Below are positions 1 to 64,000 of a stretch of DNA of 64,000 nt, piece by piece. Under the pieces are notes generated by a model. It ran no database searches, was not told the origin of the DNA, and was given only the letters and a program-made list of their open reading frames with translations. The stretch comes from an uncultured Alphaproteobacteria bacterium (lineage in GTDB: Bacteria > Pseudomonadota > Alphaproteobacteria > Rs-D84 > CACZYB01). A program made the translations under genes and the position numbers. Location of the stretch: positions 434,964-498,963 of the forward strand of contig CAKQHZ010000001.1 of the NCBI GenBank assembly GCA_934246625.1, read 5' to 3'. How positions within the stretch are numbered: position 1 is the stretch's first letter; every line of letters starts with the position of its first letter.

Positions 1-190
1 TAGTTTGTAATGGATTTTTAAGCCCTGTTATAGATGTGATTTGTTCTTTTGCTATAGATGTATAGGTAGGGATAGAATAATTGATTGTAGTGGTGATTTT
101 TGGGGGTGTATTGTATTGTTGACACTCTGAAGCATATATAGGTGTTGATGTAAGTAATATTCCAGCGATTTTTAATAAATTGCTTTTCAT
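1..190 (-). CDS. Partial CDS (5' end only). Secreted protein with N-terminal signal peptide (MKSNLLKIAGILLTSTPIYASEC...), immediately downstream of virB4. Possibly a T4SS-associated component (VirB5/6-like position).
   Basis: Reverse-strand ATG at 188-190. Hydrophobic signal-like N-terminus. 7-nt gap after the virB4 stop. Runs off the window edge. Confidence 0.4.
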   Translation of the reverse strand, partial: MKSNLLKIAGILLTSTPIYASECQQYNTPPKITTTINYSIPTYTSIAKEQITSITGLKNPLQT

Positions 191-197
191 TTTACAC

Positions 198-2633
198 CTA
201 TTTAAAAGAGTCCAAATAAACCTCGACAAATTTGTTTCCATGTAGTTTTCGTAATTCTTCGGCAAGAAGAACAGCCTTTCTTCCACTGTTGAATAATTGA
301 AGATAAGGACCAAGGCCAGATAAATCAATGTTTAAAATTACAGATTCATCGATGGTTGGTTTTCTGAAAAGAATTGCGTATTTTAAATCCTTGTATATTT
401 TTCCTTGAATAAAAGCCATTTCCTTTGGTGTTAGGTTCCAGCTGTCGTAATCTTCGGGACGTGCCTGAACGTTACGGAAAAAGATTTGTGTTTGACATTG
501 ACCACGGATTACTTCGCCTATACCAAGTTTATCCAAAACATTTGGTTGTTGGAAGGCAGCAAGGTATGCTTGACGTTTTTTACGACCTTCTTGAAGACCG
601 ATGACAAAATTCTGTCTGAAAACTGGATTTGCAAGCATAGGTGCAGTTTCATCAATGATAATTAAACTTGGGGCACCTGTTCTTCCAGTTATATTTTGTA
701 TTCGGTTCATAATATAACTTACAACCGCTGGAGCAAGAGTTTCATCTTCGAAAATATAAGTAAAATCAAAGGTATTGAAACGATTTGATAAATCAAGGCT
801 GTCGGCTTCGCTGTTAAAAAGTTGACCATATTGACTATCATCAACCCAACGGAAAAGTTCACGTCTCATTTTACCAGCTGGGGAAAAACAAGATTTGTAA
901 AGATTTTTAAGTGTTCTTTTGTTTGGTTCAAGATAATCAAATGCAGTTGTAACAGCACGAGCAATTTCGGCTTCGCTGTTTGCATCATCAACAAGTGTAA
1001 TTTCCTTTAACCAACGGCGAAGAAAAGCACGATTTTCTGGTGTATCATCTATACGGAAAGGATTTAGATAAGTTAATGTTCCACCCTTTTGAACATCTTT
1101 GTCCTTTGTATCGCCTTCAAAATTTATGTATGAACCGCCTGCGGAATATGTGAAAATTTCAGCACCTCTGTGGCGGTCGAAAAAGAATACCTTTAAATCA
1201 TCAAATCTTAAAGATTGACCTGCTAAAAAGGAATAAAGTGTTGTTTTACCTTGACCTGTTGGACCTATTGCAACAGTATGAGCAACGGCACTTTGTTCTT
1301 CGGATACATGAAATTCAAATTGATATGCGGTTCCTTGATATGTTGGGAATAGGGCAATAGGACCATTTCCCCAATCGCATTTTGATAATCCCTCTGGTTG
1401 ACGTTCAAAATTAAAACTTGTTGCAACGGCACGTGAAAGCATTTTATACATTCGTGGGTATTTATCATAAGTTGGAAATTGTGAAAACCAAGAGCTTTGA
1501 GCAACCCAACCTTCACGAACTGGTGTTAATCCATAAAGACGACATATTTTTTCAATTTCAAATACAGCTTTGTTTAAATCATCTTGGCTTTCAGCAGTAA
1601 TGAAAAAAGTTTCTGCATAATTTACTAATGTTTGATGGTCTTCATCATTTTGTTCAATAAGTGCAAGAGCATCATCAAATTGTCTTAATACATCATAAGA
1701 GAAGGTGCTTGAACTTGCCATTCTTCGTTGATTGATTAAAATCATTTGAGCTTTTGTTTTTGATATAGGAAAAAGGTTATGTAAGACAGTTATTTCATAA
1801 TTTAATGATAATATGTCAGATAACATTTGTTCATCAACTGTATTTGATTGTTGTTTTATACCAACAACAGCCATATATTTTTCCTTTGTTCCAGAACGAA
1901 ATCTTATGTATCCCTTATTTGAAAAGAATATTTCATCAGATACAATAAGTTCAGAAATATTGTCAAAAACCATATTTTCAGATTTTGGTTGTGGGCGTGA
2001 AATTGGATTTATTATGTGGGCAAAAAATGAAATAGGACTTTCGGATTTGCCATCTTCCTTTAATGCCTTTACACCGAAATTTGATAATATTGCTTCAAGA
2101 TTGCTTGAAGCAGTATCCAAATCCTTCATTGCGTCCTTTCGGTCATTTACAGAAATAACTATATAATGGGAGTTTTTGAAAATATCCTTTTGAGCATCGC
2201 TCCATTTTTCGGAAATTTCCTTTAATACCTTGTTTGTATTGTTTATGACTTTGTCGGTTTGAACCTTTTCACGAATAGTGAAAATACGGCTTTCTATACT
2301 TATTTCAGAAAGAGAATCAATCCATTTTTTTCTTTCCTCAAGTAATGATTGAATTGTTTCACGACGGGCAAATGCTATGCTTGTTCCAGTGATTTTGAAT
2401 ATTCTTACAAGTGAACCATTTGAGCATAAAATAGTTTTTTTATCGTTTAATAATTTTTCAAATGGAAGGTAATCAACAAGTCTTGTATCATAAGGACGTG
2501 GTAAAAATATATTTGATTTTTTTGATATTATTACAGTTATTATTAGTGCAACAGCAATTATGCCTAAAATCAAAGAAATTGTATAGGTGTTTGATAAATG
2601 TGTTAGCAATATTGTTGATAAATCAAAATTCAT
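198..2633 (-). CDS. virB4: Type IV secretion system ATPase VirB4/TrbE (811 aa)
   Basis: Length and N-terminal TM segment. Walker A GPTGQGKTT and VirB4-typical C-terminal motifs (IIDETAP, DxxG). Immediately follows virB3. Confidence 0.9.
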   Translation of the reverse strand: MNFDLSTILLTHLSNTYTISLILGIIAVALIITVIISKKSNIFLPRPYDTRLVDYLPFEKLLNDKKTILCSNGSLVRIFKITGTSIAFARRETIQSLLEERKKWIDSLSEISIESRIFTIREKVQTDKVINNTNKVLKEISEKWSDAQKDIFKNSHYIVISVNDRKDAMKDLDTASSNLEAILSNFGVKALKEDGKSESPISFFAHIINPISRPQPKSENMVFDNISELIVSDEIFFSNKGYIRFRSGTKEKYMAVVGIKQQSNTVDEQMLSDILSLNYEITVLHNLFPISKTKAQMILINQRRMASSSTFSYDVLRQFDDALALIEQNDEDHQTLVNYAETFFITAESQDDLNKAVFEIEKICRLYGLTPVREGWVAQSSWFSQFPTYDKYPRMYKMLSRAVATSFNFERQPEGLSKCDWGNGPIALFPTYQGTAYQFEFHVSEEQSAVAHTVAIGPTGQGKTTLYSFLAGQSLRFDDLKVFFFDRHRGAEIFTYSAGGSYINFEGDTKDKDVQKGGTLTYLNPFRIDDTPENRAFLRRWLKEITLVDDANSEAEIARAVTTAFDYLEPNKRTLKNLYKSCFSPAGKMRRELFRWVDDSQYGQLFNSEADSLDLSNRFNTFDFTYIFEDETLAPAVVSYIMNRIQNITGRTGAPSLIIIDETAPMLANPVFRQNFVIGLQEGRKKRQAYLAAFQQPNVLDKLGIGEVIRGQCQTQIFFRNVQARPEDYDSWNLTPKEMAFIQGKIYKDLKYAILFRKPTIDESVILNIDLSGLGPYLQLFNSGRKAVLLAEELRKLHGNKFVEVYLDSFK

Positions 2634-2642
2634 TTTTGCTTC

Positions 2643-2936
2643 CTATGGTGCGAATTTGTTGCCATTTTCTTTTATTATATTTTTTGTTTTTGCCTTTATA
2701 TTATTCCTTGCACGGATAATATTGTCGATGTGAGGGTCGTGTTTTGCAAGTAAAATCAAAAAAAGATGTATAATTATTATTCCAAGTATTGGTATCCATA
2801 TATATCCCATATAGCCAAAGGTTAGGCATAATAGCATTATAACCACGCCAACAGCGATATTAAACATTGCCAAACCAAATGGTGCAAAAAACATTAAACT
2901 TGGATATGCAATAGATTTTAAAAGTTCTTCTTTCAA
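2643..2936 (-). CDS. virB3: Type IV secretion system protein VirB3 (97 aa, two TM helices)
   Basis: Small bitopic membrane protein directly upstream of, and in the same orientation as, virB4 with a 9-nt gap. This is the canonical virB3-virB4 arrangement. Confidence 0.75.
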   Translation of the reverse strand: MKEELLKSIAYPSLMFFAPFGLAMFNIAVGVVIMLLCLTFGYMGYIWIPILGIIIIHLFLILLAKHDPHIDNIIRARNNIKAKTKNIIKENGNKFAP

Positions 2937-3074
2937 TATATTCCCCCCATATATACCTTATTAATTTTACAAAAATAAGCATAAAAAGACAAGTAAAAAG
3001 TTAGAGTTAGTTGGAATATCTTCTCCTTTTATTTTTTAATTATTTTTATAGTATGATTTTGAAAGGAGTTTTTT

Positions 3075-3407
3075 ATGATGGATTTAAAATATTTTCCGCC
3101 AAAGGAAGCTGTGAGGAATGCAAGACTTGGTTTAAAACTTCGTGAAAAGTATCATAGAGGTGGACTTGGGTATGAAGAAGCGGCGGCCCTTGGCATAGAT
3201 AGTGGTGTTGTAAGAGCATATCAGATTATTTCTGGACGACCTTTGACATTACAAATAATAAAACGTATGGCAAGGTTTAATAGACATAGACGAAACTATA
3301 GACCTTTTATTTTGCTTAAAGATGGTGGTCCAACTGCTGGGACTATTGCGTGGCTTTTGTGGGGTGGTGATGAAGGTATAAATTGGGCAATTAACTTTAA
3401 AGAGTGA
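3075..3407 (+). CDS. Hypothetical protein (110 aa). No recognisable domain. GC-richer than its neighbours.
   Basis: Good SD (AAAGGAG) 7 nt upstream of ATG. Fills the gap between virB3 and mucR. Composition roughly 40% GC in the ORF body. Confidence 0.45.
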   Translation: MMDLKYFPPKEAVRNARLGLKLREKYHRGGLGYEEAAALGIDSGVVRAYQIISGRPLTLQIIKRMARFNRHRRNYRPFILLKDGGPTAGTIAWLLWGGDEGINWAINFKE

Positions 3408-3824
3408 TTAAGCCTTTGTTTTACCTAGACCACTTTTTTTTGCAAGTGTAGAGCGGGTTTTTGCATAGTTTGGGGCAATCATAGGATAATCATTTGAAAG
3501 TCCCCATTTTTCCCTGTATTCCTTATCAGTCATATTATATTTTGTTTTAAGGTATCGTTTTAACATCTTTAATTTTTTTCCATCTTCAAGACAGATTATG
3601 TATTCTGGGTGGACTGAATCCTTTATATCAACAAATGGTGCCAAAGCATAAGATGATGTTTTGTCAGTTATTGAAATAAGGTTTGAATAGATGTTTTCAA
3701 TCAAAGATGGAATTTCGGTTTTTTCAATTTTATTGTTTGCGACATAACTGCTTGTGATTTGTGATGTTGCAGATATTATTGCAAGTTTTAAATTTTCAGA
3801 TATGTTTTTTTGAATTTTATCCAT
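3408..3824 (-). CDS. mucR: MucR/Ros family zinc-finger transcriptional regulator (138 aa)
   Basis: C-terminal ...EYIICLEDGKKLKMLKRYLKTKYNMTDKEYREKWGL..DYPMIAPNYA... matches the Ros/MucR C2H2-like DNA-binding signature. Size is typical (~140 aa). Confidence 0.8.
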   Translation of the reverse strand: MDKIQKNISENLKLAIISATSQITSSYVANNKIEKTEIPSLIENIYSNLISITDKTSSYALAPFVDIKDSVHPEYIICLEDGKKLKMLKRYLKTKYNMTDKEYREKWGLSNDYPMIAPNYAKTRSTLAKKSGLGKTKA

Positions 3825-3919
3825 TTTTTAATACCTTTGATTTTTAATTTTTTCCCTTGTATTATATCAAAAATTAAGGTAAAAGTAAAAGGTAAAATAA
3901 TTTTTTAAGAGGCGTTTTT

Positions 3920-5188
3920 ATGTTTTCAAAATTTTTTAGTAAATTTTATATTGATATTCTTCCAACACTTCCTTTGAATATAAGTTTTTGGGGTGTTATT
4001 TTGTTGTTTTTATTTGCTTTTTTCCCTTCTTATATAGTTTATGCAAAGCAATCAGTTCAACGAAAAATTATTTATTTATTTTCACTTTTTGATTTTGTTT
4101 TATTTTTCTTTTGTATCTTTGTAAAAATAGAAGATTTTTATTTTGATAGGGGGGATTTAACAATATTTGCAAAAAGTTTGTATGTGATTTTGTTTATTGG
4201 TGCGATTTTTGATGCAGATGATAAAAAGTCTTTCCCATATAAAAAGAAAAGTTTTGTAAAAAAATATATTCAACACCCAATGGAATCTTTTATTTCTCAT
4301 TTTATGTTTGTGGTTTTTCGAATTTTGCCTGTGAAGGTAGCATCTGGTATAGGTGGATTTTTGGGAAGAATGTTGGGTAAAACTCAAAAATGGTATAACT
4401 TTCTTATGGACGCAAATTTGAATATTGCATTTCCAAGAAAAAGAAAGGCTGAAAAGGAAAAAATTAAAACCCAAGTTTGGGATATGATGGGAAGATATGT
4501 AAGTGAACCTGCACATTATAAGAATATTTACAGAAATTATAAAAAATATCTTACCTTTGAAAATGATAAAATTTTGGATAAGTTAAATGGAAAACCTTAT
4601 ATTGCATTTATTGCACATTGTGGAAGTTTGGGACTTATTTCTATACCATTTGCTATTCATAAGGCAGATTGTTCAATTATTTATAAATATCCAAGCAATA
4701 ATTTAACAAATAACCTTGTTATAAAATCTTTTGGTAATGGTATTGGAAAATTAAAATTTATTCCAAATACAGCAAATGGAACAAAGGACGCAATGAGAAT
4801 ACTTAGTTCTGGTGGTGCAATTTTGGCTGTGCCAGATCAAAAGTTTCAAACTGGAATTGAAACAAAGTTTTTTGGACAACCTGTTAAAAGTCCTGTGGGT
4901 GTAGCTAAATTGGCAGGTCATTTTAATTGTCCTATTTTGCCTGTGCAACTTGTTCGTGTTGATGGGGTAAAACATAAAATTATATTTCACGAACCATTTA
5001 TGCCTTTTAAATCAAAAAATAAGGAAATGGATGCAATTAAAACTATGCAAAAAATAAATGATATTATTGAAGGTTGGATAAAAGAAAATCCTTCTCAATG
5101 GTTTTGGGTTCATGACAGATGGGGCATTAAAGATGTTTTAAAAAAGAAATACAAAGGAGAAAAAAATGCAACAAAAAACAATAAGTAA
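3920..5188 (+). CDS. lpxL: Lipid A biosynthesis lauroyl/myristoyl acyltransferase (LpxL/HtrB family) with a ~120-aa N-terminal multi-TM extension
   Basis: C-terminal 300 aa has LpxL-family motifs (NLNIAFP..., HCGSLGL.., FWVHDRW). Strong SD AAGAGG before 3920. An alternative internal start is at 4280 (MESFISH...). Confidence 0.7.
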   Translation: MFSKFFSKFYIDILPTLPLNISFWGVILLFLFAFFPSYIVYAKQSVQRKIIYLFSLFDFVLFFFCIFVKIEDFYFDRGDLTIFAKSLYVILFIGAIFDADDKKSFPYKKKSFVKKYIQHPMESFISHFMFVVFRILPVKVASGIGGFLGRMLGKTQKWYNFLMDANLNIAFPRKRKAEKEKIKTQVWDMMGRYVSEPAHYKNIYRNYKKYLTFENDKILDKLNGKPYIAFIAHCGSLGLISIPFAIHKADCSIIYKYPSNNLTNNLVIKSFGNGIGKLKFIPNTANGTKDAMRILSSGGAILAVPDQKFQTGIETKFFGQPVKSPVGVAKLAGHFNCPILPVQLVRVDGVKHKIIFHEPFMPFKSKNKEMDAIKTMQKINDIIEGWIKENPSQWFWVHDRWGIKDVLKKKYKGEKNATKNNK

Positions 5189-6014
5189 AGAAATTTCTAT
5201 TTCTGGAATTGGTCAACATAAGGGAACTGAAAATACTATTGTTTTAAAACCCGCTGGTGTTGATAGTGGTATAATTTTTGTTATTAAAGGAAAAAAATAT
5301 CCCTTTAATGTTGAAAATGTTTTTGGTGAAGCGGGATATACAACTATTGGTCAAGGAGATGAAAGTGTGAAAACTATTGAACACCTTATGTCTTCTTTGC
5401 ATGGTTTGGGTATTGATAATTTGATTATTGAAACAGATTCAGAGGAAACTCCTATTTGTGATGGGTCAAGTGAACCTTTGTTAGCTGAAATTAAAAAAGC
5501 AGGTGTTTTCGAACAAAATGCTCCTAAAAAAATGATAAAAATTTTGAAAAAGGTTGAGTATAGTGATGAAAAAGGACGTGTTAGCATTGAACCAAATGAT
5601 AAAAATTTGCTTACTTTAGATGTAAGTATTGATTATAGTGGTATTAAGCCTATTGGTTTTCAAAGTGTTAAAATTGATTTGACAGAGGATAATTATGAAA
5701 AATTTGTGGCTCCTGCTAGAACTTTTGCAAGAATGAGTGATGTTGAATATCTTCATTCAAAGGGTTTATGTTTGGGTGCAACACTTAAAAGTGGTATTGC
5801 CGTTGATGAAGAAAAAGTTTTAAATCCAGAAGGTTTAAGATTTGAAGATGAATTTGTTCGTCATAAAGTTTTAGATGCAGTTGGTGATTTATATCTTCTT
5901 GGCCATAGTGTTATTGGCTATTATAAGAATAGTAAAGGTGGACATTTTCATAATAATAAATTAGTAAAGGCTGTGCTTTCTGATAAATCTAATTATGAAA
6001 TAGTTGAGATTTAA
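5166..6014 (+). CDS. lpxC: UDP-3-O-acyl-N-acetylglucosamine deacetylase LpxC (282 aa)
   Basis: Strong similarity to the LpxC C-terminal region (RTFARMSDVEYL..GLCLG...GLRFEDEFVRHKVLDAVGDL...HFHNNKL). SD AAAGGAG. Overlaps the lpxL stop. Confidence 0.9.
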   Translation: MQQKTISKEISISGIGQHKGTENTIVLKPAGVDSGIIFVIKGKKYPFNVENVFGEAGYTTIGQGDESVKTIEHLMSSLHGLGIDNLIIETDSEETPICDGSSEPLLAEIKKAGVFEQNAPKKMIKILKKVEYSDEKGRVSIEPNDKNLLTLDVSIDYSGIKPIGFQSVKIDLTEDNYEKFVAPARTFARMSDVEYLHSKGLCLGATLKSGIAVDEEKVLNPEGLRFEDEFVRHKVLDAVGDLYLLGHSVIGYYKNSKGGHFHNNKLVKAVLSDKSNYEIVEI

Positions 6015-6015
6015 A

Positions 6016-6489
6016 ATGATTATTATGGGAATTGACCCTGGGTTAAGATATTGTGGATTTGGTGTTGTTGAATACAAATCCGGAAGTTTTAGGCATATTG
6101 CAAATGGAACGTTTAAAACAAACGAAAAATTAAGTTTGGCTGAACGACTTTCACAAATTTATTATAATCTTATTGATATATTGGAACGATATAAGCCAGA
6201 TGAAGTTGCGGTTGAGGAAGTTTTTGTGAATATAAATCCTTCTTCAACTTTGAAACTTGGGCAGGCGAGAGGGGTTGCGATTTTGACACCTTCGTTGAAA
6301 GGAATACCTGTATTTGAATATTCGCCAAATTTGATTAAAAAATCAGTAGTTGGTGTTGGTCATGCAGGGAAAGAACAAATACAAATGATGGTGAAGTTGT
6401 TGCTTTCTTCTCCTAAAATAGATAGTGAACATAGTGGTGATGCTTTGGCAATGGCAATATGTCATGCACATAACAGAAATTCCTTTTAA
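6016..6489 (+). CDS. ruvC: Crossover junction endodeoxyribonuclease RuvC
   Basis: MIIMGIDPGLRYCGFGVV... N-terminus and ...GDALAMAICHA motif. The ORF track starts 4 codons earlier at 6004. Confidence 0.85.
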   Translation: MIIMGIDPGLRYCGFGVVEYKSGSFRHIANGTFKTNEKLSLAERLSQIYYNLIDILERYKPDEVAVEEVFVNINPSSTLKLGQARGVAILTPSLKGIPVFEYSPNLIKKSVVGVGHAGKEQIQMMVKLLLSSPKIDSEHSGDALAMAICHAHNRNSF

Positions 6490-6635
6490 TAAACAAAATT
6501 ATTGAAATACGAATTTTCTTCTTGATTTTTAGAATATTTTAGGTAAATATGTAAATGTAAAAGTTTTGTATGGCTTGTCGCTTACAACTTTTACTTTCTT
6601 TGTGTTAAAAAAAGGGGCTATTTTATGGCCCTTTT

Positions 6636-7154
6636 TTATTTCCTTAAATATATATAAAATGCGCCATCGTTTTTGTTTTGGTATGGAGCATATTCGACAT
6701 AAAGAATCATTTGCCTTATATCCATTGCATTTATCCATTTTGGAAATTCTTTCCTTATGGTGCCGGTTTGTTTTTCGGGGTTGCCACGACCTGTAATAAC
6801 AAGTAATGTGCGATTATGAGAAGTATAATTTTGTGATACAAATTTTATAAACGTTTCGTATGCAGATTGAAGTGTGTGTCCGTGTAAATCAAGTGTAGAA
6901 TCGGGCTTTTTTAAATCTTTTTTGATTTTTTTTGCAATGGTTTTATCAATACGAGATGTGTCGGATATTGATAAATCGTTTTCAATTATATGGCGTTCTG
7001 GTTTGCGTTTTACATCTTCGGTTGAAATAAATGTGATTTCAATGGTGTTTTCTTTTTTCCTTGGGATTTTATTAGGTATAACTAAATTCCCCTTTGTTTT
7101 TGATTTAAGGGGCTTTATTGTTGATATAATTTCTTCCCATAATGATTTAGTCAT
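6636..7154 (-). CDS. Smr (small MutS-related) domain protein (172 aa)
   Basis: LDLHGHTLQSAYETFIKFV...LLVITGRG matches the Smr-domain hallmark (DLHG). Confidence 0.7.
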   Translation of the reverse strand: MTKSLWEEIISTIKPLKSKTKGNLVIPNKIPRKKENTIEITFISTEDVKRKPERHIIENDLSISDTSRIDKTIAKKIKKDLKKPDSTLDLHGHTLQSAYETFIKFVSQNYTSHNRTLLVITGRGNPEKQTGTIRKEFPKWINAMDIRQMILYVEYAPYQNKNDGAFYIYLRK

Positions 7155-7194
7155 ACGATAAATATAATATTTTTTGTTTATAAAAGCAAATAAA

Positions 7195-7222
7195 AATCCC
7201 TCTTTTGCAAGAGGGACTTATT
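7195..7222 (-). terminator. Rho-independent terminator downstream of dnaN (hairpin TCCCTCTT/AGAGGGAC plus T-run on minus strand)
   Basis: 8-bp GC-rich stem visible at 7195-7222. A-run on plus strand gives a T-run on minus. Confidence 0.5.
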
Positions 7223-7238
7223 AAATCAAAGTTATGAA

Positions 7239-8357
7239 TTATATTCTCATTGGCATAAGAACATAAATTGCAGATTCGTCATCAAGTTCTGTTATAATAG
7301 CAGGTGATGAGCCATCAGAAATCATAAATTTCATAAATTTACCTTCGATTTGTGATGCAATATCAAGAAGGTATTTTGAATTGAAACCTATTTCCATAGA
7401 ATCGCTGTCGTAAACAACTTCTAAATCTTCAAATGCACTTCCAGAATCTGGAGTTGATGCAAGGAGTGTTAATTTTGATTTTGATAATTTAAGTTTAATT
7501 GCTTTTGATTTTTCGTATGCAACAGATGATACACGGTCAACTGCTTCTGAGAAAAGTTTGCAATCTACTTCCATTGCCTTATCATTTGAAGTTGGAATAA
7601 CCTTTTCATAATCTGGGAAACGACCATCAATAAGTTTTGATGTGATTGTTGTGCCACCGAATGAAAATCTTGCTTTGGTTTCACTTACTTCTACATTTAT
7701 GTCTGATGATGTATCTTCAAGAAGAGCACGAAGTTCGTTCACAACCTTTCTTGGAACAATAATACTTGGCATACCCTTTGCACCTTCTGGGCTTAAAACA
7801 TCTTGACGAGCAAGTCTATGTCCATCAGTTGCAACAGCACGGAGTAATTCCTTTCCATCTTTTTCAAGTGTGTGAAGGAAAATTCCGTTTAAGAAATAAC
7901 GAGTTTCTTCTGTTGATACAGCAAATTTTGTTTTATCAATAAGTTTTATTAAATCATCACATGGAAGAGTGAATTTAAAAGGCATTGATGAGCTATTCAT
8001 TAAAGGGAAATCATCAACAGGAAGTGATGGTAATGTAAATTCTGAATTACCTGCCTTTATAACAACTTTTGAATTATCTGATGATGTTTTAAGTTCGATT
8101 GTGCCTTCTGGAAGTTTACGAACAATATCATATAAAATATGTGCAGGTATTGTTGTTGAACCCTTTTCATTGATTGTTGCTTCTAATTCCTCAATAATTT
8201 CCAAATCAATGTTTGTAGCAGTGAATTTTAAGTTATCGTTTGCTTCGATTTTGATATTTGAAAGAACTGGAATAGTAGATTTTTTTTCAACAATTCTATA
8301 TAAATGAGAAAGTGTTTTTGATAAATTTGCTTTTTCAATAGTAATATACATTTTCAT
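7239..8357 (-). CDS. dnaN: DNA polymerase III beta sliding clamp (372 aa)
   Basis: Length, three-domain clamp signature, MKMYITIEKANLSKTL... N-terminus and C-terminal ...MPMRI typical of DnaN. Confidence 0.9.
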   Translation of the reverse strand: MKMYITIEKANLSKTLSHLYRIVEKKSTIPVLSNIKIEANDNLKFTATNIDLEIIEELEATINEKGSTTIPAHILYDIVRKLPEGTIELKTSSDNSKVVIKAGNSEFTLPSLPVDDFPLMNSSSMPFKFTLPCDDLIKLIDKTKFAVSTEETRYFLNGIFLHTLEKDGKELLRAVATDGHRLARQDVLSPEGAKGMPSIIVPRKVVNELRALLEDTSSDINVEVSETKARFSFGGTTITSKLIDGRFPDYEKVIPTSNDKAMEVDCKLFSEAVDRVSSVAYEKSKAIKLKLSKSKLTLLASTPDSGSAFEDLEVVYDSDSMEIGFNSKYLLDIASQIEGKFMKFMISDGSSPAIITELDDESAIYVLMPMRI

Positions 8358-8431
8358 CTCCTTTGATTTAATTCAAGTTTATTCTAGTCCATAATAAGAT
8401 ATAAAAGCAAGCAATTTTTTTGATATTTTTT

Positions 8432-8458
8432 TATTAAAAAAAGGCTCTTGTTAGAGCC
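8432..8458 (-). terminator. Rho-independent terminator downstream of tig (GGCTCT-TGTT-AGAGCC hairpin)
   Basis: Perfect 6-bp stem at 8443-8458 flanked by A/T runs. Confidence 0.6.
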
Positions 8459-8464
8459 CTTTGT

Positions 8465-9766
8465 TTATTTTTTTACTTTGGTAAATTCTTCAGGTTTTAC
8501 TTCGCGTTCCTTTGTTTTTACCTTTGAAAGCATTATATCCAAAACCTTGTCTTCAAAGATTCCAGCACGGATTGCTTCGGTTGCAGATGGATTTTTTTGA
8601 TAGTATTCAAAAATTTGACCTGCTTGGGTTGGATATTTCATTGCTTCGCCCATAATTGCTTGTTGAACATCGTTTTGTGATATTTCAACTTTTTCCTTTT
8701 TACCAATGTCAGCAAGGATAAGACCAAGTTTTACACGGCTTTCTGCTTGCTTTTTTAATTCTTCTTTTTTCTTCTTTTCTGCCTTTTCATCAAGTTTTTC
8801 AGATGAAGAATGTTGGAATTGATGGAACATATATTCTGTTTCTTGATTTACAAGAGATTCAGGAAGTTCAATCTTTTCATCAGCAAGTTTATCAAGAAGT
8901 TCATCTTTCATTTGAGCTTTTGATGAGTTTTCATAATTTTGTTCAAGTAATTCTTTTACATAAGATTTTAGGTCTGCTAAATCTTTTCTTTTAAGTTCAA
9001 CAGCAAATGCGTCATCGATAGCAGGTATTTTCTTTTCCTTTATATCGTTAAGTTTTACTTTGAATACAACTGGTTTTCCAGCAAGTGTTGCATGGCCGTA
9101 ATCCTTTGGGAAACTTACGTTAACATCAAATTCATCACCCTTTGAATGACCGATAATTTGATCTTCGAATCCAGGGATAAATGTGTTTGAGCCAAGTTCA
9201 AGAGGGTAATTTTCACCCTTGCCACCTTCGAATGCTTTACCATTATCAAAGCCTTCAAAATCGATAACAGCTATATCACCAGATTTAATTTTTCTAGCTT
9301 CTGAAATTGATTCAGTTGTAAATCTTGATTTTGCGATGTTTTCGATTGCTTCGTTAATTTCCTTATCTGTTGCCTTTGCAACCTTTTTTTCAAGAGTGAT
9401 TTTTGAAAAATCAATATCCTTTATTATTGGAAGGATTTCAAAATCACAAGAGAATTTTAATGGTTCGTTGCGAACAAAGCTGTCAACTTTTACATTTGGT
9501 TGTGTTGCTGGTGTAATATCATGTTCTTTGCAGTATGAAGATAAAGTGTCGTTTATTAAAGAATTGATAACATCACCAATGAAATGACCTTCGTATTTTT
9601 GTTTGATTACTTCCATAGGAACATGTCCAGGACGGAAACCCTTTTCCTTATGTGTTTTTGCAAATTCAGTTAATTGTTCGTTTAATTTTTTTTCAAATTC
9701 ATCAACTGGAATTTCAAAAGATAATTCGTATTTAATTCCTTTAACTTTTTCTTTTGTTGCTTGCAT
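8465..9766 (-). CDS. tig: Trigger factor (433 aa)
   Basis: Three-domain architecture with the central FKBP-like PPIase segment (GKxxxFxV, FPxxYG) and size typical for Tig. Confidence 0.9.
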   Translation of the reverse strand: MQATKEKVKGIKYELSFEIPVDEFEKKLNEQLTEFAKTHKEKGFRPGHVPMEVIKQKYEGHFIGDVINSLINDTLSSYCKEHDITPATQPNVKVDSFVRNEPLKFSCDFEILPIIKDIDFSKITLEKKVAKATDKEINEAIENIAKSRFTTESISEARKIKSGDIAVIDFEGFDNGKAFEGGKGENYPLELGSNTFIPGFEDQIIGHSKGDEFDVNVSFPKDYGHATLAGKPVVFKVKLNDIKEKKIPAIDDAFAVELKRKDLADLKSYVKELLEQNYENSSKAQMKDELLDKLADEKIELPESLVNQETEYMFHQFQHSSSEKLDEKAEKKKKEELKKQAESRVKLGLILADIGKKEKVEISQNDVQQAIMGEAMKYPTQAGQIFEYYQKNPSATEAIRAGIFEDKVLDIMLSKVKTKEREVKPEEFTKVKK

Positions 9767-9796
9767 TTTTTTTCCTTAGATTTTTAAGAGTTTGTT

Positions 9797-9881
<85 letters not shown>

Positions 9882-9987
9882 AAATTGTTATAAATCTTGT
9901 ATATTTATAGCATAAAAAAAAAATAAATCCATAAAAAATTTAAAATTTTGAAAAAAGTATGATATACTTCTTATTATGGAGGAAAAA

Positions 9988-10461
9988 ATGAAAAAACTTT
10001 TGGTTTTATTTATGTTGCTTAGTTTTAATGTTTTTGCGGGGGAACAACGTTTTTCAGGTGATGTCTTACCGCGATTTATGGCATTAAAGGCAAATAAAAT
10101 AAATGCCAGAGTCGGTCCAAATGTGATGTATCCTGTAAAATATGTTTATACAAAGAAATTTTTGCCTGTGGTTGTAATAAATGAATATTATGGTTGGTAT
10201 CAAATAAAAGATATGAATGGTGATTTGTCATGGGTGTATAAAAGCTATTTAACATCAAAACCGTATGCAATGACACAAAAAGATGGCGTTTATTTGTATG
10301 AAAAACCAAAAATGACAGCCGATATTTTGGCAAAGGTTAATAAGGGTATAATTTTTTCTGTGGATAAGTGCAAAGATAATTTTTGCGAAGTGAAAACAAG
10401 TTATATGGGAAACGTTTTTGAAGGCTATATTTTGGAAGATGAACTTTATGGTATAAATTAA
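9988..10461 (+). CDS. Secreted bacterial SH3-like (SH3b) domain protein
   Basis: Signal peptide MKKLLVLFMLLSFNVFA. ...YGWYQIKDMNGDLSWVYKSYL... resembles SH3b. GGAGG SD 6 nt upstream of ATG 9988. Confidence 0.6.
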   Translation: MKKLLVLFMLLSFNVFAGEQRFSGDVLPRFMALKANKINARVGPNVMYPVKYVYTKKFLPVVVINEYYGWYQIKDMNGDLSWVYKSYLTSKPYAMTQKDGVYLYEKPKMTADILAKVNKGIIFSVDKCKDNFCEVKTSYMGNVFEGYILEDELYGIN

Positions 10462-10519
10462 AGGAAGTAAAAAAAAGAGGTAGAAAAAACTACCTCTTTT
10501 TAATTTAAAGAAATTTGAA

Positions 10520-11395
10520 TTAACATTCTTCTTTCTTTGTAACGCCTTCACCAACTGCAAAACGAACAAATTTTACAATCTTTGCATCAGAAGATATTGA
10601 TTTAACAACATCTTTGATTTTCTTTGAAGGTTCCATAAAGAATGCTTGTTCATTTAAAACAACTTCTTCGTAGTATTTGTTGATTCTTCCGTTAATCATC
10701 TTTTCAACAATTTCAGCTGGCTTTCCTGATTGAAGAGCTGTGTCTCTGAATATTGCCTTTTCACGTTCAAGTGATGCTTCATCAACATTTTCAATGTTTA
10801 AGAATGAAGGTGCAGCAGCAGCAATGTGCATTGCTATTGTATCACCAACTTCAACGATTTTTGCTTTATCAGCAGATGATTCGATACCAACAAGCACAGC
10901 AATCATACCCATACCTTCTGCAACACGGTTGTGAATGTATGAAATTACTGCACCGTTTTCAACTTTTATAACATCAGAACGACGAATGTTTAAGTTTTCA
11001 CCTATTGTTGCGATTTCATTTGCTAATGCTTCGCTTACTGGCATACCATCGATTGATGCTGATTTGATTTGGTCAATATCACCATCTTTTTCAAATGCTA
11101 CATCAGCAACCTTTTTAACAAATGTTTGGAATTTTTCGTTTCTTGCAACAAAGTCAGTTTCAGAATTTACTTCTACTACTATACCCTTTGTGCCTTCAAC
11201 TTTGGCTGCAACAACACCTGCTGCTGCTTCTCTATCGCCCTTTTTTGCTGCTTTTGATAAACCTTTTTTTCTTAGGATATCAATAGCTGCTTCGATATCA
11301 CCATTTGCTTCAACAAGTGCCTTTTTACAATCCATCATACCAGCACTAGTTCTGTCTCTTAATTCTTTTACTAAACTAGCTGTAATTTCTGCCAT
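10520..11395 (-). CDS. tsf: Elongation factor Ts
   Basis: MAEITASLVKELRDRTSAGMMDCKKAL... is the canonical EF-Ts N-terminus. Start is placed at MAEIT, 1 nt after the rpsB stop. The ORF track extends 30 codons upstream, overlapping rpsB. Confidence 0.9.
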   Translation of the reverse strand: MAEITASLVKELRDRTSAGMMDCKKALVEANGDIEAAIDILRKKGLSKAAKKGDREAAAGVVAAKVEGTKGIVVEVNSETDFVARNEKFQTFVKKVADVAFEKDGDIDQIKSASIDGMPVSEALANEIATIGENLNIRRSDVIKVENGAVISYIHNRVAEGMGMIAVLVGIESSADKAKIVEVGDTIAMHIAAAAPSFLNIENVDEASLEREKAIFRDTALQSGKPAEIVEKMINGRINKYYEEVVLNEQAFFMEPSKKIKDVVKSISSDAKIVKFVRFAVGEGVTKKEEC

Positions 11396-11396
11396 A

Positions 11397-12155
11397 TTAT
11401 GCCTCCTTTTTAACTTCAACTTTTGGGTTAAGTGCTGAACCAAGGTCTGCACCAGAATTTTTAAGTTGTTCTTCAAGTCCATCAAGTATTGCTTTTACAG
11501 CCAAATCACAGTAAAGTTTGATTGCCTTTATAGCATCATCGTTTCCTGGGATTGGGTAGTTTACATTTGATGGGTCAGAATTTGTATCACAGATTGCAAC
11601 AACTGGAATATCAAGTTTGTTTGCTTCTGTAATAGCTAAGTCTTCTTTTGATGCATCAATAACAAATATTATATCAGGAGCACCGTTCATATCGATAACA
11701 CCGCCAAGAACTGCTTGTAATTTTTTGTGTTCAAGTTCCATCTTTGCGATTTCTTTTTTTGTGAAACCAAGATTTTCAGCGTTAGCAATATCTGCTTCTA
11801 ATTTTTTAAGTTTTTTGATTGAGTTTACAACAGTTTTCCAGTTTGTAAGCATACCACCCAACCAACGTGTGTTGATGTAGTATTGTCCGCACATTTCAGC
11901 TGATTCTTTTACAATGTCTTGAGCTTGTCTTTTTGTGCCTACGAATAAGATTTTTCCGCCGTTTGCAGCAGTATTTCTTAATGCAGTAAGACCAGCATGA
12001 AGCATTGGAACTGTTTTTTGTAAATCAATAATGTGAATCTTATCTTTTACACCAAAGATGTATGATGCCATTTTTGGGTTCCAACGACGTGTGTGGTGAC
12101 CAAAGTGGCAACCTGCTTCGATAAGTTCTTTCATTGTAAATTTAGGGAATGTCAT
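11397..12155 (-). CDS. rpsB: 30S ribosomal protein S2
   Basis: MTFPKFTMKELIEAGCHFGHHTRRWNPKM... is the canonical uS2 N-terminus. rpsB-tsf synteny. Confidence 0.95.
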   Translation of the reverse strand: MTFPKFTMKELIEAGCHFGHHTRRWNPKMASYIFGVKDKIHIIDLQKTVPMLHAGLTALRNTAANGGKILFVGTKRQAQDIVKESAEMCGQYYINTRWLGGMLTNWKTVVNSIKKLKKLEADIANAENLGFTKKEIAKMELEHKKLQAVLGGVIDMNGAPDIIFVIDASKEDLAITEANKLDIPVVAICDTNSDPSNVNYPIPGNDDAIKAIKLYCDLAVKAILDGLEEQLKNSGADLGSALNPKVEVKKEA

Positions 12156-12342
12156 TTTTGTATCCTTTCATTTTTTATTAGTTATCCCTCTATTCAACAA
12201 ACCGATTCTTCGGACTAAAAGGCAATTTCAAAGGGAAAAAACCTTGTGTTGAATATGTGTATTTATCTTTACTTTTTCAAATAAAGACCTTTGAAAAATA
12301 GCTTTTTTTATAAAAAAAGTCAAGTGAAATCATTAAAAATGC

Positions 12343-12371
12343 TTGCAATTTTAAAATTTTTGGGATATAAA
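12343..12371 (+). promoter_or_regulatory. Sigma-70-like promoter for tRNA-His (TTGCAA-N17-TATAAA)
   Basis: TTGCAA at 12343-12348, 17-nt spacer, TATAAA at 12366-12371. TSS predicted about 12 nt before the tRNA 5' end. Confidence 0.5.
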
Positions 12372-12390
12372 TCTTTACATCTTTTATGAT

Positions 12391-12468
12391 GGCGAATGTA
12401 GCTCAGTTGGTTAGAGCGCCAGTTTGTGGTACTGGATGCCGCCAGTTCGAATCTGGTCATTCGCCCCA
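12391..12468 (+). tRNA. tRNA-His (anticodon GTG) with genome-encoded G-1 paired to C73 and encoded CCA
   Basis: Hand-folded: G-1, acceptor GCGAATG/CATTCGC, U8, A14, anticodon stem CCAGT/ACTGG with loop TTGTGGT, T-loop TTCGAAT. Confidence 0.85.
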
Positions 12469-12561
12469 TTTCTTTGATTTTTCAATAAATTGTTGTTCGT
12501 GTTTAGGGATTAAAAAATCCCCGTATGAAACGAGGATTCTTTTTTGGTTTATTTCTTAATC

Positions 12562-15500
12562 TTAAACTTTCTTTATATCGAAACTTAAGTCTGTGTTATC
12601 AACTTTTGAAGTAAGGGCAGATTGTGCCAATGTAATTTTTGTTGATAAAACAGTTGAGGCAATTTCATTTTCATAAAGTTTTATGCCGTCAATGATTGAC
12701 TTTGTTTCTGTGTAATATGAAAGTTCAATTCTGTCAGAAACGTTAAGATTTCTGGATTTTCTTTCTTCTTGAATTGAGCGAATGAAATCGCGGATAATAC
12801 CTTCGGTTTCAAGGGCTGGTGTTAATTGAGTATCAAGAAGAACAACCGCAGAATTATCTGATGTTGCCTTGCCCTTTATATCGCCAAGGATTTCAACACG
12901 AATTTCAAATTCATTTGGTGAAAGTTCATATCCAGCAATTTTACAGATACCATTTTCGATTGTGTAATCGTTTGCCTTTGATGCCTTTTGTATATCTGCA
13001 AGTGCACGACCTAAACGTTTTCCAACGATAGGAGTATAGATATACAAGAGCTTTTTAGCATATTTATCAATATCCAATGTGAAGTGAACTTCCTTTACAT
13101 TTGATTCTGATTTAATGATTTCTGTGTATGGTTTTAGGATTTCAGCCTTTGGTGATGCTATGGTCATAGATTGCAAAGGTTGACGATTACGGATACCAAC
13201 ATCTTCACGTATATTTTTACCAGCAGAGCAAACGTCTTGGACCATATCCATTGCTTCGATAAGTTTTGTATCGATGTTTTTGTTTGCCTTTGGATATAAA
13301 TCTAAGTGAATTGATAGTTCGCCAGTTAGGTTTTTGAATATAAATTCTGTGGTAAATGGCATAAGTGGTGCCATAATTTTACACAAATCAATCAATACAG
13401 AATAAAGTGTATTGAATGCCTTTTGTTGAGTTTGTTTATCAACACTGGTGCCCCAGAATCTTTCACGGCTTTGGCGAATATACCAGTTGTTTAGAATATC
13501 AAGGAACTTTTCAACTTTGCCACAGAATGTTGCAATGTCGTATTTATCAAGATATGTGCTTGCATTTTCCTTTAATTCATCAAGTTTTGCAATAATGTAT
13601 CTGTCCATAATGTTGTCAGATGAAAGGTCGTAAGTTGCCTTTATTCCATCGGCATTTGCATATAGTGTAAAGAAGTGATATGCGTTGTAAAGTGGAATTT
13701 GTGATTTACGAGCAGTTGCAGAAACTTCAGTTCCTTCCTTTGATATTTTTGCAATTTCACCACGAAGAAGAGGTGATGAAAGTAATAACCAACGGAAAGC
13801 ATCAGAGCCGTATTTATTGAAGAATTCTGTTGGTTCGGCATAGTTGCCAAGTTTTTTTGAAAGTTTTCTTCCTTGTTCATCAAACACAAAACCAGAGCAT
13901 ACACAAGTTTTAAATGGTGCTTTGTCAAATAAAGCTACACCCATTACAACAAGTGTATAGAACCAACCACGGGTTTGGTCGGTTGCTTCGGTAATGAAGT
14001 CAGCAGGGAAATTTTTTTCGAACCAATCCTTGTTTTCAAATGGATAATGGCATGATGCAAATGGCATACTTCCACTTTCGAACCAGCAATCAAATACATC
14101 TGGAACACGACGCATCATTGATTTTCCAGTTGGGTCATCAGGATTTTTGTAGACAATTTTATCAATATGTGGACGATGTAGGTCAACAACTTTCATACCG
14201 CTGGCTTTTTCAATTTCAGCGATTGAACCAAATACATCAATTCTTGGATATTCTGGATTATCAGATTTCCATACAGGAATAGGTGCACCCCAGAAACGAT
14301 TTCGTGAAATTGACCAATCTCTTGCTCCTTCAAGCCATTTACCAAAACGACCATTTTTTATATGTTCAGGTATCCATGTTATTGTTTGGTTGGCTTTGAT
14401 TAGTTTATCCTTTATTTGTGATACGCGAACGAACCAAGAGCTCATTGCCTTATATATAAGAGGTTTATCAGTTCTCCAACAAAATGGATATGAGTGAACA
14501 AGTTGGTCCTTTTTGAAAAGTTTTCCTTCGACTTTTAATCGTGCAAGTATATCGTTGTTTGTATCGAAAACTTGTTTTCCTTCGAAATCCTTTACTTCAC
14601 AATTAAAGCAACCTGTTGAATCAATAGGGCAAAGGATAGGGAAGTTTGGGTTATAGCTTTTGCATAGGTTAAAGTCGTCTTCACCAAAACCTGGTGCAAT
14701 GTGAACAACACCAGTTCCATCTTCGGTTGAAACAAAATCACCATTTAGGACTTGGAATGCATTATATTCATCACGATATTTTTCAAAATATGGGAAAAGT
14801 GGTTTATAGTGAATACCCTTTAATTCTGAACCCATTATTTTGCCGATTTCAGTTGCACCTTCAAGTTCTTTTTTATATGCAGGGATACGAGCGGTTGCAA
14901 GAGTAAGTTTTTCACTATCTTTTTCAAAGATTGTATATTCAATGTTTGCACCTGTAGCAAGCATTAAGTTTGATGGAAGTGTCCATGGGGTTGTTGTCCA
15001 TACAAGCAATGTAAGTCCGTTTTCAAGAGCAAATTTTACAGTTGCAGTTGTGTCGGTTTTGTCTTGATATGCTTGATTTACTTCAAAATTTGATAATGGT
15101 GTTTCAGCAGCCCAAGAATATGGAAGAATACGGAAATCTTCGTAAAGAAGTCCCTTTTCATATAGGGTTTTAAATGCCCACATAATACTTTCTGAATATT
15201 CCTTGTCCATAGTTTTATATGCGTTTTCCATATCAACCCAACGGCCAAGGCGGTTTATGATACCTTTCCAATCATTTGCATAAGTTAAAACATCAATACG
15301 GCATTTGTCAGTAAATTTATCAACACCATATTCTTCTATGGCTTTTTTACCAGAAATACCAAGTTCCTTTTCCGTTTTAAGTTCAGGAGGTAGTCCATGA
15401 CAATCCCAACCCCAACGGCGGTTGACCTTTTTGCCCTTCATTGTTTGATAACGAGCAACGGTATCCTTTGTAAAACTTTGTAAAACATGACCATAGTGAG

Positions 15501-15675
15501 GAAGTCCATTTGCAAATGGAGGACCATCATAGAATACAAATTCGTTCTTTTCATCACGTTCGTCAACAGAGCGTTCGAAAATCTTTTCCTTATTCCAAAA
15601 GGCAAGAATCTTTTCCTCTATTTCAGGAAAATTGGGTTTTGTTGTGGTTTCTGGATAAATATTTTTACTTGACAT
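12562..15675 (-). CDS. ileS: Isoleucine--tRNA ligase, type 2 (eukaryote-like, 1037 aa)
   Basis: N-terminus FPEIEEKILAFW...YDGPPFANGLPHYGHVL (HIGH motif variant) and a KMSKS-region. The long C-terminal extension is typical of type-2 IleS. Confidence 0.9.
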   Translation of the reverse strand: MSSKNIYPETTTKPNFPEIEEKILAFWNKEKIFERSVDERDEKNEFVFYDGPPFANGLPHYGHVLQSFTKDTVARYQTMKGKKVNRRWGWDCHGLPPELKTEKELGISGKKAIEEYGVDKFTDKCRIDVLTYANDWKGIINRLGRWVDMENAYKTMDKEYSESIMWAFKTLYEKGLLYEDFRILPYSWAAETPLSNFEVNQAYQDKTDTTATVKFALENGLTLLVWTTTPWTLPSNLMLATGANIEYTIFEKDSEKLTLATARIPAYKKELEGATEIGKIMGSELKGIHYKPLFPYFEKYRDEYNAFQVLNGDFVSTEDGTGVVHIAPGFGEDDFNLCKSYNPNFPILCPIDSTGCFNCEVKDFEGKQVFDTNNDILARLKVEGKLFKKDQLVHSYPFCWRTDKPLIYKAMSSWFVRVSQIKDKLIKANQTITWIPEHIKNGRFGKWLEGARDWSISRNRFWGAPIPVWKSDNPEYPRIDVFGSIAEIEKASGMKVVDLHRPHIDKIVYKNPDDPTGKSMMRRVPDVFDCWFESGSMPFASCHYPFENKDWFEKNFPADFITEATDQTRGWFYTLVVMGVALFDKAPFKTCVCSGFVFDEQGRKLSKKLGNYAEPTEFFNKYGSDAFRWLLLSSPLLRGEIAKISKEGTEVSATARKSQIPLYNAYHFFTLYANADGIKATYDLSSDNIMDRYIIAKLDELKENASTYLDKYDIATFCGKVEKFLDILNNWYIRQSRERFWGTSVDKQTQQKAFNTLYSVLIDLCKIMAPLMPFTTEFIFKNLTGELSIHLDLYPKANKNIDTKLIEAMDMVQDVCSAGKNIREDVGIRNRQPLQSMTIASPKAEILKPYTEIIKSESNVKEVHFTLDIDKYAKKLLYIYTPIVGKRLGRALADIQKASKANDYTIENGICKIAGYELSPNEFEIRVEILGDIKGKATSDNSAVVLLDTQLTPALETEGIIRDFIRSIQEERKSRNLNVSDRIELSYYTETKSIIDGIKLYENEIASTVLSTKITLAQSALTSKVDNTDLSFDIKKV

Positions 15676-15737
15676 AATTGTTTCCTTTGTTTAAAATGTG
15701 TCCGTTTTAATATTTATTATAATAGTAGGATTTAAAA

Positions 15738-16514
15738 ATGAATTCAATAGAAAAAGATAGTTATTTGCGAGAAAAGTTTGCAGGAAAGCCAGTTTCTGAA
15801 GTTGAATATTGTGATGAAGAAAAAAATAAACTTGTTATTTTTGATTTTGACGAAACTTTGGTTCAAAGTAAAGATATGTTTTTTAATGCGAATAAAAGAG
15901 CGATGGAAATTTTAAACCTTCCACATAATGACTATATCGTTTCAAATATATTTATTCTTGTAAATAGTGAATATTTAGGTTGGGGAAAGGATTTGAAGGA
16001 ACAAGGTGAAATTTATGAAAATTTATATGCTCCTTTGGTGACAAAACTTTCTAATACCGAAGAATTTTTAAATCAAGTTAAGTTTTATAATGTTATGCAT
16101 TCTGTTATCAAAGAATTGGCAAAATTGAATATTGCTTTGGCGGTTGCTTCTTCTCGTGATTTATATTCTATACTTTCCGTTTTAAAGCGTGAAGGTGTAA
16201 AAGGTTATTTTGATATTATTGAAGCAACTGAGGGTGGTAAAAATTTCCGTGATAAGCCTGATACTCATATTGTTCAATATATTTCTCAGGAAGTTGGAGT
16301 TCCTCTTGAAAAGGCTGTGATGGTTGGTGATTCAAAATGTGATATTGAAATGGGAAAATCCGCTGGTATGAAAACAATAGGTGTTGGATTTGGTGCGTTT
16401 ACAAGTTTGGAAAAAATGAAATCTTGTAGACCTAATGTTTTGCTTAGTCGTAAGGAAGAATTGAAAGATATTCCTGTTCATATAAAATATTTGTTAAATC
16501 AAAAATCAAAATAA
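15738..16514 (+). CDS. HAD-superfamily hydrolase (phosphatase-like, 258 aa)
   Basis: Motif I FDFDETL (DxDxT). Later S/T and K...GDS.D motifs (...VGDSKCDIEMG). Confidence 0.7.
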   Translation: MNSIEKDSYLREKFAGKPVSEVEYCDEEKNKLVIFDFDETLVQSKDMFFNANKRAMEILNLPHNDYIVSNIFILVNSEYLGWGKDLKEQGEIYENLYAPLVTKLSNTEEFLNQVKFYNVMHSVIKELAKLNIALAVASSRDLYSILSVLKREGVKGYFDIIEATEGGKNFRDKPDTHIVQYISQEVGVPLEKAVMVGDSKCDIEMGKSAGMKTIGVGFGAFTSLEKMKSCRPNVLLSRKEELKDIPVHIKYLLNQKSK

Positions 16515-16590
16515 TATTTCATAAAGTTAGTGATATTTTTTAATTTGATTATATAATAGTCATATAAAATCAATTTAGAGGTCTTTTATT

Positions 16591-18432
16591 ATGAAGTATG
16601 ATGTTGTTGTGGTTGGTGCTGGACACGCAGGAATTGAGGCTGGTTCCGCATCTGCTAGATTAGGTCTTAAAACGGCTCTTGTAAGTTTTTCAAAAAATAA
16701 TATTGGAGAAATGAGTTGCAATCCATCTATTGGTGGACTTGGTAAAGGTCATTTGGTAAGAGAAATTGATGCTCTTGATGGTGTTATGGCAAGGGCGATT
16801 GATTTTGCAGGGACTCAATTTAGAGTTTTAAATGCTTCAAAGGGGGCTGCGGTTCAAGGTCCACGTGCACAAGCAGATAGAGAGCTTTATAAAAAGGCCG
16901 TTAATTCAATTTTGGCTGAATATAAAACTTTGGATATTATAGAAGACGAAGTTATAGAAATTCTTTTTGATGATGATTTTAAAAATGTTAAGGGTGTTGT
17001 TTTAAAGTCCGCTGGTGTAATAGAATGTAAATCAGTTGTCCTTACAACTGGAACTTTCCTTAATGGTATTATGCATACTGGGGAAGAAAAAACAAAGGGT
17101 GGAAGAATTGGTGAAAAAGCGTCCTATGGAATTACAGAATCGCTTAAAAAAGCCGGCTTTTCTATTTTACGACTTAAAACTGGAACCCCAGCAAGACTTT
17201 CAATGAAGACTATTGATTATAGTGAACTTGAGTGTCAAACAAGTGATGAAGTGCCTGAACCTTTTTCATATATGACAGATAAGATTACACAAGAATTGAT
17301 ACCTTGTTATATAACCTATACAAATCTTAAAACACATAAAATTATTACAGATAATAAAGATAGGACTCCTCTTTATAATGGGCAAATTAAATCTATTGGT
17401 CCAAGATATTGTCCAAGTATTGAAGATAAGGTTGTTCGTTTTGCTCATCACGAATCTCATCATGTGTTTTTGGAGCAAGAAGGTTATGGTTCAGATGTGA
17501 TTTATCCAAATGGAATTTCAACATCATTGCCAAAAGATGTGCAAGATGAGTTTATTCATTCTATTAAAGGGTTAGAGCATGTGAAAATTCTTCGCTATGG
17601 TTATGCGATTGAATATGATGCAATAGATGCTCGTGAGTTAAAAGCTACACTTGGTTCTAAACGCATAAAAGGACTTTATTTTGCAGGTCAGATAAATGGA
17701 ACAAGTGGTTATGAAGAAGCCGCAAGTCAGGGTATTCTTGCTGGTATCAATGCGGGATTGTTTGCAAAGGGTGAAGATGAAGTTGTTCTTGATAGGGCTC
17801 AAGCATACATTGGTGTGTTGGTTGATGATATTACAACTTTGGGTGTTGATGAACCATACAGAATGTTCACTTCTCGTTCAGAATATAGGTTAAGTATTAG
17901 GGCGGATAATGCCGACCAAAGATTGACACCTCTTGGTATCAAAATTGGGGTGGTTGGTGATAAAAGAACCGGCTTTTTCAATGAAAAAATGAAAAAAATG
18001 GACGAGTTTAAAAAGTTTTTAAAATCTCATAAACTTAATCTTAAAATGCTTAAAAGTGTTGGAATAGATGTTGTTGGTATTGCTGGAAACAATTTGTATG
18101 ATGCTTTGCGTTATGCAGAAATTGATATGAAAGTTTTAAAGCAACTTTATCCTGAAATTTCAAATTTTGATGAAAAAATTGTTAATCAAATTGAAATAGA
18201 AGGTAAATATCAAGGCTATTTAAAACGTCAACAAAAGGATATTGAAGCATATAAAAAAGACCAAAGTTTGAAAATTCCATCAAATATTGATTATGACAAA
18301 GTTGGTGGACTTACCTTAGAAGTTAGGGCAAAGTTGAAAAAGGCAAATCCTGAAACTTTGGCTTCGGCTTCTCGAATCCCTGGGATTACTCCTGCGGCTT
18401 TGACTTCTTTGTTAAAATATGTGAAAAAATAG
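16591..18432 (+). CDS. mnmG: tRNA uridine 5-carboxymethylaminomethyl modification enzyme MnmG/GidA (613 aa)
   Basis: MKYDVVVVGAGHAGIEAG FAD-binding N-terminus. Highly conserved GidA core. Confidence 0.95.
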   Translation: MKYDVVVVGAGHAGIEAGSASARLGLKTALVSFSKNNIGEMSCNPSIGGLGKGHLVREIDALDGVMARAIDFAGTQFRVLNASKGAAVQGPRAQADRELYKKAVNSILAEYKTLDIIEDEVIEILFDDDFKNVKGVVLKSAGVIECKSVVLTTGTFLNGIMHTGEEKTKGGRIGEKASYGITESLKKAGFSILRLKTGTPARLSMKTIDYSELECQTSDEVPEPFSYMTDKITQELIPCYITYTNLKTHKIITDNKDRTPLYNGQIKSIGPRYCPSIEDKVVRFAHHESHHVFLEQEGYGSDVIYPNGISTSLPKDVQDEFIHSIKGLEHVKILRYGYAIEYDAIDARELKATLGSKRIKGLYFAGQINGTSGYEEAASQGILAGINAGLFAKGEDEVVLDRAQAYIGVLVDDITTLGVDEPYRMFTSRSEYRLSIRADNADQRLTPLGIKIGVVGDKRTGFFNEKMKKMDEFKKFLKSHKLNLKMLKSVGIDVVGIAGNNLYDALRYAEIDMKVLKQLYPEISNFDEKIVNQIEIEGKYQGYLKRQQKDIEAYKKDQSLKIPSNIDYDKVGGLTLEVRAKLKKANPETLASASRIPGITPAALTSLLKYVKK

Positions 18433-18448
18433 TTTAAAAGGGGATAAA

Positions 18449-19486
18449 ATGAAACCATGTAATTGTTGCTGTTTCCCATTTGAAAGAATTATGTTAGAAG
18501 GTGATGGGGAGGTAAGTTTTTGTTGCCAAAGCAATAATTACAAGTATGTTTTAGGAAATATTTTTTCAGATTCCTTTGAGGATTTATGGTATGGTGAAAA
18601 GGCTATAAATTTTAGAAAATCGATTCTTGACGGGTCGTATAGATATTGCAATTTAGATGTTTGTGGTGATTTTTGTCCTTGGAATTGTTTTGATGCGAAT
18701 GGTAAAGATAAAGAAAAATTATTGTATCCACCATATCCAAAATATGTAAATATAAGTTATGTGTCTTCTTGTAATGTAAGATGTATGACTTGTCGAGATA
18801 AACTTTGTTTGGAACGACCTGAAGATACTGAGCAATTTGATAAAATTACAGATAAAGTTATTGATTTGTGTTGCAATGCTAAAACGGTTTATCTTGATGG
18901 TTCAGGTGAGCTTTTTACAAGTAATCATTTAAAGAAAATGGTTCATAAGTTGGTTGATAAATATCCGAATTTAAAATTTCATATACATACTAATGGTTTG
19001 CTTTGTGATGAACAGCATATTAAAGAATTTGGTTTAGAAGGTAGGATTTTATCACTTAATATTTCTATACACTCAGCAACAAAGAAAACTTATGAAACTA
19101 TAGTCAGAGGAGGGCATTGGGAACAACTTATTCAAAATTTAGAGTATATAAAAAGTTTGAATATTAAAGAAGTTTATTTCATTTTTGTTTTACATTCTCT
19201 TAATTATAAAGAAATGCCAGCTTTTGCAAAAATGGCAAAAAAGTATAATGCAAAAGCAAAGTTTTGGAGATTTAGAAATTGGGAAACATCTCAGATGTGT
19301 AGAGAAATTGATAGATATTCATGTTGGGAAAGTTGGCATCCTGATTATAAGAATTTTATAAAGATTTTAAGCAAACTTAAACGTGTAGGGAATTATATAC
19401 TTGCAGAACCTTTTTTACGAAAACTTCAAGCTGGCGCAAAGGATTCCTTTGTTGATAAAATTGTTAATTTTTTTAATAAAAAATAG
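18449..19486 (+). CDS. Radical SAM enzyme with N-terminal SPASM/twitch-like Cys-rich domain (345 aa). Function unknown.
   Basis: CxxxCxxC (SSCNVRCMTC) about 110 aa from the N-terminus. The N-terminal 90 aa CNCCC...GDGEVSFCC...LGNIFSDSFEDLWYGEKAINFRKSIL...CNLDVCGDFC resembles a SPASM auxiliary-cluster domain. Confidence 0.65.
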   Translation: MKPCNCCCFPFERIMLEGDGEVSFCCQSNNYKYVLGNIFSDSFEDLWYGEKAINFRKSILDGSYRYCNLDVCGDFCPWNCFDANGKDKEKLLYPPYPKYVNISYVSSCNVRCMTCRDKLCLERPEDTEQFDKITDKVIDLCCNAKTVYLDGSGELFTSNHLKKMVHKLVDKYPNLKFHIHTNGLLCDEQHIKEFGLEGRILSLNISIHSATKKTYETIVRGGHWEQLIQNLEYIKSLNIKEVYFIFVLHSLNYKEMPAFAKMAKKYNAKAKFWRFRNWETSQMCREIDRYSCWESWHPDYKNFIKILSKLKRVGNYILAEPFLRKLQAGAKDSFVDKIVNFFNKK

Positions 19487-21346
19487 TTAGTTTGTTGTTA
19501 TAATATAGCTCATTATTGCTTTGAAAATTTTGGCTGGAATTGTTCCGCCATAGCTTGAGTTTGTCATTGCGGTGTTGTTGTCGTTTCCTATCCATACACC
19601 TGTTATATATTTTGGTGAATATCCAATAAACCATGCGTCGCGGTTGTTTTGGCTTGTTCCTGTTTTACCACAAATATATTCGCCCTTTATATTTGCATTG
19701 GAACCTGTGCCACCTTCGATTACTCGCCTTAACATATAATTCATATTTTCGACTTGGGCTTCGGATAAAAGTTTTCCTACACCACTTCCTTTGCGTTCAT
19801 AAATGATATTGCCATCGGCGTCAGTTATTGTTGTAATTGCATGAGGAATTACGCCATAACCCTTATTTGCAAATGTCGCAAATGCAGATGTTAGGTCAAG
19901 TAGTGTTGTTTCAGAGGTGCCAAGGATTATTGAATAATCGTTGTTTATTTTATCAATAAGTCCAAGTTTTCGTGCGGTAGCAATTATATTTTTTAAACCA
20001 ACTTCCTTTGCAATAGCAACAGGGACTGTGTTAACTGATTTTTCAAGTGCATCAGCCATTGAAATTTCGCCTATGTATTTATCATCATGATTTCTTGGGG
20101 TCCAATTTTCAATCGTTGTTGGTGTGTCGTTAAATATATCGTTTGGTTTGAAACCCTTTTCAAGTGCGGTTAGATAAACAAATGGTTTGAATATTGAACC
20201 TGGTTGGCGTTTCATTTGATTAGTGCGATTAAATTGACTTTCGGTGTAATTTTTACCTCCTACCATTGCAAGAATATCTCCGTTTATATCAATTACAATA
20301 CTTGCGATTTGAGAAAAGTTATACTTCTTTCCGTCTTTTTCAATATAGGTTTTAGTTATGTTTTCAGCAGTTTTTTGTATAGAGTTATCAAGGGTTGTAT
20401 AGATTATAATATCCTTTGAAATATCACTTATTAAAGAGTGCATTTCATTTAAAACATAATCTGTAAAATATCTTATTTGATTATAGTTGTTTGTAGGATT
20501 TTCGTATTTATAATTTAATGCTTCCTTGTATTGTTGTTCGTTTATATAGCCTTGGTCATACATAAGAGCAAGCACAGTTTTTGCACGTTTTAAAGATGCT
20601 TCTGGATTATTTATTGGATTTAGTCTTGTTGGGGCTTTTAACATTCCAGCAAGAATTGCAGATTCAGCAATATTTATATCGTAAATTGATTTGTTGAATA
20701 ATATTTCGGCGGCATTGGCGATGCCATATTTTCCTCCGACAAGAGAAATTCGGTTTAAGTATAAAGAGAGGATTTGATTTTTTGTAAATTTGTTTTCAAG
20801 CCAAAGAGTTATCATAACTTCCTGTATCTTACGGCTTATGGAACGCTTACTTGAAAGGAAAACATTTTTTGCAAGTTGTTGGGTGATGGTGCTTCCACCT
20901 TGGGCGGAGCGATTTCTTATGATGTTATTGACTAAGGCACGGAAAAGACCTCTTATATCCACACCAAAGTGAGAATAAAAACGGCGGTCTTCCACAGCAA
21001 GAACGGCTTGCCATATATGTGGTGGTAATGTTTCAACATCAACAGTTTCCCCGTATATATCATTTATTGCAAAAATTTTTTCATCATTTCGGTCTGCAAT
21101 TATTATGCTTGGTTTCCTTGTTTGATTGGTTATGTGTTCTATGTTTGGAAGTGTTAGTGCAAGGTATAGTAATATAATTGATAAAAAAATTCCTGCCCAT
21201 ATTCCAAAGTATATGAAGTAATAAAAAAATTTACCCCAAAGACCATTTTGGTATTTGTATCCCTTTATTCTTCCGTGATATGCGGGACCACAGTGATATG
21301 ATTTGGCACCACTTGAAAGGCTATATCTAAATTTGTTTATCTTCAT
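19487..21346 (-). CDS. mrcA: Class A penicillin-binding protein (transglycosylase/transpeptidase, PBP1A family, 619 aa)
   Basis: N-terminal TM. GT51 motifs (EDRRFYSHFGVD, GGSTITQQLAKN). Transpeptidase SxxK (SIFKP), SxN and KTG(T) (KTGTS) motifs. Confidence 0.85.
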   Translation of the reverse strand: MKINKFRYSLSSGAKSYHCGPAYHGRIKGYKYQNGLWGKFFYYFIYFGIWAGIFLSIILLYLALTLPNIEHITNQTRKPSIIIADRNDEKIFAINDIYGETVDVETLPPHIWQAVLAVEDRRFYSHFGVDIRGLFRALVNNIIRNRSAQGGSTITQQLAKNVFLSSKRSISRKIQEVMITLWLENKFTKNQILSLYLNRISLVGGKYGIANAAEILFNKSIYDINIAESAILAGMLKAPTRLNPINNPEASLKRAKTVLALMYDQGYINEQQYKEALNYKYENPTNNYNQIRYFTDYVLNEMHSLISDISKDIIIYTTLDNSIQKTAENITKTYIEKDGKKYNFSQIASIVIDINGDILAMVGGKNYTESQFNRTNQMKRQPGSIFKPFVYLTALEKGFKPNDIFNDTPTTIENWTPRNHDDKYIGEISMADALEKSVNTVPVAIAKEVGLKNIIATARKLGLIDKINNDYSIILGTSETTLLDLTSAFATFANKGYGVIPHAITTITDADGNIIYERKGSGVGKLLSEAQVENMNYMLRRVIEGGTGSNANIKGEYICGKTGTSQNNRDAWFIGYSPKYITGVWIGNDNNTAMTNSSYGGTIPAKIFKAIMSYIITTN

Positions 21347-22214
21347 ATTTTATTTTGTTTTGTATTAAAAATGCTTTGATAGTGTTATTCATTAACATTG
21401 CTATTGTCATAGGTCCTACACCTCCAGGAATTGGTGTTATGTAGGAGGCAATTTTTGATACGGATTTGAAATCTATATCTCCTGTTAGTTTTTTTGTTTT
21501 TTCGTTTCGAATCATTGCAACATCAACGATGCAAGCCTTTGGCTTTATATAACTTGCGGTTATTTGATTTGCTTTTGTTCCCATAGCAGATATTAAAATA
21601 TCGGCGGTTTTTGTTATTTCCTTTAGGTGTTTTGTGTGGCTGTGGCAAATTGTTATAGTTGCATTTTTTGCAAGCATAAGTTCAGCCATTGGTTTGCCAA
21701 CGATATTTGAACGACCAAGGATTACAACATTTTTACCATCAATTTTTATTTTATAGTTTTCAAGGAGCTTTAATATTCCAAGTGGAGTGCAAGGAATAAA
21801 ATTTGAATTGTGGGTTGTGGAAAGTAGCCCTTTGTTTATAATATTAAAGCCATCAACATCTTTTTCAGGTGCGATTGCATTTATAACAGTAAATTCGTTT
21901 ATATGTGATGGAAGTGGTAATTGAACAAGTATGCCATTTACCTTTTTATCCTTGTTTAATTTAGTGATAGTTTTTAAAAGTTCGGTTTCTGATGTATTGT
22001 TTGGTAAATGGATTGATAAGGAATTTATTCCAATTTCATCACAGCGTTTTTGTTTATTTTTTACATAAATAAGAGATGCAGGATTATCTCCTACCAAAAT
22101 AACGGCAAGGGTTGGAACCTTTTTGTATTTGGATTTAAGGTTGGTTATGGTTTCCTTGAATAATTCAATGTATTTAGATGCGGTCTTTTTCCCGTCCAAT
22201 AATTTTGCAGTCAT
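21327..22214 (-). CDS. folD: Bifunctional methylenetetrahydrofolate dehydrogenase/cyclohydrolase FolD (295 aa)
   Basis: MTAKLLDGKKTAS...VILVGDNPAS..YV..K and ...GPMTIAMLM motifs typical of FolD. Confidence 0.9.
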   Translation of the reverse strand: MTAKLLDGKKTASKYIELFKETITNLKSKYKKVPTLAVILVGDNPASLIYVKNKQKRCDEIGINSLSIHLPNNTSETELLKTITKLNKDKKVNGILVQLPLPSHINEFTVINAIAPEKDVDGFNIINKGLLSTTHNSNFIPCTPLGILKLLENYKIKIDGKNVVILGRSNIVGKPMAELMLAKNATITICHSHTKHLKEITKTADILISAMGTKANQITASYIKPKACIVDVAMIRNEKTKKLTGDIDFKSVSKIASYITPIPGGVGPMTIAMLMNNTIKAFLIQNKIKYEDKQI

Positions 22215-22272
22215 TTCTTTCTCCTTTTCTTCTATTATAACAAAAAATCTGGGATTTAAAAGTTTTTTATAC

Positions 22273-22301
22273 TTGAAAAGGTGATTTTCAGTTGTTATCT
22301 A
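22273..22301 (+). promoter_or_regulatory. Candidate heat-shock/sigma-70-like promoter upstream of grpE (CTTGAAA -35-like box)
   Basis: CTTGAAA at 22272-22278 resembles the sigma-32 -35 consensus. The downstream -10 is weak (TATCTA). Confidence 0.3.
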
Positions 22302-22336
22302 TATATTATATAATAACTTTATAAAGGAATTTGGAA

Positions 22337-23014
22337 ATGACAGATAAAAAATGGAAAAATAAGCATTATGAAAATACAGATGTTAAAAAAGAATCTGAGT
22401 GTGGTTGTAAGTGTGGTGAAAAATGTAATTGTGAAAAGGATAAATGTGCATCTGGAAATTGTGAATGTGGAAAGGATTGTAAGTGCCATCATGAACATCA
22501 TTGCAATGATTGTGGTGAAGGTGTTGAATGTCCAGATAATGGTTGTGAAAAGGAATTTGATAAAATTGAAAATTTAAAGGCTGAAGTTGCTTCTTGGCAA
22601 GAAAAGTATATAAGGACTTTGGCTGATTGTGAAAATGCAAAACGTCGTGCCGATATTGATGCAAAAAATATGATTGATTATAAAATCGCAAAATTTGCAA
22701 AGGATATGTTGCCTTTGGCTGATAATATTGCTTTGGCTTTGGCTTCTATTGAAGGAAAAGTTGATAGTAGTGTTATTGAAGGTTTGAAATCTATACAATC
22801 TGGTTTTATTAGCGCATTAGAAAAAAATAATATTTGCAAAATTAAAACTGTGGGTGAAAAACTTAATCCTCAGGAACATTGTGTTGTTATGCAAGTTGAT
22901 GACCCAAATGTAGAAGAAGGTGTTGTTGCACGTGAGCTTCAAGCTGGTTATAAGTTGGGTGATAAGGTTATTAGAGAAGCAATGGTCGCAACTTCAAATG
23001 GAAAAAAGAACTAA
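22337..23014 (+). CDS. grpE: Nucleotide exchange factor GrpE with an about 60-aa Cys/His-rich metallothionein-like N-terminal extension
   Basis: GrpE core ...ENLKAEVASWQEKYIRTLADCENAKRRADID... onward. The N-terminus is CGCKCGEKCNCEKDKCASGNCECGKDCKCHHEHHCNDCGEGVECPDNGC. SD AAAGGAA 6 nt before ATG 22337. The ORF track begins at an upstream TTG. Confidence 0.85.
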   Translation: MTDKKWKNKHYENTDVKKESECGCKCGEKCNCEKDKCASGNCECGKDCKCHHEHHCNDCGEGVECPDNGCEKEFDKIENLKAEVASWQEKYIRTLADCENAKRRADIDAKNMIDYKIAKFAKDMLPLADNIALALASIEGKVDSSVIEGLKSIQSGFISALEKNNICKIKTVGEKLNPQEHCVVMQVDDPNVEEGVVARELQAGYKLGDKVIREAMVATSNGKKN

Positions 23015-23369
23015 TTATTCTTTGGGTATAGAGGCAGAAGATAGAGCAAAATCGATTCTTCAAGATAAAGGTTTTGAGATATTGACTTCTCGGTATCAGG
23101 TGGGATATGGGCTTGATGCAGGAGAAGTTGATATAATTGCAGTTGATAAGTCAAAAAAATTATTATTGTTTGTTGAAGTGAAAAAGCGAAAAACTTTGGA
23201 GCTTGCAGGAAATTCAATATTTCAATCACAAATGGATAGAATTTATAATTCAGCAGAGGTTTTTTTATCAAAAGAACCGGCTTTTTGTGATTTTGATTGT
23301 CGATTTGATGCAGTGTTATTTGATGATAAATTTAATTATGAATATTTAGAAAATGCATGGGGATTTTAA
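22998..23369 (+). CDS. yraN: YraN-family (UPF0102) predicted endonuclease
   Basis: GIEAEDRAKSILQDKGFEIL..R......GEVDIIAVDKSKKLLLFVEVKKRK matches the UPF0102 signature. Overlaps the grpE 3' end. Start chosen at MEKRT; the ORF track begins at 22920. Confidence 0.6.
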   Translation: MEKRTNYSLGIEAEDRAKSILQDKGFEILTSRYQVGYGLDAGEVDIIAVDKSKKLLLFVEVKKRKTLELAGNSIFQSQMDRIYNSAEVFLSKEPAFCDFDCRFDAVLFDDKFNYEYLENAWGF

Positions 23370-23416
23370 AACTTCTTGATTTTTAATTTAGTTTAATGTA
23401 TAAATATTCTTACTTT

Positions 23417-23501
23417 GGGAATGTGGCGGAATTGGTAGACGCGGCGGACTCAAAATCCGCTGGGGCGACCCTTGAGAGTTCGATTCTCTCCATTCCTACC
23501 A
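23417..23501 (+). tRNA. tRNA-Leu (anticodon CAA), class II, encoded CCA
   Basis: Hand-folded: acceptor GGGAATG/CATTCCT (G1-U72 wobble), anticodon stem GCGGA/TCCGC with loop CTCAAAA, long variable arm, T-arm GAGAG-TTCGATT-CTCTC. Confidence 0.85.
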
Positions 23502-23625
23502 AACTTTTAAAGTAAAGGCGATTGCCAAACAAGGATACAAACTTACAATTCTAAAACTCCTCACTATCGCTGTTCGTCGTTAAGAATTATTCGTGTTTGT
23601 GTTCTCTGATTCCTGCTAAATTTAG

Positions 23626-23655
23626 AATCAGCATTTTTCGGTGCTGATTTTTTTA
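23626..23655 (+). terminator. Rho-independent terminator (ATCAGCA-N8-TGCTGAT plus T6). Overlaps an alternative upstream hairpin.
   Basis: 7-bp stem at 23627-23648 followed by TTTTTT. The competing hairpin CTGATTC/GAATCAG (23606-23631) shares the AATCAG segment. Confidence 0.55.
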
Positions 23656-23747
23656 TGAAAATTTTCTTGTTTATTTTGAAATAATATTATAAAATGGAAT
23701 TAGTTTTTATAGAAATGTGAAAACTTGGGATTAATGAGGAGAAAACT

Positions 23748-24056
23748 ATGATGAAAAAATTTCTATTATTTTTTTCTATTTTATTTTGTGTATTTTTCAA
23801 AGTGAATTCTTCCGTTTATGCAACTGTAAGCAGCAATTCTCTTGAAAAAATTCTATTTCAATATTGTGTTCCAAAAGAAGGAAATTGTGATGTAAAAGCC
23901 ACATATAAAAACGGTAAATGTATTTGTCCTGGTGATAAATTATATATGGACAGAGAATGTTTTAAACCTGTTTGTCCTTCTGGAACTTATATCTATTATA
24001 GTAACGACACAGATTCTTGTGGTGCGGGAAATTACAGAACAAAAGTCAGAAATTAA
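23748..24056 (+). CDS. Small secreted Cys-rich protein (102 aa) with a QYCVPxEGNCDVKATY module
   Basis: Signal peptide. 10 Cys in about 75 mature residues. Paralogous to 43731..44147. Confidence 0.7.
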   Translation: MMKKFLLFFSILFCVFFKVNSSVYATVSSNSLEKILFQYCVPKEGNCDVKATYKNGKCICPGDKLYMDRECFKPVCPSGTYIYYSNDTDSCGAGNYRTKVRN

Positions 24057-24150
24057 GTTTATGGGAGAACTACTTTCATAATTTTTGTCTGTTCTCTCTC
24101 CATTTAAAAATTTGTCTTTTATATAATAATCAAACAAAAAGGAGAAGACT

Positions 24151-25227
24151 ATGAACAATAAAAAATATATAATATCGGTAATAGGTGTGTTATCTTTTGT
24201 TGGAATTGCACACGCTGCTATTTTTCAATGCAGAACTTGTGAAGAGGGGACTTATGGTGATGGAACATCTGTAAGTTGCACAAAATGTCCGACTGGGGCA
24301 GTTTGTCCTGAGGGAACTGGAGCACCAATTTATTTATCAAATTATAAAGATAAGTTATTATCTGTATGTGGTGAGATAGGTAAGGAAATTGCAATAGATA
24401 CAGGTTTTTCTTCCAGTAATTTTGTTTCAGAAATGATTGATAAACAAAAAGTAAAAATAAATTATAGTGGAGATATAATTAAAAAGGGAGAAAGTGGTTA
24501 TAATTATGCAAGGGCATATTATGAAGTTAGTTGTTATGATCTTGATGGTTATTATGCAAGTAGTGGATATAAAGCTATTACAGATTTTATTCAAAGCAAA
24601 ATATGTAATGATGAATCAGAAGTAAAAAGTCATTTAGAACCTATGAGTTCATCATCAACTTTAACACCTGGAATATATAGGATTGATGTAGCTGGTGCCG
24701 GTGGTGGCGGTGCAGGTGGAAATGCTTGTGGATGGTGTTATGGAGCTGGTGGAGGTTATGGAGGTAATGGTGATTTGCAGACTAGATATATATATTTAGT
24801 TGATAATCAGCCTTATAATTATGTTGTTGGTGCTGGTGGTGGTAATGGTTGTGGTTCTGGTTGTAATCATCGTGGAGTAAATGGTAAGAAAGGTGGAACA
24901 TCATCCTTTACTTTGTTAGGAAATGTTTTTGAGGCATTAGGTGGAGATGGTGGAGAATCTGCACATAGTGGTTGTGATGTGTCTAATGGTAAAAATGGTG
25001 CTGCTGCTGGTAATGGTTTAGGTGGTGTTGGTGGTGAGAATAGATATGGTAACAAATGTGCTTATGATGGAAATACTGGTTGGGTAAAGATTTATCAAAT
25101 TGGTATGAGAAAAACCGGTTGTCCTTCTTTAAGACCATCTACTTCTTCTGGTGGATGTTCTTCAGGTGGTTATTTTGGCGGTTGCTCTACAGGTGGTTAT
25201 TTTGGTGGTTGCTCAGGAGGATACTGA
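24151..25227 (+). CDS. Secreted Cys/Gly-rich protein (358 aa) with an ephrin-receptor/TNFR-like CxxCxxGTY...CxxCPxG repeat, a glycine-rich domain and C-terminal GGYFGGCS repeats
   Basis: Signal peptide ...GIAHA. CRTCEEGTYGDGTSVSCTKCPTGAVCPEGTG. Gly-rich stretch VAGAGGGGAGG...GGGYGGNGD...VVGAGGGNG... C-terminal GGYFGGCSTGGYFGGCSGGY. Confidence 0.75.
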   Translation: MNNKKYIISVIGVLSFVGIAHAAIFQCRTCEEGTYGDGTSVSCTKCPTGAVCPEGTGAPIYLSNYKDKLLSVCGEIGKEIAIDTGFSSSNFVSEMIDKQKVKINYSGDIIKKGESGYNYARAYYEVSCYDLDGYYASSGYKAITDFIQSKICNDESEVKSHLEPMSSSSTLTPGIYRIDVAGAGGGGAGGNACGWCYGAGGGYGGNGDLQTRYIYLVDNQPYNYVVGAGGGNGCGSGCNHRGVNGKKGGTSSFTLLGNVFEALGGDGGESAHSGCDVSNGKNGAAAGNGLGGVGGENRYGNKCAYDGNTGWVKIYQIGMRKTGCPSLRPSTSSGGCSSGGYFGGCSTGGYFGGCSGGY

Positions 25228-25244
25228 TAATATATTAATAAATT

Positions 25245-25271
25245 TTCCCCTCTTTGTAGGGGAATTTTTTT
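25245..25271 (+). terminator. Rho-independent terminator (TTCCCCT-N6-AGGGGAA plus T-run)
   Basis: 7-bp stem followed by TTTTTTT directly after the 24151..25227 stop. Confidence 0.7.
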
Positions 25272-25428
25272 AAGAAGAAAAACCAATTTATAGATTTTGC
25301 TTTGCTTTTGCCTAATCTTTTGTTATTATATTTCATGCAGGGAATAGTTTTTATATTATTTATTTTTTCCTTTGCTGTTCCTTGTTTCGGGAGGGGAAAT
25401 TTAAGACCATGAACAATTTCAATTCCTG

Positions 25429-25460
25429 AAAAAAAGGAGGGCTTTAAAACCCTCCTTTTT
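25429..25460 (-). terminator. Bidirectional rho-independent terminator downstream of infB (GGAGGG-N8-CCCTCC flanked by A7 and T5)
   Basis: Perfect 6-bp GC stem at 25436-25455. A-run on plus strand gives T-run on minus, just after the infB stop at 25484. Confidence 0.65.
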
Positions 25461-25483
25461 CTTTTATCTTTTTTATTTTATGA

Positions 25484-28003
25484 TTAAAGAGTTGCTTTTA
25501 CCTCTTCTACTTCATAACATTCAAGTCTGTCGCCAACTTGGATATCATTAAAGTTTTCAAATGAAATACCGCATTCCATTCCTGAACGAACTTCCTTTAC
25601 ATCATCTTTCATACGTTTAAGTTGTGCAAGTTTGCCTTCGAAAATAACGATGTTATCGCGAAGCATACGAACACCACAACCTTTCTTTACTATACCTTCG
25701 GTTACCTTACATCCAGCAGCCTTTGCCTTACCAGCATTGAATACTTGTAATACATCGGCATATCCAATAAAGGTTTCCTTTACTACAGGGGCAAGAAGTC
25801 CAGACATAAGAACCTTTACATCATCAATAATGTTATAAATAATTGAGTAGTATCTTATATCTACTTCGTCGTGATGAGCTTGTTCCTTTGCATTGGCATT
25901 TGCACGAACATTGAAAGCAATGATTACAGAGCCAGTTGTTTTTGCAAGTGTAATATCGGATTCGTTAATACCACCAACACCAGAGTGCATAACCTTTACT
26001 TGGACCTTTTCTGATGGAATCTTTATCAAAGATTCGGCAATCGCTTCGGCTGAACCTTGGGTGTCGGCCTTGATTATAACAGGAAGTGTTTCGGCACGAC
26101 CTTCTTTGATGTTTTGGAAAAGTTCTTGCCAGTTTGATTTTTTTGCAATCATTTGGCGTTCTTTTTCTTTTCTTTTTCTGTATTCTGATACTTCGCGAGC
26201 TTTGGCTTCGGATTCAACAACAACAAAGTCATCGCCAGCAACTGGAGTTCCTTCGAATCCAAGAACGACTACTGGTTGAGAAGGTCTTGCTTCTTGAACC
26301 TTTTTACCATATTCGTCAAGGAGTTCACGAACCTTTCCAGTTGATGAACCAGATACGAAAATATCACCCTTTTTAAGGATACCTTTTTGAACAAGGATTG
26401 TTGCAACGGAACCTTTACCCTTTTCCATTTTGGCTTCAATAACGGCACCCTTTACTAATCCGTTAACGTCAGCCTTTAATTCAAGCATATCTGCTTGTAA
26501 AAGGATAAGTTCTTCCAGTTTATCAAGGTTGATTTTTTGTTTTGCTGAAATTTCAACGTCAAGAACATCACCACCCATTTTTTCAACAACTACACCTTGT
26601 TGAAGAAGGTCCATACGAACCTTTTCTGGATTTGCATCTGGTAAATCGATTTTGTTAATTGCGACAATCATTGGAACGTTTGCTGCCTTTGCATGATTGA
26701 TAGCTTCAATGGTTTGAGGCATTATTCCATCGTTTGCAGCAACAACAAGAATTACTATATCTGTGATATTAACACCACGAGCACGCATAGCTGAAAAGGC
26801 TTCGTGTCCTGGGGTATCAATGAAAGTAATTTTTCGACCGGATTTTGATTTGATTTGGTATGCACCAATGTGTTGTGTAATACCACCAGCTTCACCACTT
26901 ACAACATCAGTTTTACGGAAAGCATCAAGAAGTGATGTTTTACCATGGTCAACGTGTCCCATAACTGTTACAACAGGTGGGCGAGATTCAAATTTTTCAT
27001 TTGCTGTATTTTCAACAAGAATTTCCTTTTCAATATCGGAATCAGATACACGTTTTACAGTATGACCAAATTCCATAACAATCAATTCAGCAGTGTCGGC
27101 ATCAATAATTTGATTGATTGTTGCCATAATGCCAAGTTTCATCATTGTTTTGATAACATCACTGCTTTTTTCAGCCATACGGATAGCCAAATCCTTTACA
27201 GAAATTGTTTCAGGAAGTATTACTTCGTGATAAGTTTTAACTGTTTCCTTTGGTTCTTGGCGTTCCATAAATTTACGATATTGTTTTTCCTTTTGTCTTT
27301 TGATTGAGGCAAAAGAACGGCGTTTTTGATATGTGCCAACGGCTTCCATTGCAGAAGTAAGAGAATTTGATGGAGCTTCTGAAGCATCGTCTTCTTCATC
27401 AAAATCCAAATCACTGCTTGAAACGATGATATTTGAAAAGTTTATTTTTCTGTTGTCATAAGATGATTTATTCTTTTTTGATTTTTTATCATCATCAGAA
27501 GATTTATTTTTTTTACCTTTGGTTTTATAGGATTCTTCTTCCTCTTCATCATCTTCTTCTGCATAAACATCTTTGTTCTTTTTATATTTTTTTTGTTCAG
27601 AAGGTTGTTCTTCGGTTTTTATATCTGTTGAAGATGGTTTTTCTTCTGAAATAATAGTTTGAGTTTTGGTTTCAGCTTCAATTTCTTCCTCAACCTTTTT
27701 ATTTAATTCTTCTTGGGCCTTTCTTTCTTGTTCGATTAGGGCAAGACGTTCACGTTCAGCCTTTGCAAGGAGTTCTTGTTCCTCCTTTGCAGATTCTTCG
27801 ATACGTTTTGCATTTGCAAGAATATTTTTAAGTTTATCGGCCTTTTTAGAATCGATTTCAGGTTGTTCAGTTGAAGGAGAAGAGGTATTTTCATTGCTTG
27901 AAAAAACACGTCTTTTCTTTATAACTTCAACCTCGATTCCATTTGAACGAGATGTAGATGAAGGAACTTTTGTTCCAAGTTTTAATGTTAATTTTCCAGC
28001 CAT
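25484..28003 (-). CDS. infB: Translation initiation factor IF-2 (839 aa)
   Basis: G-domain [24 protein letters not shown]. Low-complexity K/E-rich N-terminal region. nusA-infB synteny. Confidence 0.95.
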
Positions 28004-28030
28004 TTAATACCTCTTTATATTTTTATTGTT

Positions 28031-29581
28031 TTATTTTCCTTCTTTTTCAAACCAATGTGAACGAGCAGACATAATAATTTTTTCTGCTTCTTTTTCTGTT
28101 ATGTTATCTTTGCCTAAGATTTCAACAAGTTCATCTGATGCAAGGTCAGCTAAATCGTCAAGAGTTTTAACACCATTGTTTCCAAGAGTTAAAACCATAT
28201 CTGAGGTAAGACCTTCGAATGAAGCAAGTTTGTCTTCGATACCAATTTCTTTTGATTCTTTTGTAAATGTTGCTTTTTCTTTTTCCAAGAATTCTTTTGC
28301 ACGAGATTGAAGTTCACGAGCCAAATCTTCATCGAAACCTTCGATTGATTTTAATTCTTCAATATTTACAAAAGCAATTTCTTCAATAGTTGTGAAGCCT
28401 TCTGCAACAAGTAAGTGTGCAATAACATCATCAATGTCAAGAGCAGAAATAAATCTTTCTGTTCTTTGTTTTACGTCCTTTTGACGTTTTTCTGATGATT
28501 GATCTTCACTCATTACATCAATGCCCCAACCAAGAAGTTGTGATGCAAGACGAACATTTTGACCATGACGACCAATTGCAAGAGAAAGTTGATCATCTTC
28601 AACAATAGCATCAATTTTCTTTGCTTCTTCATCAACAATAACTTTTGATACTTTTGCAGGTGATAATGCATCAACAGCAAGTGTTGCAATATTTGTTGTC
28701 CATTCGATAACATCGATTTTTTCACCAGCAAGTTCGTTCACGATATTTTGAATACGACTTCCTTTCATACCAACACAAGCACCAACTGCATCAATAGAGC
28801 TGTCGCTTGCAAATACAGCAACTTTTGCACGAGAACCTGGGTCACGAGCAACAGATTTTACTTCGATTGTGCCTTCGTAAACTTCTGGAATTTCAGCTTC
28901 GAAAAGTTTAGCAAGGAATAGTGGGTGTGAACGTGTAAGTAAAACTTGGGCAGAAGAATTATCTCTTTTTACTTCTAAAACCAAAGCACGGATTCTGTCG
29001 CCAACATGTAAGTTTTCGCGTGGAATAGTTTCGTTTCTTCTTATCAATGCTTCGGCTTTGCCATTGATGTCAACATAAACACTTCCGTATTCAACACGTT
29101 TAACTGTTCCGTTAACAATAGTTGATACTTTGTCAGCAAATTCGTTATATTCTTTTTCCTTTTCTGCTGATTTGATTTTTTGTAAAACAATTTGACGAAC
29201 AGATTGGAAATTTGCACGTCCAAAATCAACAGGAAGTAGTTCTTCGTCGATATGAGAGCCAACTTCTAATGTAGAATTGATTTTTTTTGCATCTGATAAA
29301 CGAATCATTGTGTTTGAGTCAAAATCAACTTCTTCGCCTAAATCATCAGTAATTTTATCATCTGGAACAACAGTAATTCTTTTTAAGATAGTAATAGTTC
29401 CATCACGGCGGTTGATGTTTGCAACTATATCATAATCATAGCCATATTTGTTTTTTGCAACCTTTTCAACAGCAGCTTCAAGTGCAGAAAAAACAATTTC
29501 TGAGTCGATGTTTTTTTCGCTACTTACACTTGCTGCGATTGCAACTAGTTCAGGGCGTGGTAAAGATAATTTTGAAGTCAT
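28031..29581 (-). CDS. nusA: Transcription termination/antitermination factor NusA (516 aa)
   Basis: S1 plus two KH domains (…VDIN.KAEA.L...E..P.E....GDRIRA.V, GACVG.KGSRIQ.IV.EL.GEKIDVI) and C-terminal acidic repeats. Confidence 0.95.
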   Translation of the reverse strand: MTSKLSLPRPELVAIAASVSSEKNIDSEIVFSALEAAVEKVAKNKYGYDYDIVANINRRDGTITILKRITVVPDDKITDDLGEEVDFDSNTMIRLSDAKKINSTLEVGSHIDEELLPVDFGRANFQSVRQIVLQKIKSAEKEKEYNEFADKVSTIVNGTVKRVEYGSVYVDINGKAEALIRRNETIPRENLHVGDRIRALVLEVKRDNSSAQVLLTRSHPLFLAKLFEAEIPEVYEGTIEVKSVARDPGSRAKVAVFASDSSIDAVGACVGMKGSRIQNIVNELAGEKIDVIEWTTNIATLAVDALSPAKVSKVIVDEEAKKIDAIVEDDQLSLAIGRHGQNVRLASQLLGWGIDVMSEDQSSEKRQKDVKQRTERFISALDIDDVIAHLLVAEGFTTIEEIAFVNIEELKSIEGFDEDLARELQSRAKEFLEKEKATFTKESKEIGIEDKLASFEGLTSDMVLTLGNNGVKTLDDLADLASDELVEILGKDNITEKEAEKIIMSARSHWFEKEGK

Positions 29582-29598
29582 TTTACTTTCCTTTCTTA

Positions 29599-30117
29599 TT
29601 ACTTATTTTTGTTATTCTTTTTGTTGTTTTTTAAAATTTCTTTTATCATTTCATCAGTGATGAGTAATTTTGCCTTTGCAATATTATCAAATTCAAATTC
29701 GATAGTTTGGTTTTTATCATCTAAAAATGTATCAAGAGAGATTGTTTGATTTTTAAGAGAGGCAATTTTACCCTTAAATCTTTTTCTTTCATCTTCAAGG
29801 TTGCGAGGCATTTTTAATTCAACCTTTATATCGCGACCAATGAATTTTTCAAAATCAGCAAGTTTTGTAAGTGGGCGGTCCATACCAGCAGAGCCAACTT
29901 CCAACATATATTTTTCGTTGATTAAATCTTCTACATCAAGGGTTGCAGAAAATGCACGTGATGCTTCTTCGCATTCGTCGATAGTAGGAGATGAACCATC
30001 TTTTTTTTCAAGCAAAATTTGAAGATTCTTCTTTGCATAGTTGACTTGGACAATATCCATATCGTAATCATTTGCAATAGGTGTAAGAATTTCTTCGATT
30101 TTTTCAGTTAATAACAT
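29599..30117 (-). CDS. rimP: Ribosome maturation factor RimP (172 aa)
   Basis: Position upstream of nusA. ...YMLEVGSAGMDRPL motif typical of RimP. Confidence 0.85.
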   Translation of the reverse strand: MLLTEKIEEILTPIANDYDMDIVQVNYAKKNLQILLEKKDGSSPTIDECEEASRAFSATLDVEDLINEKYMLEVGSAGMDRPLTKLADFEKFIGRDIKVELKMPRNLEDERKRFKGKIASLKNQTISLDTFLDDKNQTIEFEFDNIAKAKLLITDEMIKEILKNNKKNNKNK

Positions 30118-30267
30118 TTTTACCTCTTGATATTAAAAAAAGCGGGGCTTTTAAGCTCCCACTCTTTGATTTTCTTAAGAATGTGATTACATTATAATAC
30201 TTTTCTTTACAATTTCAAGAAAAAAATGTATAATATTGCCTATATTTATTAACTTAAGGAGAACGTT

Positions 30268-30873
30268 ATGAACGAAATGATGGATTTGGTTCCTATGGTT
30301 GTGGAACAAACAGGTAGAGGTGAAAGAAGTTATGATATTTTTTCACGTCTTTTGAAGGAAAGAATTATCTTTTTGAATGGTGAAGTAAATGATGCAAGTG
30401 CAAGTTTGATTGTTGCACAACTTTTGTTTTTGGAATCGGAAAATCCTGATAAAGATATTTTTATGTATATAAATTCTCCTGGTGGAGTAATTACTTCTGG
30501 TATGGCAATTTATGATACTATGCAATATATTAAACCTGATGTTGCAACTCTTTGCATTGGTCAAGCATGCTCTATGGGTTCATTTTTGCTTGCGGGTGGA
30601 GCAAAGGGAAAAAGATATGCTCTTCCAAATGCAAGAATTATGATACATCAACCTTTGGGTGGTTTTCAGGGGCAAGCAACAGATATTGAAATTCATGCAA
30701 AAGAAATTCTTAATATCAGAAAAAGAATGAATAGCCTTTATTCTTTCCATACAGGTAAGGATATTTGCGAAGTGGAAAAGGCTGTGGAACGTGATAATTT
30801 TATGAGTGCCGAAGATGCAAAGAATTTTGGTCTTATCGATTTTGTTGTTAAAAACAGAGGTGATATTAAGTAA
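30268..30873 (+). CDS. clpP: ATP-dependent Clp protease proteolytic subunit (201 aa)
   Basis: Catalytic Ser in GQACSMGS, His in IMIHQPLGG. Typical ClpP N-terminus ...[18 protein letters not shown]. Confidence 0.95.
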
Positions 30874-30989
30874 AATTGTCTAGATTTTTCATAATATATA
30901 AATTATTGACTATAAATTTAAAGAATGTATAATTTTAACAGGTAGTTTTTCCTAAGGAACTGCCTGTTAATTTAAAAAAGGAGAAAAAT

Positions 30990-31592
30990 ATGAATACAAA
31001 AATTATTTCAACAGGTTTAATCCTATCTTCACTTATACTTATGGCTCCTAAAGCAGATGCTTACTATATCGGTGCTTCTGTTGGTTCTTCAAAAACAAAA
31101 GTTAGTGTGGAAGATAAAATTAATATGCAAAGTAAAACTGCTTTTACAGTTTCTACTGGTATGGAAATTCCTCTACCTCTTATTCCAATAAGAGCTGAAG
31201 TTGAATATTTACAACTTAATTCTGATAAAGATGGAGCAGATTTGAAAACTTATGGAGTTGGTGCAAATGCTTATGTTGGATTGCCACTTCTTCCTATTAT
31301 TAAACCTTATGTTGGTATGGGATTGGGTTATTTAAAACAAGATCTAAAAATGCCTGCTGATTTTGATGATGATGATATTTATGAATCAAAAGTTAAGACA
31401 AAATCAGATTGGACAGTTGTTCCACAATATATGATTGGTCTTGATGTATCACTTCCTATTATCCCAGTTGCTGGTGGTGTTGAATATAGATATATCGATT
31501 CTAAATTCAAAGGATTTAATGATACAGAAGAAAATTTTAATGCAAAATCAAAAATCCATACTTTCTTAATGAAAGCAAGAATTAAATTCTAA
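30990..31592 (+). CDS. Small outer-membrane beta-barrel protein (Omp25/Omp31/OMP_b-brl-like, 200 aa)
   Basis: Signal peptide ...APKADA. Alternating hydrophobic beta-strand pattern. C-terminal aromatic ...ARIKF. Confidence 0.65.
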   Translation: MNTKIISTGLILSSLILMAPKADAYYIGASVGSSKTKVSVEDKINMQSKTAFTVSTGMEIPLPLIPIRAEVEYLQLNSDKDGADLKTYGVGANAYVGLPLLPIIKPYVGMGLGYLKQDLKMPADFDDDDIYESKVKTKSDWTVVPQYMIGLDVSLPIIPVAGGVEYRYIDSKFKGFNDTEENFNAKSKIHTFLMKARIKF

Positions 31593-31615
31593 GATTTAAT
31601 TTTTGGAAAATTAAA

Positions 31616-31648
31616 ACTGTCATATTTTTAGTATGGCAGTTTTTTTTA
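31616..31648 (+). terminator. Rho-independent terminator after the OMP gene (ACTGTCATA-N7-TATGGCAGT plus T8)
   Basis: 9-bp stem with one G-U pair, followed by TTTTTTTT. Confidence 0.7.
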
Positions 31649-31774
31649 TTGCCTTTTTGTTTCAAAAATGATAAATTTTTTTTAGATGTAATGAATAATT
31701 ACATTTAGTATCAAGTGTATAGTGATACGGAGCTTTGAACGGCTTTTTTACTTACAAGGGTATGAATTTTGTGT

Positions 31775-31797
31775 GATACCGTTTGGTATCTTTTTTT
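31775..31797 (+). terminator. Second terminator-like hairpin (GATACC-GTTT-GGTATC plus T7) inside the long intergenic region
   Basis: 6-bp stem and 7 Ts, about 125 nt after the previous terminator. May close a short untranslated transcript. Confidence 0.4.
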
Positions 31798-31961
31798 ATA
31801 CCCAAAGCCCCAACCTTTGTTGGTTGGGGAGCTGTGGTTATACAACAGGAATATAGTCTTTGCTATAGTCTAAAAGCCTCAGAGTCATTGTAAGTATGAT
31901 TGTTCAACTGCCCGACCACTATCTTTGATATGTGGGTTTATTTTATTAAAGGGAGAAAAAT

Positions 31962-32528
31962 ATGAAAATCATGAACAAAAAATTACTTTTATTATATATG
32001 TCTTTATATCCTTGTATAACAAATGCAAATGTATATATGTGTTTGCGATGTCCTGTTGGAACTTATGGTGATGGAAAATCATCATATTGTTCACCTTGTC
32101 CAAAAATAGATGGAGCACATTATTTGGAAGATTCAAAGAATTGTGAATGGGAGTGTGATGAAGGTAAAGTTGTTGTTGCAAAATATGCGAATGGTGGAGG
32201 TTGTTGCACTGAACCAGCTAAACCAAAATGTCCTTCTGTTAAAGTTTATGTTTTCGGTAACTGTTCAGGTTCGGGTTCTCATGGAGGATCTTGTCAACTT
32301 CAATATTCAAAAACTTTGGAATGTGGAGAAAGTTTTCAAAATGATGGGAGTGCGACAAATACACCAAATGGACAATATGATTGTATAACGATGGCTTGTA
32401 GAAGCGGAGGTTTTGTTAAAAATATTAATGGAGAAATGTGGTGTTATAAAGACTCCTATGATATGAAAAAAAATAAAAATGGACGTCATTATGATAGGTC
32501 AGGTGATGCTAAATGTCTAAAAGAGTAA
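31962..32528 (+). CDS. Secreted Cys-rich protein (188 aa) with ephrin-receptor/TNFR-like CLRCPVGTYGDGKSSYCSPCP repeat
   Basis: Signal peptide. 25 Cys. SD AAAGGGAGA. Motif shared with 24151..25227 and 44255..44908. Confidence 0.7.
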   Translation: MKIMNKKLLLLYMSLYPCITNANVYMCLRCPVGTYGDGKSSYCSPCPKIDGAHYLEDSKNCEWECDEGKVVVAKYANGGGCCTEPAKPKCPSVKVYVFGNCSGSGSHGGSCQLQYSKTLECGESFQNDGSATNTPNGQYDCITMACRSGGFVKNINGEMWCYKDSYDMKKNKNGRHYDRSGDAKCLKE

Positions 32529-32533
32529 AAAAA

Positions 32534-32559
32534 GTCCCTAGTTTTGGCTAGGGATTTTT
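32534..32559 (+). terminator. Rho-independent terminator (TCCCTAG-N6-CTAGGGA plus T5)
   Basis: Perfect 7-bp stem right after the stop at 32528. Confidence 0.7.
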
Positions 32560-32717
32560 AATTATCTTTTGTTTGAAAGATGGTGGTTTAATATTTCAAT
32601 TTATTTTTAAATTAAGTAAATAATTATCCATCAAGATTGCGTCTTTCTTTGCTTTTTTTAGTTGATAAATTTTTGCTAATATAGATGCTTTGATTTTATT
32701 GTGTTAATAGATTTTAT

Positions 32718-32754
32718 AAAAAAATTCCCCTTATAAAAACAAGGGGAAAATTTT
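32718..32754 (-). terminator. Bidirectional terminator downstream of the rubrerythrin gene (TTCCCCTT-N8-AAGGGGAA)
   Basis: 8-bp stem flanked by an A-run (plus) and a T-run. Confidence 0.6.
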
Positions 32755-32767
32755 GTAAGATTTTGTT

Positions 32768-33352
32768 TTATCTCCAGCTATCACGCTTTCTTGCAAAATA
32801 TGCTTGAGGGTGATTGCATGCAGGACAAACTTCAGGAGCAGAATTTCCAATGTGAAGATATCCACAATTTAAGCATTCCCAAATGATTCTTTCGGATTTT
32901 TTGAAAATTGTATCTTCTTTTAATTCCTTTACCATAGAAAGGAATCTTTCTTCGTGGTGTTTTTCTGCTACACCAATTGCACCCATAATTTTTGCGATTT
33001 CTTCAAAACCTTCTTCACGAGCAATTTTTGCAAAGGTAGGATACATTTCTGTGTATTCTTCCTTTTCTCCATTTGCAGCAGCAACAAGGTTTTCGGCTGT
33101 ATCACCAATTACACCAGCAGGGAAACTTGCATCAACATTTATTGATGACATACCGCCTTCTAAAAGTTTAAAAAGACGTTTTGCATGTTCCTTTTCTTGG
33201 TCGGCTGTTTCCTCAAATAATTTTGAAATTTGAACGTAGCCTTCCTTTTTTGCAACAGAGGCAAAGAATGTATATCGGTTTCTTGCTTGGGATTCTCCAG
33301 CAAATGCTGTTAATATATTTTTTTCTGTTTGTGTCCCTTTTAAGCTAGGCAT
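32768..33352 (-). CDS. rbr: Rubrerythrin (ferritin-like diiron domain plus C-terminal rubredoxin-like CxxC...CxxC)
   Basis: ExxH diiron motifs (EKEHAKRL, EKHHEERF). C-terminal CLNCGYLHIGNSAPEVCPACNHP. Confidence 0.9.
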   Translation of the reverse strand: MPSLKGTQTEKNILTAFAGESQARNRYTFFASVAKKEGYVQISKLFEETADQEKEHAKRLFKLLEGGMSSINVDASFPAGVIGDTAENLVAAANGEKEEYTEMYPTFAKIAREEGFEEIAKIMGAIGVAEKHHEERFLSMVKELKEDTIFKKSERIIWECLNCGYLHIGNSAPEVCPACNHPQAYFARKRDSWR

Positions 33353-33368
33353 TTTTTATATCCTTTCA

Positions 33369-33665
33369 TTATTTATGAGATTTCACTTTTTCCAATTCTT
33401 TGGTTATTTGTTTTTCTGTATCTGCGAATGCATTATTAAAAGCAGTATATGCGTCATCAGCTTCGGCTTTTGCAAAGAAATCAGCAAGTTTTAATTCCAA
33501 TTTTACAGATGCTTGAACCTTTTTATGTGGGGCATCAGTAAATGTAATATTTGCAGATATTAAGTTTTGATTATACTTTTCGATTTTTTTTGAAATAGTT
33601 GATTTAACATGTTCTGTTAAAGATTCTCCTATATCAAAATTTTGTCCTATAACTTGAATAGTCAT
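33369..33665 (-). CDS. hpf: Ribosome hibernation promoting factor / sigma-54 modulation protein family (98 aa)
   Basis: MTIQVIGQNFDIGESLTEHV... and ...KLELKLADFFAKAEADDAYTAFNNAFAD... match the HPF/RaiA/YfiA fold signature. Confidence 0.85.
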   Translation of the reverse strand: MTIQVIGQNFDIGESLTEHVKSTISKKIEKYNQNLISANITFTDAPHKKVQASVKLELKLADFFAKAEADDAYTAFNNAFADTEKQITKELEKVKSHK

Positions 33666-33785
33666 TTGAAACCTCCTTGGTTAGTTGAACATACTTTATA
33701 TATAGCTTTTTTTTAGGAGTTTTTCAATATAAATAATTTTTGATTTTTATCTATTTTTATGTTATTATTGAAAATAAAGGAAAGA

Positions 33786-35114
33786 ATGGGAATGAAAAAA
33801 ATTTTATGTTTTTTGATGGTTTTTACTTTTGCCGTTGAGGGCTTTTCTGCTCCACGAAAGAAGGCTGGCTCTTCTAAACGTGTAGCAACAGCAGGTAAGA
33901 TAAGGACTGCTTCTTCAACCACAATAACGGCCACAAATTCAACAGAGGAAGATTCTTTTGAATCTTGTATGGATAATATTTGTAAATCAGAACTTTATGA
34001 AGATAAGGGTAGATGTAGATGTTCATCTCAACTTGGAAGAATTGAAAAGGTTCTTCGTGATATTGAAAAAATCCAAAACCAAGCAGATGAAGATAATAAG
34101 TTGATGGAAACTTTGATGAATGTTTCAAATACTGCAAATGTAGATGATACTGTTGGAAGTGTTTATGATAATATTAACAGTATTGAAAAAAAGGCAAAAA
34201 CTATTTCTGCAAGGGCTGTGGATAAAGATTTACTTGTGATGGAAGGATTGCCTTTGTATGAAGTAGGATTAAAGAAATGTAAGGGCTTTTTGGATACACT
34301 TTCATCAAAAGATAAGGATAAAAAGAAAGAAGAATATACAAAACTTATTGAAGGAGATTGTTCTGCTTATACAACTATTTTAAAAGAAAAGGCAGATAGT
34401 GCACAAAATCTTTTGGTGCAAGCACAAAAAAATCGCGAAAAGTTTGATGAACAGGAATATAAAAAGCGTAATCAACTTGATACTAATGCTTGTTATGTAG
34501 AATATGAAGCATGTGCAAAAACCGAATGTGGCACAAACTTTAAGTATTGTAAGGATAGTGCAAAACAAGCGACCGTCCTTAAAAAGTGTCAAGCTGTGAA
34601 TTATGGTAAATGTGAAGATAATAAAACAACGGTTATTGCCGATGTAAAAAAGTATATTGCAAAGGAGCTTGAAAAGGTAAGATTAGTTGATAATTGTAAG
34701 GCTGCAATGGGTCATCTTCAAAATGGAAAATGTTTGTTTAAGGTTATGTATATTGCAGATAAATGTTCAAGTGGTAGTGGTTGTGGATCTTCTCAAGTTG
34801 TATGGGCGACACCACGTCAAAAATTCAAATGTGATGATACACGCGGTAGTTTTAAAGAGCTTATTGCTGGATGTTATGAAAGTTGTTATATTATTGGACC
34901 AAATGATGAAAAGATTTATAAGGGAACAAACCATAGTGATAATATGGGTGGTCAAATTGTTGGTGCAATATTTTCTTTGGGTATAAGTGTTGCACATACA
35001 CTTCCTGGATGTGTAGAAAAAAAGAATATTGATACTTTCTATACTCCTGCGGCTCCTGATGGTTGGGGCGAAGATGGTTATCCAACGAATCCAGAATATA
35101 AGGGAATTTTATAA
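33786..35114 (+). CDS. Secreted Cys-containing coiled-coil protein (about 442 aa) with post-signal KR/S/T-rich tract
   Basis: Signal peptide MGMKKILCFLMVFTFAVEGFSA, then PRKKAGSSKRVATAGKIRTASSTTITATNSTEED. About 28 Cys. Start chosen at ATG 33786 (SD AAGGAAAG) rather than the upstream ATG 33759, which lacks an SD. Confidence 0.65.
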   Translation: MGMKKILCFLMVFTFAVEGFSAPRKKAGSSKRVATAGKIRTASSTTITATNSTEEDSFESCMDNICKSELYEDKGRCRCSSQLGRIEKVLRDIEKIQNQADEDNKLMETLMNVSNTANVDDTVGSVYDNINSIEKKAKTISARAVDKDLLVMEGLPLYEVGLKKCKGFLDTLSSKDKDKKKEEYTKLIEGDCSAYTTILKEKADSAQNLLVQAQKNREKFDEQEYKKRNQLDTNACYVEYEACAKTECGTNFKYCKDSAKQATVLKKCQAVNYGKCEDNKTTVIADVKKYIAKELEKVRLVDNCKAAMGHLQNGKCLFKVMYIADKCSSGSGCGSSQVVWATPRQKFKCDDTRGSFKELIAGCYESCYIIGPNDEKIYKGTNHSDNMGGQIVGAIFSLGISVAHTLPGCVEKKNIDTFYTPAAPDGWGEDGYPTNPEYKGIL

Positions 35115-36452
35115 ATGAAAAAATTTTTAGTATTTGTTGTTTCTTTTGTGGTTGTATTAGGTAGTTTTTTTGATGTGGCTTTTTCTCAAAGAGCAAGGAG
35201 AAGACAAGCATCATCAAGAAAAACAAAACGTGCTGGGAATATTAAAAGGGCGGCAACTTCTGGTGGAAGTGGGGCAAAATCTTCTGGAAATACAAAAAAG
35301 GCAACTGGTTCAAAATCAAAAAGTAAAAGTTCCTCTTCTTCAAAAAGTGGGTCTTCCTCCTCCTCTTCATCATCATCATCTTCTTCTGATGAAGGGTTGT
35401 CAGCTGAACTTAAATGTCTTCAACAAAATCTTTCTTCTCTTTTAGGAGATAAATGTAAGTTTGTTGTGGATTCTGATATAACTTCTGCTTTGGAAGGAGA
35501 AGATTTATATTGTGTTTATAATTATAAGGATAGTGGTAAAACCTCAAGTGTTTATAATTATTATTTGAATGCTTATTATGGTGTTTCAGAAACATCTGTA
35601 AAGTCAGATACTTCCATCGTTAATGTGAAAAATAGTTCTAAAAATGCACTTAAGTATTATCAATATTTGATTGATGAAATTGCAAATGGAACATTAAAGG
35701 AAAGTAAAATTCTTGATAGTGTTACTGAAAAGGTTTTGGAAAATTCAAATGTTGCAAATGATGTGCAAGGTGTTATTGAAAAAAAAAGTGTTGAAACTGT
35801 GCCATTATCAATGAGTATTGTTTCTTCGGATTTGGAAAATTGCACAAAGGCGACGAAGGCAATTTTAAAAGAGTGTGGTGCGATTGGTAATCAAACAGTT
35901 AAAAAGAAAATTTCTGAAAGTTGCACCGCTTATAATGCAGTATTGTTAAAACTTGCTGGTAATAAAAAGACAGAAGCTCTTGGTTTCGAGGGTGAAATTA
36001 TAAATGCATTGAAGGAACGTGCAAATGCAGACTTTTATGATTATAAAGAGCTTGTTGAACAACAGGCTGAAAAGTTGAAACTTGATGAACAATATGCAGA
36101 AACACAAAAGAAAACAAAGCTTTTGACACTTAAGAATAAGCGTGATGATACTGCAAGTAAATTGGTTGAATTGCGAAATAGGATAAAAGGACTTAATTCG
36201 GATGATTCTGCAAAGGAAACATTTGAAAGTCAGGCAAATACTTATGCAAGCTCACTTTGTCTTTTGGATCAACAAATTTCAAGTTTGGATAGCACTTATA
36301 AACCATCTGATAATTTAGCAAAGTGTTCAGATGATGATAAAAAAAATGATAGTGATAAAAAAGATGTAGATAAAAATAAAACATCAGAAAGCGGAAATAC
36401 TTCTTCTGGTTCAAATGATACCGCTGGTAAAGCTAATATGGATGCAAAATAA
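35115..36452 (+). CDS. Secreted protein (445 aa) with a KR-rich tract, a poly-Ser run and coiled-coil regions. Translationally coupled to the upstream gene.
   Basis: ATG overlaps the upstream stop (TAAATG). Signal peptide, then QRARRRQASSRKTKRAGNIKRAATSGG..., [29 protein letters not shown]. Confidence 0.65.
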   Translation: MKKFLVFVVSFVVVLGSFFDVAFSQRARRRQASSRKTKRAGNIKRAATSGGSGAKSSGNTKKATGSKSKSKSSSSSKSGSSSSSSSSSSSSDEGLSAELKCLQQNLSSLLGDKCKFVVDSDITSALEGEDLYCVYNYKDSGKTSSVYNYYLNAYYGVSETSVKSDTSIVNVKNSSKNALKYYQYLIDEIANGTLKESKILDSVTEKVLENSNVANDVQGVIEKKSVETVPLSMSIVSSDLENCTKATKAILKECGAIGNQTVKKKISESCTAYNAVLLKLAGNKKTEALGFEGEIINALKERANADFYDYKELVEQQAEKLKLDEQYAETQKKTKLLTLKNKRDDTASKLVELRNRIKGLNSDDSAKETFESQANTYASSLCLLDQQISSLDSTYKPSDNLAKCSDDDKKNDSDKKDVDKNKTSESGNTSSGSNDTAGKANMDAK

Positions 36453-36474
36453 TTAAATAATGTAAAATCAAATA

Positions 36475-36512
36475 TTAAAAAAGGAGCAAAGTAATTTTTG
36501 CTCCCTTTGAAT
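36475..36512. terminator. Bidirectional rho-independent terminator between the 35115..36452 gene and rpmJ (GGAGCAAA-N6-TTTGCTCC)
   Basis: Perfect 8-bp stem at 36483-36504, with an A6 run upstream (a T-run for the minus-strand rpmJ) and T-rich downstream. Confidence 0.6.
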
Positions 36513-36533
36513 TTTATTTAAATCAGCGAAGAT

Positions 36534-36656
36534 TTATTGTTTTGCCTTGAATCTTGGATTCTTTTTATCAATAGCATAAACACGTTTTCCGCGACGAACT
36601 AATTGGATAGTGTTACTTCTTTTTTTTGCTGATTTTAATGAACTTAAAACTTTCAT
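36534..36656 (-). CDS. rpmJ: 50S ribosomal protein bL36 (zinc-independent type, 40 aa)
   Basis: Translation [40 protein letters not shown] closely matches the Cys-less L36 paralog family (E. coli YkgO-like). Not in the supplied ORF track because it is under 60 aa. Confidence 0.85.
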
Positions 36657-36829
36657 TTTTACCTCACATAATTTAATTGTTTATGTATCATATATAAAGA
36701 GTCGTAATTTGTCAAGTAAATTTATTATTTTAAAGGAAATTAGTCTTTTATATATTTAATTATAAATATTATTGATTATCAAAAAAAAAATTTGTATTAT
36801 TTCAAATTATATGAATTTAAGGAGTTATT

Positions 36830-37906
36830 ATGTTTATGGGGATTGTTGCTTTTATTATATTGATTCCAATAGTGGTTTTCGTTCACGAGTTCGGACATTT
36901 TCTTTTCGCACGAATCAATGGCGTTAAGGTCGAGTCTTTTTCAATAGGTTTTGGTATGAAACTTTTTGGTTGGCGTGATTCTTTTGGCACAGAATGGAAG
37001 GTTTGTTTGGTTCCGCTGGGTGGATATGTGAAAATGTTGGGACAATCCGATACTCCTGAAACTTCTGAACAAAAGCAAGCAAATAGAAAAAAACTTTCAA
37101 AAAAGGAAAAGTCCGAAAGTTTTGAATTTAAAAAGCGTTATCAAAAGGCATCTATTGTTTTTGCAGGTCCGTTGTTTAATTTTATTTTGGGTATTTTGGT
37201 TTTCTTTTGTCTTTTCTTTTTTATTGGAATGGCAAAGTATTCACCCGTTATACATAGTGTTGTAAAGGAATCTCCTGCGGTGAAAGCTGGGCTTAAAAGT
37301 GGTGATAAATTGATTAGTCTTGGCAGTAATAAAATCGAAATTGCATCTGATGTGTCAAAATTTATGAAGGAGGCAACTGGTAAGCCTATGCCAATAGTTG
37401 TTGAACGAGATGGTAAAGTTTTAAAATTTTCTATTACACCAAAAAAAAGTGATGGAAAGTTTTTATTGGGAATTGTTTATGCTCCAAAATTTGAAAATTA
37501 TACAAAGGTTGGATTTATTGATGCCGTTAAAAATTCATATAATCAAACCTCAACTATTGTTGTGGAAACTGTGAAATCATTGGGTGAAATGATTATTGGA
37601 AAACGTTCATCAAAGGATTTGGGTGGTATGATTTCTATTGCTCAGATTTCAGGTTCTGCTTTTGAAAATGGATTTTATTCATTTATGTATTTGATGGCAT
37701 TTATTTCTATTAGTTTGGGGCTTTTTAATTTGTTCCCTATACCTGTGCTTGATGGAGGATATTTATTTATTTATATAATAGAAGGAATCATAAGACGAGA
37801 TTTACCAGAAAAATTAAAAGAAATAATGTTTTTAATTGGTTTTTGGTTTATTATATTCCTTCTTTTGCTTTCTAATTATAACGATATTGTAAGGTTGCTA
37901 AAGTAA
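36830..37906 (+). CDS. rseP: RIP zinc metalloprotease RseP (site-2 protease, 358 aa)
   Basis: HEFGHFLFAR (HExxH) in the first TM helix, PDZ domain, and LDGG motif (PIPVLDGG) near the C-terminus. Confidence 0.85.
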   Translation: MFMGIVAFIILIPIVVFVHEFGHFLFARINGVKVESFSIGFGMKLFGWRDSFGTEWKVCLVPLGGYVKMLGQSDTPETSEQKQANRKKLSKKEKSESFEFKKRYQKASIVFAGPLFNFILGILVFFCLFFFIGMAKYSPVIHSVVKESPAVKAGLKSGDKLISLGSNKIEIASDVSKFMKEATGKPMPIVVERDGKVLKFSITPKKSDGKFLLGIVYAPKFENYTKVGFIDAVKNSYNQTSTIVVETVKSLGEMIIGKRSSKDLGGMISIAQISGSAFENGFYSFMYLMAFISISLGLFNLFPIPVLDGGYLFIYIIEGIIRRDLPEKLKEIMFLIGFWFIIFLLLLSNYNDIVRLLK

Positions 37907-40179
37907 TGAAGAAGTTTGTAAGTTTTGTTTTGGGATTTATGTGTGTCGGCCTTTCTTCTGTAAAGGCTGGTGTATTAAAGGATATTAAAGTTGTTGGTAA
38001 TGAGAGAATTCATTCTGATATGATAAAAAATTTCTTATCAATAAAAATTGGTGATGAAGTTAATGAAAAGGTTTTAAATAAAAACCTTAATATCCTTTAT
38101 AGATCAGGGTTTTTTAATAATATTAAAATTGATGAAAATGATGGTGTCCTTGTAATAAAGGTTTCTGAAAATCCTGTTATAAATAGTGTGGCATTAGAAG
38201 GTAATTCATCAGTAAAAGATGACGATTTGAAAAAAGGTTTGCAAACAAGAAGTAGGGCTATATTTTCTCCAGCAACAATAAAGCAAGATGTTGAAAATAT
38301 AAAAACTATGTATAAAAGGTTGGGCTATTTTAAGGCTTCTGTTGATGCAAAGGTGATTAAAAAAAATGACAATAGATATGATGTTGTTTTTGAAATAAAT
38401 GAAGGTGATAAAGCATTTATTAAAAAAATTGAAATAAATGGAAATGAAAGTTTTTCTTCCTCTCAATTACAAGATGTGATTATGAGTAAGGAATATGCTT
38501 GGTGGAAATTTATGGAAATGTTTGATACCTATGATGAAGACAGAATTTTATATGATACCGAGCTTCTTCGAAATTATTATGTATCCCAAGGATTTTTGGA
38601 TTTTGAAGTTGTTTCCTATACATCAAAAATGGATTTGAGTGAGAAAAATTTCTTTGTTAAATTTAATTTAAAAGAAGGTAAGCGTTATAAAGTTGGTAAT
38701 GTTTCAATTAACTCCCAGATACCAGATTTGAATATTGAAAAATTGCAAAAGAAAATTATTCTTCCAACTGGGATTTGGTATGATGAAAATTTGGCAAAAA
38801 AATCTGTGTCTGCTTTGGCTTCACAAATGGGTGAAGATGGATTTGCATTTGTGGATATTGAAATTATCAGAAAACCAAATAAGGAAACTGGGGTTGTCGA
38901 TGTTATTTTTGATATTCAAAATTCGTCAAAGGCTTTTATAAATAAAATTGAAATAAAAAATAATACACGAACCTATGAAAATGTGATAAGACGAAATCTT
39001 GCATTTGATGAACAAGATATTTTTAATTCCAATAAGTTAAAACAATCAGAACAAAATTTGATGGGACTTGGCTATTTTGATAATGTGAAATTTGTTCCAA
39101 AGCCAGTTGCTGGGACTCCTGATAAAGTTAATGTTGATGTTAATGTTCAGGAAAAATCAACTGGTGAACTTTCTTTGGGTGCAGGTTGGTCAAGTATCAA
39201 TAAGGGATTCTTTGAATTTGGCATAAAGGAAACTAACTTTATGGGAAAGGGGCAAACTTTGGGCTTTACCTCTACATTTTCAGGAAGACAAAATAATTTT
39301 AGTTTATCATTTGTTGAACCTTATTTATTTGATAGGGATTTGATGGGTGGTGTTGATGCTTACTATAATCAATATAAATACTCTTCTACTTATGGTTATG
39401 ATATTAATGGTATTGGATTGGCTCTTAAACTTGGGTGGAGTTATACTGATAAACTTTATCACAGATTAAGATTTTCAGCAAAAAATGAAAAAATGACCAA
39501 CATTGCCGACAATTTGCCAAATGATTTGCGTGTTGGTATTGGTGAATATAATGTATTTAAGGTTGGTCAAACTTTGACCTTTAAGGACCAATTTGTTGAT
39601 TATGTAAATGATACCAAAAATGGTTATGTAATTTCATTGTCAAATGAGTATGCTGGTTTTGGTGGCGATAAGTATTTCATTAAAAATGATTTGTCATTTA
39701 AGCAATCATTTTCTTTTTGGGATAATGAGTGGATGTTCGGTATTTTGGTTGATGCTGGAAAAATACATTCTTTGAACGAAAAGGTTTTAAGTCGAAGCGA
39801 TAGATATCTTTTGGGTGGTGATAGTTTGAGAGGTTTTGAGTATGGTGGTATTGGTGCAAGAAATAAATTAAATCCAACCTATGCTTATGGTGGTGATTGG
39901 GTTGTAAATGGAACTTTCCAACTTAACTTCCCTATTGGTATTCCAAAGAAATATAAAATTTCAGGATATGTTTTCTATGATTGGGGAAAACTTGGAAGCC
40001 CAGATTTGAAAAATGACGAATATATTATGTATAGTGGAAAGATAAGAACTTCTGCTGGATATGGAATTTTATGGAATTCTCCAATCGGAGCAATCAATCT
40101 TTCTTGGTCTAAAGCCTTAGAATATGAAGATTATGATGAACTTCAAAGATTTAGATTTTCTATTGGAAGTTCGTTTTAA
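37906..40179 (+). CDS. bamA: Outer membrane protein assembly factor BamA (757 aa)
   Basis: Five POTRA-like repeats followed by a 16-strand barrel. C-terminal ...RFRFSIGSSF. rseP-bamA-skp synteny. Confidence 0.95.
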   Translation: MKKFVSFVLGFMCVGLSSVKAGVLKDIKVVGNERIHSDMIKNFLSIKIGDEVNEKVLNKNLNILYRSGFFNNIKIDENDGVLVIKVSENPVINSVALEGNSSVKDDDLKKGLQTRSRAIFSPATIKQDVENIKTMYKRLGYFKASVDAKVIKKNDNRYDVVFEINEGDKAFIKKIEINGNESFSSSQLQDVIMSKEYAWWKFMEMFDTYDEDRILYDTELLRNYYVSQGFLDFEVVSYTSKMDLSEKNFFVKFNLKEGKRYKVGNVSINSQIPDLNIEKLQKKIILPTGIWYDENLAKKSVSALASQMGEDGFAFVDIEIIRKPNKETGVVDVIFDIQNSSKAFINKIEIKNNTRTYENVIRRNLAFDEQDIFNSNKLKQSEQNLMGLGYFDNVKFVPKPVAGTPDKVNVDVNVQEKSTGELSLGAGWSSINKGFFEFGIKETNFMGKGQTLGFTSTFSGRQNNFSLSFVEPYLFDRDLMGGVDAYYNQYKYSSTYGYDINGIGLALKLGWSYTDKLYHRLRFSAKNEKMTNIADNLPNDLRVGIGEYNVFKVGQTLTFKDQFVDYVNDTKNGYVISLSNEYAGFGGDKYFIKNDLSFKQSFSFWDNEWMFGILVDAGKIHSLNEKVLSRSDRYLLGGDSLRGFEYGGIGARNKLNPTYAYGGDWVVNGTFQLNFPIGIPKKYKISGYVFYDWGKLGSPDLKNDEYIMYSGKIRTSAGYGILWNSPIGAINLSWSKALEYEDYDELQRFRFSIGSSF

Positions 40180-40243
40180 TACCTATTGCAACTTTGTTTG
40201 AATGCTTTATAATATAAATATATTTAGAAATAAGGAGATAAAA

Positions 40244-40870
40244 ATGAAAAAAAATATAATTGTAAATTTGGTTTTGGGTTTTGGTCTTTTGTTTGCAAGC
40301 GAATCTTTTGCTTCTGGATTTGGTGTTGTTGATATGAATAAAATTACTATGCAATCAAAGGTTATGAAATCTCTTAATGGTCAAAAAGATGAAAAGTTAA
40401 AATCTATACAAACTGTGGTTGATGCAAAGCGTAAGGATTTTGAAAAACGTGAAGCAGATTTAAAATCAAAGGCAAAGGATTTTGAAAAACGTGAAGCTGC
40501 TTTGAAAACAAAGGCTTCTATGCTTAGCGATGATGCAAAAAAGGAATTTATGGGTGAAGTTGCCACTTTCCAAAAAGATGTGGCTGAATATGAAAAACTT
40601 TATAACCAATTCCAACGTGATGTTGTTGAGTATGATAAATCTACTGCTTTGAAAGTGAATGCTGTGGAAAAAGCATATATGGACGCAGTTTTGAAAGTTC
40701 AAAAAGACTATCTTGATGGTATTATTAAAAAAATTGGTAAAAATAAAGGATTAGATTTAGTGTTTAATTCTCAAGCTGCTATTGTTGTTAATAATGATAT
40801 GGATATTACAGATGTTGTTATTGACGAGCTTAACAATCAAGTTGTGGAAATAGAACTTAAAACAAAATAA
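40244..40870 (+). CDS. skp: OmpH/Skp periplasmic chaperone
   Basis: Signal peptide, coiled-coil K/E-rich body, position after bamA. Start at MKKNIIV with AAGGAG SD. The ORF track starts 14 codons upstream. Confidence 0.75.
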   Translation: MKKNIIVNLVLGFGLLFASESFASGFGVVDMNKITMQSKVMKSLNGQKDEKLKSIQTVVDAKRKDFEKREADLKSKAKDFEKREAALKTKASMLSDDAKKEFMGEVATFQKDVAEYEKLYNQFQRDVVEYDKSTALKVNAVEKAYMDAVLKVQKDYLDGIIKKIGKNKGLDLVFNSQAAIVVNNDMDITDVVIDELNNQVVEIELKTK

Positions 40871-40941
40871 TTGTATTAAATACTTGAGTCCCCTTTGAAA
40901 ATTTGTTATAATTTTGTTATGAATTTAAAAGGGGATTTTTT

Positions 40942-41778
40942 ATGCAAAAATTTTTTAAAAAAGTTTCTTTGATTTTTGTTTTGGGATTGGTTAGTGCTTG
41001 TTCATCTAATGTAAAACAAGATAATGTTGCTCCTCGTGTGGTGGCGGAACTTCCTGTGTTTGAATATAAGGAAACTGAAGTTATTAGCAATGATAATGAC
41101 AATATAGAGCAAACAAAACAAGAAAAGTATTTTTCAACAAAATCTGAATATGATGGAAAAATGCTTTATAAAGAAGTGGAAAAACAAGTCAAAAAAGTTG
41201 AACTAAAAAAGAAGGTGATTAAGCCTGTGTATGATACAGAAAATCATCCTATTAGTTTAGATAAAAATCAAGTAAAGCAAGTTATTAAACAAATTTCTTC
41301 TAGTCCTGATTTTGTTGATGGTGTTGAATATAAGGATAAAAATGTAAAGGCTTTGATGGAAAATTATCAAAATATCCTTAAAACTTCTTATAGTTGTTGT
41401 GTTGTAAATATTGCAGAAGAATTAAAGCATCGTGGAGTTTCCAAAGAAAGTATTGTTCAATTTTTAAAATTTGATGCTGAGGAATTTGCTTTGCAAAATA
41501 TGTGTATTGTTGTTGATGATAGTGATATTAACGATGTTTATGGAAATAAACTTTTGACAGAGGTTGTTGCAAAATCAAAAAATAGTTGTATTTGTAATAA
41601 TGCTGAATTTTTAAAACGAAATATTGATAATTTTTATAAAATTTATAATATGAAACCTGAGTTATATAATGAAGTTTTAGTCTATAGATTTAAGGATAAA
41701 AAGGGTCGTATTGTTGAGCATGATATAAATGAAACAGTCCTTAATATTTCAACAATTTTGAACAGTTGTGTAAAGTAG
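40942..41778 (+). CDS. Hypothetical lipoprotein (278 aa) inserted between skp and lpxD
   Basis: Lipobox LGLVSAC at residues 15-21. No recognisable domain. Confidence 0.55.
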   Translation: MQKFFKKVSLIFVLGLVSACSSNVKQDNVAPRVVAELPVFEYKETEVISNDNDNIEQTKQEKYFSTKSEYDGKMLYKEVEKQVKKVELKKKVIKPVYDTENHPISLDKNQVKQVIKQISSSPDFVDGVEYKDKNVKALMENYQNILKTSYSCCVVNIAEELKHRGVSKESIVQFLKFDAEEFALQNMCIVVDDSDINDVYGNKLLTEVVAKSKNSCICNNAEFLKRNIDNFYKIYNMKPELYNEVLVYRFKDKKGRIVEHDINETVLNISTILNSCVK

Positions 41779-41786
41779 GGGGCATT

Positions 41787-42851
41787 ATGGAAAATAGATT
41801 TTTTGATGTTGTAAATTCTATGGCCTTGGGTCAAATTGCAACTTTGTTAGATGTAAAATTATCAGATGAGTCAAAGAAAGATTTGGAAATTACTAATCTT
41901 GGCTCTCTTGAAAAAGCAGATGAGCATAGTATTATTTACCTTGCTTTGGGTAATGCAACATCTGAACTTCTTAATAAATCTTCTGAATATAAAGAAAAAT
42001 TGAAAAGTGTAAAGGCTGGGGCTTGCTTTATTTCAGAAGCTAATGTCGGTTTATTGCCTTCATCTATTGTGCCAGTTATTACAGATGACCCAAAGGGTGC
42101 ATTTATCAAACTTACAAACCTTTTTTATAAGGATAAGTCTTTGCAATTTAAGGGTATTTCAAAAAATGCAGTGATTGGTGAAAATGTAAAATTTGCGGAT
42201 AAAAATTCTGTGCATATTGGGGATTTTGCCGTTATTGAAGATGATGTTGAAATTGGTGAAAATTGCTATATCGCAAGTGGTGCCAAAATCAAAGTTGGTG
42301 TTGTTATGGGAAATAATTGTGTTGTTAAAGAAAATGCAGTGATTTCACATACAATGATGGGTAATAATGTTAAAATTGGTGAAGGTTCTTGTATCGGTGG
42401 CGATGGCTTTGGCTGGCATAGTGGAGCTTTCGGTCATATTTGGGTGCCTCAACTTGGTCGTGTTATTTTGGAAGATAATGTTGAAGTTGGTATAAACTCT
42501 TCTATTGATAGAGGTGCTTTGGACGATACAGTTATTGGCAAGGGAACAAAAATTGATAATGTGATACAAATAGGTCATAATTGTAAAATTGGAAAGAATT
42601 GTATCTTGGCAGCGATGAGTGGTGTTGCAGGTTCAACAATAGTTGAAGATTGGGTTTTGATTGGTGCGGCGGCTGGTGTTTCTGGACATCTTAAAATAGG
42701 TGCAGGAAGCCAAATTGGTGCTGGTGCTGGTGTTATTCAAAGTCTTCCTCCTAAATCAGTGGTAAGTGGTTATCCTGCACAACCTGTTGCGGACTTTTTA
42801 AAACAAACTGCGATGTTAAGACGATTTGTTAAAAAAAGGAAAATGGATTAG
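41787..42851 (+). CDS. lpxD: UDP-3-O-(3-hydroxyacyl)glucosamine N-acyltransferase LpxD
   Basis: Left-handed beta-helix hexapeptide repeats throughout (IGxxxxIGxxxxI...). Position after skp. Start at MENRFF. Confidence 0.9.
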   Translation: MENRFFDVVNSMALGQIATLLDVKLSDESKKDLEITNLGSLEKADEHSIIYLALGNATSELLNKSSEYKEKLKSVKAGACFISEANVGLLPSSIVPVITDDPKGAFIKLTNLFYKDKSLQFKGISKNAVIGENVKFADKNSVHIGDFAVIEDDVEIGENCYIASGAKIKVGVVMGNNCVVKENAVISHTMMGNNVKIGEGSCIGGDGFGWHSGAFGHIWVPQLGRVILEDNVEVGINSSIDRGALDDTVIGKGTKIDNVIQIGHNCKIGKNCILAAMSGVAGSTIVEDWVLIGAAAGVSGHLKIGAGSQIGAGAGVIQSLPPKSVVSGYPAQPVADFLKQTAMLRRFVKKRKMD

Positions 42852-42924
42852 TCAAAAAAGTTCTTGCCTTTTGTTCTTTAAAGTAATATTTTAATAACGT
42901 ATAAATTTTAGGAAAGAAATTACT

Positions 42925-43380
42925 ATGGAAAAAAATGTATTATATATTGATGATATAAAAAAGATATTGCCACACAGATATCCTTTTTTGCTTGTTGATA
43001 GAGTTATTGATATTGTGCCTGGACAATCTGGAACAGGTATTAAAAATGTAACAGTTAATGAAGAATTTTTTAATGGACATTTTCCTTCTTCTCCTGTGAT
43101 GCCTGGGGTTTTAATGTTGGAAGCAATGGCTCAAACAGCGGTGCTTGTTGGTGCAACAGATGAAACTGAGGAATTAAAGGGACAAATCGTATTTTTAACA
43201 GGAATTGATGATGCAAAATTTAAAAATAGAGTTATTCCTGGTGATCAACTTCATATCAAAGTTGAAAAATGTTCACAAAGAGGTGCTTTTGAAAAATGGA
43301 AAGCTGCAATCTATGTTGATGACAAACTTTGTGTATCTGCAACTTTGAGTGCTATGAAATCAGGTAAAACAAAGGTTTAA
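42925..43380 (+). CDS. fabZ: 3-hydroxyacyl-ACP dehydratase FabZ (151 aa)
   Basis: IxxxLPHRYPFLLVDRV...HFP..PVMPGVL..EAMAQ catalytic motif. Confidence 0.95.
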   Translation: MEKNVLYIDDIKKILPHRYPFLLVDRVIDIVPGQSGTGIKNVTVNEEFFNGHFPSSPVMPGVLMLEAMAQTAVLVGATDETEELKGQIVFLTGIDDAKFKNRVIPGDQLHIKVEKCSQRGAFEKWKAAIYVDDKLCVSATLSAMKSGKTKV

Positions 43381-43406
43381 ATTTTTATTATTTCAGTTAT
43401 TAAAGA

Positions 43407-43435
43407 AGGGTGTTAATTTTTTAACACCTTTTTTT
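43407..43435 (+). terminator. Rho-independent terminator after fabZ (GGTGTTAA-TTTT-TTAACACC plus T7)
   Basis: Perfect 8-bp stem followed by TTTTTTT. Confidence 0.75.
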
Positions 43436-43730
43436 GTTGCTTAAATCTTTATTATGTAATATCATAAAATTAGATTTGGATTTATCCAAGTTTAGCGTCC
43501 ATAGGTGGACGTGGGACTGTCGTAAGTTCTTTATATACTGCCGTATGTTATTTTACATACGATCTTTGTCCCCACCTTTAGTGGGGAGTCTTTGGTGTAT
43601 GTCCAGAGGATATTTTTATATTCTTAAAGACCAAGGAAATCATCTTGCAGTATATATGATTTACGAACTCCCCGCCATTTATGTGATAAATGGGAAAAAT
43701 TTTGTGATACACAAAAAAGGGGAAGAAACC

Positions 43731-44147
43731 ATGAAAAACTTATCTAAAGTACTTTGTATTTGTGCGGGGGCTATCTCGGCAAATCCTATTAACCTTCAGG
43801 CTAAAACTTTGCTTGAAACCTTGACTCAATACTGTGTTCCGACGGTTGGCAACTGCGACAAAAAGGCTACCTACAATACCTCTGGCAACTATTGCGATTG
43901 TGCCAACATCAACAAATTCTATAACTCTTCGAATCGTTCTTGCGAGAACTGTATCCTCGGCTCTTTCGCAACCTCAGACTATAAAACTTGTGAGCCTATT
44001 CATTGCCCTGACGGCTATGTTGCGACTTTGATTTCCAAAGGGGCGTGTCCAGATGGCTATACTTTGCAACAAATCAATGTGGCTTCGGGTTGTGGCGAGG
44101 GTTATGCGTTGAAGAAGTATAATCCGGCGACGAAGAGTTTTAATTAA
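43731..44147 (+). CDS. Secreted Cys-rich protein (138 aa), paralog of 23748..24056 (QYCVPTVGNCDKKATY module) but with a GC-rich codon style
   Basis: SD AAGGGGA before ATG 43731. Signal peptide MKNLSKVLCICAGAISA. The ORF body is about 43% GC against a genome background of about 30%. The upstream part of track ORF 43434..44147 is rejected as leader. Confidence 0.7.
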   Translation: MKNLSKVLCICAGAISANPINLQAKTLLETLTQYCVPTVGNCDKKATYNTSGNYCDCANINKFYNSSNRSCENCILGSFATSDYKTCEPIHCPDGYVATLISKGACPDGYTLQQINVASGCGEGYALKKYNPATKSFN

Positions 44148-44254
44148 AGATATGGGCGGGAGTTTTTTATCATAGTCTTGCTTCCGCCCTCCCAGATTGG
44201 CACTTTTGAAGAGGGGGAGGTGTCAAGGAAGAAACACCCTCGAAGGAGAAAAAA

Positions 44255-44908
44255 ATGAAAACCATGAAGAAAAAGAAATTAGCGGTGATAGGGATAGCGG
44301 GAATGCTCTCTGCAACACCTGCCTCCGCTCAAACATTTTATCAATGTATGCCTGTAAAGTGTAAAGCAGGAGAGTATGTAAGTGGAAGTAGTTGTGAGCG
44401 TTGCACTGGAGGTTATCGTTGTCCAGGAGATAATAAAAGGTATGCGTGCACAGGCGAATGGGAATATGCAACACCAGGAAGTTCATACTGCTCTACCTTT
44501 GGCCCAAGTGATGTTCGTATTTGGGTTGGTGGTGGCTGTGCTGATAGAGATAGAAACGATCAAGCTCTAATGTCTAAGTTAGTGCCAATTACATCTTTTT
44601 CTACAAAGAAGGAAAATGGTCAAACAAAATATATTACAAACTTTAGTATTCTATCAGACAGAAACAAATATGATAGATCAGGTTTCTTTAATTGTTTAGA
44701 TAATAATTTTAAAAAAAAATATACTTCACAAGAACAATGGTGTAAATATGCAAGTATTACTCTTTTAACAACTCCAAATGCTGGTGGTTCATCAGACTTT
44801 ACCGTAAAACAATATAGTAAAGTATATGGAACGTTAGAGTTTCGATCTAGTTTTGAGTGTTTAAGATTAGGTCCAGGCGGTGGTTGTGCAAATAAATGTA
44901 ATAATTAA
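44255..44908 (+). CDS. Secreted Cys-rich protein (217 aa) with ephrin-receptor/TNFR-like CKAGEYVSGSSCERCTGGYRCPG repeat. Compositionally mosaic.
   Basis: Strong SD GAAGGAGA. Signal peptide ...ATPASA. The 5' 330 nt are about 43% GC and the 3' 320 nt about 25% GC. Confidence 0.7.
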   Translation: MKTMKKKKLAVIGIAGMLSATPASAQTFYQCMPVKCKAGEYVSGSSCERCTGGYRCPGDNKRYACTGEWEYATPGSSYCSTFGPSDVRIWVGGGCADRDRNDQALMSKLVPITSFSTKKENGQTKYITNFSILSDRNKYDRSGFFNCLDNNFKKKYTSQEQWCKYASITLLTTPNAGGSSDFTVKQYSKVYGTLEFRSSFECLRLGPGGGCANKCNN

Positions 44909-44940
44909 AAAAAAGCCCTCAAATGAGGGCCTTTTTAATT
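44907..44940. terminator. Bidirectional rho-independent terminator (GCCCTC-AAAT-GAGGGC) between convergent genes
   Basis: Perfect 6-bp GC stem flanked by A8 and a T-run. Lies between the 44255..44908 stop and the 44948..45352 (minus) stop. Confidence 0.75.
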
Positions 44941-44947
44941 TTGAGGT

Positions 44948-45352
44948 TTATTCCCAACCTGATGTATCGCTTAGACCACCGTATGTTTGTTGGATATTGT
45001 TTTTACCTTCTGGGTCAGCCATATATGATACGATAAAGCCAGCAACTCCAAGAAGAACAAGTGCAACGATTAACATAAATAATTTTTTCCAGTCAATGTC
45101 TCCTTTTTCGATAGCATTCCATGCATATCCTAAAAATGCAACAGCAGCAACAACGAATAATGCATTTCTTGTATATGCGAATAGTTGGCTTCCACGTTGT
45201 AAGAATCTTTCAAAAGGACCAGTTTTTCCGGTTGTTACAATCTCACTTCCAGTTTGTGCAAGAACATCAACAGGAACCATAAACATAAATGCAACTAAAA
45301 TACCAAGACATACAAGTGTAGATTTTTTAGTTAAAAATTTGAATATTGACAT
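44948..45352 (-). CDS. virB2: Candidate VirB2/TrbC-family T4SS pilin (134 aa)
   Basis: Long signal peptide ending VDVLA/QTG, then two hydrophobic helices separated by a short charged loop (…ALFVVAAVAFLGYAWNAI-EKGDIDWKK-LFMLIVALVLLGVAGFIVSYMA). This is VirB2-like topology and size. Confidence 0.5.
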   Translation of the reverse strand: MSIFKFLTKKSTLVCLGILVAFMFMVPVDVLAQTGSEIVTTGKTGPFERFLQRGSQLFAYTRNALFVVAAVAFLGYAWNAIEKGDIDWKKLFMLIVALVLLGVAGFIVSYMADPEGKNNIQQTYGGLSDTSGWE

Positions 45353-45419
45353 TATTTTTTCTCCTATCCGTTAATATCTTAGACAATTATATCAAAATTT
45401 GTATGGTAAAGCAAGTTTT

Positions 45420-46031
45420 TTATTTTGATGTGATGGTCTTTGGTTTTGCATAATGAGGCTTTATATATAATGCCTCTATCTCACCTTGGATAAAGGTTTT
45501 TGGGTCAAATGTTTTATCAAAATATTTTAAAATTTTAGGGGCATTGATTTTTGCAGTTATTATATTATCACCATTTAAAAAGTCAGAAATGATTGTTTGG
45601 TTTAAATCTATTTCCTCCTTTTTTATAAGTTTATGTGGAATAGTTTCCAAACCATTTTTATCAAGTTGGGTAAAGTAGCAATCATTCCCGCCTGCATTAA
45701 GGGCAATATTGTATTGTGGTAAGTTTTTATCATTAAGGCTGTGATATAATGCTTCGAAATTATTGATACATATCACAGGAGTGTTTGTTGCGATTAAAAA
45801 ACCCTTTATTACAGAAAGTCCAAGGCGGATTCCAGTAAATGATCCAGGTCCCACATTTACAACAATAAAATCCAAATCAGAAATTTTTGTGCCGTTAAGA
45901 GTTGATGAAATTGCATCAATTATTTCTTCGGATTGGCTTTTTTTTCCATCAGAAATAAAATCGACTATTTTATCATTATTTTTAAAACAAATTTCAAGTA
46001 ATTGATTTGATGTGTTTATGTAAAGGGATTT
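45420..46031 (-). CDS. tsaB: tRNA threonylcarbamoyladenosine biosynthesis protein TsaB (YeaZ)
   Basis: MKSLYINTSNQLLEI... and the VNVGPGSFTGIRLGLSV motif. About 200 aa. Confidence 0.8.
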   Translation of the reverse strand, partial: KSLYINTSNQLLEICFKNNDKIVDFISDGKKSQSEEIIDAISSTLNGTKISDLDFIVVNVGPGSFTGIRLGLSVIKGFLIATNTPVICINNFEALYHSLNDKNLPQYNIALNAGGNDCYFTQLDKNGLETIPHKLIKKEEIDLNQTIISDFLNGDNIITAKINAPKILKYFDKTFDPKTFIQGEIEALYIKPHYAKPKTITSK

Positions 46032-46103
46032 CATTATTTTAATTGACCTCAATATTTTTTCTTATATAATAACAAAGAGGGAATAAAATTACAAGAGGGA
46101 AAG

Positions 46104-47060
46104 ATGTTAGAAAAATTCTTAAAACAAGAAACTTCAAAAGATATCTATACATTGCCGATTGGCAGTAAGGAAGTTGTTTCCTTTGCCACAACAATTTTTG
46201 AATTTGCATCTGATGCGATGTTAATCCTTGATGCAGTAGGTAAAATTGTATCAGTTAATACAGCCCTTTGTAATTTGATTGGTGATGAAAAGGAAAATAT
46301 CGTTGGAAAAATTCCAGAATTTTTATTTGGAGGACAAAGCGATATTTCATCATATAAAAATTTTATTCGTGATTTGGTGATAAATGGTTATTGGTCTGGG
46401 CAAGTTTTTGCACGAAATAAATTCGGTGCGGTTGTGCCAATGGAACTTCATTTTTCAGCAATTTATAATGATGTAGGTGAAGCAAATCATTATGTGGGTA
46501 TTTGTTCTTCTATTTATTCATATATTTCAAAAATGAATGAGTTGCCTTTTGATCCGAATATTGACCCACTTACAAAAACATATAATTCAAATTCTTTTTT
46601 ACACAGGCTTGAACATAATATACATAAGGTGGAAAAGGATATGTCCGTTCTTTCATTACTTTATATTGATATTGATAAGTTTAAGGAGCTTGATAAAAAT
46701 CATAATTATTTGACTGGGGATACTGTGCTTAAAAACCTTGGTCAATTGCTTATGGATACACTTGAAAAAAGTGATACTGTTGCAAGATTAAAGGCAGATA
46801 TTTTTTGTGTAATAATCCTTGATATTTATACTCAAGAAAGTATTGAGGAAATGGCAGAAAAGATTTTCAAAAAGATAACGGCACCTTATGCTTTGCACGA
46901 AAATATAGAAAAGGTTTCTATTAGTATGGGGGTTGCGACTTTTCCAATAAGTGGTGATAATCCTCAAGATTTGATTGCAGCGGCTGCGGAGGCATCTCAA
47001 CGTGCCAAAGCCGAAGGGGGTAATCAAATTTGTTATCACAAACGTTTGAATGAAGTTTAG
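46104..47060 (+). CDS. PAS domain / degenerate GGDEF domain protein (318 aa; GGDEF replaced by KADIF)
   Basis: N-terminal PAS-like segment. GGDEF-fold landmarks DPLTKTYN, LLYIDIDKFKELD, ...VARLKADIFCVIIL..., ISMGVATFP. Confidence 0.65.
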   Translation: MLEKFLKQETSKDIYTLPIGSKEVVSFATTIFEFASDAMLILDAVGKIVSVNTALCNLIGDEKENIVGKIPEFLFGGQSDISSYKNFIRDLVINGYWSGQVFARNKFGAVVPMELHFSAIYNDVGEANHYVGICSSIYSYISKMNELPFDPNIDPLTKTYNSNSFLHRLEHNIHKVEKDMSVLSLLYIDIDKFKELDKNHNYLTGDTVLKNLGQLLMDTLEKSDTVARLKADIFCVIILDIYTQESIEEMAEKIFKKITAPYALHENIEKVSISMGVATFPISGDNPQDLIAAAAEASQRAKAEGGNQICYHKRLNEV

Positions 47061-47061
47061 T

Positions 47062-47850
47062 TTAAAACGTATAATCTGTATATTTGAATTGACGGCGAGC
47101 TTCTTTGTTGGCTTCTAGGATATCGAAAGCCTGTTGTTTTTTGTTTTCCAATGTAAGTTTTCCGTATTCGGCAGTAAGTCCAGTTGGAAGTTCCTCTTCC
47201 ACATCTAAAAGCCATTGATTTGGTTCAACATTTGGTTCCCCATATTTTGATAAAACGAAATACCAAAAGGCTCTTCTTCGTTCGTCCCTTTGATATTGGA
47301 AATTTTTTGCATCGCCATATTTTTTATTTACATCATTTGTATATTCGACCTTGAAAACTTTGTTGTCTGTAATAGGGCTTGTAAAATAAACATTGATGTC
47401 TTCGTTTGTATCGTGTTTTTTGAATGAAACTTTATAGATGTATTCCATCTTGTCCTTTTTTGCAAGACCCTTGATGCATGCCTTTAGATTTTCAGGGATA
47501 AAAATTTCATAAGAGCGACATATTGAGTCATAGTTGAATGAAAAATATTCTGGAATTTTGTATTCTATATCAACAAGTTTGTATTTGCGTTCCTTTAATA
47601 CTTCACGAACCTTTTTATAATCCATACCAAGCATTACACCAGATATGTCAAAAGCCTTTACACGTTCGTTTAGGTTTGAGGTGATGACTTCCTCTTGACC
47701 TTCTTCAACGTAATCTTCGTATTCTTCCTCTTCACCATTATCACCAATATCTTCTACTGCGTATTCTTCGTCCTCCATATCCATAAATTCTTGGGAATAT
47801 GAAACCGAGCTTGTGAAAATAAATATCAGTGTTAATAAAATTTTAAGCAA
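47062..47850 (-). CDS. Secreted hypothetical protein with N-terminal acidic tract (262 aa)
   Basis: Signal peptide, then EFMDMEDEEYAVEDIGDNGEEEEYEDYVEEGQEE. No recognisable domain. Confidence 0.5.
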   Translation of the reverse strand: MLKILLTLIFIFTSSVSYSQEFMDMEDEEYAVEDIGDNGEEEEYEDYVEEGQEEVITSNLNERVKAFDISGVMLGMDYKKVREVLKERKYKLVDIEYKIPEYFSFNYDSICRSYEIFIPENLKACIKGLAKKDKMEYIYKVSFKKHDTNEDINVYFTSPITDNKVFKVEYTNDVNKKYGDAKNFQYQRDERRRAFWYFVLSKYGEPNVEPNQWLLDVEEELPTGLTAEYGKLTLENKKQQAFDILEANKEARRQFKYTDYTF

Positions 47851-47903
47851 AGTTTTCTCCTTCTTAAAACATTATAATATATACTTTTTGAAAAGTAAAT
47901 TGA

Positions 47904-48749
47904 TTACTTTGTTTTGAATTCGGTGATGATTTCATTTATTTTGTTTGATTTTAAAAGTTCACCTAATTTTATTTCAATAAAGTTTTTAAATGGATAAATT
48001 TCCTTATCTGAAGTGATTTTTGCAAATGTCTTTTTCTTGTTTAATGCCATAAAGTAATTTATTTTGTTTGGGTATTTTATTATTTTAAGGCTTTTGATTT
48101 TTGGATTATTTTTATTATCGTTTAGGTAGTTATTTACAAATTCCATTGTGGAAATAAGAAAACTTTTGTTATTAAAAATTGTTTCCATAGCGGAGTTTAT
48201 ATTTGCAATTTTTATTGATGATAGTTGTAGGTTTGGAATTGTGAAACCTTCTAATTCTATTGCATTATTTGTTTGTGATAGTTTTGATATTGTTTCAAAT
48301 AAATCCTTTGAAATTGTATTGTTGTTTGGAATAGAAGATTTATCAATAACAAGGACAATATTGTCAGTGTAGATTGGTTGAGAAATATAATCTAAATATT
48401 CAAGATTGTTTTCGTCAAATGTTATGCCTATGATTATATCAGGTGTGTTATTGGATAGGTAAAGCATAGATGTTTGTAATGCTTCGTTATAATTTGAATA
48501 TGGTGTGTATTTTGTTTTTACATTTGTGTTTTTGAATATTTCATTAAGGATACTGTGGCTTGCACCATAAGAAGTTGAGTTATAATAGTTTTTATTTGAT
48601 TTTATGTTAGGATTTAAAGTTTGCATACCAATAGGGGCTGTGTATTGAATGTATAGAGGTTCATTTGTTTGTGCAAAAGATAAACTACTTATCATTAAAA
48701 ATATAAGTATTAAAAGATAGTTTAAAATTTGTTTGCCCCCTCGAACCAT
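47904..48749 (-). CDS. Secreted Asn-rich hypothetical protein. Weak resemblance to family-3 periplasmic solute-binding proteins.
   Basis: Signal peptide. ...PDIIIGITFDENNLEYLDYISQPIYTDNIVLVIDKSS loosely resembles the SBP_bac_3 core. The assignment is weak. Confidence 0.4.
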   Translation of the reverse strand: MVRGGKQILNYLLILIFLMISSLSFAQTNEPLYIQYTAPIGMQTLNPNIKSNKNYYNSTSYGASHSILNEIFKNTNVKTKYTPYSNYNEALQTSMLYLSNNTPDIIIGITFDENNLEYLDYISQPIYTDNIVLVIDKSSIPNNNTISKDLFETISKLSQTNNAIELEGFTIPNLQLSSIKIANINSAMETIFNNKSFLISTMEFVNNYLNDNKNNPKIKSLKIIKYPNKINYFMALNKKKTFAKITSDKEIYPFKNFIEIKLGELLKSNKINEIITEFKTK

Positions 48750-48751
48750 TA

Positions 48752-49864
48752 TTAACCATCCTCTTCATATAATAAAATCGTGATACATAAAAGTATTGTA
48801 ACAGTTGGGATTGTGATGTTTGCAATTATGATAGGGATTCTTCCTGATGTGCCGATTGCACGAACGACTTGGTCCATAAAAAATGCACCAAACCCGATTA
48901 AAATACCACCTGTAAGTTTGAATATAAGGTTTGCTTGGTTTCGCTTTGGTGATATTGAAAATATTGCAGAAATTAAAAGCATTGCACAAAGTGTTAATGG
49001 TAAGAATAATAATGTATAAAAATATGATAAATGTTTTCGTGCAGAGAAGCCTGATTTTTCAAAAAATCTTATGAAACTTGGAAGTTCCCAAAATGAAAAA
49101 CTTTCTGGTTCAGAAGAATTTTCTTCGATTTTATCGGTTGTAAGCAATGTTGGATAATCGTATATATCAAATTCATCAATGAAAAGTTGAGGGTCAATCA
49201 TCTTTACATTATTTAAAATAAGTTTGTGATTTTTAAGAATTGCAGATTTTGCCTCTATACGTTTTAGGAAATTATTTTTTAAATCAGTTATAAAAATTGT
49301 TAAATTTTTTGCGTTAAGTTCTACACCTTCCTTTTTTATAAATTCGGCATAAATAAATGATTGGGTAAGGTCGGATTTTTCCTTTAACCATAAACCATTT
49401 TGTGAAAATAAAAGTGGGTTAGAATGTGTTATTTCATATTTATAACTTAGTCTTGAAATTCGTTTTTGTAAGGCCGAACCAATAGGGCTTAGGACAGTCA
49501 TATTAAGTAAGCCGATTGTAATACATACGCCAAGAATTGGAGTTAAAAATTGCCATACGGAAATTCCAATGGAACGAATAACGGTTAGTTCTGATGTCCT
49601 TGATAATTTCCAAAAGGTTAATATTCCAGCAAGTAAAACAGATAATGGAAGTACCGTTGTAAGAGTGTATGATATATCAAGTAAAGCATATTGAATTGTT
49701 ATGCTGAACGGAATATCCTTTACTTTGTTTGCAAATTTTTTGGAATTGTCGATTATTGAAAATAGGGCGATTATTCCAGATATGCAAAAAAATACAAGGC
49801 TGAATGACTTGATGAAATGGATTGCCAAAAATTTATATAAAATATTATATTTCTTTATTTTCAT
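48752..49864 (-). CDS. lptG: LPS export ABC transporter permease LptF/LptG (YjgP/YjgQ family, 370 aa)
   Basis: Six-TM permease with a central periplasmic beta-jellyroll-like insert. YjgP/YjgQ-type N-terminal helix pattern. Confidence 0.75.
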   Translation of the reverse strand: MKIKKYNILYKFLAIHFIKSFSLVFFCISGIIALFSIIDNSKKFANKVKDIPFSITIQYALLDISYTLTTVLPLSVLLAGILTFWKLSRTSELTVIRSIGISVWQFLTPILGVCITIGLLNMTVLSPIGSALQKRISRLSYKYEITHSNPLLFSQNGLWLKEKSDLTQSFIYAEFIKKEGVELNAKNLTIFITDLKNNFLKRIEAKSAILKNHKLILNNVKMIDPQLFIDEFDIYDYPTLLTTDKIEENSSEPESFSFWELPSFIRFFEKSGFSARKHLSYFYTLLFLPLTLCAMLLISAIFSISPKRNQANLIFKLTGGILIGFGAFFMDQVVRAIGTSGRIPIIIANITIPTVTILLCITILLYEEDG

Positions 49865-49906
49865 AATTCTATTTATACTATATTATTTAATAAAATAAAG
49901 ACTTTT

Positions 49907-50788
49907 TTACACAGATTTAAAGGAAACAATTTTATCCTTGTCAACAATGGATAAAAAATAACCGCCAAGATATCCTGCAGTTCTTATATTTATTCCATTG
50001 ATTGTTTCGTTAAGGGCAAAGATTTTGTCGTTAAGGTTGCTTATCGGATATGATATTTCCACAAGATGTAAAACTGTGCCATTGAAAATTGCAGTAGAAT
50101 CAATTACTTCGTAAAGAGGTATTTGCAATCTGTGTAATGCACTTTTAAGCCATGTGTTTGTGATTGTTTCTGATGTAGCAATTACCATTATACTTCGGTC
50201 AAAATTCCAATGATTTGAGCTGTTAGCAATAAGGTATTCTGGTGTTTTGTCGTAATCTTCGATTAGTGGAATTTTGTTTATGATTTTTACATTTTGTTTT
50301 TCAGGAGCAAGCATACCCATCCACCAAACATCTTTTGGTGATGTTTTTGTTGCGGGAATTACTGCCATTAAGTTGTTAGAGTGGGTTATGTTTGAAATGA
50401 TTTCGCTGTATTTTGAAAAGTATTTATATTTTATATTGTCGAAAAGTGGGAAAAGGTTGTTTATATAAGATGATGTTGATGAAAGTTCATCTTTTAACAC
50501 AAGACCCAATTCAATATTTCGTGATGTTAAGTTTATAAGTTCAATTAAGCCAGAAGTTGTTGATAAAGTTTGTTTATCGTATTTACGTTGGCTTGTTATC
50601 TTTTCAATACTTAAAGAAAGGGATTTTGATAAATCAGATATTGATAAATCAGTTTTGGTATTTAATTCAGCCATAAGTTCAGTTCTTTTTTTTATAAGGT
50701 CGTATAATGAAATATCAATTATATCTATTGTTGAATTGATTTCTTGTATTTCCCCTTCGTTTAAAGGTTTTATTTTCCTTATAAGCAT
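49907..50788 (-). CDS. Hypothetical protein (293 aa). The N-terminal 60 aa are weakly chorismate-mutase-like.
   Basis: Long ORF with coding-like composition. No confident domain. Confidence 0.45.
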   Translation of the reverse strand: MLIRKIKPLNEGEIQEINSTIDIIDISLYDLIKKRTELMAELNTKTDLSISDLSKSLSLSIEKITSQRKYDKQTLSTTSGLIELINLTSRNIELGLVLKDELSSTSSYINNLFPLFDNIKYKYFSKYSEIISNITHSNNLMAVIPATKTSPKDVWWMGMLAPEKQNVKIINKIPLIEDYDKTPEYLIANSSNHWNFDRSIMVIATSETITNTWLKSALHRLQIPLYEVIDSTAIFNGTVLHLVEISYPISNLNDKIFALNETINGINIRTAGYLGGYFLSIVDKDKIVSFKSV

Positions 50789-50922
50789 TTTCCTTCCTTA
50801 GAAATTTTACTTAAGTATTATATCAAAAAAAGTTAAAGTTGGAAAGAAGAATTTTTTAAATCGAAAAATTGTATTGTAAAATTTGTTATTTTAAGATAAA
50901 TTTATGTATAAGGAGAGGGTAA

Positions 50923-51888
50923 ATGTCAAATGAAGTTTTAAATTCAGCTCTTAAATATCTGGCGAATTGGTATATGCAATCTAATATAGAAGAAGTTGCT
51001 GTAAATAGGGCTGGTGAAGTATGGCTTAGACTTCGTGGAAAGCGTGAAATTCCGTGGGTTATGGAGCCTGATAAACATTTATCAAAACAATATTTGACCG
51101 ATATAATGAATATTATTGCAAATACTTATGAAGTGCCTTTTGACCCATCTGTGGGAATACCTGTTGTATATGCAACTTTGCCTGGCGACCATAGATTTTC
51201 TGGGATTGCAGGGAAAAATGTTTTATATGATAATGATGATATAGAAGGGGGAATTGCCCTTGCAATTAGAACGAAAAAGGATAGTGTCGATTTTAATTTT
51301 GCCGATTATGGCCTTGTAAAGGGTGAGGAGCTTAAAAAACTTTCTTGTGAGGAGGAAGTACTTTCATCTGACCCATATCAAAGATTGATGGATTTTATTA
51401 AACGTGGCGACCATATTTTGATAAGTGGTGCAACTGCCACTGGTAAGACAACTTTTTTGAATAATATTTTGAAGTTGCTAAGTCCAAATCTTCGTGTGAT
51501 TACGATTGAAGATTCAAGAGAATTGATTGTCCCACAAAAAAATCATCTTCATTTGTTGTTGTCAAGAACGACTCAAACAAATATGTTTTCATATAAAGAT
51601 GTGATTGATTTAGTTGTTCGTATGACACCAGATGCAATTATGGGTGGTGAAATTTCAACGGAAAATGCTGGTGCAATTTGGGAATTGATGGGAACTGGAC
51701 ATAAGCATTTCTATGCAACTATACATGCAGAATCTGTTGAAGGAGCGTATGAGGCCTTTATTGATAGAATTTTGCATACCTTTCCAGAATTGGATCAGGA
51801 AAAAACATTGGCTGAAATGAAAAAGAAACTTCACGTTGTGCAAATTGGTCGTGAAGGAAATATCAGAACAATTACAGAAATTGCATAA
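50923..51888 (+). CDS. virB11: Type IV secretion system ATPase VirB11 (321 aa)
   Basis: Walker A GATATGKTT, Asp/His boxes (…VITIEDSRELIV…), size and N-terminal domain typical of VirB11/TrbB. Confidence 0.85.
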   Translation: MSNEVLNSALKYLANWYMQSNIEEVAVNRAGEVWLRLRGKREIPWVMEPDKHLSKQYLTDIMNIIANTYEVPFDPSVGIPVVYATLPGDHRFSGIAGKNVLYDNDDIEGGIALAIRTKKDSVDFNFADYGLVKGEELKKLSCEEEVLSSDPYQRLMDFIKRGDHILISGATATGKTTFLNNILKLLSPNLRVITIEDSRELIVPQKNHLHLLLSRTTQTNMFSYKDVIDLVVRMTPDAIMGGEISTENAGAIWELMGTGHKHFYATIHAESVEGAYEAFIDRILHTFPELDQEKTLAEMKKKLHVVQIGREGNIRTITEIA

Positions 51889-52248
51889 TTATTTACCAAA
51901 AGGTTTTAGTGAAAATAACACAACAAGAGGATTTTCAGATTCAATTGTAAGTGTTAGTGATTCATCTTCGCGTTTAAATGATATTGCATTTGTTTTTTCA
52001 GAAATTTTATTCCAACCCAATGATTTTAATGTTTGGGTATAAAAGTTTAAAAATTCATCTTTTGTTAGGGTTGCACTTGAAACATATTGTTCAATAATTC
52101 TTATTTCTTCATTGTCATAGGAGAATGGCTCTTCCTCGGTTAATGTGTCTTGAAGTGGGATTTCTTCGAATGCAGACATAAAACCTTCAGCCCTTGCACA
52201 AAGGGAAAATGTTAAACATAGTAAAATTGTAAATAAAAATTTTTTCAT
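51889..52248 (-). CDS. Small secreted/lipoprotein-like hypothetical (119 aa) downstream of virB10
   Basis: Signal peptide MKKFLFTILLCLTFSLCARA. Its stop codon abuts the convergent virB11 stop. Confidence 0.45.
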   Translation of the reverse strand: MKKFLFTILLCLTFSLCARAEGFMSAFEEIPLQDTLTEEEPFSYDNEEIRIIEQYVSSATLTKDEFLNFYTQTLKSLGWNKISEKTNAISFKREDESLTLTIESENPLVVLFSLKPFGK

Positions 52249-52258
52249 TTTTCACCTA

Positions 52259-54352
52259 TTATTGTCCATATTTATGGTCAGGATTTGCATCTTCAATCAT
52301 TTGATCCATTTCATCTTCAATTCTTAACATAACATCGTTTTGAAGAAATACCATAATTCGTGTTCCCGCAGCAACGGTAAATGGAATGCTTGTTTGTGCA
52401 CTTTGGTCAATTAACTTTTGCATAGTTGTTTTCCAATTTTGCTCGATTTCCAATTTCATTTTATCCTTTGATGACATATTTGCTATTGTTTGTGTATCAG
52501 TTGGGGACCAGCCATATTCAGGTTGGTTTTCTGTATTAATTACGTCAGATACATTTTCTCCATCATCATTTATAAATGTATCTAATGCTTGATATGTTCC
52601 ATCGGAACGTTTTACACGTGTTACAAATTGAGAAGAAGTTGGGAATAATGCTTCCATTGCAACAGGAAGAACAGAATAAAGTAATGGTTTTACGAATAAA
52701 TCACGCATATATTCGGTATCGTTTTTACCTGCTACACCCTGACGACCTTGGGCATCTGCAGTATAGTTAACAACTTGAGTTAAATCAAATTCGGCACCAT
52801 CTGGACGTATAAGTCGGTCCCATTCTATGCTGATTTTTTCAATTTCTTGAAGACCTGCACCTTTAGGAGCGGTTGCTTTTCCAATAAGTTGTGAGCCAGC
52901 AGGGACAATAATTGTGCGTCCATCACCACCATAAACATTTCGTTCAACCGTTGCAACGGCAGGTGTTTCGTTTTCAAAATTTGTTCCATCATTTTCAGCA
53001 TAATCTATATTGCCGAAGTAAATTGGTCTGTTTAACACAGCTGGAATTGGTTTTGATTGACGAAGAACGTATCTTTCATCCTTTGGCATAGAAGATACTT
53101 GACCAGTGCTTGTTATAGTAAATGGAATAAGTGAGTTTTTTTGTTTGCCAATTATGTTTAATGGGTCGTCTGCCTTATATAAATCATAGTCAACATCTTT
53201 TCCACCATAACCTTCTTGTTTCACAGCAAGGCGGTTGTTCCAAACATCTTCGAAATTTGGATTAAAGTTTTCGGAATTGATTGTTTGCATTACCTCGTCC
53301 AAAACAGGAAGAGTTAGTTCAATTCTTTTTTCTTCGGATTTCTTTTTATCAAATACGGCACCCTTTCCAATGATTTTTCCAGTTGCAGTTTCAAGGACCA
53401 TTCCGTCTTCTTGAAGTGAGCCGATTATTTTTGAACAATTTGGTGAAAATACATCATTATTTGATTGAACCCAACCAATAAATGTTCCAGAAAAATCATA
53501 GGCTTTACTTGCATATTTCTTGCAATCGCTTGGATATACAGTTCTTTTTTCTTGTGCCTTTGGTGTGATTGCAGGAGCCACTGCATTTGTGAATTCTTCG
53601 ACTTCTTCCTCGTCTGCTGGTTCTATATCTTCATTATCATAGATTTCTTCATCATCATCTTCTTCAAAAAATTCATCTACTTTCTCTTGTTGTTGAGGTT
53701 GTGTTTGCACAGGTGCAGGTTTTTCTATTGAAGAGATTGATAAATTGACCTTGAAACTTTTTTCGGGTGAATTTTCGTTAGTATTATTTAGTTCATTATA
53801 TTTTATAAGTATAAATATATTTTTATTTTCAACCTTTGTAGGGGTCCAAACAACATTTATTATACATCCAGATTCTGGTGTAATTGATGCTCTTTCAGTG
53901 CAATCTTGGTCAAAGCCAAGTCCATTTACAGATGTTGATAATGAAATATTGTTAATTTTGATTGGATTATTTGCAACAGATAACATAATAGAGTTAAATG
54001 TTTCATTTCCAATAATTATATTTTCAAATTTTATATTTTGTGGGTCTGCAGTTAAAATAGGTGAAATATAAGTGAAATTTTGAGTTGTTTCCTTTTTTGT
54101 TTGTGCTGGGGTAGATGGAGTTTGCTCTATGGTTTCAATCTTTTTATTTGTTTGGTTTGCTGTGATAATAGCTCCTAATACAAAAATGCCAAGCATTACA
54201 AATGCGATAAAAAGCAAAATGATATTTGTCTTTTTTGTGGCAAGTTCAGATTTGCTTTTTTTATCGTTTGGAAGCATTTCCGCATTTTCTTCTGATGTTG
54301 AAGAAGATGGAGTATTTGTTGCTTTACCCTTTTTCTTAAATAAATCTACCAT
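52259..54352 (-). CDS. virB10: Type IV secretion system protein VirB10/TrbI with an unusually long (about 450 aa) N-terminal/periplasmic linker region (697 aa total)
   Basis: N-terminal cytoplasmic tail plus TM helix. Acidic/Pro-Gln-rich linker. C-terminal barrel motifs RTIIVPAGSQLIGKA...ISIEWDRLIRPDGAEFDL...DAQGRQGVAGKND...IPFTVAAGTRIMVFLQNDV. Confidence 0.75.
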   Translation of the reverse strand: MVDLFKKKGKATNTPSSSTSEENAEMLPNDKKSKSELATKKTNIILLFIAFVMLGIFVLGAIITANQTNKKIETIEQTPSTPAQTKKETTQNFTYISPILTADPQNIKFENIIIGNETFNSIMLSVANNPIKINNISLSTSVNGLGFDQDCTERASITPESGCIINVVWTPTKVENKNIFILIKYNELNNTNENSPEKSFKVNLSISSIEKPAPVQTQPQQQEKVDEFFEEDDDEEIYDNEDIEPADEEEVEEFTNAVAPAITPKAQEKRTVYPSDCKKYASKAYDFSGTFIGWVQSNNDVFSPNCSKIIGSLQEDGMVLETATGKIIGKGAVFDKKKSEEKRIELTLPVLDEVMQTINSENFNPNFEDVWNNRLAVKQEGYGGKDVDYDLYKADDPLNIIGKQKNSLIPFTITSTGQVSSMPKDERYVLRQSKPIPAVLNRPIYFGNIDYAENDGTNFENETPAVATVERNVYGGDGRTIIVPAGSQLIGKATAPKGAGLQEIEKISIEWDRLIRPDGAEFDLTQVVNYTADAQGRQGVAGKNDTEYMRDLFVKPLLYSVLPVAMEALFPTSSQFVTRVKRSDGTYQALDTFINDDGENVSDVINTENQPEYGWSPTDTQTIANMSSKDKMKLEIEQNWKTTMQKLIDQSAQTSIPFTVAAGTRIMVFLQNDVMLRIEDEMDQMIEDANPDHKYGQ

Positions 54353-54373
54353 AGAAAAAACCTCTATCTTCTT

Positions 54374-55888
54374 TTATTGAGTCCTTACAACACTGCATGG
54401 AACACTTTGAAGTGAAAGTTTTTGACATATTTCATCAGCAACTTCTATCTTTGCAAATGGTCCAATTCTTAGGCGATAAAATTCTCCGCCGTAATATCTT
54501 TGTTGTCCGATTTCATCAACACCACTTGTTTCAACAGAATAGAAAGGTGTGTATTCGTCAAGCCATGGAAGTTTTTCAGTTAATTCAAGCCATTTGTTTT
54601 CAAGGTCGACAACTGACTTTCCTTTAAAGACTTCTACACTTACGTTTTGTGAATTTTGTTTTACAAGTGGAACGTAGTGGTTTGGAAGCACAGATGCGTT
54701 TGTCTTTGTTTTTGGTAAAAGTGAGTTATATATAATTTCATTTTCTTGAGATGTATAAGGTTGCATACCTCCCATAGGATAACCACCAACCATATTTGTC
54801 ATAGGGTATGACAAGTTTTGTGGATACATATATGCACCAGTTGTCATATCTCCAGCATAGCCAGTTGTAAGCATCTCTTGTCCAGACATATAATTTCCAG
54901 ATAATGTTGCGTTTGCATCACCAATGTTTCCAGCAACTGCAACCAAATCTTGTGGAGGTGGTGGATTAGAGAGCAAGTATGGTTTTGAACGAAGTTTTAT
55001 ACAAACAATTCTTTGTCCGTTTCGTAAAACCAAATCGCCGATAGCTTCAACAACAAGAAGACGGCTTTGTGGACCTTCGGTTCGTGAACCTACAGGAGTT
55101 TCGCCACCTTCGACCAATAATGAAACTACAGGTCGTTGATTCATATTTAATGCCTTTTCACCGAAGTCAATGTATGTGAAAATTTGATCACGCCATACAC
55201 GTTCAGGTGCAATTACGTAATCATCAGGATTTGGAACGAATACATCTAAATCAAAACGAAATTCTGTTGGGTCAACATTTATACTTTTTATCCAACCGAA
55301 ATCTTCGCCTTCCCAATCATTATCACCCACATCTTTGAAACTTTGTCCGCCCATCATTGATTTTGATGATACAAAGTTGTTTGATGAACCAGATGAAGAT
55401 GCACCGTTGCTTCCTTTTCTGTATTTATATGGAACAGAAATATCAATTACAGAAGAGGTAATTTTTTCAGAATTAAGTGGTTCTGATTTTAGGTAAAAGA
55501 CATATTTATTTCCACTGTTTCCGAAAATGAATAGGTTTGTATCAGCCATTGCACGACCATCAACAGGAGAAATCATAAATGTATTTTTTTCAACTGGACG
55601 ACCATCAAAGAAATCCTTGTCCCCGACATAAGCGTCCTTTATGGTTTCCCATTCTGGGAAGTTAATGATTGTTAACATACCATCACGAAGTTTGATAGGC
55701 ATAACTGATCCTGGTTCCCATTGTATTTTTTGGAAACCTGGTTTTGTTTGGTTTTCTCCCATATTTTGCATTGGGTTATCCCATGCGTTTTGTGTTCCAA
55801 AACCAACCCCAGGAACAACTTCTTGAGAATAAACTGGAGCTGTTAAGAGTGAAAATATTAAAGGTAAAATTTTAAAAATATTTTTCAT
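54374..55888 (-). CDS. virB9: Type IV secretion system protein VirB9 fused to a C-terminal SPOR-like domain (504 aa)
   Basis: N-terminal VirB9/TrbG signature (IQWEPGSVMPIKLRDGMLTIINFP...TNLFIFGNSGNKYVFYLK). C-terminal 80 aa (...FYSVETSG...FYRLRIGPFAKIEVADEICQKL...VPCSVV) resemble a SPOR peptidoglycan-binding domain. Confidence 0.8.
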   Translation of the reverse strand: MKNIFKILPLIFSLLTAPVYSQEVVPGVGFGTQNAWDNPMQNMGENQTKPGFQKIQWEPGSVMPIKLRDGMLTIINFPEWETIKDAYVGDKDFFDGRPVEKNTFMISPVDGRAMADTNLFIFGNSGNKYVFYLKSEPLNSEKITSSVIDISVPYKYRKGSNGASSSGSSNNFVSSKSMMGGQSFKDVGDNDWEGEDFGWIKSINVDPTEFRFDLDVFVPNPDDYVIAPERVWRDQIFTYIDFGEKALNMNQRPVVSLLVEGGETPVGSRTEGPQSRLLVVEAIGDLVLRNGQRIVCIKLRSKPYLLSNPPPPQDLVAVAGNIGDANATLSGNYMSGQEMLTTGYAGDMTTGAYMYPQNLSYPMTNMVGGYPMGGMQPYTSQENEIIYNSLLPKTKTNASVLPNHYVPLVKQNSQNVSVEVFKGKSVVDLENKWLELTEKLPWLDEYTPFYSVETSGVDEIGQQRYYGGEFYRLRIGPFAKIEVADEICQKLSLQSVPCSVVRTQ

Positions 55889-55959
55889 TTTATGTCTTTC
55901 CTGTTCCTCATTTTTATAATTTAGCCTTTTTTTTACTGATAATACAAGTATTTTTTTTA

Positions 55960-56604
55960 TTATTTTATGTATTTGTATTCTTCAATGACAAAACCAAGAG
56001 GATTTTTCCACATTGATTTTGTATCCTTTTTATATGGAGTTTCAAGAAACTTTGCCTTTATTTGGATTTTTTTAATTTCTGTTCGTTTGTTTAATCCGTA
56101 TTCGTCTGTTATGTTTAGGGTTGCTAATGCTTCCCATAAATTTAGTTTTGAATGATATTGAATGTCATCAGGATTTATTGAAACGGTTATTATTTCCTTA
56201 TTTGGATTTAAAATACCGTTTTTGAAATCTGAACTTGTGTAAAAAGATTTGTATGTGTTTTCTGTGCTCATAAAAAATAAATTGCTGTCTATACCCCAAA
56301 GTTGTCGCATTTTAACTGGATTTGTGTATAGGCTTTCACGTTCAATAATGTATTGAATTATGTATGATTTTGCAATTTGATAGCCCACAGAATTTTGTGA
56401 AATGTTTAAATTTGATGCACGTTGGATATATAAAGTTTCGATATTTTTATCTTGTGCTTCGACAAAAAAAGCCTCCCACTTTGTTTGTGGAGCAATTTTA
56501 TTTAATGAAAATATAAGGACAATGTTGAGTATTATGCTTAGGGCAATAAAAATACCAAAAATTCTTAAAAGCCATAAATATCTTTGTTCGTCAATTTTTT
56601 TCAA
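55960..56604 (-). CDS. virB8: Type IV secretion system protein VirB8 (214 aa)
   Basis: Short cytoplasmic N-terminus, single TM (LWLLRIFGIFIALSIILNIVLIF), NTF2-like periplasmic domain ending ...KNPLGFVIEEYKYIK (VirB8 NPLGF signature). Confidence 0.7.
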   Translation of the reverse strand: MKKIDEQRYLWLLRIFGIFIALSIILNIVLIFSLNKIAPQTKWEAFFVEAQDKNIETLYIQRASNLNISQNSVGYQIAKSYIIQYIIERESLYTNPVKMRQLWGIDSNLFFMSTENTYKSFYTSSDFKNGILNPNKEIITVSINPDDIQYHSKLNLWEALATLNITDEYGLNKRTEIKKIQIKAKFLETPYKKDTKSMWKNPLGFVIEEYKYIK

Positions 56605-56671
56605 TTATTCTCTCCTTATAATTATAGTTCATATAATAATCTTATTCTTTGAAAATTTCAAGTAAATATAA

Positions 56672-58225
<1,554 letters not shown>

Positions 58226-58228
58226 GCT

Positions 58229-58609
58229 GTGAAACTTAAAATTATTGCACCGTTGGAAATGTATGAAGTAGATGATGTTGATGTTGTCTATGCCGAAGGT
58301 ATGGAAGGCTATTTTACAATACTTCCTTTGCATGCGGACTATACAACTTCTTTGGAAACATCGGTGTTTAGATATAAAAAAGGTGGAAAAGAATTTATTT
58401 TTGCAGTTGATGGTGGTGTTCTTGTAAAAATGGGTGATGAAGTTCGTATTGCAATAAGGCATATTATAAAGGGCGATAGTCTTTTGGATTTGAAAAAACA
58501 AATGCAAAAAGAGTTTTTTGAAATTGATGATAATGAAAGAAAAACACGAACTGCTCTTGCTTCATTAGAGGGAAATATTGCAAAACTTTTGTTGGAATTA
58601 AGTGAGTAG
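58229..58609 (+). CDS. atpC: ATP synthase epsilon subunit (GTG start)
   Basis: 126 aa. Beta-sandwich plus helical hairpin pattern. Immediately follows atpD with SD AAGAGGA. Confidence 0.85.
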   Translation: MKLKIIAPLEMYEVDDVDVVYAEGMEGYFTILPLHADYTTSLETSVFRYKKGGKEFIFAVDGGVLVKMGDEVRIAIRHIIKGDSLLDLKKQMQKEFFEIDDNERKTRTALASLEGNIAKLLLELSE

Positions 58610-58617
58610 AGGTTGAT

Positions 58618-58962
58618 ATGGTAAAAGAGGGAAATATTCAAAATAAAAATAGTTCCAAAATTGATAAGGATATGGAAATTACTGTGTCAAAAAAAATTGA
58701 TAGGAAACTTCTTGCTGGTCCTAAAAAAAATTTTGTGATACGTGCATTTTCTTTGTTCGGGCTTGTTGGGTGGAGTATTGTAATACCTGCTGTGCTTTGT
58801 GCATATATTGGTATGTGGTTTGATGAAAAGTATAAATCTGCATCAATTTCATATACTTTTTATTTTATATTATTTGGACTTTTGGCTGGCTGTTATAATG
58901 CTTTTCGTTGGATAAAAAGAGAAAAAGAAAGATTGGATAAGGAGGATAGTTATTATGGATAA
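58618..58962 (+). CDS. atpQ: N-ATPase accessory membrane protein AtpQ-like (AtpZ/AtpI-like, 114 aa, 2 TM)
   Basis: Small two-helix membrane protein between atpC and atpB, as in N-ATPase operons. Confidence 0.5.
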   Translation: MVKEGNIQNKNSSKIDKDMEITVSKKIDRKLLAGPKKNFVIRAFSLFGLVGWSIVIPAVLCAYIGMWFDEKYKSASISYTFYFILFGLLAGCYNAFRWIKREKERLDKEDSYYG

Positions 58963-59269
58963 AATTCTTCATTATTTAGTAATTATTTTTGCAACTGGTT
59001 TGTTTAGTGTTATTTATTTTGCTATGCTTAAATCTGGTATGACAAAGGTTTTACAAAGAAGTAGGGAGCTTAATTATGTTGAAATGAATTATTTGTATGG
59101 TTCGTTTTTGTTAAGGTTTTTCCTTGCTGGTGTTTTTTTCTTTTTTATATTAAAATATTATAAACGTTTAGATGAAATTATTTTGGTTGTGGCAACCTTT
59201 GTTTTTATAAGATATTTGGAAATAAAATTTGAAAAATCAAAAATAAAAAAGGGAAATAATAATCAATGA
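58955..59269 (+). CDS. atpR: N-ATPase accessory membrane protein AtpR-like (104 aa, membrane-embedded Arg)
   Basis: Hydrophobic protein with an Arg inside the predicted helix (LLRFFLAG). Overlaps atpQ and atpB by 8 and 4 nt. Confidence 0.5.
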   Translation: MDKILHYLVIIFATGLFSVIYFAMLKSGMTKVLQRSRELNYVEMNYLYGSFLLRFFLAGVFFFFILKYYKRLDEIILVVATFVFIRYLEIKFEKSKIKKGNNNQ

Positions 59270-60033
59270 ATATAAGTCCAGATGAAATTGTATTATTTAA
59301 AATTCCAATGATGCTTTTTGGAAAGTTCTTTTATATTGATATAAATATGACTTTGGTTGGCACATGGGGAATTATGATTTTTATGTTATTATTTTTCCGA
59401 TATTTAACAAGAAATTTTAATAGCTCATTTAAACTTTCACCTCTTCAAAATGGTATAGAAGTTGTTGTAAAGTTTGTAAGGGACCAAATTGAAGGTATGA
59501 TGGGAAGAAAGGCCGATAAATTTATTCCAATTATTGGAAGTTTGTTTATTTTTATTTTGATTTCAAATTGGAGTTCTTTGCTTCCAATACCTTTTTTTGT
59601 TAATGGAGAGATTGAGTGGTATATGCCTCCAACAGCATCAATTTCAACTACCGCTGGGCTTTCAATTTGTGTGATGAGTTCGGTTGTAGTGTTTGGTATG
59701 GCAAAACTTGGCTTTTTTGCTTATTTTAAAAGATTTTTTGAACCAGTGTTTTTCCTTTTTCCACTTAATGTTTTAAGTGAGATTTCAAATGGTGTTTCAT
59801 TGGCGATAAGACTTTATGGTAATATTATGAGTGGAGGATTGTTAGCAACAATACTTTTTGCTTTGGCTCCGCTTTTTTTACCGGGACTTATAAATATTTA
59901 TGGGCTTCTTGCTGGAACTATACAACCATATATTTTTTCTGTGCTTGCTATGGTGTATATAAGTGCTGGTATGGGAGATCCAACGGAATCTGAGGAAGAA
60001 GAACTTATGAAATTACAACTTTCAAGGATTTAA
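59266..60033 (+). CDS. atpB: ATP synthase a subunit
   Basis: Five-TM a-subunit pattern with the conserved Arg in ...SLAIRLYGNIMSGG. Confidence 0.85.
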   Translation: MNISPDEIVLFKIPMMLFGKFFYIDINMTLVGTWGIMIFMLLFFRYLTRNFNSSFKLSPLQNGIEVVVKFVRDQIEGMMGRKADKFIPIIGSLFIFILISNWSSLLPIPFFVNGEIEWYMPPTASISTTAGLSICVMSSVVVFGMAKLGFFAYFKRFFEPVFFLFPLNVLSEISNGVSLAIRLYGNIMSGGLLATILFALAPLFLPGLINIYGLLAGTIQPYIFSVLAMVYISAGMGDPTESEEEELMKLQLSRI

Positions 60034-60071
60034 TTTAACTTTATAATAACAAAAAGAAAGGAAGGTATAAT

Positions 60072-60353
60072 ATGGATATGGGTTTAGTTTGGATTGCAGT
60101 TGCATCTGTGATTGGCGCTTCTTTTGCTGTGGGTCTTGGTGGTATTGCTCCATCACTTGCAGAAGGTGGTGCCGTTAAGCAAACTTTGGCATCTATGGCT
60201 CAACAACCAGATGAAGCAAGTAATTTAAGAAGCACTTTGTTTGTTTCTTTGGCTATGCTTGAATCTACTGCTATTTATGCGTTGTTAGTAGCTATGATTT
60301 TGATTTTTAGTAATCCATTTTGGAACTATGCAGTTGCAAATGTTGCAAAATAA
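60072..60353 (+). CDS. atpE: ATP synthase c subunit (93 aa) with Na+-type binding motif
   Basis: Helical hairpin. Second helix ...AMLESTAIYALLVAMILIFSNPF carries the E-S-T...Y ligands seen in Na+-binding c-rings (compare I. tartaricus [22 protein letters not shown]). Confidence 0.9.
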   Translation: MDMGLVWIAVASVIGASFAVGLGGIAPSLAEGGAVKQTLASMAQQPDEASNLRSTLFVSLAMLESTAIYALLVAMILIFSNPFWNYAVANVAK

Positions 60354-60378
60354 AATTTTTAAAATTTAAGGATTTATT

Positions 60379-61170
60379 ATGAATATAAATTGGAGCACTG
60401 TTTTTTTTCAGATTGTAAATTTCTTACTGATTATTTGGATACTTAAAAAATATCTTTTTAAGCCTGTTTTGATGTCTATGGATAAGCGTGAAAAGGCTAT
60501 TCAATCACGACTTAAAGATGCAGAAGAGGCAAAAATTTTGACTGAAAAAGAACGAGAGAATCTTAAGGCAAAAATTGCTCAAATTGAAAAAATGAAAAAT
60601 GATGTGTTGGCAGAAGCATATAAAAAAGCCGATAATGAACAAGCAATCCTTATTAAAACTTTGAAAGCAGAAATTCAAGGTAAAAGAATTGCTAATGATG
60701 AGCAAATGAGGCAAGAACGAGAAGCTCTTAAATCTTCAATTAAAGATATTGCAGGAGAAACCATTATCAATACGGTTTCTTCTGCTTTGTCAGATTTGGC
60801 AAATGTTAATATTCAAAATGTTATATTGGAAAATTTTACACAAAGACTTTTTTCTGGGGAAATTGAAAAAATTGATGAATTAAAAAAGTTTTATAGGGAA
60901 TTTAATCATATTATTATTAACACATCGTTTGATTTAGATGTGGAAGAAGAAAACAGAATTAAAGAGGCTCTTACAAAACTTTTGGGTGAAGAGGTTAATG
61001 TTGATTTCAGAGTAGATAAATCGATTTTGTGTGGAATAGAGGTTGTTTGTGAATCTCTTTTGATTAGTTTTGGTATGAATACTTATATAAAGGCGTTAAA
61101 AGTAAATCTTGATAATAAGATTGCAGAGTTGACTAAAACAGAAGAACCAGTTGATGCAAATGATGAATAG
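60379..61170 (+). CDS. atpF: ATP synthase b subunit, extended (263 aa); no separate delta gene
   Basis: N-terminal TM followed by a long charged coiled coil. About 100 aa longer than canonical b. Position between c and alpha. Confidence 0.7.
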   Translation: MNINWSTVFFQIVNFLLIIWILKKYLFKPVLMSMDKREKAIQSRLKDAEEAKILTEKERENLKAKIAQIEKMKNDVLAEAYKKADNEQAILIKTLKAEIQGKRIANDEQMRQEREALKSSIKDIAGETIINTVSSALSDLANVNIQNVILENFTQRLFSGEIEKIDELKKFYREFNHIIINTSFDLDVEEENRIKEALTKLLGEEVNVDFRVDKSILCGIEVVCESLLISFGMNTYIKALKVNLDNKIAELTKTEEPVDANDE

Positions 61171-61181
61171 GGGAATATGAA

Positions 61182-62696
61182 ATGCTTACAGAAGTTATTA
61201 AAGATACTTTGAATGATTTGAATGCCGTTTCAAAAGAAACAAAGGCAAGTGTTATTTCAGAAGAAATTGGTGAAGTTATTGAAATTGTCGGTAATGTTGT
61301 AAGGGCAACTGGACTTTCTTCTGTAAAAATGGACGAGCTTGTAAAAATAAAGGATTCTATGGGTATTGTTATCAACCTTAATGAAGATAGTGTTGGTATA
61401 GTTCTTCTTGATAATGCACAAAATATAGAAGCAGGTGAAAAGGTTAAACGCACTGGAAGAATTGCTGATGTGCCAGTTGGTAAAGAATTGCTTGGTAGGG
61501 TTGTTGACCCTCTTGGTAATCCATTAGATGGTGGAAATAAAATTATTACAAAGGACAGATATAATATTGAACGTGAAGCGCATCAAATTATGGAAAGACG
61601 CGAAGTTTCAGTTCCTTTGCAAACTGGACTTAAGGCAGTTGATGCGATTATCCCAATAGGTCGTGGACAACGAGAACTTATCCTTGGGGACAGACAAACA
61701 GGTAAAACAGCATTGGCGGTTGATACTATATTGGCACAAAAAAATACAGGTGTGATTTGTGTTTATTGTGCTATTGGAAGTAGGGCTGATAGTGTCGCAA
61801 AAGTTATTGATGTTTTGAAGCAAAATGATTGTATGAAAAATACTATTGTTGTTGTTGCAAGTGGTGAAAGTTCTCCTGGGCTTTTGTATATTGCACCGTA
61901 TGCTGCAACTTCTATGGCAGAATATTTTATGGAACGTGAGGGAAAAGATGTTCTTATTATCTATGATAATTTGACTTTCCATGCACAGGCATATAGACAG
62001 CTTTCTTTGTTCCTTCGTAGGGCTCCTGGTAGAGAGGCTTATCCAGGTGATATTTTCTATGTTCATTCCAGATTGTTGGAACGTTCAACTCGATTGAGAG
62101 AAGAATTTGGCGGTGGTTCTTTGACTGCATTGCCAATATGTGAAACTTTGGCTGAAAATATTTCTGCATATATTCCAACAAACCTTATATCCATTACTGA
62201 TGGACAAATATTTTTAACAAATACTTTGTTCCAAAAGGGTATTATTCCAGCAATCAATATAGGTATTTCGGTTTCTCGTGTGGGGTCAAAGGCACAACTT
62301 CCTGCTTATAAAGCAGTGGCTGGAGATATGAAAATCTCATATTCTCAATTTGAGGAGTTAGAGGCGTTTTCAAAATTTGGAACACAGCTTGATGAAGATA
62401 CAAGAAAAACTTTGCGACGTGGTGAAAGAATTAGAGAAATTTTAAAACAACCTCAATACAAACCTCTTCGTGCATCAGAACAAATTGTGGTGATTTATGC
62501 AACAAATATTGGTGTGTTTGATGATGTGGATTTGGATAAACTTGCATTGGTGCAAGATGAACTTATTAAACGTGCCAATATAGAAATTAAAAATGTTTTA
62601 GATGATATTGATAATGGTTCAAAACTTCATGACAGCTTTAAAGAAAAAATTAAAAAATTGGCTGAAGATGTGGCAAAAAAATATATAGAGGAATAA
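61182..62696 (+). CDS. atpA: ATP synthase alpha subunit
   Basis: Walker A GDRQTGKTA, 504 aa, conserved alpha-subunit core. Confidence 0.95.
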   Translation: MLTEVIKDTLNDLNAVSKETKASVISEEIGEVIEIVGNVVRATGLSSVKMDELVKIKDSMGIVINLNEDSVGIVLLDNAQNIEAGEKVKRTGRIADVPVGKELLGRVVDPLGNPLDGGNKIITKDRYNIEREAHQIMERREVSVPLQTGLKAVDAIIPIGRGQRELILGDRQTGKTALAVDTILAQKNTGVICVYCAIGSRADSVAKVIDVLKQNDCMKNTIVVVASGESSPGLLYIAPYAATSMAEYFMEREGKDVLIIYDNLTFHAQAYRQLSLFLRRAPGREAYPGDIFYVHSRLLERSTRLREEFGGGSLTALPICETLAENISAYIPTNLISITDGQIFLTNTLFQKGIIPAINIGISVSRVGSKAQLPAYKAVAGDMKISYSQFEELEAFSKFGTQLDEDTRKTLRRGERIREILKQPQYKPLRASEQIVVIYATNIGVFDDVDLDKLALVQDELIKRANIEIKNVLDDIDNGSKLHDSFKEKIKKLAEDVAKKYIEE

Positions 62697-62697
62697 A

Positions 62698-63615
62698 ATG
62701 CAAACTCTTGAAGGACTTAAACGCAGAATTAAAACGACTACTTCTCTTAAGGATATTGTAAGTAGTATGAAAACTTTGTCTGCGGTAAGTGTGGGACAAT
62801 ATGAAAAGTCAACAAAGGCATTGGAAAATTATGTCGATGTCATTGAACAAGGTTTGCAAGTTGTTTTGAAGGATATTACTTTCCCTAATGTAAAAGAAAA
62901 GCCAATTCAAAATCAAAAGGTAATTGCAATTTTGATTGGTTCGGACCAAGGATTGGTTGGTAAGTTTAATAAGGTTATTTCTGATTATGCCTTTAGATAT
63001 TTTAGGGATAATAATATTGATAAAAAAGATATAACTCTTATTGTTGCAGGACGAAGTTTGGCACCAAAGGTTTTAAGTGAAGGTTGGAATATTGATACTT
63101 TGTTTTCTATGCCAAGTTCTGTGAAAATGATGGTTGCAGTTGCAAAAAAGATTATTTTGCGATTAAAGGATATCGCTTTTAAAGATGATAAAGATGCTTT
63201 ATTAAATTTTGCAAAAAATAACCTTAAAGTTTTGGTTTTCTTTAATAAAAAAATTGATGCAGTAAGTTTTGGGCAAAATATGTATCAGCTTTTGCCTGTG
63301 GATATAAATTATTTGAAAACAGTGAAATTAAGAAAGTGGAATACTAAGCAAATTCCAATGTATAATGCAAATAGTGCAAAGTTGTTTTCATCATTTTTAA
63401 GACAATTATTGTTTGTGAATATTTATCGAATTATTTCACAAAGTTTGTCTGCGGAACATTTTACTCGTATGATAACAATGCAAAATGCTGAAAAAAATAT
63501 TGATGAACATTTGGAAGAAATGAATCTTGAATATCAACAAAGACGTCAAACAGAAATTACAAATGAACTTTTAGATGTTGTAATTGGTGCAGAAGTTTTA
63601 AAATCCAAAAAGTAA
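62698..63615 (+). CDS. atpG: ATP synthase gamma subunit
   Basis: 305 aa. N- and C-terminal coiled-coil helices (MQTLEGLKRRIKTTTSLKDIVSSMKTLSAVS..., ...ITNELLDVVIGAEVL). Follows atpA with 1-nt spacing. Confidence 0.85.
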   Translation: MQTLEGLKRRIKTTTSLKDIVSSMKTLSAVSVGQYEKSTKALENYVDVIEQGLQVVLKDITFPNVKEKPIQNQKVIAILIGSDQGLVGKFNKVISDYAFRYFRDNNIDKKDITLIVAGRSLAPKVLSEGWNIDTLFSMPSSVKMMVAVAKKIILRLKDIAFKDDKDALLNFAKNNLKVLVFFNKKIDAVSFGQNMYQLLPVDINYLKTVKLRKWNTKQIPMYNANSAKLFSSFLRQLLFVNIYRIISQSLSAEHFTRMITMQNAEKNIDEHLEEMNLEYQQRRQTEITNELLDVVIGAEVLKSKK

Positions 63616-63678
63616 GTTGCTAGTTTTTGATTTTTAATGTAATATAATTTTATAATATAAATAAAAAAGGAGGCTAAT

Positions 63679-64000
63679 ATGGTTAAAGATAAAAAAGTAA
63701 AATCAACTAAGTTTAAAAAAATATCAATGGTAATTTTTTTCCTTTTATTGATTGTTGCAATAGCATTTGGGGTAAAGTCATTTTTCCCATGTAGCAAAAT
63801 GAAAAAGGAAACTTATAAAATTACTTCTTTTGATGGTAGAGTGAAAAAAGCAAAGTTTGATTTGGAAGTTGCCGATAATAACGAAGCAAGATTAAAAGGT
63901 TTGATGTATAGAAAAAGTCTTCCTGAAAATACAGGTATGATTTTTGATTTTGAAAAACCAGATTATTATGCAATGTGGATGAAAAATACTTATGTTCCTT
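63679..64000 (+). CDS. DUF192-family protein (partial, runs off window)
   Basis: SD AAAAGGAGG. TM/signal, then ...FDLEVADNNEARLKGLMYRKSLPENTGMIFDF...YAMWMKNTYVP, typical of DUF192/COG1430. Confidence 0.6.
   Translation, partial: MVKDKKVKSTKFKKISMVIFFLLLIVAIAFGVKSFFPCSKMKKETYKITSFDGRVKKAKFDLEVADNNEARLKGLMYRKSLPENTGMIFDFEKPDYYAMWMKNTYVP

Follow-up and report, generated by a model that had tools for sequence, protein, structure and literature searches.

Background

The auxiliary domain of SPASM/twitch radical SAM enzymes is usually defined as a C-terminal extension of the core (PMC9012708). [quoted passage not shown] The twitch enzyme BtrN, a 2-deoxy-scyllo-inosamine dehydrogenase (PDB 4M7T/4M7S), acts on a carbohydrate-like substrate, and its four-Cys auxiliary cluster has been proposed to serve as an electron acceptor (reviewed in PMC9012708). 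In the canonical SPASM maturases (AlbA, PqqE, anSME, MftC, SuiB, SkfB and CteB) the domain is C-terminal, with seven to eight cysteines and two clusters, and most of these enzymes also bind peptides through an N-terminal domain and are accompanied by a gene for the precursor. The signature of the SPASM/twitch domains begins with CX9-15GX4C, the consensus of a full SPASM domain being CX9-15GX4C...CX2CX5CX3C...C.

Conserved cysteines lying N-terminal to the barrel have also been recorded in the SPASM/twitch megacluster, without accompanying structures, in the paper describing RadicalSAM.org (PMC9477430). Among the NCBIfam models, NF033640 (N_Twi_rSAM, 'twitch domain-containing radical SAM protein') describes proteins in which a twitch domain is followed by the radical SAM core and a C-terminal extension. 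To our knowledge the members of NF033640 are themselves uncharacterised, and a literature search for this model found no paper.

Here we analyze a radical SAM gene from a 64-kb stretch of alphaproteobacterial DNA (the window). An earlier note had interpreted its product as a domain-order-permuted enzyme, with a SPASM-like domain placed before the core, and had suggested that the Cys-rich secreted proteins encoded in the window might be its substrates. We used sequence profile searches, structure prediction and comparative genomics to investigate these proposals. We find that the protein is a further member of an already catalogued but uncharacterised layout, that its gene is a copy-variable accessory gene, and that the contexts of its distant relatives point to the tailoring of cell-surface glycoconjugates.

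Results and discussion

The gene and its boundaries

The radical SAM gene is a complete open reading frame of 345 aa (18449..19486, + strand), which starts with ATG and has the sequence GGGGA 4 nt 5' of this codon in the window sequence. It is tightly enclosed, with 16 bp between the mnmG stop and its start and 0 bp between its end and the stop of the convergent PBP1A gene. The small ORFs in its vicinity all lie within coding genes, which bears out the earlier description of the gene as sitting alone. A tblastn search found no second copy in the 64-kb window, and an Rfam scan of the window detected three tRNAs only, none of them close to the gene. The window as a whole is AT-rich, with a GC content of 32%.

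A protein identical at 99% over the full length is the representative of a cluster of 52 sequences from public run assemblies. Given the intact reading frame, the conservation of all motifs, the presence of this public cluster and the high confidence of the structural model discussed below, we rejected the reading of the gene as a pseudogene or artefact.

A SPASM/twitch-type domain precedes the radical SAM core

In searches with the Pfam models, aa 7-68 were recognized by SPASM (PF13186), with 38.1 bits where the gathering score is 21.5 (E 1.9e-9), and aa 105-262 by Radical_SAM (PF04055), with 51.4 bits where 29.5 are required (E 1.9e-13). The SPASM alignment takes in positions 1-64 of the 67 in the profile. 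Thus, the claim of the earlier note that a SPASM/twitch-like domain lies ahead of the core was upheld by both models. We delimited the N-terminal twitch, or half-SPASM, domain to aa 7-72 (18467..18664, +) on the basis of the Pfam SPASM match, the alignment to BtrN and the conservation of its cysteines. It is followed by a linker (aa 73-98; 18665..18742, +) that varies in length and sequence among homologs. This linker includes two cysteines that lack conservation, C76 and C80, and has a conserved proline, P97, at its end.

The radical SAM partial-barrel core, delimited by PF04055 and Foldseek, spans aa 99-262 (18743..19234, +). Its CX3CX2C motif, CNVRCMTC, which the earlier note had correctly placed about 110 residues into the protein, occupies aa 108-115 (C108, C112 and C115; 18770..18793, +), is invariant in 76 homologs and constitutes the predicted SAM-cleaving [4Fe-4S] site. 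Further along the core is the stretch GSGE (aa 151-154; 18899..18910, +), which we take, from general knowledge of radical SAM cores, to be the 'GGE'-type SAM-binding motif; its G153 is invariant and its E154 at least 90% conserved. Across the 76 homologs, S158, N182 and S206 are, like G153/E154, invariant or nearly so, a pattern that is consistent with an active enzyme. The C-terminal alpha/beta extension (aa 263-345; 19235..19483, +) shows family-specific conservation of F272, H297 and L307 and has no conserved cysteine, and hence a C-terminal cluster is not expected.

The order of twitch domain before core is kept in all 76 aligned homologs, and the N-terminal domain match is therefore not a product of chance. 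An AlphaFold2 model computed from the 76-sequence alignment (mean pLDDT 95.3, pTM 0.91, with pLDDT dropping to 86-90 in the linker) indicates a single compact fold, in which the N-terminal domain is confidently packed onto the core. In Foldseek searches with this model the core matched those of NifB, viperin, DesII, BlsE, MoaA and SkfB, the matches to radical SAM cores having a probability of 1.00. Among the canonical maturases, SuiB, SkfB and CteB have cores that resemble that of the query with TM-scores of 0.40-0.48. Sequence and Foldseek searches of the PDB matched only the twitch domain of BtrN and generic radical SAM cores, the query-normalised TM-score being below 0.5. We regard the architecture, an N-terminal twitch domain joined to a radical SAM core, as practically certain.

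Conserved cysteines point to a twitch domain with one cluster

The closest solved relative of the auxiliary domain is that of BtrN, which was the best match in a phmmer search of the PDB sequences (whole-sequence E 2.4e-5). The alignment joins aa 6-72 of the query to residues 168-232 of 4m7s, i.e. the C-terminal twitch domain, and brings C7, P10, G20, C25, the GNI..W block and C72 into register. The two proteins nevertheless differ in several respects. The twitch domain is C-terminal in BtrN and N-terminal in the query; the cores are barely alike in sequence (3.9 bits), and BtrN is absent from the best 50 Foldseek matches listed. The downstream cysteines of the query are spaced as CX4C, whereas those of BtrN are presumably spaced as CX2C.

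Conservation was assessed in homolog alignments of 24 and 76 sequences. In the larger alignment the only conserved cysteines ahead of the core are C7, C25, C26, C67 and C72, with C25, C67 and C72 being invariant and C7 and C26, along with G20, at least 90% conserved. Their spacing is itself conserved as C7-X12-G20-X4-C25 followed by C67-X4-C72, the former segment fitting the first half of the SPASM/twitch signature. The remaining cysteines of the query, namely C4, C6, C8, C76, C80, C284 and C292, are not conserved. Five of these (C4, C6, C8, C76 and C80) are lineage-specific, and few homologs have C76 and C80, the pair that would resemble the second SPASM motif.

Five conserved cysteines fall short of the seven or eight that define a full SPASM domain; they accord with a truncated SPASM domain of three to four conserved cysteines, three of them being in register with those of BtrN, and are predicted to bind a cluster. 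The domain departs from the usual definition in its position, as it is N-terminal in the query and in the 76 homologs. Since four or five conserved cysteines fit one auxiliary [4Fe-4S] cluster, we assign the domain as a twitch domain with a single predicted auxiliary cluster and not as a full SPASM domain; the cluster stoichiometry is one that we infer from this count. The SPASM resemblance seen earlier thus survives as far as a SPASM/twitch-type auxiliary domain (PF13186) is concerned, and fails for a full SPASM domain in view of there being only five conserved cysteines. The canonical maturases have Pfam SPASM homology in common with the auxiliary domain of the query, but they differ from it in domain position and in the number of cysteines and clusters. 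Accordingly, the gene in the window is to be annotated as encoding a twitch enzyme rather than a SPASM enzyme.

A sister branch of an already catalogued layout

NF033640 matches the query at 57.5 bits and detects 23 of 24 family members, with a best E-value of 2.1e-23 among them. Several more distant relatives, which score 62-128 bits, align to it in one collinear stretch running from profile position 2-4 to about 310-358 of 398; in one of them (P0037), for instance, aa 7-341 correspond to profile positions 2-358. Yet the scores of the query family, at 57-128 bits, all lie below the curated cutoff of 170 bits, and we therefore place it as a sister branch of NF033640 that has no model of its own. 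Indeed, no NCBIfam family reached its cutoff for the query, the 24 family members or the distant relatives. The second-best NCBIfam match of the query is TIGR04321, the spiro-SPASM model (62 bits), which also matches 17 of the 24 family members. Membership was rejected, as the score stands against a cutoff of 250 and the core alone aligns (aa 90-270 to profile positions 223-412 of 510).

Because NF033640 models the same order of domains, both by its name and by the collinear alignment, and because N-terminal cysteines have already been recorded in the megacluster (PMC9477430), the N-terminal-twitch order is an already catalogued one and not a new permutation. Of the earlier description as 'domain-order-permuted', the placement of the auxiliary domain before the core holds and the suggestion of novelty does not.

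The family is large. When its profile was run against 1.84 billion cluster representatives, 2090 clusters at 50% identity were retrieved with E<=1e-30, and the best 150 of these 2090 aligned mostly collinearly and over nearly the full length. No characterised member was found in the literature on N-terminal SPASM/twitch domains or on glycan-linked radical SAM/SPASM enzymes. As SPASM and twitch domains are usually C-terminal, a large and conserved N-terminal family that has no solved structure would be of use to radical SAM enzymologists. From it one would learn how a different topology of the chain can bring an auxiliary cluster into the same working position.

A fast-evolving gene in a housekeeping neighborhood

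The local gene order is rpsB-tsf, ileS (-), HAD, mnmG, the radical SAM gene, PBP1A (-), folD (-) and grpE. Directly upstream is mnmG (gidA; 16591..18432, +; Pfam GIDA, E 3e-159), and before it lies a gene for a HAD-IA phosphatase (15738..16514, +), the first gene of a putative HAD-mnmG-rSAM operon, which is preceded by a promoter-like site at 15669-15697. No terminator-like site was found between mnmG and the radical SAM gene, and the two are probably co-transcribed. The HAD gene evolves rapidly, like the radical SAM gene, and the NCBIfam equivalog matches that might indicate a substrate for its product are all below their cutoffs.

In close alphaproteobacterial relatives, ileS (-), one or two HAD genes and mnmG are retained, and from one to three tandem copies of the radical SAM gene come after mnmG. 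Their downstream flank varies, with PBP1A/folD in some and a PQQ-like beta-propeller gene, TPR_21 and RNase PH in others. When proteins from the same genomes are compared, the radical SAM proteins are 48-59% identical to the query, as against 81-88% for MnmG, 76-88% for IleS and 79-81% for PBP1A; a radical SAM identity of 58%, for example, goes with one of 88% for both IleS and MnmG. Also, the copy in the same position in one genome (L001) is 54% identical, less than two copies located elsewhere in that genome (59-60%). These observations look like copy gain and loss of an accessory gene and not like the retention of a conserved MnmG partner. We conclude that the radical SAM gene is a fast-evolving, copy-variable accessory gene lodged in a housekeeping HAD-mnmG operon.

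This bears on the possibility that the protein is a tRNA or rRNA modification enzyme partnering MnmG. The narrow 16-bp gap, across which no terminator-like site is discernible, and the adjacency of mnmG and the radical SAM gene in all close alphaproteobacterial relatives, despite their differing downstream flanks, would suit such a partnership. However, the adjacency is confined to this one clade, with its MnmG identities of 80-88%, and is therefore explained by inherited synteny. Moreover, mnmG is missing from the neighborhoods of the other loci examined, and paralogs occur away from mnmG in the same genomes (the second copy of L001, L019 and L013). The far faster evolution of the radical SAM gene relative to mnmG, along with its presence in one to three copies, is likewise unlike that of a conserved RNA-modification partner. 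Neither an RNA-binding domain, in Pfam searches, nor an RNA-related fusion, in 33 long representatives of the family, was seen. The earlier note had allowed that homologs might reveal a known tRNA- or rRNA-modifying family with an N-terminal zinc ribbon. We rejected membership in the MiaB/RimO, RlmN, TYW1 and QueE families, with TYW1, for example, scoring 30.6 bits against a cutoff of 318. Taken together with the accessory character of the gene, we consider an RNA-modifying role very unlikely.

The same neighborhood argues against a RiPP or protein maturase that acts, perhaps, on the Cys-rich secreted proteins of the window. Such a role might be expected from the fact that many SPASM/twitch radical SAM enzymes are peptide maturases; there are also weak, sub-threshold NCBIfam matches to peptide-maturase families, and several signal-peptide-bearing Cys-rich proteins are encoded in the window. 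But the gaps on either side of the radical SAM gene are too short to hold a precursor gene, and every small ORF around it overlaps a coding gene, in line with the earlier note, which saw no precursor peptide gene nearby. Twitch and radical SAM are the sole domains detected by Pfam, with no RRE or PqqD-like peptide-binding domain; the query thus shows neither of the two features that accompany most canonical SPASM maturases. Nor is there a peptidase or RiPP-type exporter nearby, and a peptide-related domain occurs in 0 of 33 fused relatives. The Cys-rich proteins themselves are encoded 4-25 kb away, match no Pfam family above cutoff and have nothing that ties them to the radical SAM gene, and no gene of this kind is conspicuous among the recurring neighbors of the homologs. 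Finally, the informative contexts of the family are glycan clusters, and its fusions are to glycan-tailoring domains, as described below. The link to peptide maturation and to Cys-rich substrates made earlier is consequently abandoned: we judge a maturase to be highly improbable, and the annotation of the gene is probably not to include this function.

Glycan clusters and fusions among distant relatives

We scanned the GTDB species genomes and obtained 79 loci, from taxa that include Gastranaerophilales, Rickettsiales MAGs, Spirochaetia, Acidobacteria, Rhodoblastus, Ruegeria, Rubrivivax, Mesorhizobium, Bdellovibrionota, Roseburia and others. Tandem paralogs recur: 66 loci between them contain 93 family genes, and a single array may have as many as 5. 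The commonest neighbor that is not a paralog is a group-1 glycosyltransferase (GT1_4), which occurs in 10 of the roughly 66 loci, whose annotation was crude; since the crude ORF calling missed the target ORF in 7 loci, this and the other neighbor counts are lower bounds.

The individual loci that were annotated are plainly devoted to glycans. The simplest has a GT2, a GT1 and the radical SAM gene in a row (L010). In another (L024), FkbM, GDP-mannose 4,6-dehydratase, two GT1 genes and a second FkbM precede the radical SAM gene. A third combines WbsX, two successive radical SAM genes, an FkbM-like gene and two glycosyltransferases (L089). Likewise, several radical SAM genes accompany an ABC-2 exporter and GT_STM0557 in L094, and L099 combines a dTDP-sugar isomerase, an epimerase and several GT2s with a B12-rSAM gene. 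A further locus (L100) is a cluster for a phosphonate-decorated polymer, in which a PepM (PEP-mutase)-cytidylyltransferase, a TPP decarboxylase, an Fe-ADH and a glycerophosphotransferase (Glyphos_transf) are followed by the radical SAM gene and then by a methyltransferase. In a related gut MAG, the homolog P0030 (43% identical) is encoded two genes upstream of a 295-aa protein of the DAHP_synth_1 family, a candidate KDO-8-P synthase. Domain fusions present a comparable picture. The only fusion partners in 33 long family representatives are class-I methyltransferases (6), FkbM, GT2, GT1_4 and polysaccharide pyruvyl transferase, and none of the 33 has a peptide-, protease- or RNA-related partner. 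Some of these fusions could be artefacts of metagenomic gene calling.

Neither in the query window nor in the closest relatives is the radical SAM gene adjoined by a glycosyltransferase gene or by one of sugar-nucleotide metabolism; its neighbors are ileS, HAD, mnmG, PBP1A and folD. The tandem arrays of Gastranaerophilales, with up to 5 copies, are also located among housekeeping genes. Hence, it is from the relatives of 26-37% identity and from the fusions that we infer a glycan substrate class. On this basis we lean, if only slightly, towards a family that tailors a sugar or another head-group of a cell-surface glycoconjugate, such as LPS, O-antigen, capsule, a teichoic-like polymer or an activated precursor of one of these, and that often does so in company with SAM-dependent methyltransferases and glycosyltransferases. 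The contexts and fusions thereby suggest a testable substrate class, surface glycoconjugates processed in conjunction with methyltransferases, and homologs are available in culturable hosts such as Ruegeria arenilitoris, Rubrivivax gelatinosus IM 151 and Mesorhizobium muleiense.

The same data have to be weighed for the tailoring of a small molecule or lipid other than a glycan, such as a phosphonate head-group, a cofactor or a membrane lipid, with the glycan contexts reflecting head-group chemistry. In the phosphonate locus (PepM/Ppd/Fe-ADH) the radical SAM gene is indeed followed by a methyltransferase, and the top fusion partner of the family is a methyltransferase and not a glycosyltransferase. 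Furthermore, the best core matches, i.e. NifB, viperin, DesII, BlsE and MoaA, are small-molecule enzymes, and the query is in a common operon with a HAD phosphatase. Against this, most of the informative contexts contain several glycosyltransferases, sugar-nucleotide enzymes and polysaccharide exporters, and even the phosphonate cluster has a glycerophosphotransferase for polymer assembly. We therefore view a role outside glycans as unlikely, and return to the glycoconjugate reading in considering the chemistry.

The cluster bound by C108, C112 and C115 would cleave SAM to yield the 5'-deoxyadenosyl radical. The twitch domain (aa 7-72) would hold a single auxiliary [4Fe-4S] cluster, whose ligands are most likely all cysteines (four of C7, C25, C26, C67 and C72) and which, by analogy with the C-terminal twitch domain of BtrN, would face the open side of the barrel. 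Any assignment of the reaction type, again modeled on BtrN, is doubtful. The most likely course would be abstraction of a hydrogen atom from a C-H bond of the substrate, the electron being taken up or passed on by the auxiliary cluster. The outcome would be an oxidation of the BtrN type, or a rearrangement or epimerisation of a related, redox-coupled kind.

A more far-reaching proposal, which we make tentatively and think may well prove wrong, is that the family carries out an undescribed radical tailoring of surface glycoconjugates or of phosphonate or methylated head-groups, together with the often-fused methyltransferases, by means of an N-terminally docked twitch domain, and that turnover of its paralogs varies the surface. 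Were this true, the family would provide the first structure of a twitch domain docking on the barrel from the N-terminus, and the speed with which tandem paralogs are duplicated, lost and altered would serve to vary the cell surface in gut Alphaproteobacteria and Gastranaerophilales.

Tandem copies and possible fusions of the radical SAM family

In related Alphaproteobacteria two to three copies of the radical SAM family lie in tandem after mnmG, and in Gastranaerophilales the tandem arrays reach up to five copies. Such arrays are seen among the homolog loci of other genomes at L005 (10001-12051), L007 (7918-11053), L023, L026 and L037, and at some of them the opposite strand carries a divergent paralog with the radical SAM domain only. 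Further, some database proteins of 1160-1565 aa (P0099, P0183 and P0211) match the family in two to four stretches per chain, and are either genuine multi-radical SAM fusions or tandem genes joined by gene calling.

Genomic neighborhoods

Upstream of mnmG the window encodes a HAD-IA phosphatase (15738-16514, + strand), which reached no specific family in NCBIfam. It evolves as fast as the radical SAM gene, with 51-59% identity as against 88% for MnmG; two related genomes have it as a tandem duplicate (L001 1689-3147 and L003 6667-8126). The radical SAM homolog P0041 (L100, 434-10198) is followed by a methyltransferase gene and shares its cluster with genes for a PEP-mutase/cytidylyltransferase fusion, a TPP decarboxylase, an Fe-ADH and a glycerophosphotransferase, as well as for a large membrane protein of the 60KD_IMP/sulfatase-like type; the locus is likely to specify a phosphonate-decorated cell-surface polymer. 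In L094, several radical SAM genes of a glycan-type cluster with an ABC-2 exporter have between them a gene (9320-12361) whose 1013-aa product contains an Asp/Arg-hydroxylase domain.

Cysteine-rich proteins of the window

Four Cys-rich proteins with signal-peptide-like N-termini are encoded on the + strand (23748-24056, 24151-25227, 31962-32528 and 44255-44908), and none reached the cutoff of any Pfam family. A C.C..GTYGDG-type N-terminal motif is common to two of the four and recurs in looser form in the remaining two; one of the four is also Gly-rich at its C-terminus. These are presumably the Cys-rich secreted proteins that the earlier note had regarded as conceivable, if speculative, substrates of the radical SAM enzyme; we found nothing that ties them to its gene.

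Separately, the GrpE of the window (22331-23014, + strand; 17 Cys in the whole protein) is matched by Pfam GrpE solely over aa 74-222, ahead of which lies a metallothionein-like, Cys/His-rich N-terminal extension of about 70 aa that includes CGCKCGEKCNCEKDKC. A similar extension is present in GrpE of the two related genomes L001 and L003.

Follow-up and report, generated by a model that had tools for sequence, protein, structure and literature searches.

The window analyzed here, a 64-kb stretch of DNA, contains a complete grpE gene followed by yraN (UPF0102), which overlaps the 3' end of grpE by 17 nt (Table 1). The grpE frame is unbroken between the ATG at 22337 and the stop codon at 23012-23014, with an upstream in-frame stop at 22322, and gene finders called the same start and length on independent assemblies. 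Orthologous loci share the syntenic order PBP1A-folD / grpE-yraN, and the overlapping grpE-UPF0102 pair is kept in the related loci for which downstream sequence was recovered; the two genes are probably cotranscribed. [quoted passage not shown] The host belongs to a low-GC gut clade of Alphaproteobacteria and is an uncultured member of the anaerobic human gut, found in Hadza samples.

Table 1. Features of the grpE locus, in window coordinates
Feature	Position	Strand	Remarks
Promoter-like element CTTGAAA-N17-TATCTAT	22272..22302	+	Conserved, upstream of grpE
Shine-Dalgarno AAGGA	22324..22328	+	Read from the sequence; 8 nt before the ATG
grpE CDS	22337..23014	+	225 aa plus stop; ORF; Pfam PF01025, E = 5.6e-42
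Basic N-terminal leader, aa 1-21 (MTDKKWKNKHYENTDVKKESE)	22337..22399	+	Start motif conserved across the clade
Cys/His-rich metallothionein-like tract, C22-C70	22400..22546	+	14 Cys and 4 His in 49 aa
Degenerate internal duplication, 36-nt (12-aa) unit, GEKCNCEKD / SGNCECGKD	22417..22477	+	Direct repeat
HHEHH histidine block, aa 51-55	22487..22501	+	Read directly
D-C-G-E-G-[VI]-x-C-x4-[C/H]-E, aa 58-71	22508..22549	+	Most conserved sub-motif; directly before the long helix
Canonical GrpE domain, aa 72-220	22550..22996	+	Long helix, helical bundle, beta domain
yraN (UPF0102) gene	22998..23369	+	Pfam PF02021; gene calls in independent assemblies agree on its position

Upstream of grpE, CTTGAAAA and TATCTAT are invariant in 10 orthologous upstream regions (alignment A2) whose encoded proteins are only about 46 to 80% identical, and the complete CTTGAAA-N17-TATCTAT pattern occurs once in the window against 0.03 expected occurrences. 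The CTTGAAA box is similar to the -35 element of sigma-32 heat shock promoters and may represent one, but a CCCCAT-like -10 element lies farther from it than in the Escherichia coli consensus, and the element was left as promoter-like. A generic sigma-70 scan performed no better than shuffled sequence (7 sites versus 6.4 expected from shuffles), and direct reading of the 122-nt grpE upstream region showed no CIRCE element. An Rfam search of the whole window returned three tRNAs only, with no RNA thermometer or riboswitch upstream of grpE. The orthologues carry an A/G-rich AAGGA/AAAGG box at the same distance from the ATG as the Shine-Dalgarno sequence of the window.

Residues 72 to 220 form the GrpE domain, with a Pfam score of 143.7 bits (cutoff, 25.8) that covers profile positions 15 to 164 of 165. 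GrpE chains in the PDB (4ANI, 3A6M, and 1DKG) and GrpEL1 were matched as well, and AlphaFold2 models a core consisting of a helix (residues 69 to 138), a second helix (144 to 163), and beta strands (166 to 220) at a pLDDT of about 90. The NCBIfam equivalog level was not reached (best model NF010738, 130.9 bits versus a cutoff of 137 bits), and all 25 of the NCBIfam models listed, of 26 matched, scored under their cutoffs. By these scores the protein is a divergent GrpE whose Pfam assignment is unambiguous.

The cysteine- and histidine-rich tail

Between the basic leader and the long helix, the cysteines of the tract stand at residues 22, 24, 26, 30, 32, 37, 42, 44, 48, 50, 56, 59, 65, and 70 and its histidines at residues 51, 52, 54, and 55, forming five CxC, one CxxC, two CxxxC, three Cx4C, and two Cx5C motifs. 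Cysteine accounts for 29% of the tract, which has no aromatic residues and a single aliphatic one and so has no hydrophobic core with which to fold without a ligand. In the other ORFs of the window cysteine accounts for 1.3% of residues, at which rate a 49-residue stretch would have 14 or more Cys with a binomial probability of about 2e-15, and the other housekeeping ORFs in the 64 kb never exceed 4 Cys per 50-aa stretch.

An earlier note on this DNA had described a metallothionein-like cluster of 17 Cys and 4 His at 22337-22520, joined in frame to what is otherwise an ordinary GrpE. The fusion is borne out by the Pfam match, the peptide was given exactly as encoded, and the four histidines stand; 17 is the cysteine total of the whole 225-aa protein, which includes three core residues (C98, C167, and C182), and the end at 22520 loses the last two cysteines of a tract that really spans 22400-22546. 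The likeness to metallothioneins holds for composition and fails for membership, since no defined metallothionein family was matched; judged by its sequence, the tail resembles metallothioneins in composition alone and lies outside their families.

The possibilities that grpE was joined to a Cys-rich ORF by a frameshift or misassembly, or that a downstream start leaves the tract untranslated, have a negligible probability, and no evidence supporting either was found. Eighty-eight independently assembled contigs from three sources (NCBI, ENA, and Logan), including Hadza human-gut metagenomes, encode exactly this 225-aa protein, which is listed in 135 blocks of the sequence collection. Among the 36 variants of its cluster, the 15 that were read are all 225 aa long with the tail cysteines unchanged, and orthologues with different DNA preserve the frame, every indel being a multiple of three codons. 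The first in-frame ATG, GTG, or TTG downstream of the start corresponds to residue 95, inside the conserved GrpE helix, leaving no usable start codon before that point. An M[ST]xKK[FW]KNK start is kept clade-wide, also in members without Cys tails, which fixes the translation start; conservation extends to the Shine-Dalgarno sequence, the ATG, and the leader. Both of the earlier note's provisos, a frame discontinuous in independent assemblies and a true start farther downstream, are thereby answered, and the comparisons show that the Cys/His tail is coding sequence, with translation beginning at the ATG at 22337. Two minus-strand ORFs (22319-22501 and 22383-22700) were rejected on conservation and frame evidence.

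The two copies of the internal repeat are spaced 36 nt apart and share 80% identity. In a relative (P0025, from L092) this 36-nt period recurs as 2.6 tandem copies with 92% identity, and the tail has grown in part through in-frame duplication of a Cys-containing unit of 12 residues. Close orthologues retain histidines (C-x-HH-K-V), and so do outgroup tails, with KHHHEHHRCG in P0036. In the sub-motif that adjoins the helix, the D, C, G, E, and second C are invariant (alignment A3, column list), and the sub-motif persists in two relatives without the upstream Cys array (P0015 and P0017).

AlphaFold2 gives the tract a pLDDT of 36 to 56, thus assigning it no confident fold, and models it as disordered. 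The tail directly adjoins the N terminus of the long helix, and by homology with solved GrpE dimers the tails of paired protomers would emerge side by side at that helix end. Residues 71 to 223 align to residues 38 to 196 of E. coli GrpE (1DKG); with residue 71 opposite residue 38, the tail replaces E. coli residues 1 to 33, a disordered segment that binds the DnaK substrate site as a pseudo-substrate (PMC12915176).

Conservation and distribution of the tail

Orthologous tails at the syntenic locus contain from 1 to 24 Cys. The array has been lost in some lineages, leaving 1 Cys (P0009/P0011, P0021, and P0023), and some relatives have N/Q/T-rich tails instead. This variability in cysteine number and spacing, together with the losses, implies that GrpE can function without the tail and that the tail changes quickly, in the manner of low-complexity regions. 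Seven Cys columns are invariant across 7 distinct sequences from close orthologues; invariance is found in 7 of 10 Cys-majority columns versus 6 of 32 others (Fisher p = 0.005), and synonymous TGT/TGC flips occur in every invariant Cys column. Across the tract, pN is 0.06 to 0.43 versus a pS of 0.51 to 0.89 (one pair exceeds 1, i.e., is saturated). These substitution patterns indicate that the tail is selectively maintained and that its Cys positions are conserved. On the other side, the tail has a higher dN/dS than the core.

The screen for comparable tails covered the best 120 of roughly 7,700 GrpE homologues. Cysteine is absent from 70 of 74 other alphaproteobacterial tails, and among the four exceptions only L073, with 3 Cys in 38 aa, is plausible; the tail cysteines of L078 and L080 rest on overextended start calls. 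Of 89 more distant GrpEs, 87 have Cys-free tails, one has 1 Cys, and one has 2. The earlier note's statement that the fusion is not a standard GrpE feature is upheld by these counts, according to which the Cys/His tail is specific, within the survey, to the bacterium's own small clade. The literature searched yielded no description of a GrpE with a cysteine-rich, metallothionein-like, or histidine-rich/metal-binding tail, and neither "zinc" nor "metal" occurs in a 2025 review of GrpE-like factors.

Searches with the tail itself returned little. Five tails (those of the window, P0025, P0034, P0004, and P0019) scanned against Pfam at E <= 10 gave nothing above cutoff; the sole match was that of the window tail to Metallothio_5 (E = 0.05; 14.2 bits versus a 25-bit cutoff), and none of the five matched the bacterial family PF02069 (BmtA/SmtA). 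The tail had no match among PDB sequences at E <= 10. Searched alone against 1.84 billion representative proteins, the 56-aa tail had no match at E <= 0.001, a null explained by a short, biased query that is too information-poor at that database size, and a nine-tail profile (A3) run against 5.8 billion proteins yielded no free-standing or differently fused homologue: none of its 378 word-sharing candidates reached E <= 10. One CNDCGEG string (C56-N-D-C59-G-E-G) is present versus the four CxxCxGxG repeats required for a DnaJ-type zinc finger, and Pfam DnaJ_CXXCXGXG was unmatched. The Hsp33 pattern CxC-x(27-32)-CxxC is formally matched (C22/C24 ... C56/C59) and was judged a chance match because the tract is so Cys-rich and C56 is not conserved in orthologues. 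The 64-kb window contains no metal-homeostasis, hydrogenase, or urease genes, so no particular metal is indicated.

A possible metal-thiolate role and its alternatives

We favor, with moderate confidence, the reading that GrpE in this clade carries a lineage-specific metal-thiolate-binding tail in place of the usual acidic disordered one. Against this reading count the lack of a significant family or PDB match in the searches above, the variable and sometimes lost Cys array, the higher dN/dS of the tail, and the absence of metal-related genes from the 64-kb window. In the reducing cytoplasm, each chain would offer 14 thiolates and 4 imidazoles as ligands, and each dimer 28 and 8; these may coordinate soft or borderline metals (Zn, Cu(I), Ni, or Cd) in metal-thiolate clusters like those of metallothioneins. 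Given such coordination, a presumably abundant and probably heat-shock-induced cochaperone would serve additionally as a sink or buffer for metal. Because the tail stands at the position of the pseudo-substrate tail for DnaK in E. coli, DnaK substrate release may change as well when the tail is metal loaded or its thiols are oxidized. A bolder version, rather unlikely in our estimation, holds that a metal-thiolate module has taken the place of the pseudo-substrate tail and gates the Hsp70 cycle, making GrpE a direct metal/redox sensor for DnaK; substrate release or nucleotide exchange would then change with the metal loading or thiol oxidation of the paired tails at the thermosensor helix mouth.

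The tail might instead be a redox/metal switch rather than a store, following the logic of Hsp33 or GrpEL2, which we regard as possible if unlikely. It would hold zinc when reduced, and oxidants would produce intra- or intersubunit disulfides, for example C70-C70 at the paired-helix mouth; the ensuing change in substrate release or nucleotide exchange would let DnaK keep its clients during oxidative stress. The most conserved cysteines adjoin the helix start (DCGEGxxC-x4-C), where a single Cys is kept even in outgroup GrpEs (P0035, P0037, and P0038), the tail replaces a segment that competes with substrate on DnaK (PMC12915176), and Cys-based redox control of GrpE-type factors has been reported for vertebrate GrpEL2 (reviewed in PMC12987570); all of this is consistent with a switch, as is the anaerobic human-gut habitat. 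A switch needs few cysteines, however, leaving arrays of 14 to 24 Cys and their growth by tandem duplication unexplained, and the last, helix-proximal Cys is replaced in three orthologues by Arg or by His, the latter being a ligand-conserving swap.

The same variability could be read as that of a tolerated, fast-evolving low-complexity linker without specific function, generated by slippage of a TGT-rich 36-nt unit and persisting by drift. The tandem 36-nt repeats of P0025 with their degenerate copy in the window, the spread from 1 to 24 Cys and the N/Q/T-rich tails at one orthologous locus, and the disorder predicted by AlphaFold2 would suit such a linker. What makes it improbable is that seven Cys columns stay invariant despite saturated synonymous divergence and TGT/TGC turnover while the intervening residues vary, that 0 of 14 within-species variants read alter a tail Cys or the protein length, that the AT bias of the genome would favor Asn/Lys/Ile tracts rather than Cys, and that such a tract is absent from the other housekeeping proteins in the window. 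An iron-sulfur cluster on the tail, possibly shared across the dimer and linked to Fe-S protein maturation as in mitochondrial Hsp70/Mge1, is highly improbable. It draws on a general analogy, the organism being an alphaproteobacterium, and on three conserved Cys per chain (C-x5-C-x4-C) that would give six per dimer; against it, the ferredoxin-type CxxCxxCxxxCP motif is absent, the Cys count far exceeds the need of one cluster, no isc or suf genes were found in the 64-kb window, and no Pfam Fe-S domain was matched.

GrpE tails are topical, as the disordered N terminus was recently shown to bind the DnaK substrate site (PMC12915176). If the metal-thiolate reading is correct, GrpE would be a second essential cochaperone recruited as a metal carrier, after Helicobacter HspA. 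The clade is also a natural experiment on the dispensability of the tail's pseudo-substrate function, with a graded series from 1 to 24 Cys at one orthologous locus that is suited to comparative biochemistry. The reading also suggests a testable route from metal/redox status to the Hsp70 cycle, and gating of that cycle, if true, would add a third kind of input to GrpE besides temperature sensing and single-residue redox sensing (Mge1 and GrpEL2). As the host is an uncultured human-gut member present in Hadza samples, the tail may also bear on metal handling in the gut ecosystem.

Comparison with known chaperone and metal-binding systems

Metallothioneins (animal and plant MTs, SmtA/BmtA, MymT, and Pseudomonas PmtA) resemble the tail in having about 29% Cys dominated by CxC and no aromatics, a background rich in K, E, G, N, and D, a disordered state predicted in the absence of metal, and expansion through tandem copying of short Cys units. 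A metallothionein is a free small protein, whereas the tail is part of a 225-aa chaperone cofactor, in frame and without an internal start. Among chaperones, Hsp33 has a Zn(Cys)4 center, and DnaJ, a member of the same Hsp70 system as GrpE, has CxxCxGxG zinc fingers. The DnaJ Cys-rich zinc finger and the SlyD tail are like the GrpE tail in providing Cys/His metal sites on proteins of the chaperone system, but the fourfold DnaJ repeat is absent from the GrpE tail, and the SlyD tail, which takes part in nickel delivery (PMC3856676), is C terminal and His rich. With GrpEL2 (Cys87), yeast Mge1, and Hsp33 the tail would share thiol chemistry that tunes a chaperone or exchange factor under oxidative stress (PMC12987570); those proteins use one to four specific residues in folded parts, in contrast to a 49-residue array outside the folded domain, and no homology was detected.

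The canonical GrpE tail (E. coli residues 1-33) occupies the same position N terminal to the long helix and is likewise predicted to be disordered. Canonical tails are Glu rich and bind the DnaK substrate groove through two or three hydrophobic residues, which are IIM in E. coli (PMC12915176); they are almost always Cys free, whereas the tail described here is 29% Cys and has no hydrophobic cluster.

The closest functional analogy is Helicobacter pylori HspA (GroES), also an essential heat shock cochaperone with a lineage-specific, dispensable, disordered His/Cys-rich extension. The HspA extension binds Ni, and its deletion is viable and lowers Ni content and tolerance (PMC3856676). HspA belongs to the GroES/GroEL system and carries its extension at the C terminus, whereas the GrpE tail is N terminal and belongs to the GrpE/DnaK system; the HspA extension is His dominated with few Cys, the GrpE tail is Cys dominated (14 Cys and 4 His), and the two share no sequence homology. 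The HspA extension stores or sequesters metal (PMC3856676), a role that the GrpE tail would have by analogy. With the HspA-type metal-binding cochaperone tails, which are a functional class and not a homology family, the GrpE tail shares the form of a lineage-specific His/Cys-rich extension on a heat shock cochaperone.

The Cys/His tract of GrpE

The grpE product, which opens with MTDKKWKNKHYENTDVKKESE by direct translation, carries ahead of its GrpE domain a tract extending from C22 to C70, CGCKCGEKCNCEKDKCASGNCECGKDCKCHHEHHCNDCGEGVECPDNGC, with 14 Cys and 4 His in 49 residues. The Cys are arranged in CxC (five), CxxC (one), CxxxC (two), Cx4C (three), and Cx5C (two) motifs, and the tract contains one aliphatic and no aromatic residues. 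The earlier note had correctly recognized a Cys-rich cluster with four His but assigned it 17 Cys, a figure that counts every Cys of the protein (C98, C167, and C182 included), and ended it at 22520, which leaves out its last two Cys. Cys accounts for 1.3% of the remaining window ORFs, and a 49-residue stretch with 14 or more Cys has a probability of ~2e-15; other housekeeping ORFs in the window have at most four Cys in any 50 residues. The tract DNA is not a simple repeat, and its sole duplication is degenerate. In two within-species variants (P0133 and P0138), a W6C change brings the tail to fifteen Cys.

Features of the window, with coordinates as window positions
Feature	Position	Strand	Remarks
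VirB4/TrbE-like gene	198-2633	-	
Radical SAM protein gene	18449-19486	+	Adjoins mnmG
CTTGAAA-N17-TATCTAT	22272-22302	+	Upstream of grpE
In-frame stop	22322		Upstream of grpE
AAGGA	22324-22328		Shine-Dalgarno, 5' of ATG 22337
grpE	22337-23014	+	225-aa protein
Codon 6 of grpE	22352-22354		W6C in variants
Cys/His tract	22400-22546		C22-C70
Degenerate duplication	22417-22441, 22453-22477		36-nt spacing
yraN (UPF0102)	22998-23369	+	17-nt overlap with grpE 3' end
tRNA-Leu and two Cys-rich ORFs	23417-25227		Between yraN and infB
Six Cys-rich ORFs	23748-24056, 24151-25227, 31962-32528, 33759-35114, 43434-44147, 44255-44908	+	5-9% Cys
VirB10-like gene	52259-54352	-	
VirB9-like gene	54374-55888	-	

The first in-frame ATG, GTG, or TTG past the start is at residue 95, within the conserved GrpE helix, so a functional GrpE must contain the tract. 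Orthologues, even those without the Cys array, retain the ATG, the Shine-Dalgarno box, and a leader of the form M-[ST]-x-K-K-[FW]-K. The identical protein is found on 88 NCBI, ENA, and Logan contigs of up to 714,895 bp, several Hadza human gut metagenome assemblies among their sources, and among the 36 variants of its 90%-identity cluster, all 15 that were read have 225 residues and keep every tail Cys. The fusion proposed in the earlier note is thus one continuous ORF. The frameshift or sequencing error that the note had allowed for is ruled out by the 88 contigs and the constant length of the variants, mis-assembly by the contigs, and a downstream start by the position of the next start codon and the conserved initiation signals.

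Apart from the tract, the protein is the otherwise ordinary GrpE first described: Pfam GrpE matches residues 72 to 220 (profile positions 15 to 164 of 165, 143.7 bits), and AlphaFold2 with a 33-sequence alignment predicts with confidence a GrpE fold beginning at residue 69 (pLDDT ~90), with pLDDT 36 to 56 for residues 1 to 68. Matches to NCBIfam GrpE models begin at residues ~65 to 75 and all score slightly under the equivalog cut-offs, marking a divergent GrpE. Residues 71 to 223 align to residues 38 to 196 of E. coli GrpE (1DKG) by solved-structure comparison, so the tail takes the position that the first 33 residues, which are disordered, have in the E. coli protein; by homology with solved dimers, it is located at the N-terminal mouth of the paired long helices. 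Those 33 residues bind the DnaK substrate groove via I17-I18-M19, and typical bacterial GrpE tails, rich in Glu, include two or three hydrophobic residues (PMC12915176), whereas the window tail has no hydrophobic cluster.

Distribution and conservation of Cys-rich tails

One genome per GTDB species was scanned, yielding 517 GrpE relatives. In the 80 best of these, Cys-rich tails (7 to 10 Cys each) were found only in five (L001 to L005), all MAGs labelled Alphaproteobacteria or just "bacterium," with G+C of 31 to 36% and at least one from an animal gut (water-deer rectum). All five share the synteny of PBP1A and folD with grpE; yraN was detected in three of them, each time after grpE. A sixth GrpE (L006) is truncated. 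Acidic, Cys-free tails are present in 70 of the 74 remaining alphaproteobacterial GrpEs within these 80, which bears out the view that the cluster is not a standard GrpE feature; L052 has one tail Cys, and L073 has three in 38 residues. Two further candidates, L078 and L080 (2 and 5 Cys), were rejected, as their 156- and 443-residue extensions are implausible and reflect over-extended start calls. In a 5.8-billion-protein collection, where the best 120 of 7,738 homologues were inspected, the clade comprises ~40 clusters; of 89 more distant GrpEs among the profile-search matches listed, one has two tail Cys and one has one. Within these inspected sets, the Cys-rich tail is clade-specific.

In a neighbour-joining tree of the GrpE cores, tails with 3 to 24 Cys are spread throughout the clade, and hyper-Cys and Cys-poor tails occupy one shared orthologous grpE-yraN locus. 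The richest, P0034 (24 Cys) and P0025 (20 Cys), contain no His, and losses to one Cys are scattered (P0009/P0011, P0021, and P0023). Outgroup tails have zero or one Cys, and some are short and His-rich. Two such outgroup tails with one Cys, P0035 and P0036 (a Rickettsiales MAG), read KHHDEHRR... and KHHHEHHRCG; given their likeness to the HHEHHC block in the window tail, a putative His-based metal site may predate the Cys expansion.

The tail is evolutionarily constrained, and its Cys positions are conserved. When the window sequence is codon-aligned with ten orthologues, every indel is in frame. Among seven distinct close sequences, 7 of 10 Cys-majority columns are invariant versus 6 of 32 others (Fisher p = 0.005), and in each invariant Cys column the codon switches between TGT and TGC from one orthologue to another. 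For the tract, pN is 0.06 to 0.43 versus a saturated pS of 0.51 to 0.89 (one pair >1); where computable, dN/dS is ~0.02 to 0.6 in the tract and 0.02 to 0.15 in the core. The best-conserved sub-motif, D-C-G-E-G-[VI]-x-C-x4-[C/H]-E, lies immediately N-terminal of the helix and is kept in P0015 and P0017, two relatives without the upstream array. In place of the helix-proximal Cys, three orthologues have His and one has Arg. The array expands as a 12-residue unit is duplicated in tandem and in frame; in P0025 (L092, 1557-1649) this unit forms 2.6 in-frame copies with a 36-nt period and 92% identity, and the window retains a degenerate copy of it. The tail is actively expanding in relatives with 20 to 24 Cys. 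Recent in-frame tandem repeats with 6- and 18-nt periods occur at L093 1195-1254.

Genomic setting of grpE

The window (32% G+C) comes from a Gram-negative alphaproteobacterium and is a housekeeping region, encoding trigger factor, DnaN, IleRS, MnmG, PBP1A, FolD, IF-2, NusA, RseP, BamA, and the ATP synthase beta subunit. Genes in it that resemble those for VirB4/TrbE, VirB10, and VirB9 point to a type IV secretion system with parts ~50 kb apart. The radical SAM protein, kept in L001 and L002, has an unusual domain order, with a SPASM match (residues 7 to 68) before the radical SAM core (residues 105 to 262).

The folD gene flanks grpE on the opposite strand, and none of dnaK, dnaJ, and hrcA adjoins grpE in the window. 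The grpE-yraN overlap is kept across the clade, and GTG 22920, the yraN start in a mechanical ORF listing, is probably not the real one. The CTTGAAA-N17-TATCTAT element is invariant in ten orthologous loci and occurs once in the window; from the resemblance of its CTTGAAA box to a sigma-32 -35 element, we infer a candidate heat-shock (sigma-32-like) promoter, with spacing off the E. coli consensus.

In a relative (L094, 2084-3597), infB directly follows yraN; the intervening stretch in the window looks like a lineage-specific insertion beside a tRNA gene. None of the six Cys-rich ORFs has a significant Pfam match; that at 24151 has a Gly-rich C-terminal end with weak matches to Gly_rich_2 and NCD3G. 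A QYCVPxxGNCDxKATY motif is common to two of the six and a C-x2-C-x2-GTYGDG-like motif to three. Signal-peptide-like N termini, read by eye in the ORFs at 23748 and 24151, suggest that all six probably encode disulfide-rich proteins for secretion, with no relation to the GrpE tail, which is cytoplasmic.

Possible roles of the tail and known systems

The likeness to metallothioneins raised in the earlier note holds for composition and CxC arrays but does not extend to family membership: the best Pfam match, Metallothio_5 (E = 0.05), scores 14.2 bits against a 25-bit cut-off, and the tail lies outside all metallothionein families. Pfam gave no match for four other tails, nor did the window tail match PDB sequences or 1.84 billion representative proteins or its profile 5.8 billion proteins. 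A DnaJ-type zinc finger was rejected, the lone CxxCGxG string being unconserved.

The tail is translated, clade-specific, Cys-conserving, and disordered-looking. In the reducing cytoplasm, its thiolates and imidazoles may well coordinate Zn, Cu(I), Ni, or Cd in metal-thiolate clusters, which would give GrpE a second role in buffering or sequestering metal. Control of the DnaK cycle by the tail as a redox or metal switch, which would suit the best-conserved Cys positions and the replacement of the pseudo-substrate tail, is rather unlikely given the large and expanding number of Cys; storage and switching are nevertheless mutually compatible. Neutral low-complexity sequence would account for the variability and losses within the clade but is improbable in the face of Cys-specific conservation. 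Binding of an Fe-S cluster is very improbable, and an artefact is scarcely credible.

The tail is unusual and restricted to an uncultured clade. Full-text literature searches returned no GrpE described with a cysteine-rich, metallothionein-like, or histidine-rich/metal-binding feature, and neither of the words "zinc" and "metal" appears in a 2025 review of GrpE-like factors, which discusses redox sensing only via single residues in vertebrate GrpEL2. Co-chaperone tails of metal-binding type are themselves known, and this is the first on GrpE as far as the searches reach. For a GrpE that buffers or sequesters metal through its tail, the documented analogy is the Helicobacter GroES, HspA. Its His/Cys tail binds Ni; the cell remains viable without this tail, which influences Ni content, Ni tolerance, and hydrogenase maturation (PMC3856676).

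Follow-up and report, generated by a model that had tools for sequence, protein, structure and literature searches.

Analysing a stretch of 64,000 nucleotides from an uncultured alphaproteobacterium (the window), we found that two small genes, ORF A and ORF B (Table 1), are paralogs in an unannotated family of small, disulfide-rich proteins predicted to be secreted by the Sec route, and that each of them is the first gene of a two-gene cassette. Copies of the GC-rich ORF B stand at several unrelated loci and are, judging from their alignments, kept alike by concerted evolution through ectopic gene conversion. All this might tentatively be taken as one locus-level natural experiment in bacterial GC-biased gene conversion, in which the B class has been converted among at least five loci and its GC3 has more than doubled (0.21 to 0.47) in a genome of 32% GC, while the single-copy paralogs are AT-rich; the same loci would then constitute an undescribed variable secreted-protein system under a new leader RNA of 280 nt. 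As to the origin of the GC richness, we lean, with somewhat less than even confidence, towards a recombination-associated GC bias acting in situ rather than towards acquisition from a relative of higher GC and later spread inside the genome.

Table 1 Features of the two cassettes and their surroundings in the window
Feature	Position	Strand	Description
tRNA-Leu(CAA)	23417..23501	+	246 nt upstream of ORF A; merely a neighbour, no sign of use as integration site
ORF A	23748..24056	+	Small secreted Cys-rich QYCVP-family protein, 102 aa; AT-rich, GC3 0.167; single-locus
ORF A partner	24151..25227	+	358 aa; putative signal peptide, N-terminal CxxC..GxY Cys-rich module, Gly-rich domain
Structured leader, type 2 (second copy)	31671..31961	+	nhmmer E=6e-68
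Third Cys-rich secreted partner-type gene	31962..32528	+	188 aa; directly after the leader, without a QYCVP ORF between
Structured 5' leader, type 1	43456..43730	+	About 280 nt, ahead of ORF B; nhmmer E=5e-47
Dispersed repeat block	43713..44515	+	At least 4 other chromosomal loci, 93-98% DNA identity
ORF B	43731..44147	+	Small secreted Cys-rich QYCVP-family protein, 138 aa; GC-rich allele class
Spacer of ORF B cassette	44148..44254	+	Conserved, GC 0.48, hairpin GGGCGGGAG..CTTCCGCCC; present in AT-rich cassettes too
ORF B partner	44255..44908	+	217 aa, variable; putative signal peptide and QTFYQCMPVKC start constant, rest hypervariable

Two paralogs of discordant composition

An earlier note on this DNA had proposed that the N-terminal modules of the two proteins are homologous and that their genes align codon for codon while differing in composition, and both proposals are borne out. 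In BLASTP, 18 of 45 residues are identical over the N-terminal module (E=8e-9), and the C-terminal CPxG..CG..TK..N part aligns likewise in the family alignments. The likeness goes beyond a low-complexity spacing of cysteines, as a family profile gathers 90 clusters at 50% identity. Within the 17-codon core QYCVP..KATY, 13 residues are identical, ten of which are encoded by different synonymous codons, and in nine of these ten ORF A has A or T where ORF B has G or C.

With a GC3 of 0.471 (overall GC 0.435), against 0.167 in ORF A, ORF B lies well outside the normal distribution of the window (z=7.1): the other 61 ORFs average 0.206±0.037 with a maximum of 0.298, and the highest value among 1153 in-frame segments of 138 codons is 0.326. 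Its codon-usage score against the window genes is -1.32 (others -0.86±0.07), that is, 6.5 SD from the host. It contains 12 NCG codons, which are rare in the host, is devoid of GGA, ACA, ATA and AGA codons, and is depleted of A at third positions (A3 0.12), with T3 unchanged at 0.41. The amino-acid composition is still that of an AT-rich genome (GARP 0.21, FYMINK 0.34). An overlapping antisense ORF as the reason for the A3 depletion was ruled out, since no minus-strand ORF of at least 40 aa runs across 43731..44147.

The QYCVP family appears to be confined to uncultured AT-rich Alphaproteobacteria and their relatives; samples with readable labels are Hadza gut metagenomes. A scan of JGI metagenomes yielded two loci only, and the YCVP pattern had no match in the GTDB species representatives, which implies that the species or its repeat contigs are absent from that set. 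Pfam gave no match for ORF A and none above threshold for ORF B (cEGF only, at E=0.034), whereas PF07699 (Ephrin_rec_like) weakly matched 15 of 56 family members (best E=1.5e-5). An AlphaFold model of ORF B (from an alignment of 56 sequences, pLDDT 83.5) predicts a disulfide-rich ladder of beta-hairpins, whose best structural neighbours, all below significance, are TNFR (4-1BB, OX40), the mGluR cysteine-rich domain, ELAPOR1 and Meckelin. The spacing of the CxxCPxGxY type and the ladder of small disulfide-bonded hairpins in the model are shared with the Ephrin_rec_like and TNFR cysteine-rich repeats, but the N-terminal module L..L..YCVP..C..KATY has no described counterpart. A profile search of the PDB returned L32 zinc-ribbon matches only, which were discarded as spurious.

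Cassette architecture and dispersed copies

In both cassettes the small QYCVP protein is followed by a spacer and then by a variable Cys-rich secreted protein. The cassette of ORF A is old, single-copy, syntenic, vertically inherited and AT-rich, its spacer included; homologs of ORF A with 57-96% identity are found in L032 and L033 at the syntenic position upstream of infB, and no B-type leader copy is detectable at this cassette. The B-type cassette consists of a structured leader RNA, the QYCVP protein, a structured spacer and the variable partner with a constant signal peptide (signal peptides are putative throughout, being read from the sequence). In all copies examined, both genes have putative signal peptides, and a leader, an RBS and a start codon are present. 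The ORF A partner matches Gly_rich_2 (E=1.3e-4) and, weakly, NCD3G, and the partners of ORF A and ORF B align at their N-termini. For the ORF B partner 50 clusters were found, many of them matching the first 23-47% of the protein only; between the window and L020 it is 86.5% identical (dS 0.19, dN 0.12).

The leader of about 280 nt ahead of the cassettes is supported by covariation (54 pairs, 20 of them with compensatory changes) and is without a match in Rfam, where nothing relevant was found at E up to 10. The type 1 leader folds with an MFE z of -6.2, and 93.6% of leader cells are paired against 36-44% in slid controls; within it, AACUNCCCG may be a candidate segment for occluding the SD. 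The spacer is conserved despite differing ORFs around it, being identical at 100 of 100 positions between L003 and L029, which differ in the ORFs on both sides, and at 107 of 107 between the window and L020, where the adjoining ORFs differ as well. Changes in the spacer stem are visible by eye in the sequences of L017, L029 and L038.

The dispersed repeat block starts at the RBS, spans ORF B and the spacer and stops within the first part of the partner gene, at a right-hand limit that varies from 44371 to 44515 according to which loci are paired. Of the partner, 40-90 codons at the start belong to the repeat, which measures roughly 0.7 kb and has 93-100% DNA identity. The B allele class occupies at least five unrelated loci (fabZ-virB2, the one in the window; rne; mltA-fba; dsbA-rpsD; Mtd_N-traT). 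The exact ORF B protein is encoded at four loci in one sample (ERZ4559405), twice on one 305-kb contig, and one 715-kb contig has B at the fabZ and Mtd loci in addition to the AT-rich P0009. Listed by contig name, NODE_38 has two copies and NODE_2 three cassettes, of which two are B-type. Several contigs stop 390-1050 nt past fabZ, in or just beyond the region of the leader and ORF B. ORF B does not represent a second entry of the family at its locus, being one member of a dispersed set of at least five near-identical copies. Altogether, the species group has at least eight cassette loci: five with intact B, the chimeric P0002, P0009 and ORF A. The locus of P0044 would be a ninth, its contig, which also carries P0002, being tied to the species of the window only via a B-type tract at 98% identity. 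The segment 29599..30873 of the window was ruled out by tblastn as the infC-LOG locus of L038.

Concerted evolution and allele replacement

Within one sample, identity between copies from separate loci is 99.8-100%, some within-sample pairs not being identical (98.6%); copies at the same locus in different strains are 97.1-97.8% identical in three of four comparisons, the remaining one (dsbA, L003 vs L004) giving 99.1%. Polymorphisms are common to several loci in a mosaic pattern, a B-like patch is found in codons 40-55 of P0009, variants of 138 and 145 aa alternate at one locus, and the tract ends are ragged (left at -19, -147, -225 or -399, right at +571 to +799). Polymorphism among the B copies comes to about 25 usable, unpolarised sites; five singletons of the window at -19 to -6 were dismissed as indel misalignment.

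Alleles are also exchanged as a whole. At the dsbA locus, two alleles are found among conspecific strains in identical flanks, one AT-rich and encoding 212 aa, the other GC-rich: L003 and L029 contain different cassettes in flanks that differ at 6 of about 1,450 aligned positions, and the contig carrying L029 also has B at the fabZ locus. The two cassette ORFs of the window match those of L020 at 92.6% and 86.5% of positions, which with indel columns counted leaves differences of 7.4% and 13.5%, and the flanks differ by about 1%. The suspicion that the family is mobile is thereby justified as regards recombinational mobility and fast evolution, with alleles swapped between strains in flanks of about 100% identity.

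Taken together, these patterns show that ectopic gene conversion holds the five or more B copies near-identical, with the conserved leader/RBS and the spacer/signal-peptide segments serving as homology arms, and that the B allele class overwrites older AT-rich alleles, both states being present at the dsbA locus. The idea of a single foreign insert has to be given up, as the spread of ORF B runs inside the genome by gene conversion.

Origin of the GC enrichment

Where measured, GC3 in intact B copies is 0.45-0.49 (0.43 in L043, where the called ORF begins further upstream, in the leader), and in ORF A, P0005, P0009 and P0042 it is 0.13-0.23. The closest relatives of ORF B are the AT-rich alleles P0005 and P0009 in the same genomes (GC3 0.21-0.23). 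Proteins at least 59% identical to ORF B occur in this species group only, and the near-relative genomes are all AT-rich (mnmG GC3 0.16-0.29). An excess of W-to-S changes is seen only in the B lineage (72-88 vs 26-32), the AT-rich paralogs differing from each other by symmetric W/S changes; the synonymous W-to-S changes in ORF B fall on A and T sites alike (15 and 14). Such observations would fit a GC-rich, A3-poor synonymous composition that arose and persists inside the lineage, its likeliest cause being GC-biased gene conversion on the most often converted tract and not a recent GC-rich donor. For bacteria, GC-biased gene conversion is treated by Lassalle et al. (2015; PMC4450053). Of the xenolog proposed in the earlier note, the paralogy and the discordant composition stand, but a GC-rich donor is unsupported: none was found, and the closest relatives are AT-rich and reside in the same genomes.

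P0043 and P0044, which are GC-rich as well, form a polyphyletic set and lack the synonymous codons of ORF B. The three lineages are mutually saturated at synonymous sites and all sit in AT-rich contexts, which argues for a persistent force acting in situ. It should also be noted that some features point the other way. In ORF B, A-to-T changes number 5-9 and T-to-A changes 0-1, and this excess, together with the 12 host-rare NCG codons, gives the look of a foreign codon dialect, which counts against an in-situ bias. P0044 (GC3 0.42) seems to be present at a single locus and has C3 alone raised, with G3 at 0.05, a pattern not predicted by strand-symmetric GC-biased gene conversion. No intermediates between B and the AT-rich alleles were found at 70-90% identity, and dN between B and P0005 is 0.32, so the B lineage is old.

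As for means of transfer, tblastn gave no matches indicating carriage of the cassette on a plasmid or phage, and there is no integrase or transposase among the genes that neighbour the five intact-B loci; in L030/L031, a XerC/D-like integrase gene is found some 1.7 kb upstream of P0002, the chimeric copy. At the fabZ locus, the only one surveyed across strains, no empty site was seen in 10 places: five have the cassette, four are on contigs that stop before it, and L045, considered as an empty site, proved to be a double-deletion remnant. Wherever the contig of a strain extends to the cassette locus, that locus is occupied. Two further causes of the GC richness were set aside. ORF B and spacer fold no better than shuffled sequences (z=+0.09), which speaks against RNA structure, and translational optimisation is not the main cause, since S4, AtpD, MreB and FBA, housekeeping genes assumed to be highly expressed, have a GC3 of 0.15-0.21.

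The most serious alternative is that B evolved in an unsampled GC-richer relative with the same cassette, entered via the leader and spacer arms and was then spread by gene conversion, which we consider possible but rather unlikely. It would accommodate the codon usage 6.5 SD from the host with its NCG codons, low A3 and four absent codons, the fact that the divergent GC-rich tract matches coding sequence between arms that are 100% conserved, the gap between 93% and 70% identity and the dN of 0.32 to the nearest allele; the cassettes, moreover, are sites where allele exchange is demonstrably concentrated. The family does have distant members in hosts of higher GC (GARP up to 0.38), but these match the profile weakly (E 6e-10 to 7e-4), the 56-sequence alignment reaching down to members that are 23% identical to ORF B. 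Searches across 5.8 billion clusters and 1.84 billion representatives brought up no donor, relatives with 72-88% MnmG identity are all AT-rich, and the amino-acid composition of ORF B has hardly shifted. Furthermore, the three GC-rich lineages, with their distinct third-position styles, would each need an import of their own. Improbable, in our view, is selection on synonymous sites, by which host-rare GC-ending codons would be favoured for translation tuning, mRNA stability or accurate decoding of Cys, Asn and Tyr. C3 does peak in the conserved Cys-rich core (B 0.43, P0043 0.40, P0044 0.47), and P0044 raises C-ending codons only (TGC 9/11, AAC 9/12); yet the core is rich in two-fold Y-ending amino acids, in which any rise in GC would have to show as C3, the AT-rich paralogs encode the same conserved residues without the bias, the housekeeping genes that are likely highly expressed have low GC3, and the mRNA of ORF B has no excess structure.

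Since all loci come from short-read metagenome assemblies, which can homogenise or mis-join repeats, the identity across loci and the flank swaps could stem from a single repeat that was collapsed or mis-joined. In L021 and in L044, the left flank belongs to one locus and the right flank to another, and many short contigs consist of the repeat alone. We nevertheless judge such an artefact very improbable, as independent samples and assemblers yielded the same five loci, within-sample copies are not all identical (98.6% between pairs), the ends of homology vary by locus, and the way contigs break at the repeat implies that it occurs more than once; besides, the sequence of the window itself shows the GC anomaly. 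Hardly credible at all is an adenine-directed retro-mutagenesis, in which a reverse transcriptase like that of DGRs would copy the cassette via RNA and erode the adenines of the sense strand, even though sense-strand A3 is low with T3 unchanged, 20 synonymous losses of A stand against 0 gains, and a gene with an Mtd_N domain adjoins one B copy. This mechanism leaves a T-to-C excess of similar size unexplained, and the partner gene shows no A-depletion at its co-converted 5' end. The cassette as a DGR target was ruled out: L006 has no TR/VR repeat pair, and at no locus do the called genes include a reverse transcriptase.

Comparison with known systems

Anaplasma msp2/p44, Neisseria pilE/pilS and opa, and Borrelia vls are families of variable surface proteins driven by gene conversion. 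The same applies to the PE/PPE proteins of M. tuberculosis (PMC13061034). With all of these the cassettes have in common the dispersed paralogs, the conserved segments around variable ones, the mosaic conversion tracts, the secreted or surface products and the hypervariability between strains, known here from the sequences of strains. They differ in that the homogenised part is a whole small gene with the variable gene downstream of it, and in that the QYCVP protein family is unrelated and unannotated. An arrangement of one expressed locus and promoterless or truncated donor cassettes, as in msp2, pilE/pilS and vls, was not found: all copies examined form complete operons, with no lone expression site drawing on silent cassettes.

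The mammalian histone and Hsp70 paralogs are cases of GC-biased gene conversion. In bacteria, this process is said to show as an association of recombination with GC3, the genome-wide effect being reportedly far smaller than the rise from 0.21 to 0.47 in one tract of 0.4 kb. Shared with GC-biased gene conversion are the raised GC3 in the most-converted class and a similar W-to-S excess at A and T sites, but it predicts neither the A-to-T excess nor a single-locus paralog with C3 alone raised. A xenolog or genomic islet, in turn, would likewise have atypical GC3 and codon usage and sharp compositional boundaries; the B cassettes differ from one in the five intact-B loci without mobility genes, in the lack of an empty site at fabZ and of any donor found, and in having native AT-rich alleles as their closest homologs.

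Implications

A GC3 outlier is usually read as a sign of horizontal transfer, whereas here it is a homogenised member of a dispersed paralog family. If the enrichment is driven by recombination, the B class would show biased gene conversion in a bacterium with unusual clarity and would serve as a warning for composition-based calls of horizontal gene transfer as well as for MAG binning, with contigs breaking at the repeats. Allele turnover between strains at the cassette loci is extreme. We infer that the cassettes encode a constant small and a diversifying large subunit of a set of surface or secreted host-interaction proteins, and conversion together with allele exchange would then generate variation between strains in these proteins. 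The secreted disulfide-rich family, its cassette loci and the leader RNA are plausible determinants of host interaction in poorly known gut Alphaproteobacteria.

Two related cassettes of contrasting composition

Both small Cys-rich reading frames described by the earlier note, ORF A and ORF B, are present where it had placed them (see table), and the N-terminal module it had proposed they share is borne out by a BLASTP alignment of 40% identity across 45 residues (E=8e-9). The similarity extends beyond the Cys spacing: 13 of 17 residues are identical in the QYCVP..KATY core, and in family alignments the C-terminal CPxG...CG...TK..N portion of both proteins is aligned as well; judged from sequence, ORF A looks like ORF B minus its middle. 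The N-termini are basic, then hydrophobic, which by inspection is consistent with a Sec signal peptide. The codon-level match with mostly third-position differences likewise holds, as ten codons for identical core residues differ synonymously, nine of them ending in A/T in ORF A and in G/C in ORF B. ORF A has the host-like, AT-rich style, whereas the third-position GC fraction (GC3) of ORF B is 0.471, outside the range of the 61 other ORFs of the window (0.206±0.037, maximum 0.298; z=7.1); 138-codon windows in every other gene reach at most 0.326, and the codon usage of ORF B lies ~6.5 SD away from that of the window's genes. The ORF A cassette is single-copy and keeps its infB-adjacent synteny in related strains and one related species; ORF A is an old vertical paralog.

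Features of the cassettes and GC3 of family alleles (positions in the window unless a locus on a metagenome contig, L0xx, is named; P00xx, protein variants)
Feature	Position	GC3	Remarks
ORF A	23748..24056	0.17	102 aa
Partner gene of ORF A	24151..25227		
ORF B	43731..44147		138 aa
Partner gene of ORF B	44255..44908		
Structured leader	43456..43730		~280 nt, before ORF B; z=-6.2
Second leader copy	31671..31961		directly before third Cys-rich gene
Third Cys-rich secreted partner-type gene	31962..32528		188 aa; without small QYCVP ORF
Spacer	44148..44254; L017:3418-3528; L029:3640-3749; L038:3424-3547		
Dispersed repeat block	43713 to 44371-44515		93-98% DNA identity between loci
Mtd_N-domain gene	L006:3234-4364; L019:1118-2248 (minus strand)		
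Type IV secretion genes	198..2633, 44948..45352, 52259..55888		
B copies (GC-rich ORF B class)		0.45-0.49	L043 0.43 (ORF call extended upstream)
P0002		0.36	chimera
P0044		0.42	
P0043		0.44	flanking gene 0.28
P0009		0.225	
P0005		0.21	
P0042		0.13	

Layout of the cassettes

Each ORF is followed by a larger secreted Cys-rich partner gene, 94 nt past ORF A and 107 nt past ORF B, and the N-termini of the two partners can be aligned with each other. Between the Gly-rich partner of ORF A and its counterpart in a near-identical strain (L032:4401-5480), we counted ~12 nonsynonymous and ~1 synonymous changes (dN/dS ~5); this hints at diversifying selection, though on small counts. Since the third partner-type gene sits directly behind a leader copy with no small QYCVP ORF, a cassette can exist without the small gene.

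The leader is also found upstream of the cassettes in L001-L006, L029 and L038. In an alignment of eight sequences it forms 54 base pairs, of which 20 show compensatory changes; 93.6% of the cells are paired (36-44% after sliding the partners), and its covariation was equalled by none of 500 shuffles. No Rfam match was found for it. Its internal terminator-like hairpin carries a U-run, and a AACUNCCCG element near the GGGGAAG Shine-Dalgarno sequence is a possible anti-SD element opposite it. Two leader sequence types exist, the second often with a 66-nt insertion immediately upstream of the RBS. The inter-gene spacer (GC 0.41-0.48) is conserved, AT-rich cassettes included, and is 100% identical in strains with differing flanking ORFs; by eye, its hairpin stem is altered on both sides among cassettes (GGGCGGGAG/CTTCCGCCC, GGGTGGAAG/CTTCCACCC, GGGGTTGAAG/CTTCAACC). 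Besides a possible role in processing or coupling, the spacer may also serve as an arm for recombination.

Spread of the ORF B class by gene conversion

A protein identical to ORF B is encoded at a number of loci whose flanks are unrelated (rne, mltA-fba, dsbA-rpsD, Mtd_N-traT and fabZ-virB2, the last being the window's own), each time with a variable gene of 217-249 aa at a constant +108 nt. Two copies lie on a single 305-kb contig, and a 715-kb contig carries B at the fabZ and Mtd loci together with the AT-rich paralog P0009 at recR-mreB. Between loci, a block that extends from -19 (the RBS) to +571..+799 is 93-98% identical in DNA, and its ends vary with the locus pair (left -19, -147, -225 or -399; right also variable); neither terminal repeats nor mobility genes were found at the repeat. 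One B copy has, divergently upstream of it, a gene whose 376-aa product carries the DGR-associated Mtd_N domain (N-terminal domain of the major tropism determinant).

Different-locus copies inside one sample are 99.8-100% identical, while same-locus copies between strains show 97.1-97.8% for three loci out of four (dsbA 99.1%), and B polymorphisms are common to several loci in mosaic patterns. At the window's locus, a second strain (L020) is 99% identical in the flanks, 99.7% in the leader and 100% in the spacer; its ORF B is 92.6% identical, with a 21-nt variant block, and its variable gene 86.5% (dS 0.19 vs 0.02 for fabZ). At dsbA, the flanks of L003 and L029 differ at 6 of ~1,450 aligned positions and the spacers are 100/100 identical despite differing cassette genes: L029 carries the AT-rich 212-aa allele P0005 with a different partner gene, and on the same contig a B copy occupies the fabZ locus. 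Chimeras exist as well, namely P0002, P0006 (ORF B N-terminus fused to partner C-terminus) and the similar remnant L045:2957-3590, in which the leader is kept and two internal deletions fuse ORF B to the partner gene's 3' end; P0009 has an internal B-like patch. Ectopic gene conversion among cassette loci spreads the ORF B class and keeps its copies uniform, with the leader/RBS and spacer/signal-peptide segments, which are conserved, as the likely homology arms. Flanks are also swapped through the repeat on two long contigs (L021, Mtd_N left and rne-locus right; L044, fabZ left and fba right), which reflect either genuine chromosomal rearrangement, the copies having recombined with each other, or chimeric assembly. 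All evidence on the repeat and its conversion comes from short-read assemblies; that an assembly artefact lies behind the multi-locus pattern is unlikely.

Cause of the GC-richness

High GC3 is limited to the ORF B coding sequence (0.45-0.65 past the signal peptide). The partner gene is GC-rich over its first 20 codons as well, but the stretch from spacer to first partner codons is matched at 100/100 positions by the L029 cassette, which is AT-rich. Between B and AT-rich paralogs, A/T-to-G/C (W-to-S) changes number 72-88 against 26-32, whereas AT-rich paralogs differ from each other symmetrically. In a neighbour-joining tree B, P0043 and P0044, the three GC-rich lineages, come out as polyphyletic, and they have no common synonymous states (third-position identity 0.3-0.5). 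We regard in-situ, recombination-associated GC bias, which would raise the GC3 of the ORF B class, tentatively as the most likely cause. It is favoured because the bias tracks the multi-copy class, because W-to-S changes are similarly numerous at A and T sites (synonymous third positions, P0005 to B: A-to-G 11, A-to-C 4, T-to-C 12, T-to-G 2; the only S-to-W change is C-to-T, 4), because the nearest relatives are AT-rich, as is every near-relative genome, because the amino-acid composition of ORF B is hardly shifted, and because three GC-rich lineages, mutually saturated at synonymous sites, persist in AT-rich contexts. By our own calculation a modest population-scaled bias would suffice: at an AT mutation bias of ~4, a B of ~1.3 takes equilibrium GC3 from 0.2 to 0.47. 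GC-biased gene conversion (gBGC) has been proposed for bacteria (PMC4450053), and the GC pattern of the ORF B class resembles it. The effect is far stronger here than is usual for bacterial gBGC, and strand symmetry is only partial.

The earlier note had read ORF B as a xenolog. Its atypical composition stands, but ORF B fails three of the four defining tests of a classical xenolog, and a dispersed, converted repeat takes the place of a one-off entry. In a modified form, in which a GC-richer relative, as yet unsampled, supplied an allele that came in via the conserved arms and then spread, this is the main rival, and a less likely one; it draws on the foreign-looking codon dialect (A3 0.12, T3 0.41, C3 0.26, G3 0.21; 12 NCG codons), the A-to-T excess (5 vs 0 T-to-A at the same synonymous positions), the lack of intermediates between ORF B and other alleles, and a dN of 0.32 to its nearest allele. 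Selection on synonymous sites, suggested by the C3 peaks within the Cys-rich core and by P0044 with its differing third-position style (C3 0.37, G3 0.05), is improbable; no excess structure was found in ORF B mRNA, and A/T dominates third positions in those housekeeping genes that were assumed to be highly expressed. Mutagenesis of a DGR-like kind is unlikely too; neither a TR/VR repeat pair nor a reverse transcriptase was found within ~5 kb of the Mtd_N gene.

Genomic setting and function of the family

The window (GC 32%) mixes housekeeping genes with VirB4, VirB2, VirB9 and VirB10 homologs. The type IV secretion genes (VirB4, VirB2/TrbC pilin, VirB10, VirB9) are scattered between chromosomal housekeeping genes, an arrangement similar to that of Rickettsiales, and the VirB2 gene directly adjoins the B cassette. 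The closest MnmG sequences (84-88% identity) come from uncultured MAGs, one labelled Alphaproteobacteria (Kiloniella MnmG 56%), and window-identical proteins occur on long contigs of metagenomes labelled as Hadza gut and of other metagenome assemblies whose records give no source; the QYCVP pattern was not found in GTDB species representatives. Third-position skew is strongly strand-dependent, with G3 above C3 in plus-strand genes (e.g. atpD 0.17 vs 0.04) and C3 above G3 in minus-strand genes (e.g. ileS 0.17 vs 0.08); as cumulative GC skew climbs monotonically, the window lies within a single replichore, in which the plus strand is the leading one. The ~70-aa N-terminal extension of ORF 22331..23014 is metallothionein-like, with an extremely high Cys/His content (CGCKCGEKCNCEKDKCASGNCECGKDCKCHHEHHCNDCGEG...); in L032, the gene at the syntenic position has a GrpE Pfam match.

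The small secreted Cys-rich proteins form 90 clusters at 50% identity, with no Pfam family of their own; 15 of 56 members weakly match Ephrin_rec_like, and in P0070 the YCVP module is joined to canonical repeats of the CxxCPxGxY type. The AlphaFold model of ORF B is a beta-hairpin ladder (pLDDT 83.5); its sole structural neighbours, none of them significant, are the cysteine-rich domains found in TNFR, mGluR, ELAPOR1 and Meckelin. Partner genes fall into 50 clusters at 90% identity, many alike only over the N-terminal quarter to half. Protein family and leader RNA are both undescribed. The mechanism is like that of gene-conversion-driven variable surface-protein families, though the expression-site and silent-cassette design is absent, since every cassette copy is complete; we consider the dispersed-repeat cassette a variant of such a known system. 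The cassettes may encode a small subunit that stays constant and a large one that diversifies, both part of a putative host-interaction set at the surface or secreted.

Follow-up and report, generated by a model that had tools for sequence, protein, structure and literature searches.

The Locus and Its Two Leaders

The window, i.e., the whole 64-kb stretch of DNA that was analysed, contains two long intergenic leaders, each of which precedes a gene for a Cys-rich protein. The first leader (31593-31961; 369 nt) is flanked by an OMP_b-brl gene and the Cys-rich gene 31962-32528, the second (43381-43730; 350 nt) by fabZ (42925-43380) and a small Cys-rich gene (43731-44147), after which a larger Cys-rich gene (44255-44908) is located. 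The sequence CCCCAACC-TTTGTT-GGTTGGGG is read at 31808-31829 of the first leader and is followed by AGCTGTGGTTATACAACAGGAATAT, while TCCCCAC-CTTTA-GTGGGGA is read at 43569-43587 of the second, followed by GTCTTTGGTGTATGTCCAGAGGATAT.

The initial annotation of this DNA had interpreted these hairpins and their tails (31808-31860 and 43569-43615) as one shared element in unusually long, G+C-rich leaders, and had proposed either a cis-regulatory RNA motif specific to the Cys-rich gene family or a small dispersed repeat resembling the Rickettsia palindromic elements (RPE). Both sequences are found exactly at these places, the leaders are of the length given above, and the motif cores have a G+C content of 41-42% versus 32% for the whole window. 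Overall, its interpretation is partly supported. The two sites are homologous, but the hairpin plus tail is not a self-contained unit; it corresponds to an alternative hairpin (C1:G2), the 5' strand of a helix (Pb) and a conserved internal loop within a much longer element, extending from ~31686 to 31947 and from ~43473 to 43693, respectively. Both sites are, thus, inside one homologous structured 5' leader of roughly 230 nt.

Homology of the Two Leaders

By plain sequence comparison, the relationship between the leaders remains hidden. BLASTN (word size 7) found no significant similarity between leader 1 and leader 2 (best E about 0.5), and a MAFFT alignment of the two yielded nothing significant and misaligned the hairpins; hence, the relationship is visible only with a structure-aware model. 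A FabZ search of GTDB species representatives led to related gut Alphaproteobacteria metagenome-assembled genomes (MAGs L008-L020), whose FabZ proteins are 74-90% identical. Diverged orthologues of leader 2 are present downstream of fabZ in five of these (L008, L009, L010, L011 and L016), i.e., the fabZ-linked copy is syntenic in six species including that of the window.

From the cores of copy 2 and these five orthologues, with leader 1 left out, the covariance model R1 was built. This model matches copy 2 at 113 bits and recovers copy 1 at 36.6 bits (E = 7e-7); it also matches L010 19330-19436 and L018 12277-12393, each upstream of a small Cys-rich gene. The broader covariance model R2, searched with filters off across the 64 kb, retrieves copy 2 at 80.8 bits (E = 2e-18) and copy 1 at 56 bits (E = 4e-12), that is, exactly two copies within the window. 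The next-best match (48617-48718; E = 0.03) lacks the conserved blocks GGGGAG and AACTSCCCG and was dismissed. A pattern search of the window with TGGGGAG-N60-90-AACTSCCCG gave two occurrences versus 0.00 expected. Since R2 finds just two copies, the third Cys-rich locus of the window (23748-25227) is without one. When compared with shuffled sequences, RNAfold energies of the leaders correspond to z = -4.5 (leader 1) and z = -6.75 (leader 2).

Orthologues of leader 1 were also sought via homologues of the Cys-rich protein; all were from the same species, which is also carried by human Hadza samples, and ~99% identical, on a par with the neighbouring genes, and because of this identity within one species they carry no covariation information. 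The Cys-rich gene itself is hypervariable between strains of one species.

Anatomy of the Element

The leader is predicted to begin a few nucleotides after a sigma-70-like -10 box. At its 5' end there are one or two hairpins, namely an optional P0 and then Pa', which often has a GNRA-type loop. These are followed by hairpin H2 (consensus GGGGCU / GU-NNNN / AGCUCU), the loop of which pairs with four variable nucleotides (b', NNNN) just 5' of the segment C2, resulting in a pseudoknot; with a first loop of 1-2 nt and no second loop, H2 and its loop pairing would have the geometry of a classical H-type pseudoknot. After a single U, the 5' strand of the long-range helix P2 leads into a variable hairpin A, sometimes accompanied by a second hairpin A2. 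The C-rich segment C1 (CCCCGACC) lies 3' of hairpins A/A2, and the G-rich segment G2 (GGUCGGGGAG) lies 3' of C1. Helix Pb then encloses a conserved internal loop, with YUAAAG as its 3' side, together with hairpin D, and is succeeded by RRUCAUY, the P2 3' strand, RUGAUUU, b', AA and the downstream C-rich segment C2 (CUCCCCGAC). An intrinsic terminator takes its 5' arm from the GAC of C2, and a Shine-Dalgarno (SD) sequence with start codon follows about 5-40 nt after the terminator. The stretch between H2 and C2, both included, measures ~190-210 nt; when the 5' hairpins and the terminator are counted as well, the element reaches 220-260 nt.

Two main variants of the internal loop can be distinguished among the matches listed: type 1 (GUAUGUYCA / YUAAAG) in 49 members, including copy 2 of the window, and type 2 (UUAUAHAACAGG) in 16 members, including copy 1. 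Hairpin D is absent from three members among the matches listed.

Copy 1 runs in the order P0, Pa', H2, P2, hairpin A, C1/G2, Pb-D, b', C2 and a terminator-like hairpin with a U-rich tail, and precedes the Cys-rich gene 31962-32528. Its features are:

31686-31947, + strand: leader copy 1, type 2 loop variant, whole element (covariance models R1 and R2, RNAfold z)
31729-31746, + strand: H2, GGAGCT / TTGAAC / GGCTTT (covariation in the family)
31736-31740 with 31902-31906, + strand: pseudoknot of the H2 loop (covariation and permutation test)
31749-31756, + strand: P2 5' strand TACTTACA, pairing with TGTAAGTA at 31889-31896
31808-31831, + strand: hairpin B, C1 CCCCAACC (31808-31815) with G2 GGTTGGGGAG (31822-31831)
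31832-31882, + strand: Pb-D domain, with CTGTGG, loop TTATACAACAGG, hairpin D, loop CTAAAAG and CCTCAG
31883-31916, + strand: 3' strand block, with AGTCATT, P2 3' strand, TGATT, b', AA, C2 and GAC
31902-31905 and 31908-31913, + strand: b' GTTC and C2 CTGCCC
31914-31947, + strand: terminator-like hairpin CCACTATC-TTT-GATATGTGG with one bulge, then GTTTATTTTATT (sequence)

Copy 2 precedes the small Cys-rich gene 43731-44147 and has the following features:

43473-43693, + strand: leader copy 2, type 1 loop variant, whole element (R1, R2, RNAfold z, orthologues)
43513-43530, + strand: H2, GGGACT / GTCGTA / AGTTCT (family covariation)
43521-43524 with 43662-43665, + strand: pseudoknot, H2 loop CGTA with TACG
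43532-43541, + strand: P2 5' strand TATATACTGC
43569-43588, + strand: hairpin B, called by the scan, C1 TCCCCAC (43569-43575) with G2 GTGGGGAG (43581-43588)
43589-43637, + strand: Pb-D domain, with TCTTTGGT, loop GTATGTCCA, hairpin D, loop TTAAAG and ACCAAGGA
43638-43676, + strand: 3' strand block, with AATCATC, P2 3' strand GCAGTATATA (43647-43656), TGATT, b' TACG, AA, C2 and GCC
43668-43673, + strand: C2 CTCCCC, pairing with G2 at six of six positions
43675-43693, + strand: hairpin F, CCATTTAT-GTG-ATAAATGG, at the position of the terminator of other members

In copy 2 and its orthologues, a U-run after hairpin F is absent.

A Family of Structured Leader RNAs

Both leaders belong to a previously uncatalogued family of structured 5' leader RNAs. 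Metagenome contigs were scanned with the exact pattern AAAG-N7-12-TCATY-N5-16-TGATT-N4-AACTSCCCG, which returned at least 120 matching stretches; among the matches listed, R1 gives full-length matches in 79 of 80 metagenome loci (E 4e-18 to 3e-3). Among 2.9 million viral contigs, none matched this pattern. More than 60 metagenome members among the matches listed, added to those of the window and the MAG loci, bring the collection to at least 69 distinct members (cores); six of these are the orthologues that follow fabZ in MAGs of related gut Alphaproteobacteria. Several loci hold two copies, and at L139 two are arranged in series (among the matches listed). One neighbouring locus contains a two-piece alphaproteobacterial tmRNA, in agreement with the MAG labels.

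The invariance of the conserved blocks is partly circular, given that the pattern required AAAG, TCATY, TGATT and AACTSCCCG in the metagenome members; the copies found independently of it, namely the six fabZ-syntenic ones and those found by covariance model in L010 and L018, carry the same blocks.

Rfam 15 (4227 covariance models) returned three tRNAs only when the window was searched at gathering thresholds, and nothing relevant for both leaders at E up to 10. No family was placed at the motif coordinates of the member loci either (20 loci at gathering thresholds, 12 at E up to 5). In the literature covered, in which subscription journals are thinly represented so that an earlier description is possible, we found no description of an equivalent leader RNA.

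Evidence for the Fold

The minimum-free-energy structure of RNAfold, a "long rod", and a first RNAalifold consensus were both partly wrong. Both missed the H2 pseudoknot, and the latter paired C1 with the SD sequence. They were replaced by the fold described above after members had been compared by eye and pairings subjected to permutation tests.

Covariation supports the individual helices. In Pb, all eight pairs show changes on both sides and 97% of cells are paired, a value that falls to 34-50% when the partner is shifted by 1-3 columns; in D, this applies to all six pairs, with 93.5% of cells paired. One of the alignments used (A7) was fitted to the structure of the model and, thus, leans towards it. 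H2 (both-side changes in five of six pairs) and the pseudoknot (four of five pairs; 96% of cells paired) were evaluated on a MAFFT alignment built independently of any structure. For the pseudoknot, an earlier test with free position and G-U allowed (64 of 69 observed vs 41 in the control) was uninformative and gave way to a fixed-position test, in which complementarity extends over all four positions in 56 of 58 members, while permutations reach a mean of 5.5 and a maximum of 13. The strand involved occurs as 22 different 4-mers among the 58 members listed.

The long-range helix P2 was assessed by pairing the 18 nt that follow H2 with the 12 nt preceding UGAUU. It comprises 7-11 uninterrupted pairs in 58 of 58 members, as opposed to a mean of 4.6 for mismatched partners, with 50 distinct 8-mers among the 58 members listed, and upon ranking by duplex energy, a member's own upstream region takes rank 1-3 of 66 in most cases. 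In H2, the pseudoknot, P2 and Pb alike, the sequences differ between members and the complementarity is kept. A structured domain of the kind expected of a riboswitch is, thus, backed by covariation, with 91-97% of cells paired in the helices counted and much lower values in the shuffle, slide and permutation controls. The frequent G-U pairs further indicate that the fold belongs to the sense-strand RNA and not to a DNA palindrome. The core of Pa (G2 paired with C2) and the blocks RRUCAU/AUGAYY are nearly invariant and, hence, outside the reach of the covariation test.

Alternative Partners of the G-Rich Segment and the Terminator

The central feature of the leader is that G2 (GGUCGGGGAG) can pair either with the upstream C1, giving hairpin B, which is the hairpin noticed initially, or with the downstream C2 (CUCCCCGAC), giving helix Pa, which closes the conserved junction. 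When either pairing is forced, the two are nearly iso-energetic, with a median difference of -1.3 kcal/mol between upstream and downstream G2 pairing. The GGGGAG:CUCCCC core of Pa is paired in 99% of cells, yet it is almost invariant; a compensating pair exists at L010:19330, where GGGUAG faces CUGCCC. Beyond the core, the G2:C2 extension is paired in 74-76% of members versus 63-65% in permutations (p about 0.002), and the C1:G2 extension has at least three extra pairs in 56% versus 34% in permutations. The three bases 5' of GGGG in G2 covary modestly with both C1 and C2. In copy 1, C2 pairs with G2 at five of six core positions and through four extension pairs.

Directly after C2 comes the terminator. 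In 42 of the 68 members listed, a GC-rich hairpin with perfect stem and U-run is located within 2 nt of the first base after CUCCCC, and in 38 of those 42 it starts exactly at that base; several further members have imperfect versions. Given this position, the lowest part of the terminator stem consists of the bases that extend Pa, although the overlap is just 3-4 nt and the covariation signal for it modest. Copy 1 is of the same layout, with the 5' arm of its terminator-like hairpin sharing the bases that extend the G2:C2 helix. Its terminator is weak and bulged, below the stringency of the consensus scan. The family, therefore, possesses the mutually exclusive pairings of a riboswitch expression platform, with copy 2 of the window lacking the U-run.

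Arranged in this way, the segments have what would be the layout of a four-segment attenuator, and hairpin B of copy 1 is read as its putative anti-antiterminator (segments 1:2). Ribosome-mediated attenuators have a conserved short open reading frame (ORF) overlapping segment 1. Here, an ATG ORF of at least eight codons with an SD-like motif is found in seven of 58 leaders, with scattered stop positions, which argues that the decision is not made by a translating ribosome.

Downstream Genes and Cis Position

About 50 of the 69 members listed are followed, on the same strand and 15-130 nt downstream, by an ORF with an SD sequence, i.e., the element lies where a riboswitch would be expected, in the 5' UTR on the strand of the gene. 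A -10/-35 pair is present 21-67 nt upstream of H2 in 23 of the 53 members listed. From the U-run to the SD sequence there are typically 5-30 nt, which leaves no room for a separate promoter; hence, transcription of the downstream gene must pass the terminator. The retrieved copies all keep one orientation and a constant position with respect to the start codon of the gene that follows. For four or five members (among the matches listed), no ORF is evident in the next 150 nt, and these could be free-standing RNAs.

A cis-regulatory RNA motif, as considered initially, is supported by the fixed orientation to the gene, the strong covariation with many G-U pairs and the directly adjoining terminator. 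Specificity for the Cys-rich family, in contrast, is not borne out. Cys-rich secreted proteins (at least 5% Cys) account for 19 of 56 downstream ORFs among the matches listed, a strong but not exclusive enrichment, and the covariance model search found no copy at the third Cys-rich locus of the window. Other products encoded downstream comprise prepilin-type proteins, LRR_5 (BspA-type) proteins, PEGA lipoproteins, OMP_b-brl (outer-membrane beta-barrel) proteins, the DNA methylases EcoRI_methylase and N6_N4_Mtase, an HTH_3 regulator and a GT2-like protein. These genes are without a common metabolic theme, and a shared function that would point to a ligand was not found among them; the regulon looks like a set of surface, secreted and defence "contingency" genes.

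Proposed Mechanism

Taking these observations together, both sites probably belong to a family of cis-acting, riboswitch-like transcription attenuator leaders. In the model that we favour, for which start sites, termination and read-through are predicted from the sequence, C1:G2 would form first during transcription. If the pseudoknotted sensor domain then folds or binds an effector, C2 would displace C1, and Pa with its 3-4 bp extension would take the base of the terminator stem, allowing RNA polymerase to read through (ON). Otherwise, C1:G2 would stay, the terminator would form and transcription would stop (OFF). The candidate sensor is the large conserved domain with its two long-range pairings. 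A folded or effector-bound sensor would favour Pa and read-through because Pa, like the P1 helix of known riboswitches, closes the junction that harbours nearly all conserved unpaired nucleotides. The polarity of the switch is inferred, and so is an effector as such.

The element is filed as a new family within a known kind, that of riboswitch-like transcription attenuators. The pbuE (ydhL) adenine ON switch is an example of a transcriptional riboswitch with a terminator/antiterminator platform. With such riboswitches and with four-segment attenuators, the family shares the structured 5' leader with an intrinsic terminator directly after it, as well as a junction-closing helix (here Pa) that shares bases with the terminator stem. 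The likeness extends to the upstream competitor hairpin and to the logic of 1:2 plus 3:4 versus 2:3 pairing between nearly iso-energetic states. A difference is the placement of the competitor (C1), which is found 5' of the closing helix and inside the sensor domain. Leader-peptide attenuators, in turn, differ by the conserved leader peptide ORF that is missing in this family. A T-box leader does not fit, either, as there is no Rfam T-box match and no amino-acid-related gene downstream.

Alternative Explanations

Two other explanations would accept a conserved, structured RNA, but not a switch. The element could be a small RNA gene in its own right, equipped with a promoter and a terminator and represented by several divergent copies in each genome, which acts in trans or as a protein-binding or scaffold RNA; its position next to a gene would then be incidental, or the gene would be expressed by leaky read-through. 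This is rather unlikely for the family. Promoter-like boxes upstream, a terminator directly downstream, loci with two copies and the four or five members without evident downstream ORF would all be in line with it, as would a terminated product of ~230-280 nt, which would be stable and highly structured judging from the above z values. However, about 50 of the 69 members listed precede an SD sequence and start codon on the same strand, usually 5-30 nt after the U-run with no space for another promoter; the two conserved, mutually exclusive partners of G2 with near-equal energy would be needless in a simple small RNA, and the group of copy 2 is without a terminator. The lack of a terminator in this group would agree with a constitutive 5' UTR module which, for envelope genes with high expression, stabilises the mRNA or enhances translation, be it as a 5'-terminal structure protecting from 5'-end-dependent decay or as a platform to which a global RNA-binding protein attaches. 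The location at the extreme 5' end of the predicted transcript and the many downstream genes encoding abundant surface or secreted proteins would also agree with such a module. A terminator right after the element in 42 of the 68 members listed would, on the other hand, oppose constitutive expression; furthermore, the alternative pairings are conserved, and a double long-range fold of ~200 nt with conserved loops exceeds the needs of known 5' stabilisers, such as ompA-type 5' hairpins, which need far less structure. We, thus, regard a constitutive module as improbable, while for some members either the small RNA or the stabiliser is conceivable.

Explanations at the level of DNA have very little in their favour. 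The RPE-like dispersed repeat of the initial annotation, or another miniature mobile element (RPE- or MITE-like) landing near these genes, would account for more than one copy per genome and for the long inverted complementarity, drawn by RNAfold as a long closing stem; RPE also share the AT-rich alphaproteobacterial setting. We reject it as highly improbable: the two copies in one genome are too divergent for BLAST (best BLASTN E about 0.5), their helices vary in sequence while complementarity is kept, and the many G-U pairs would be A-C mismatches on the other strand. The copies are strand-specific, promoter-proximal and constantly oriented upstream of genes; the one downstream of fabZ is orthologous at the same position in six species, and between conspecific strains the leader is ~99% identical, no less conserved than the genes on either side. 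The element is free of terminal inverted repeats and target duplications, and no insertions were found at unrelated sites in either orientation, including inside genes, as would be typical of RPE or MITE. An invertible promoter or another site-specific recombination element causing phase variation of surface and restriction-modification genes has a similarly slight chance. Its appeal lies in downstream genes that resemble phase-variable loci (surface proteins, pilins, DNA methylases, a glycosyltransferase) and in the hypervariability of the Cys-rich gene between strains, but all copies retrieved among the matches listed are in the same orientation to the gene, the complementary segments differ at every locus and, hence, offer no common recombinase site, and the conserved blocks are strand-specific with frequent G-U pairs. 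Chance similarity is contradicted by covariation, strand specificity, constant orientation and synteny. An integron attC site, an inverton, a boxA/nut-like element (suggested by the H2 3' arm AGCUCUU) and an HDV-like ribozyme topology were dropped due to a misfit of orientation, covariation or helix order.

Relation to Known RNA Classes and Implications

Riboswitch-like attenuation, as proposed above, invites comparison with the riboswitches for c-di-GMP, which precede diverse genes for pilins, adhesins, surface proteins and regulators, frequently together with terminators and in some cases as tandem copies. With GEMM-I (RF01051) and c-di-GMP-II (RF01786), the present family has in common a heterogeneous set of surface, pilin and regulator genes, the terminators and the tandem copies (L139), a likeness that concerns the gene repertoire only. 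The leader differs from them in its size, which is about double, in the lack of any Rfam match (E up to 10) and in its architecture of H-type pseudoknot, long-range P2 and Pb-D domain. From terminator/antiterminator riboswitches such as pbuE, it is set apart by the missing sequence or structure match in Rfam 15 and by genes without a common metabolic theme.

A restriction mainly or only to uncultured or gut bacteria, combined with a complex fold, is reminiscent of the raiA motif, EGFOA (RF02955) and Gut-1 (RF01706). Those are, however, Rfam families without a match here, and a position in cis and a terminator set the present leader apart. EGFOA, an unrelated small-RNA family that was discarded as a match, has been described from Veillonella and Paenibacillus as a putative small RNA of large intergenic regions (bioRxiv 10.64898/2026.07.01.735769); Gut-1 is listed as not cis-regulatory (PMC2864571).

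A more far-reaching reading, which we put forward only tentatively and as one joint claim, is that the leaders form a riboswitch class of their own, in which two variants of the pocket (GUAUGUYCA and UUAUAHAACAGG) occur side by side in one genome. It might sense one signalling molecule or two related ones and thereby coordinate a "contingency" regulon of hypervariable Cys-rich secreted proteins, pilins, BspA-like adhesins, envelope proteins and restriction-modification methylases in uncultured gut, possibly also other host-associated, Alphaproteobacteria. If the attenuator model proposed above holds, the family would be a large and widespread one for a regulatory RNA, with at least 120 matching stretches, which would have escaped notice because its hosts are uncultured, AT-rich gut Alphaproteobacteria. 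It would represent an orphan riboswitch-type class with an unusual fold, in which an H-type pseudoknot is combined with a long-range helix and a competitor hairpin inside the domain, and would serve an equally unusual regulon of genes for surface, secreted and defence functions, one of them coding for a Cys-rich protein hypervariable among strains of one species. Host-facing surface variation would, thereby, be linked to a single RNA sensor, the effector of which would offer a concrete handle on the physiology of organisms that have not yet been grown. In gut metagenomes, hundreds of blank intergenic regions of 300 nt could be annotated with the covariance model.

Variation within the Leader Family

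The conserved internal loop, which lies between hairpin D and its enclosing helix Pb in this family of structured 5' leader RNAs, occurs in two versions among the matches listed (GUAUGUYCA in 49 members and UUAUAHAACAGG in 16), and both are present in the window, with one copy each:

31838-31849, conserved loop between Pb and D in leader 1
43597-43605, conserved loop between Pb and D in leader 2

The two versions could reflect two effector specificities. Among the same matches, three members lack hairpin D, and the two loop strands are joined directly there.

Several contigs among the matches listed carry two leader-family members:

L139 (metagenome locus), 469-566 and 780-880
L010 (gut alphaproteobacterial locus), 10645 and 19330
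L104, L123 and L160 (metagenome loci), one pair each

In L139, both members stand in tandem and precede one gene, an arrangement that is known for some riboswitches.

Cys-Rich Genes and Neighbouring Elements

A comparison of the window with the same-species loci L001-L007 shows that the Cys-rich gene preceded by leader 1 (31962-32528) is hypervariable among strains of a single species, with a DNA identity of 75-91%, a protein identity of 67-97%, and a product of 180 to 228 amino acids, depending on the strain. Across the same strains, clpP, the OMP gene, leader 1 and rubrerythrin are 96-100% identical, and the boundary at which identity breaks is the start codon of the Cys-rich gene.

A second shared element consists of UAUGGG followed by a G-rich/C-rich hairpin (e.g., GGGCGGGAG...CTTCCGCCC):

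24057-24103, window
44150-44200, window
about 12100-12150, minus strand, L018 (gut alphaproteobacterial locus)
L159 (metagenome locus), downstream of its leader

It is positioned directly 3' of small Cys-rich stop codons and 5' of the large Cys-rich gene, in some loci between leader and gene, and may represent an intercistronic processing or attenuation hairpin.

Upstream of a leaderless Cys-rich pair (23748-25227) and 3' of a tRNA (23417-23498), there is a G+C-richer stretch (23500-23655) closed by a terminator-like hairpin (GAATCAGCA...TGCTGATTTTTTT); the covariance-model search of the window places it outside the leader family.

Two further Cys-rich ORFs (22337-23014 and 18449-19486) are not related to the secreted Cys-rich family. 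One of them has CxC/CxxC and His repeats in a run at its N-terminus, and this run looks metal-binding; the other begins with MKPCNCCCFPF.
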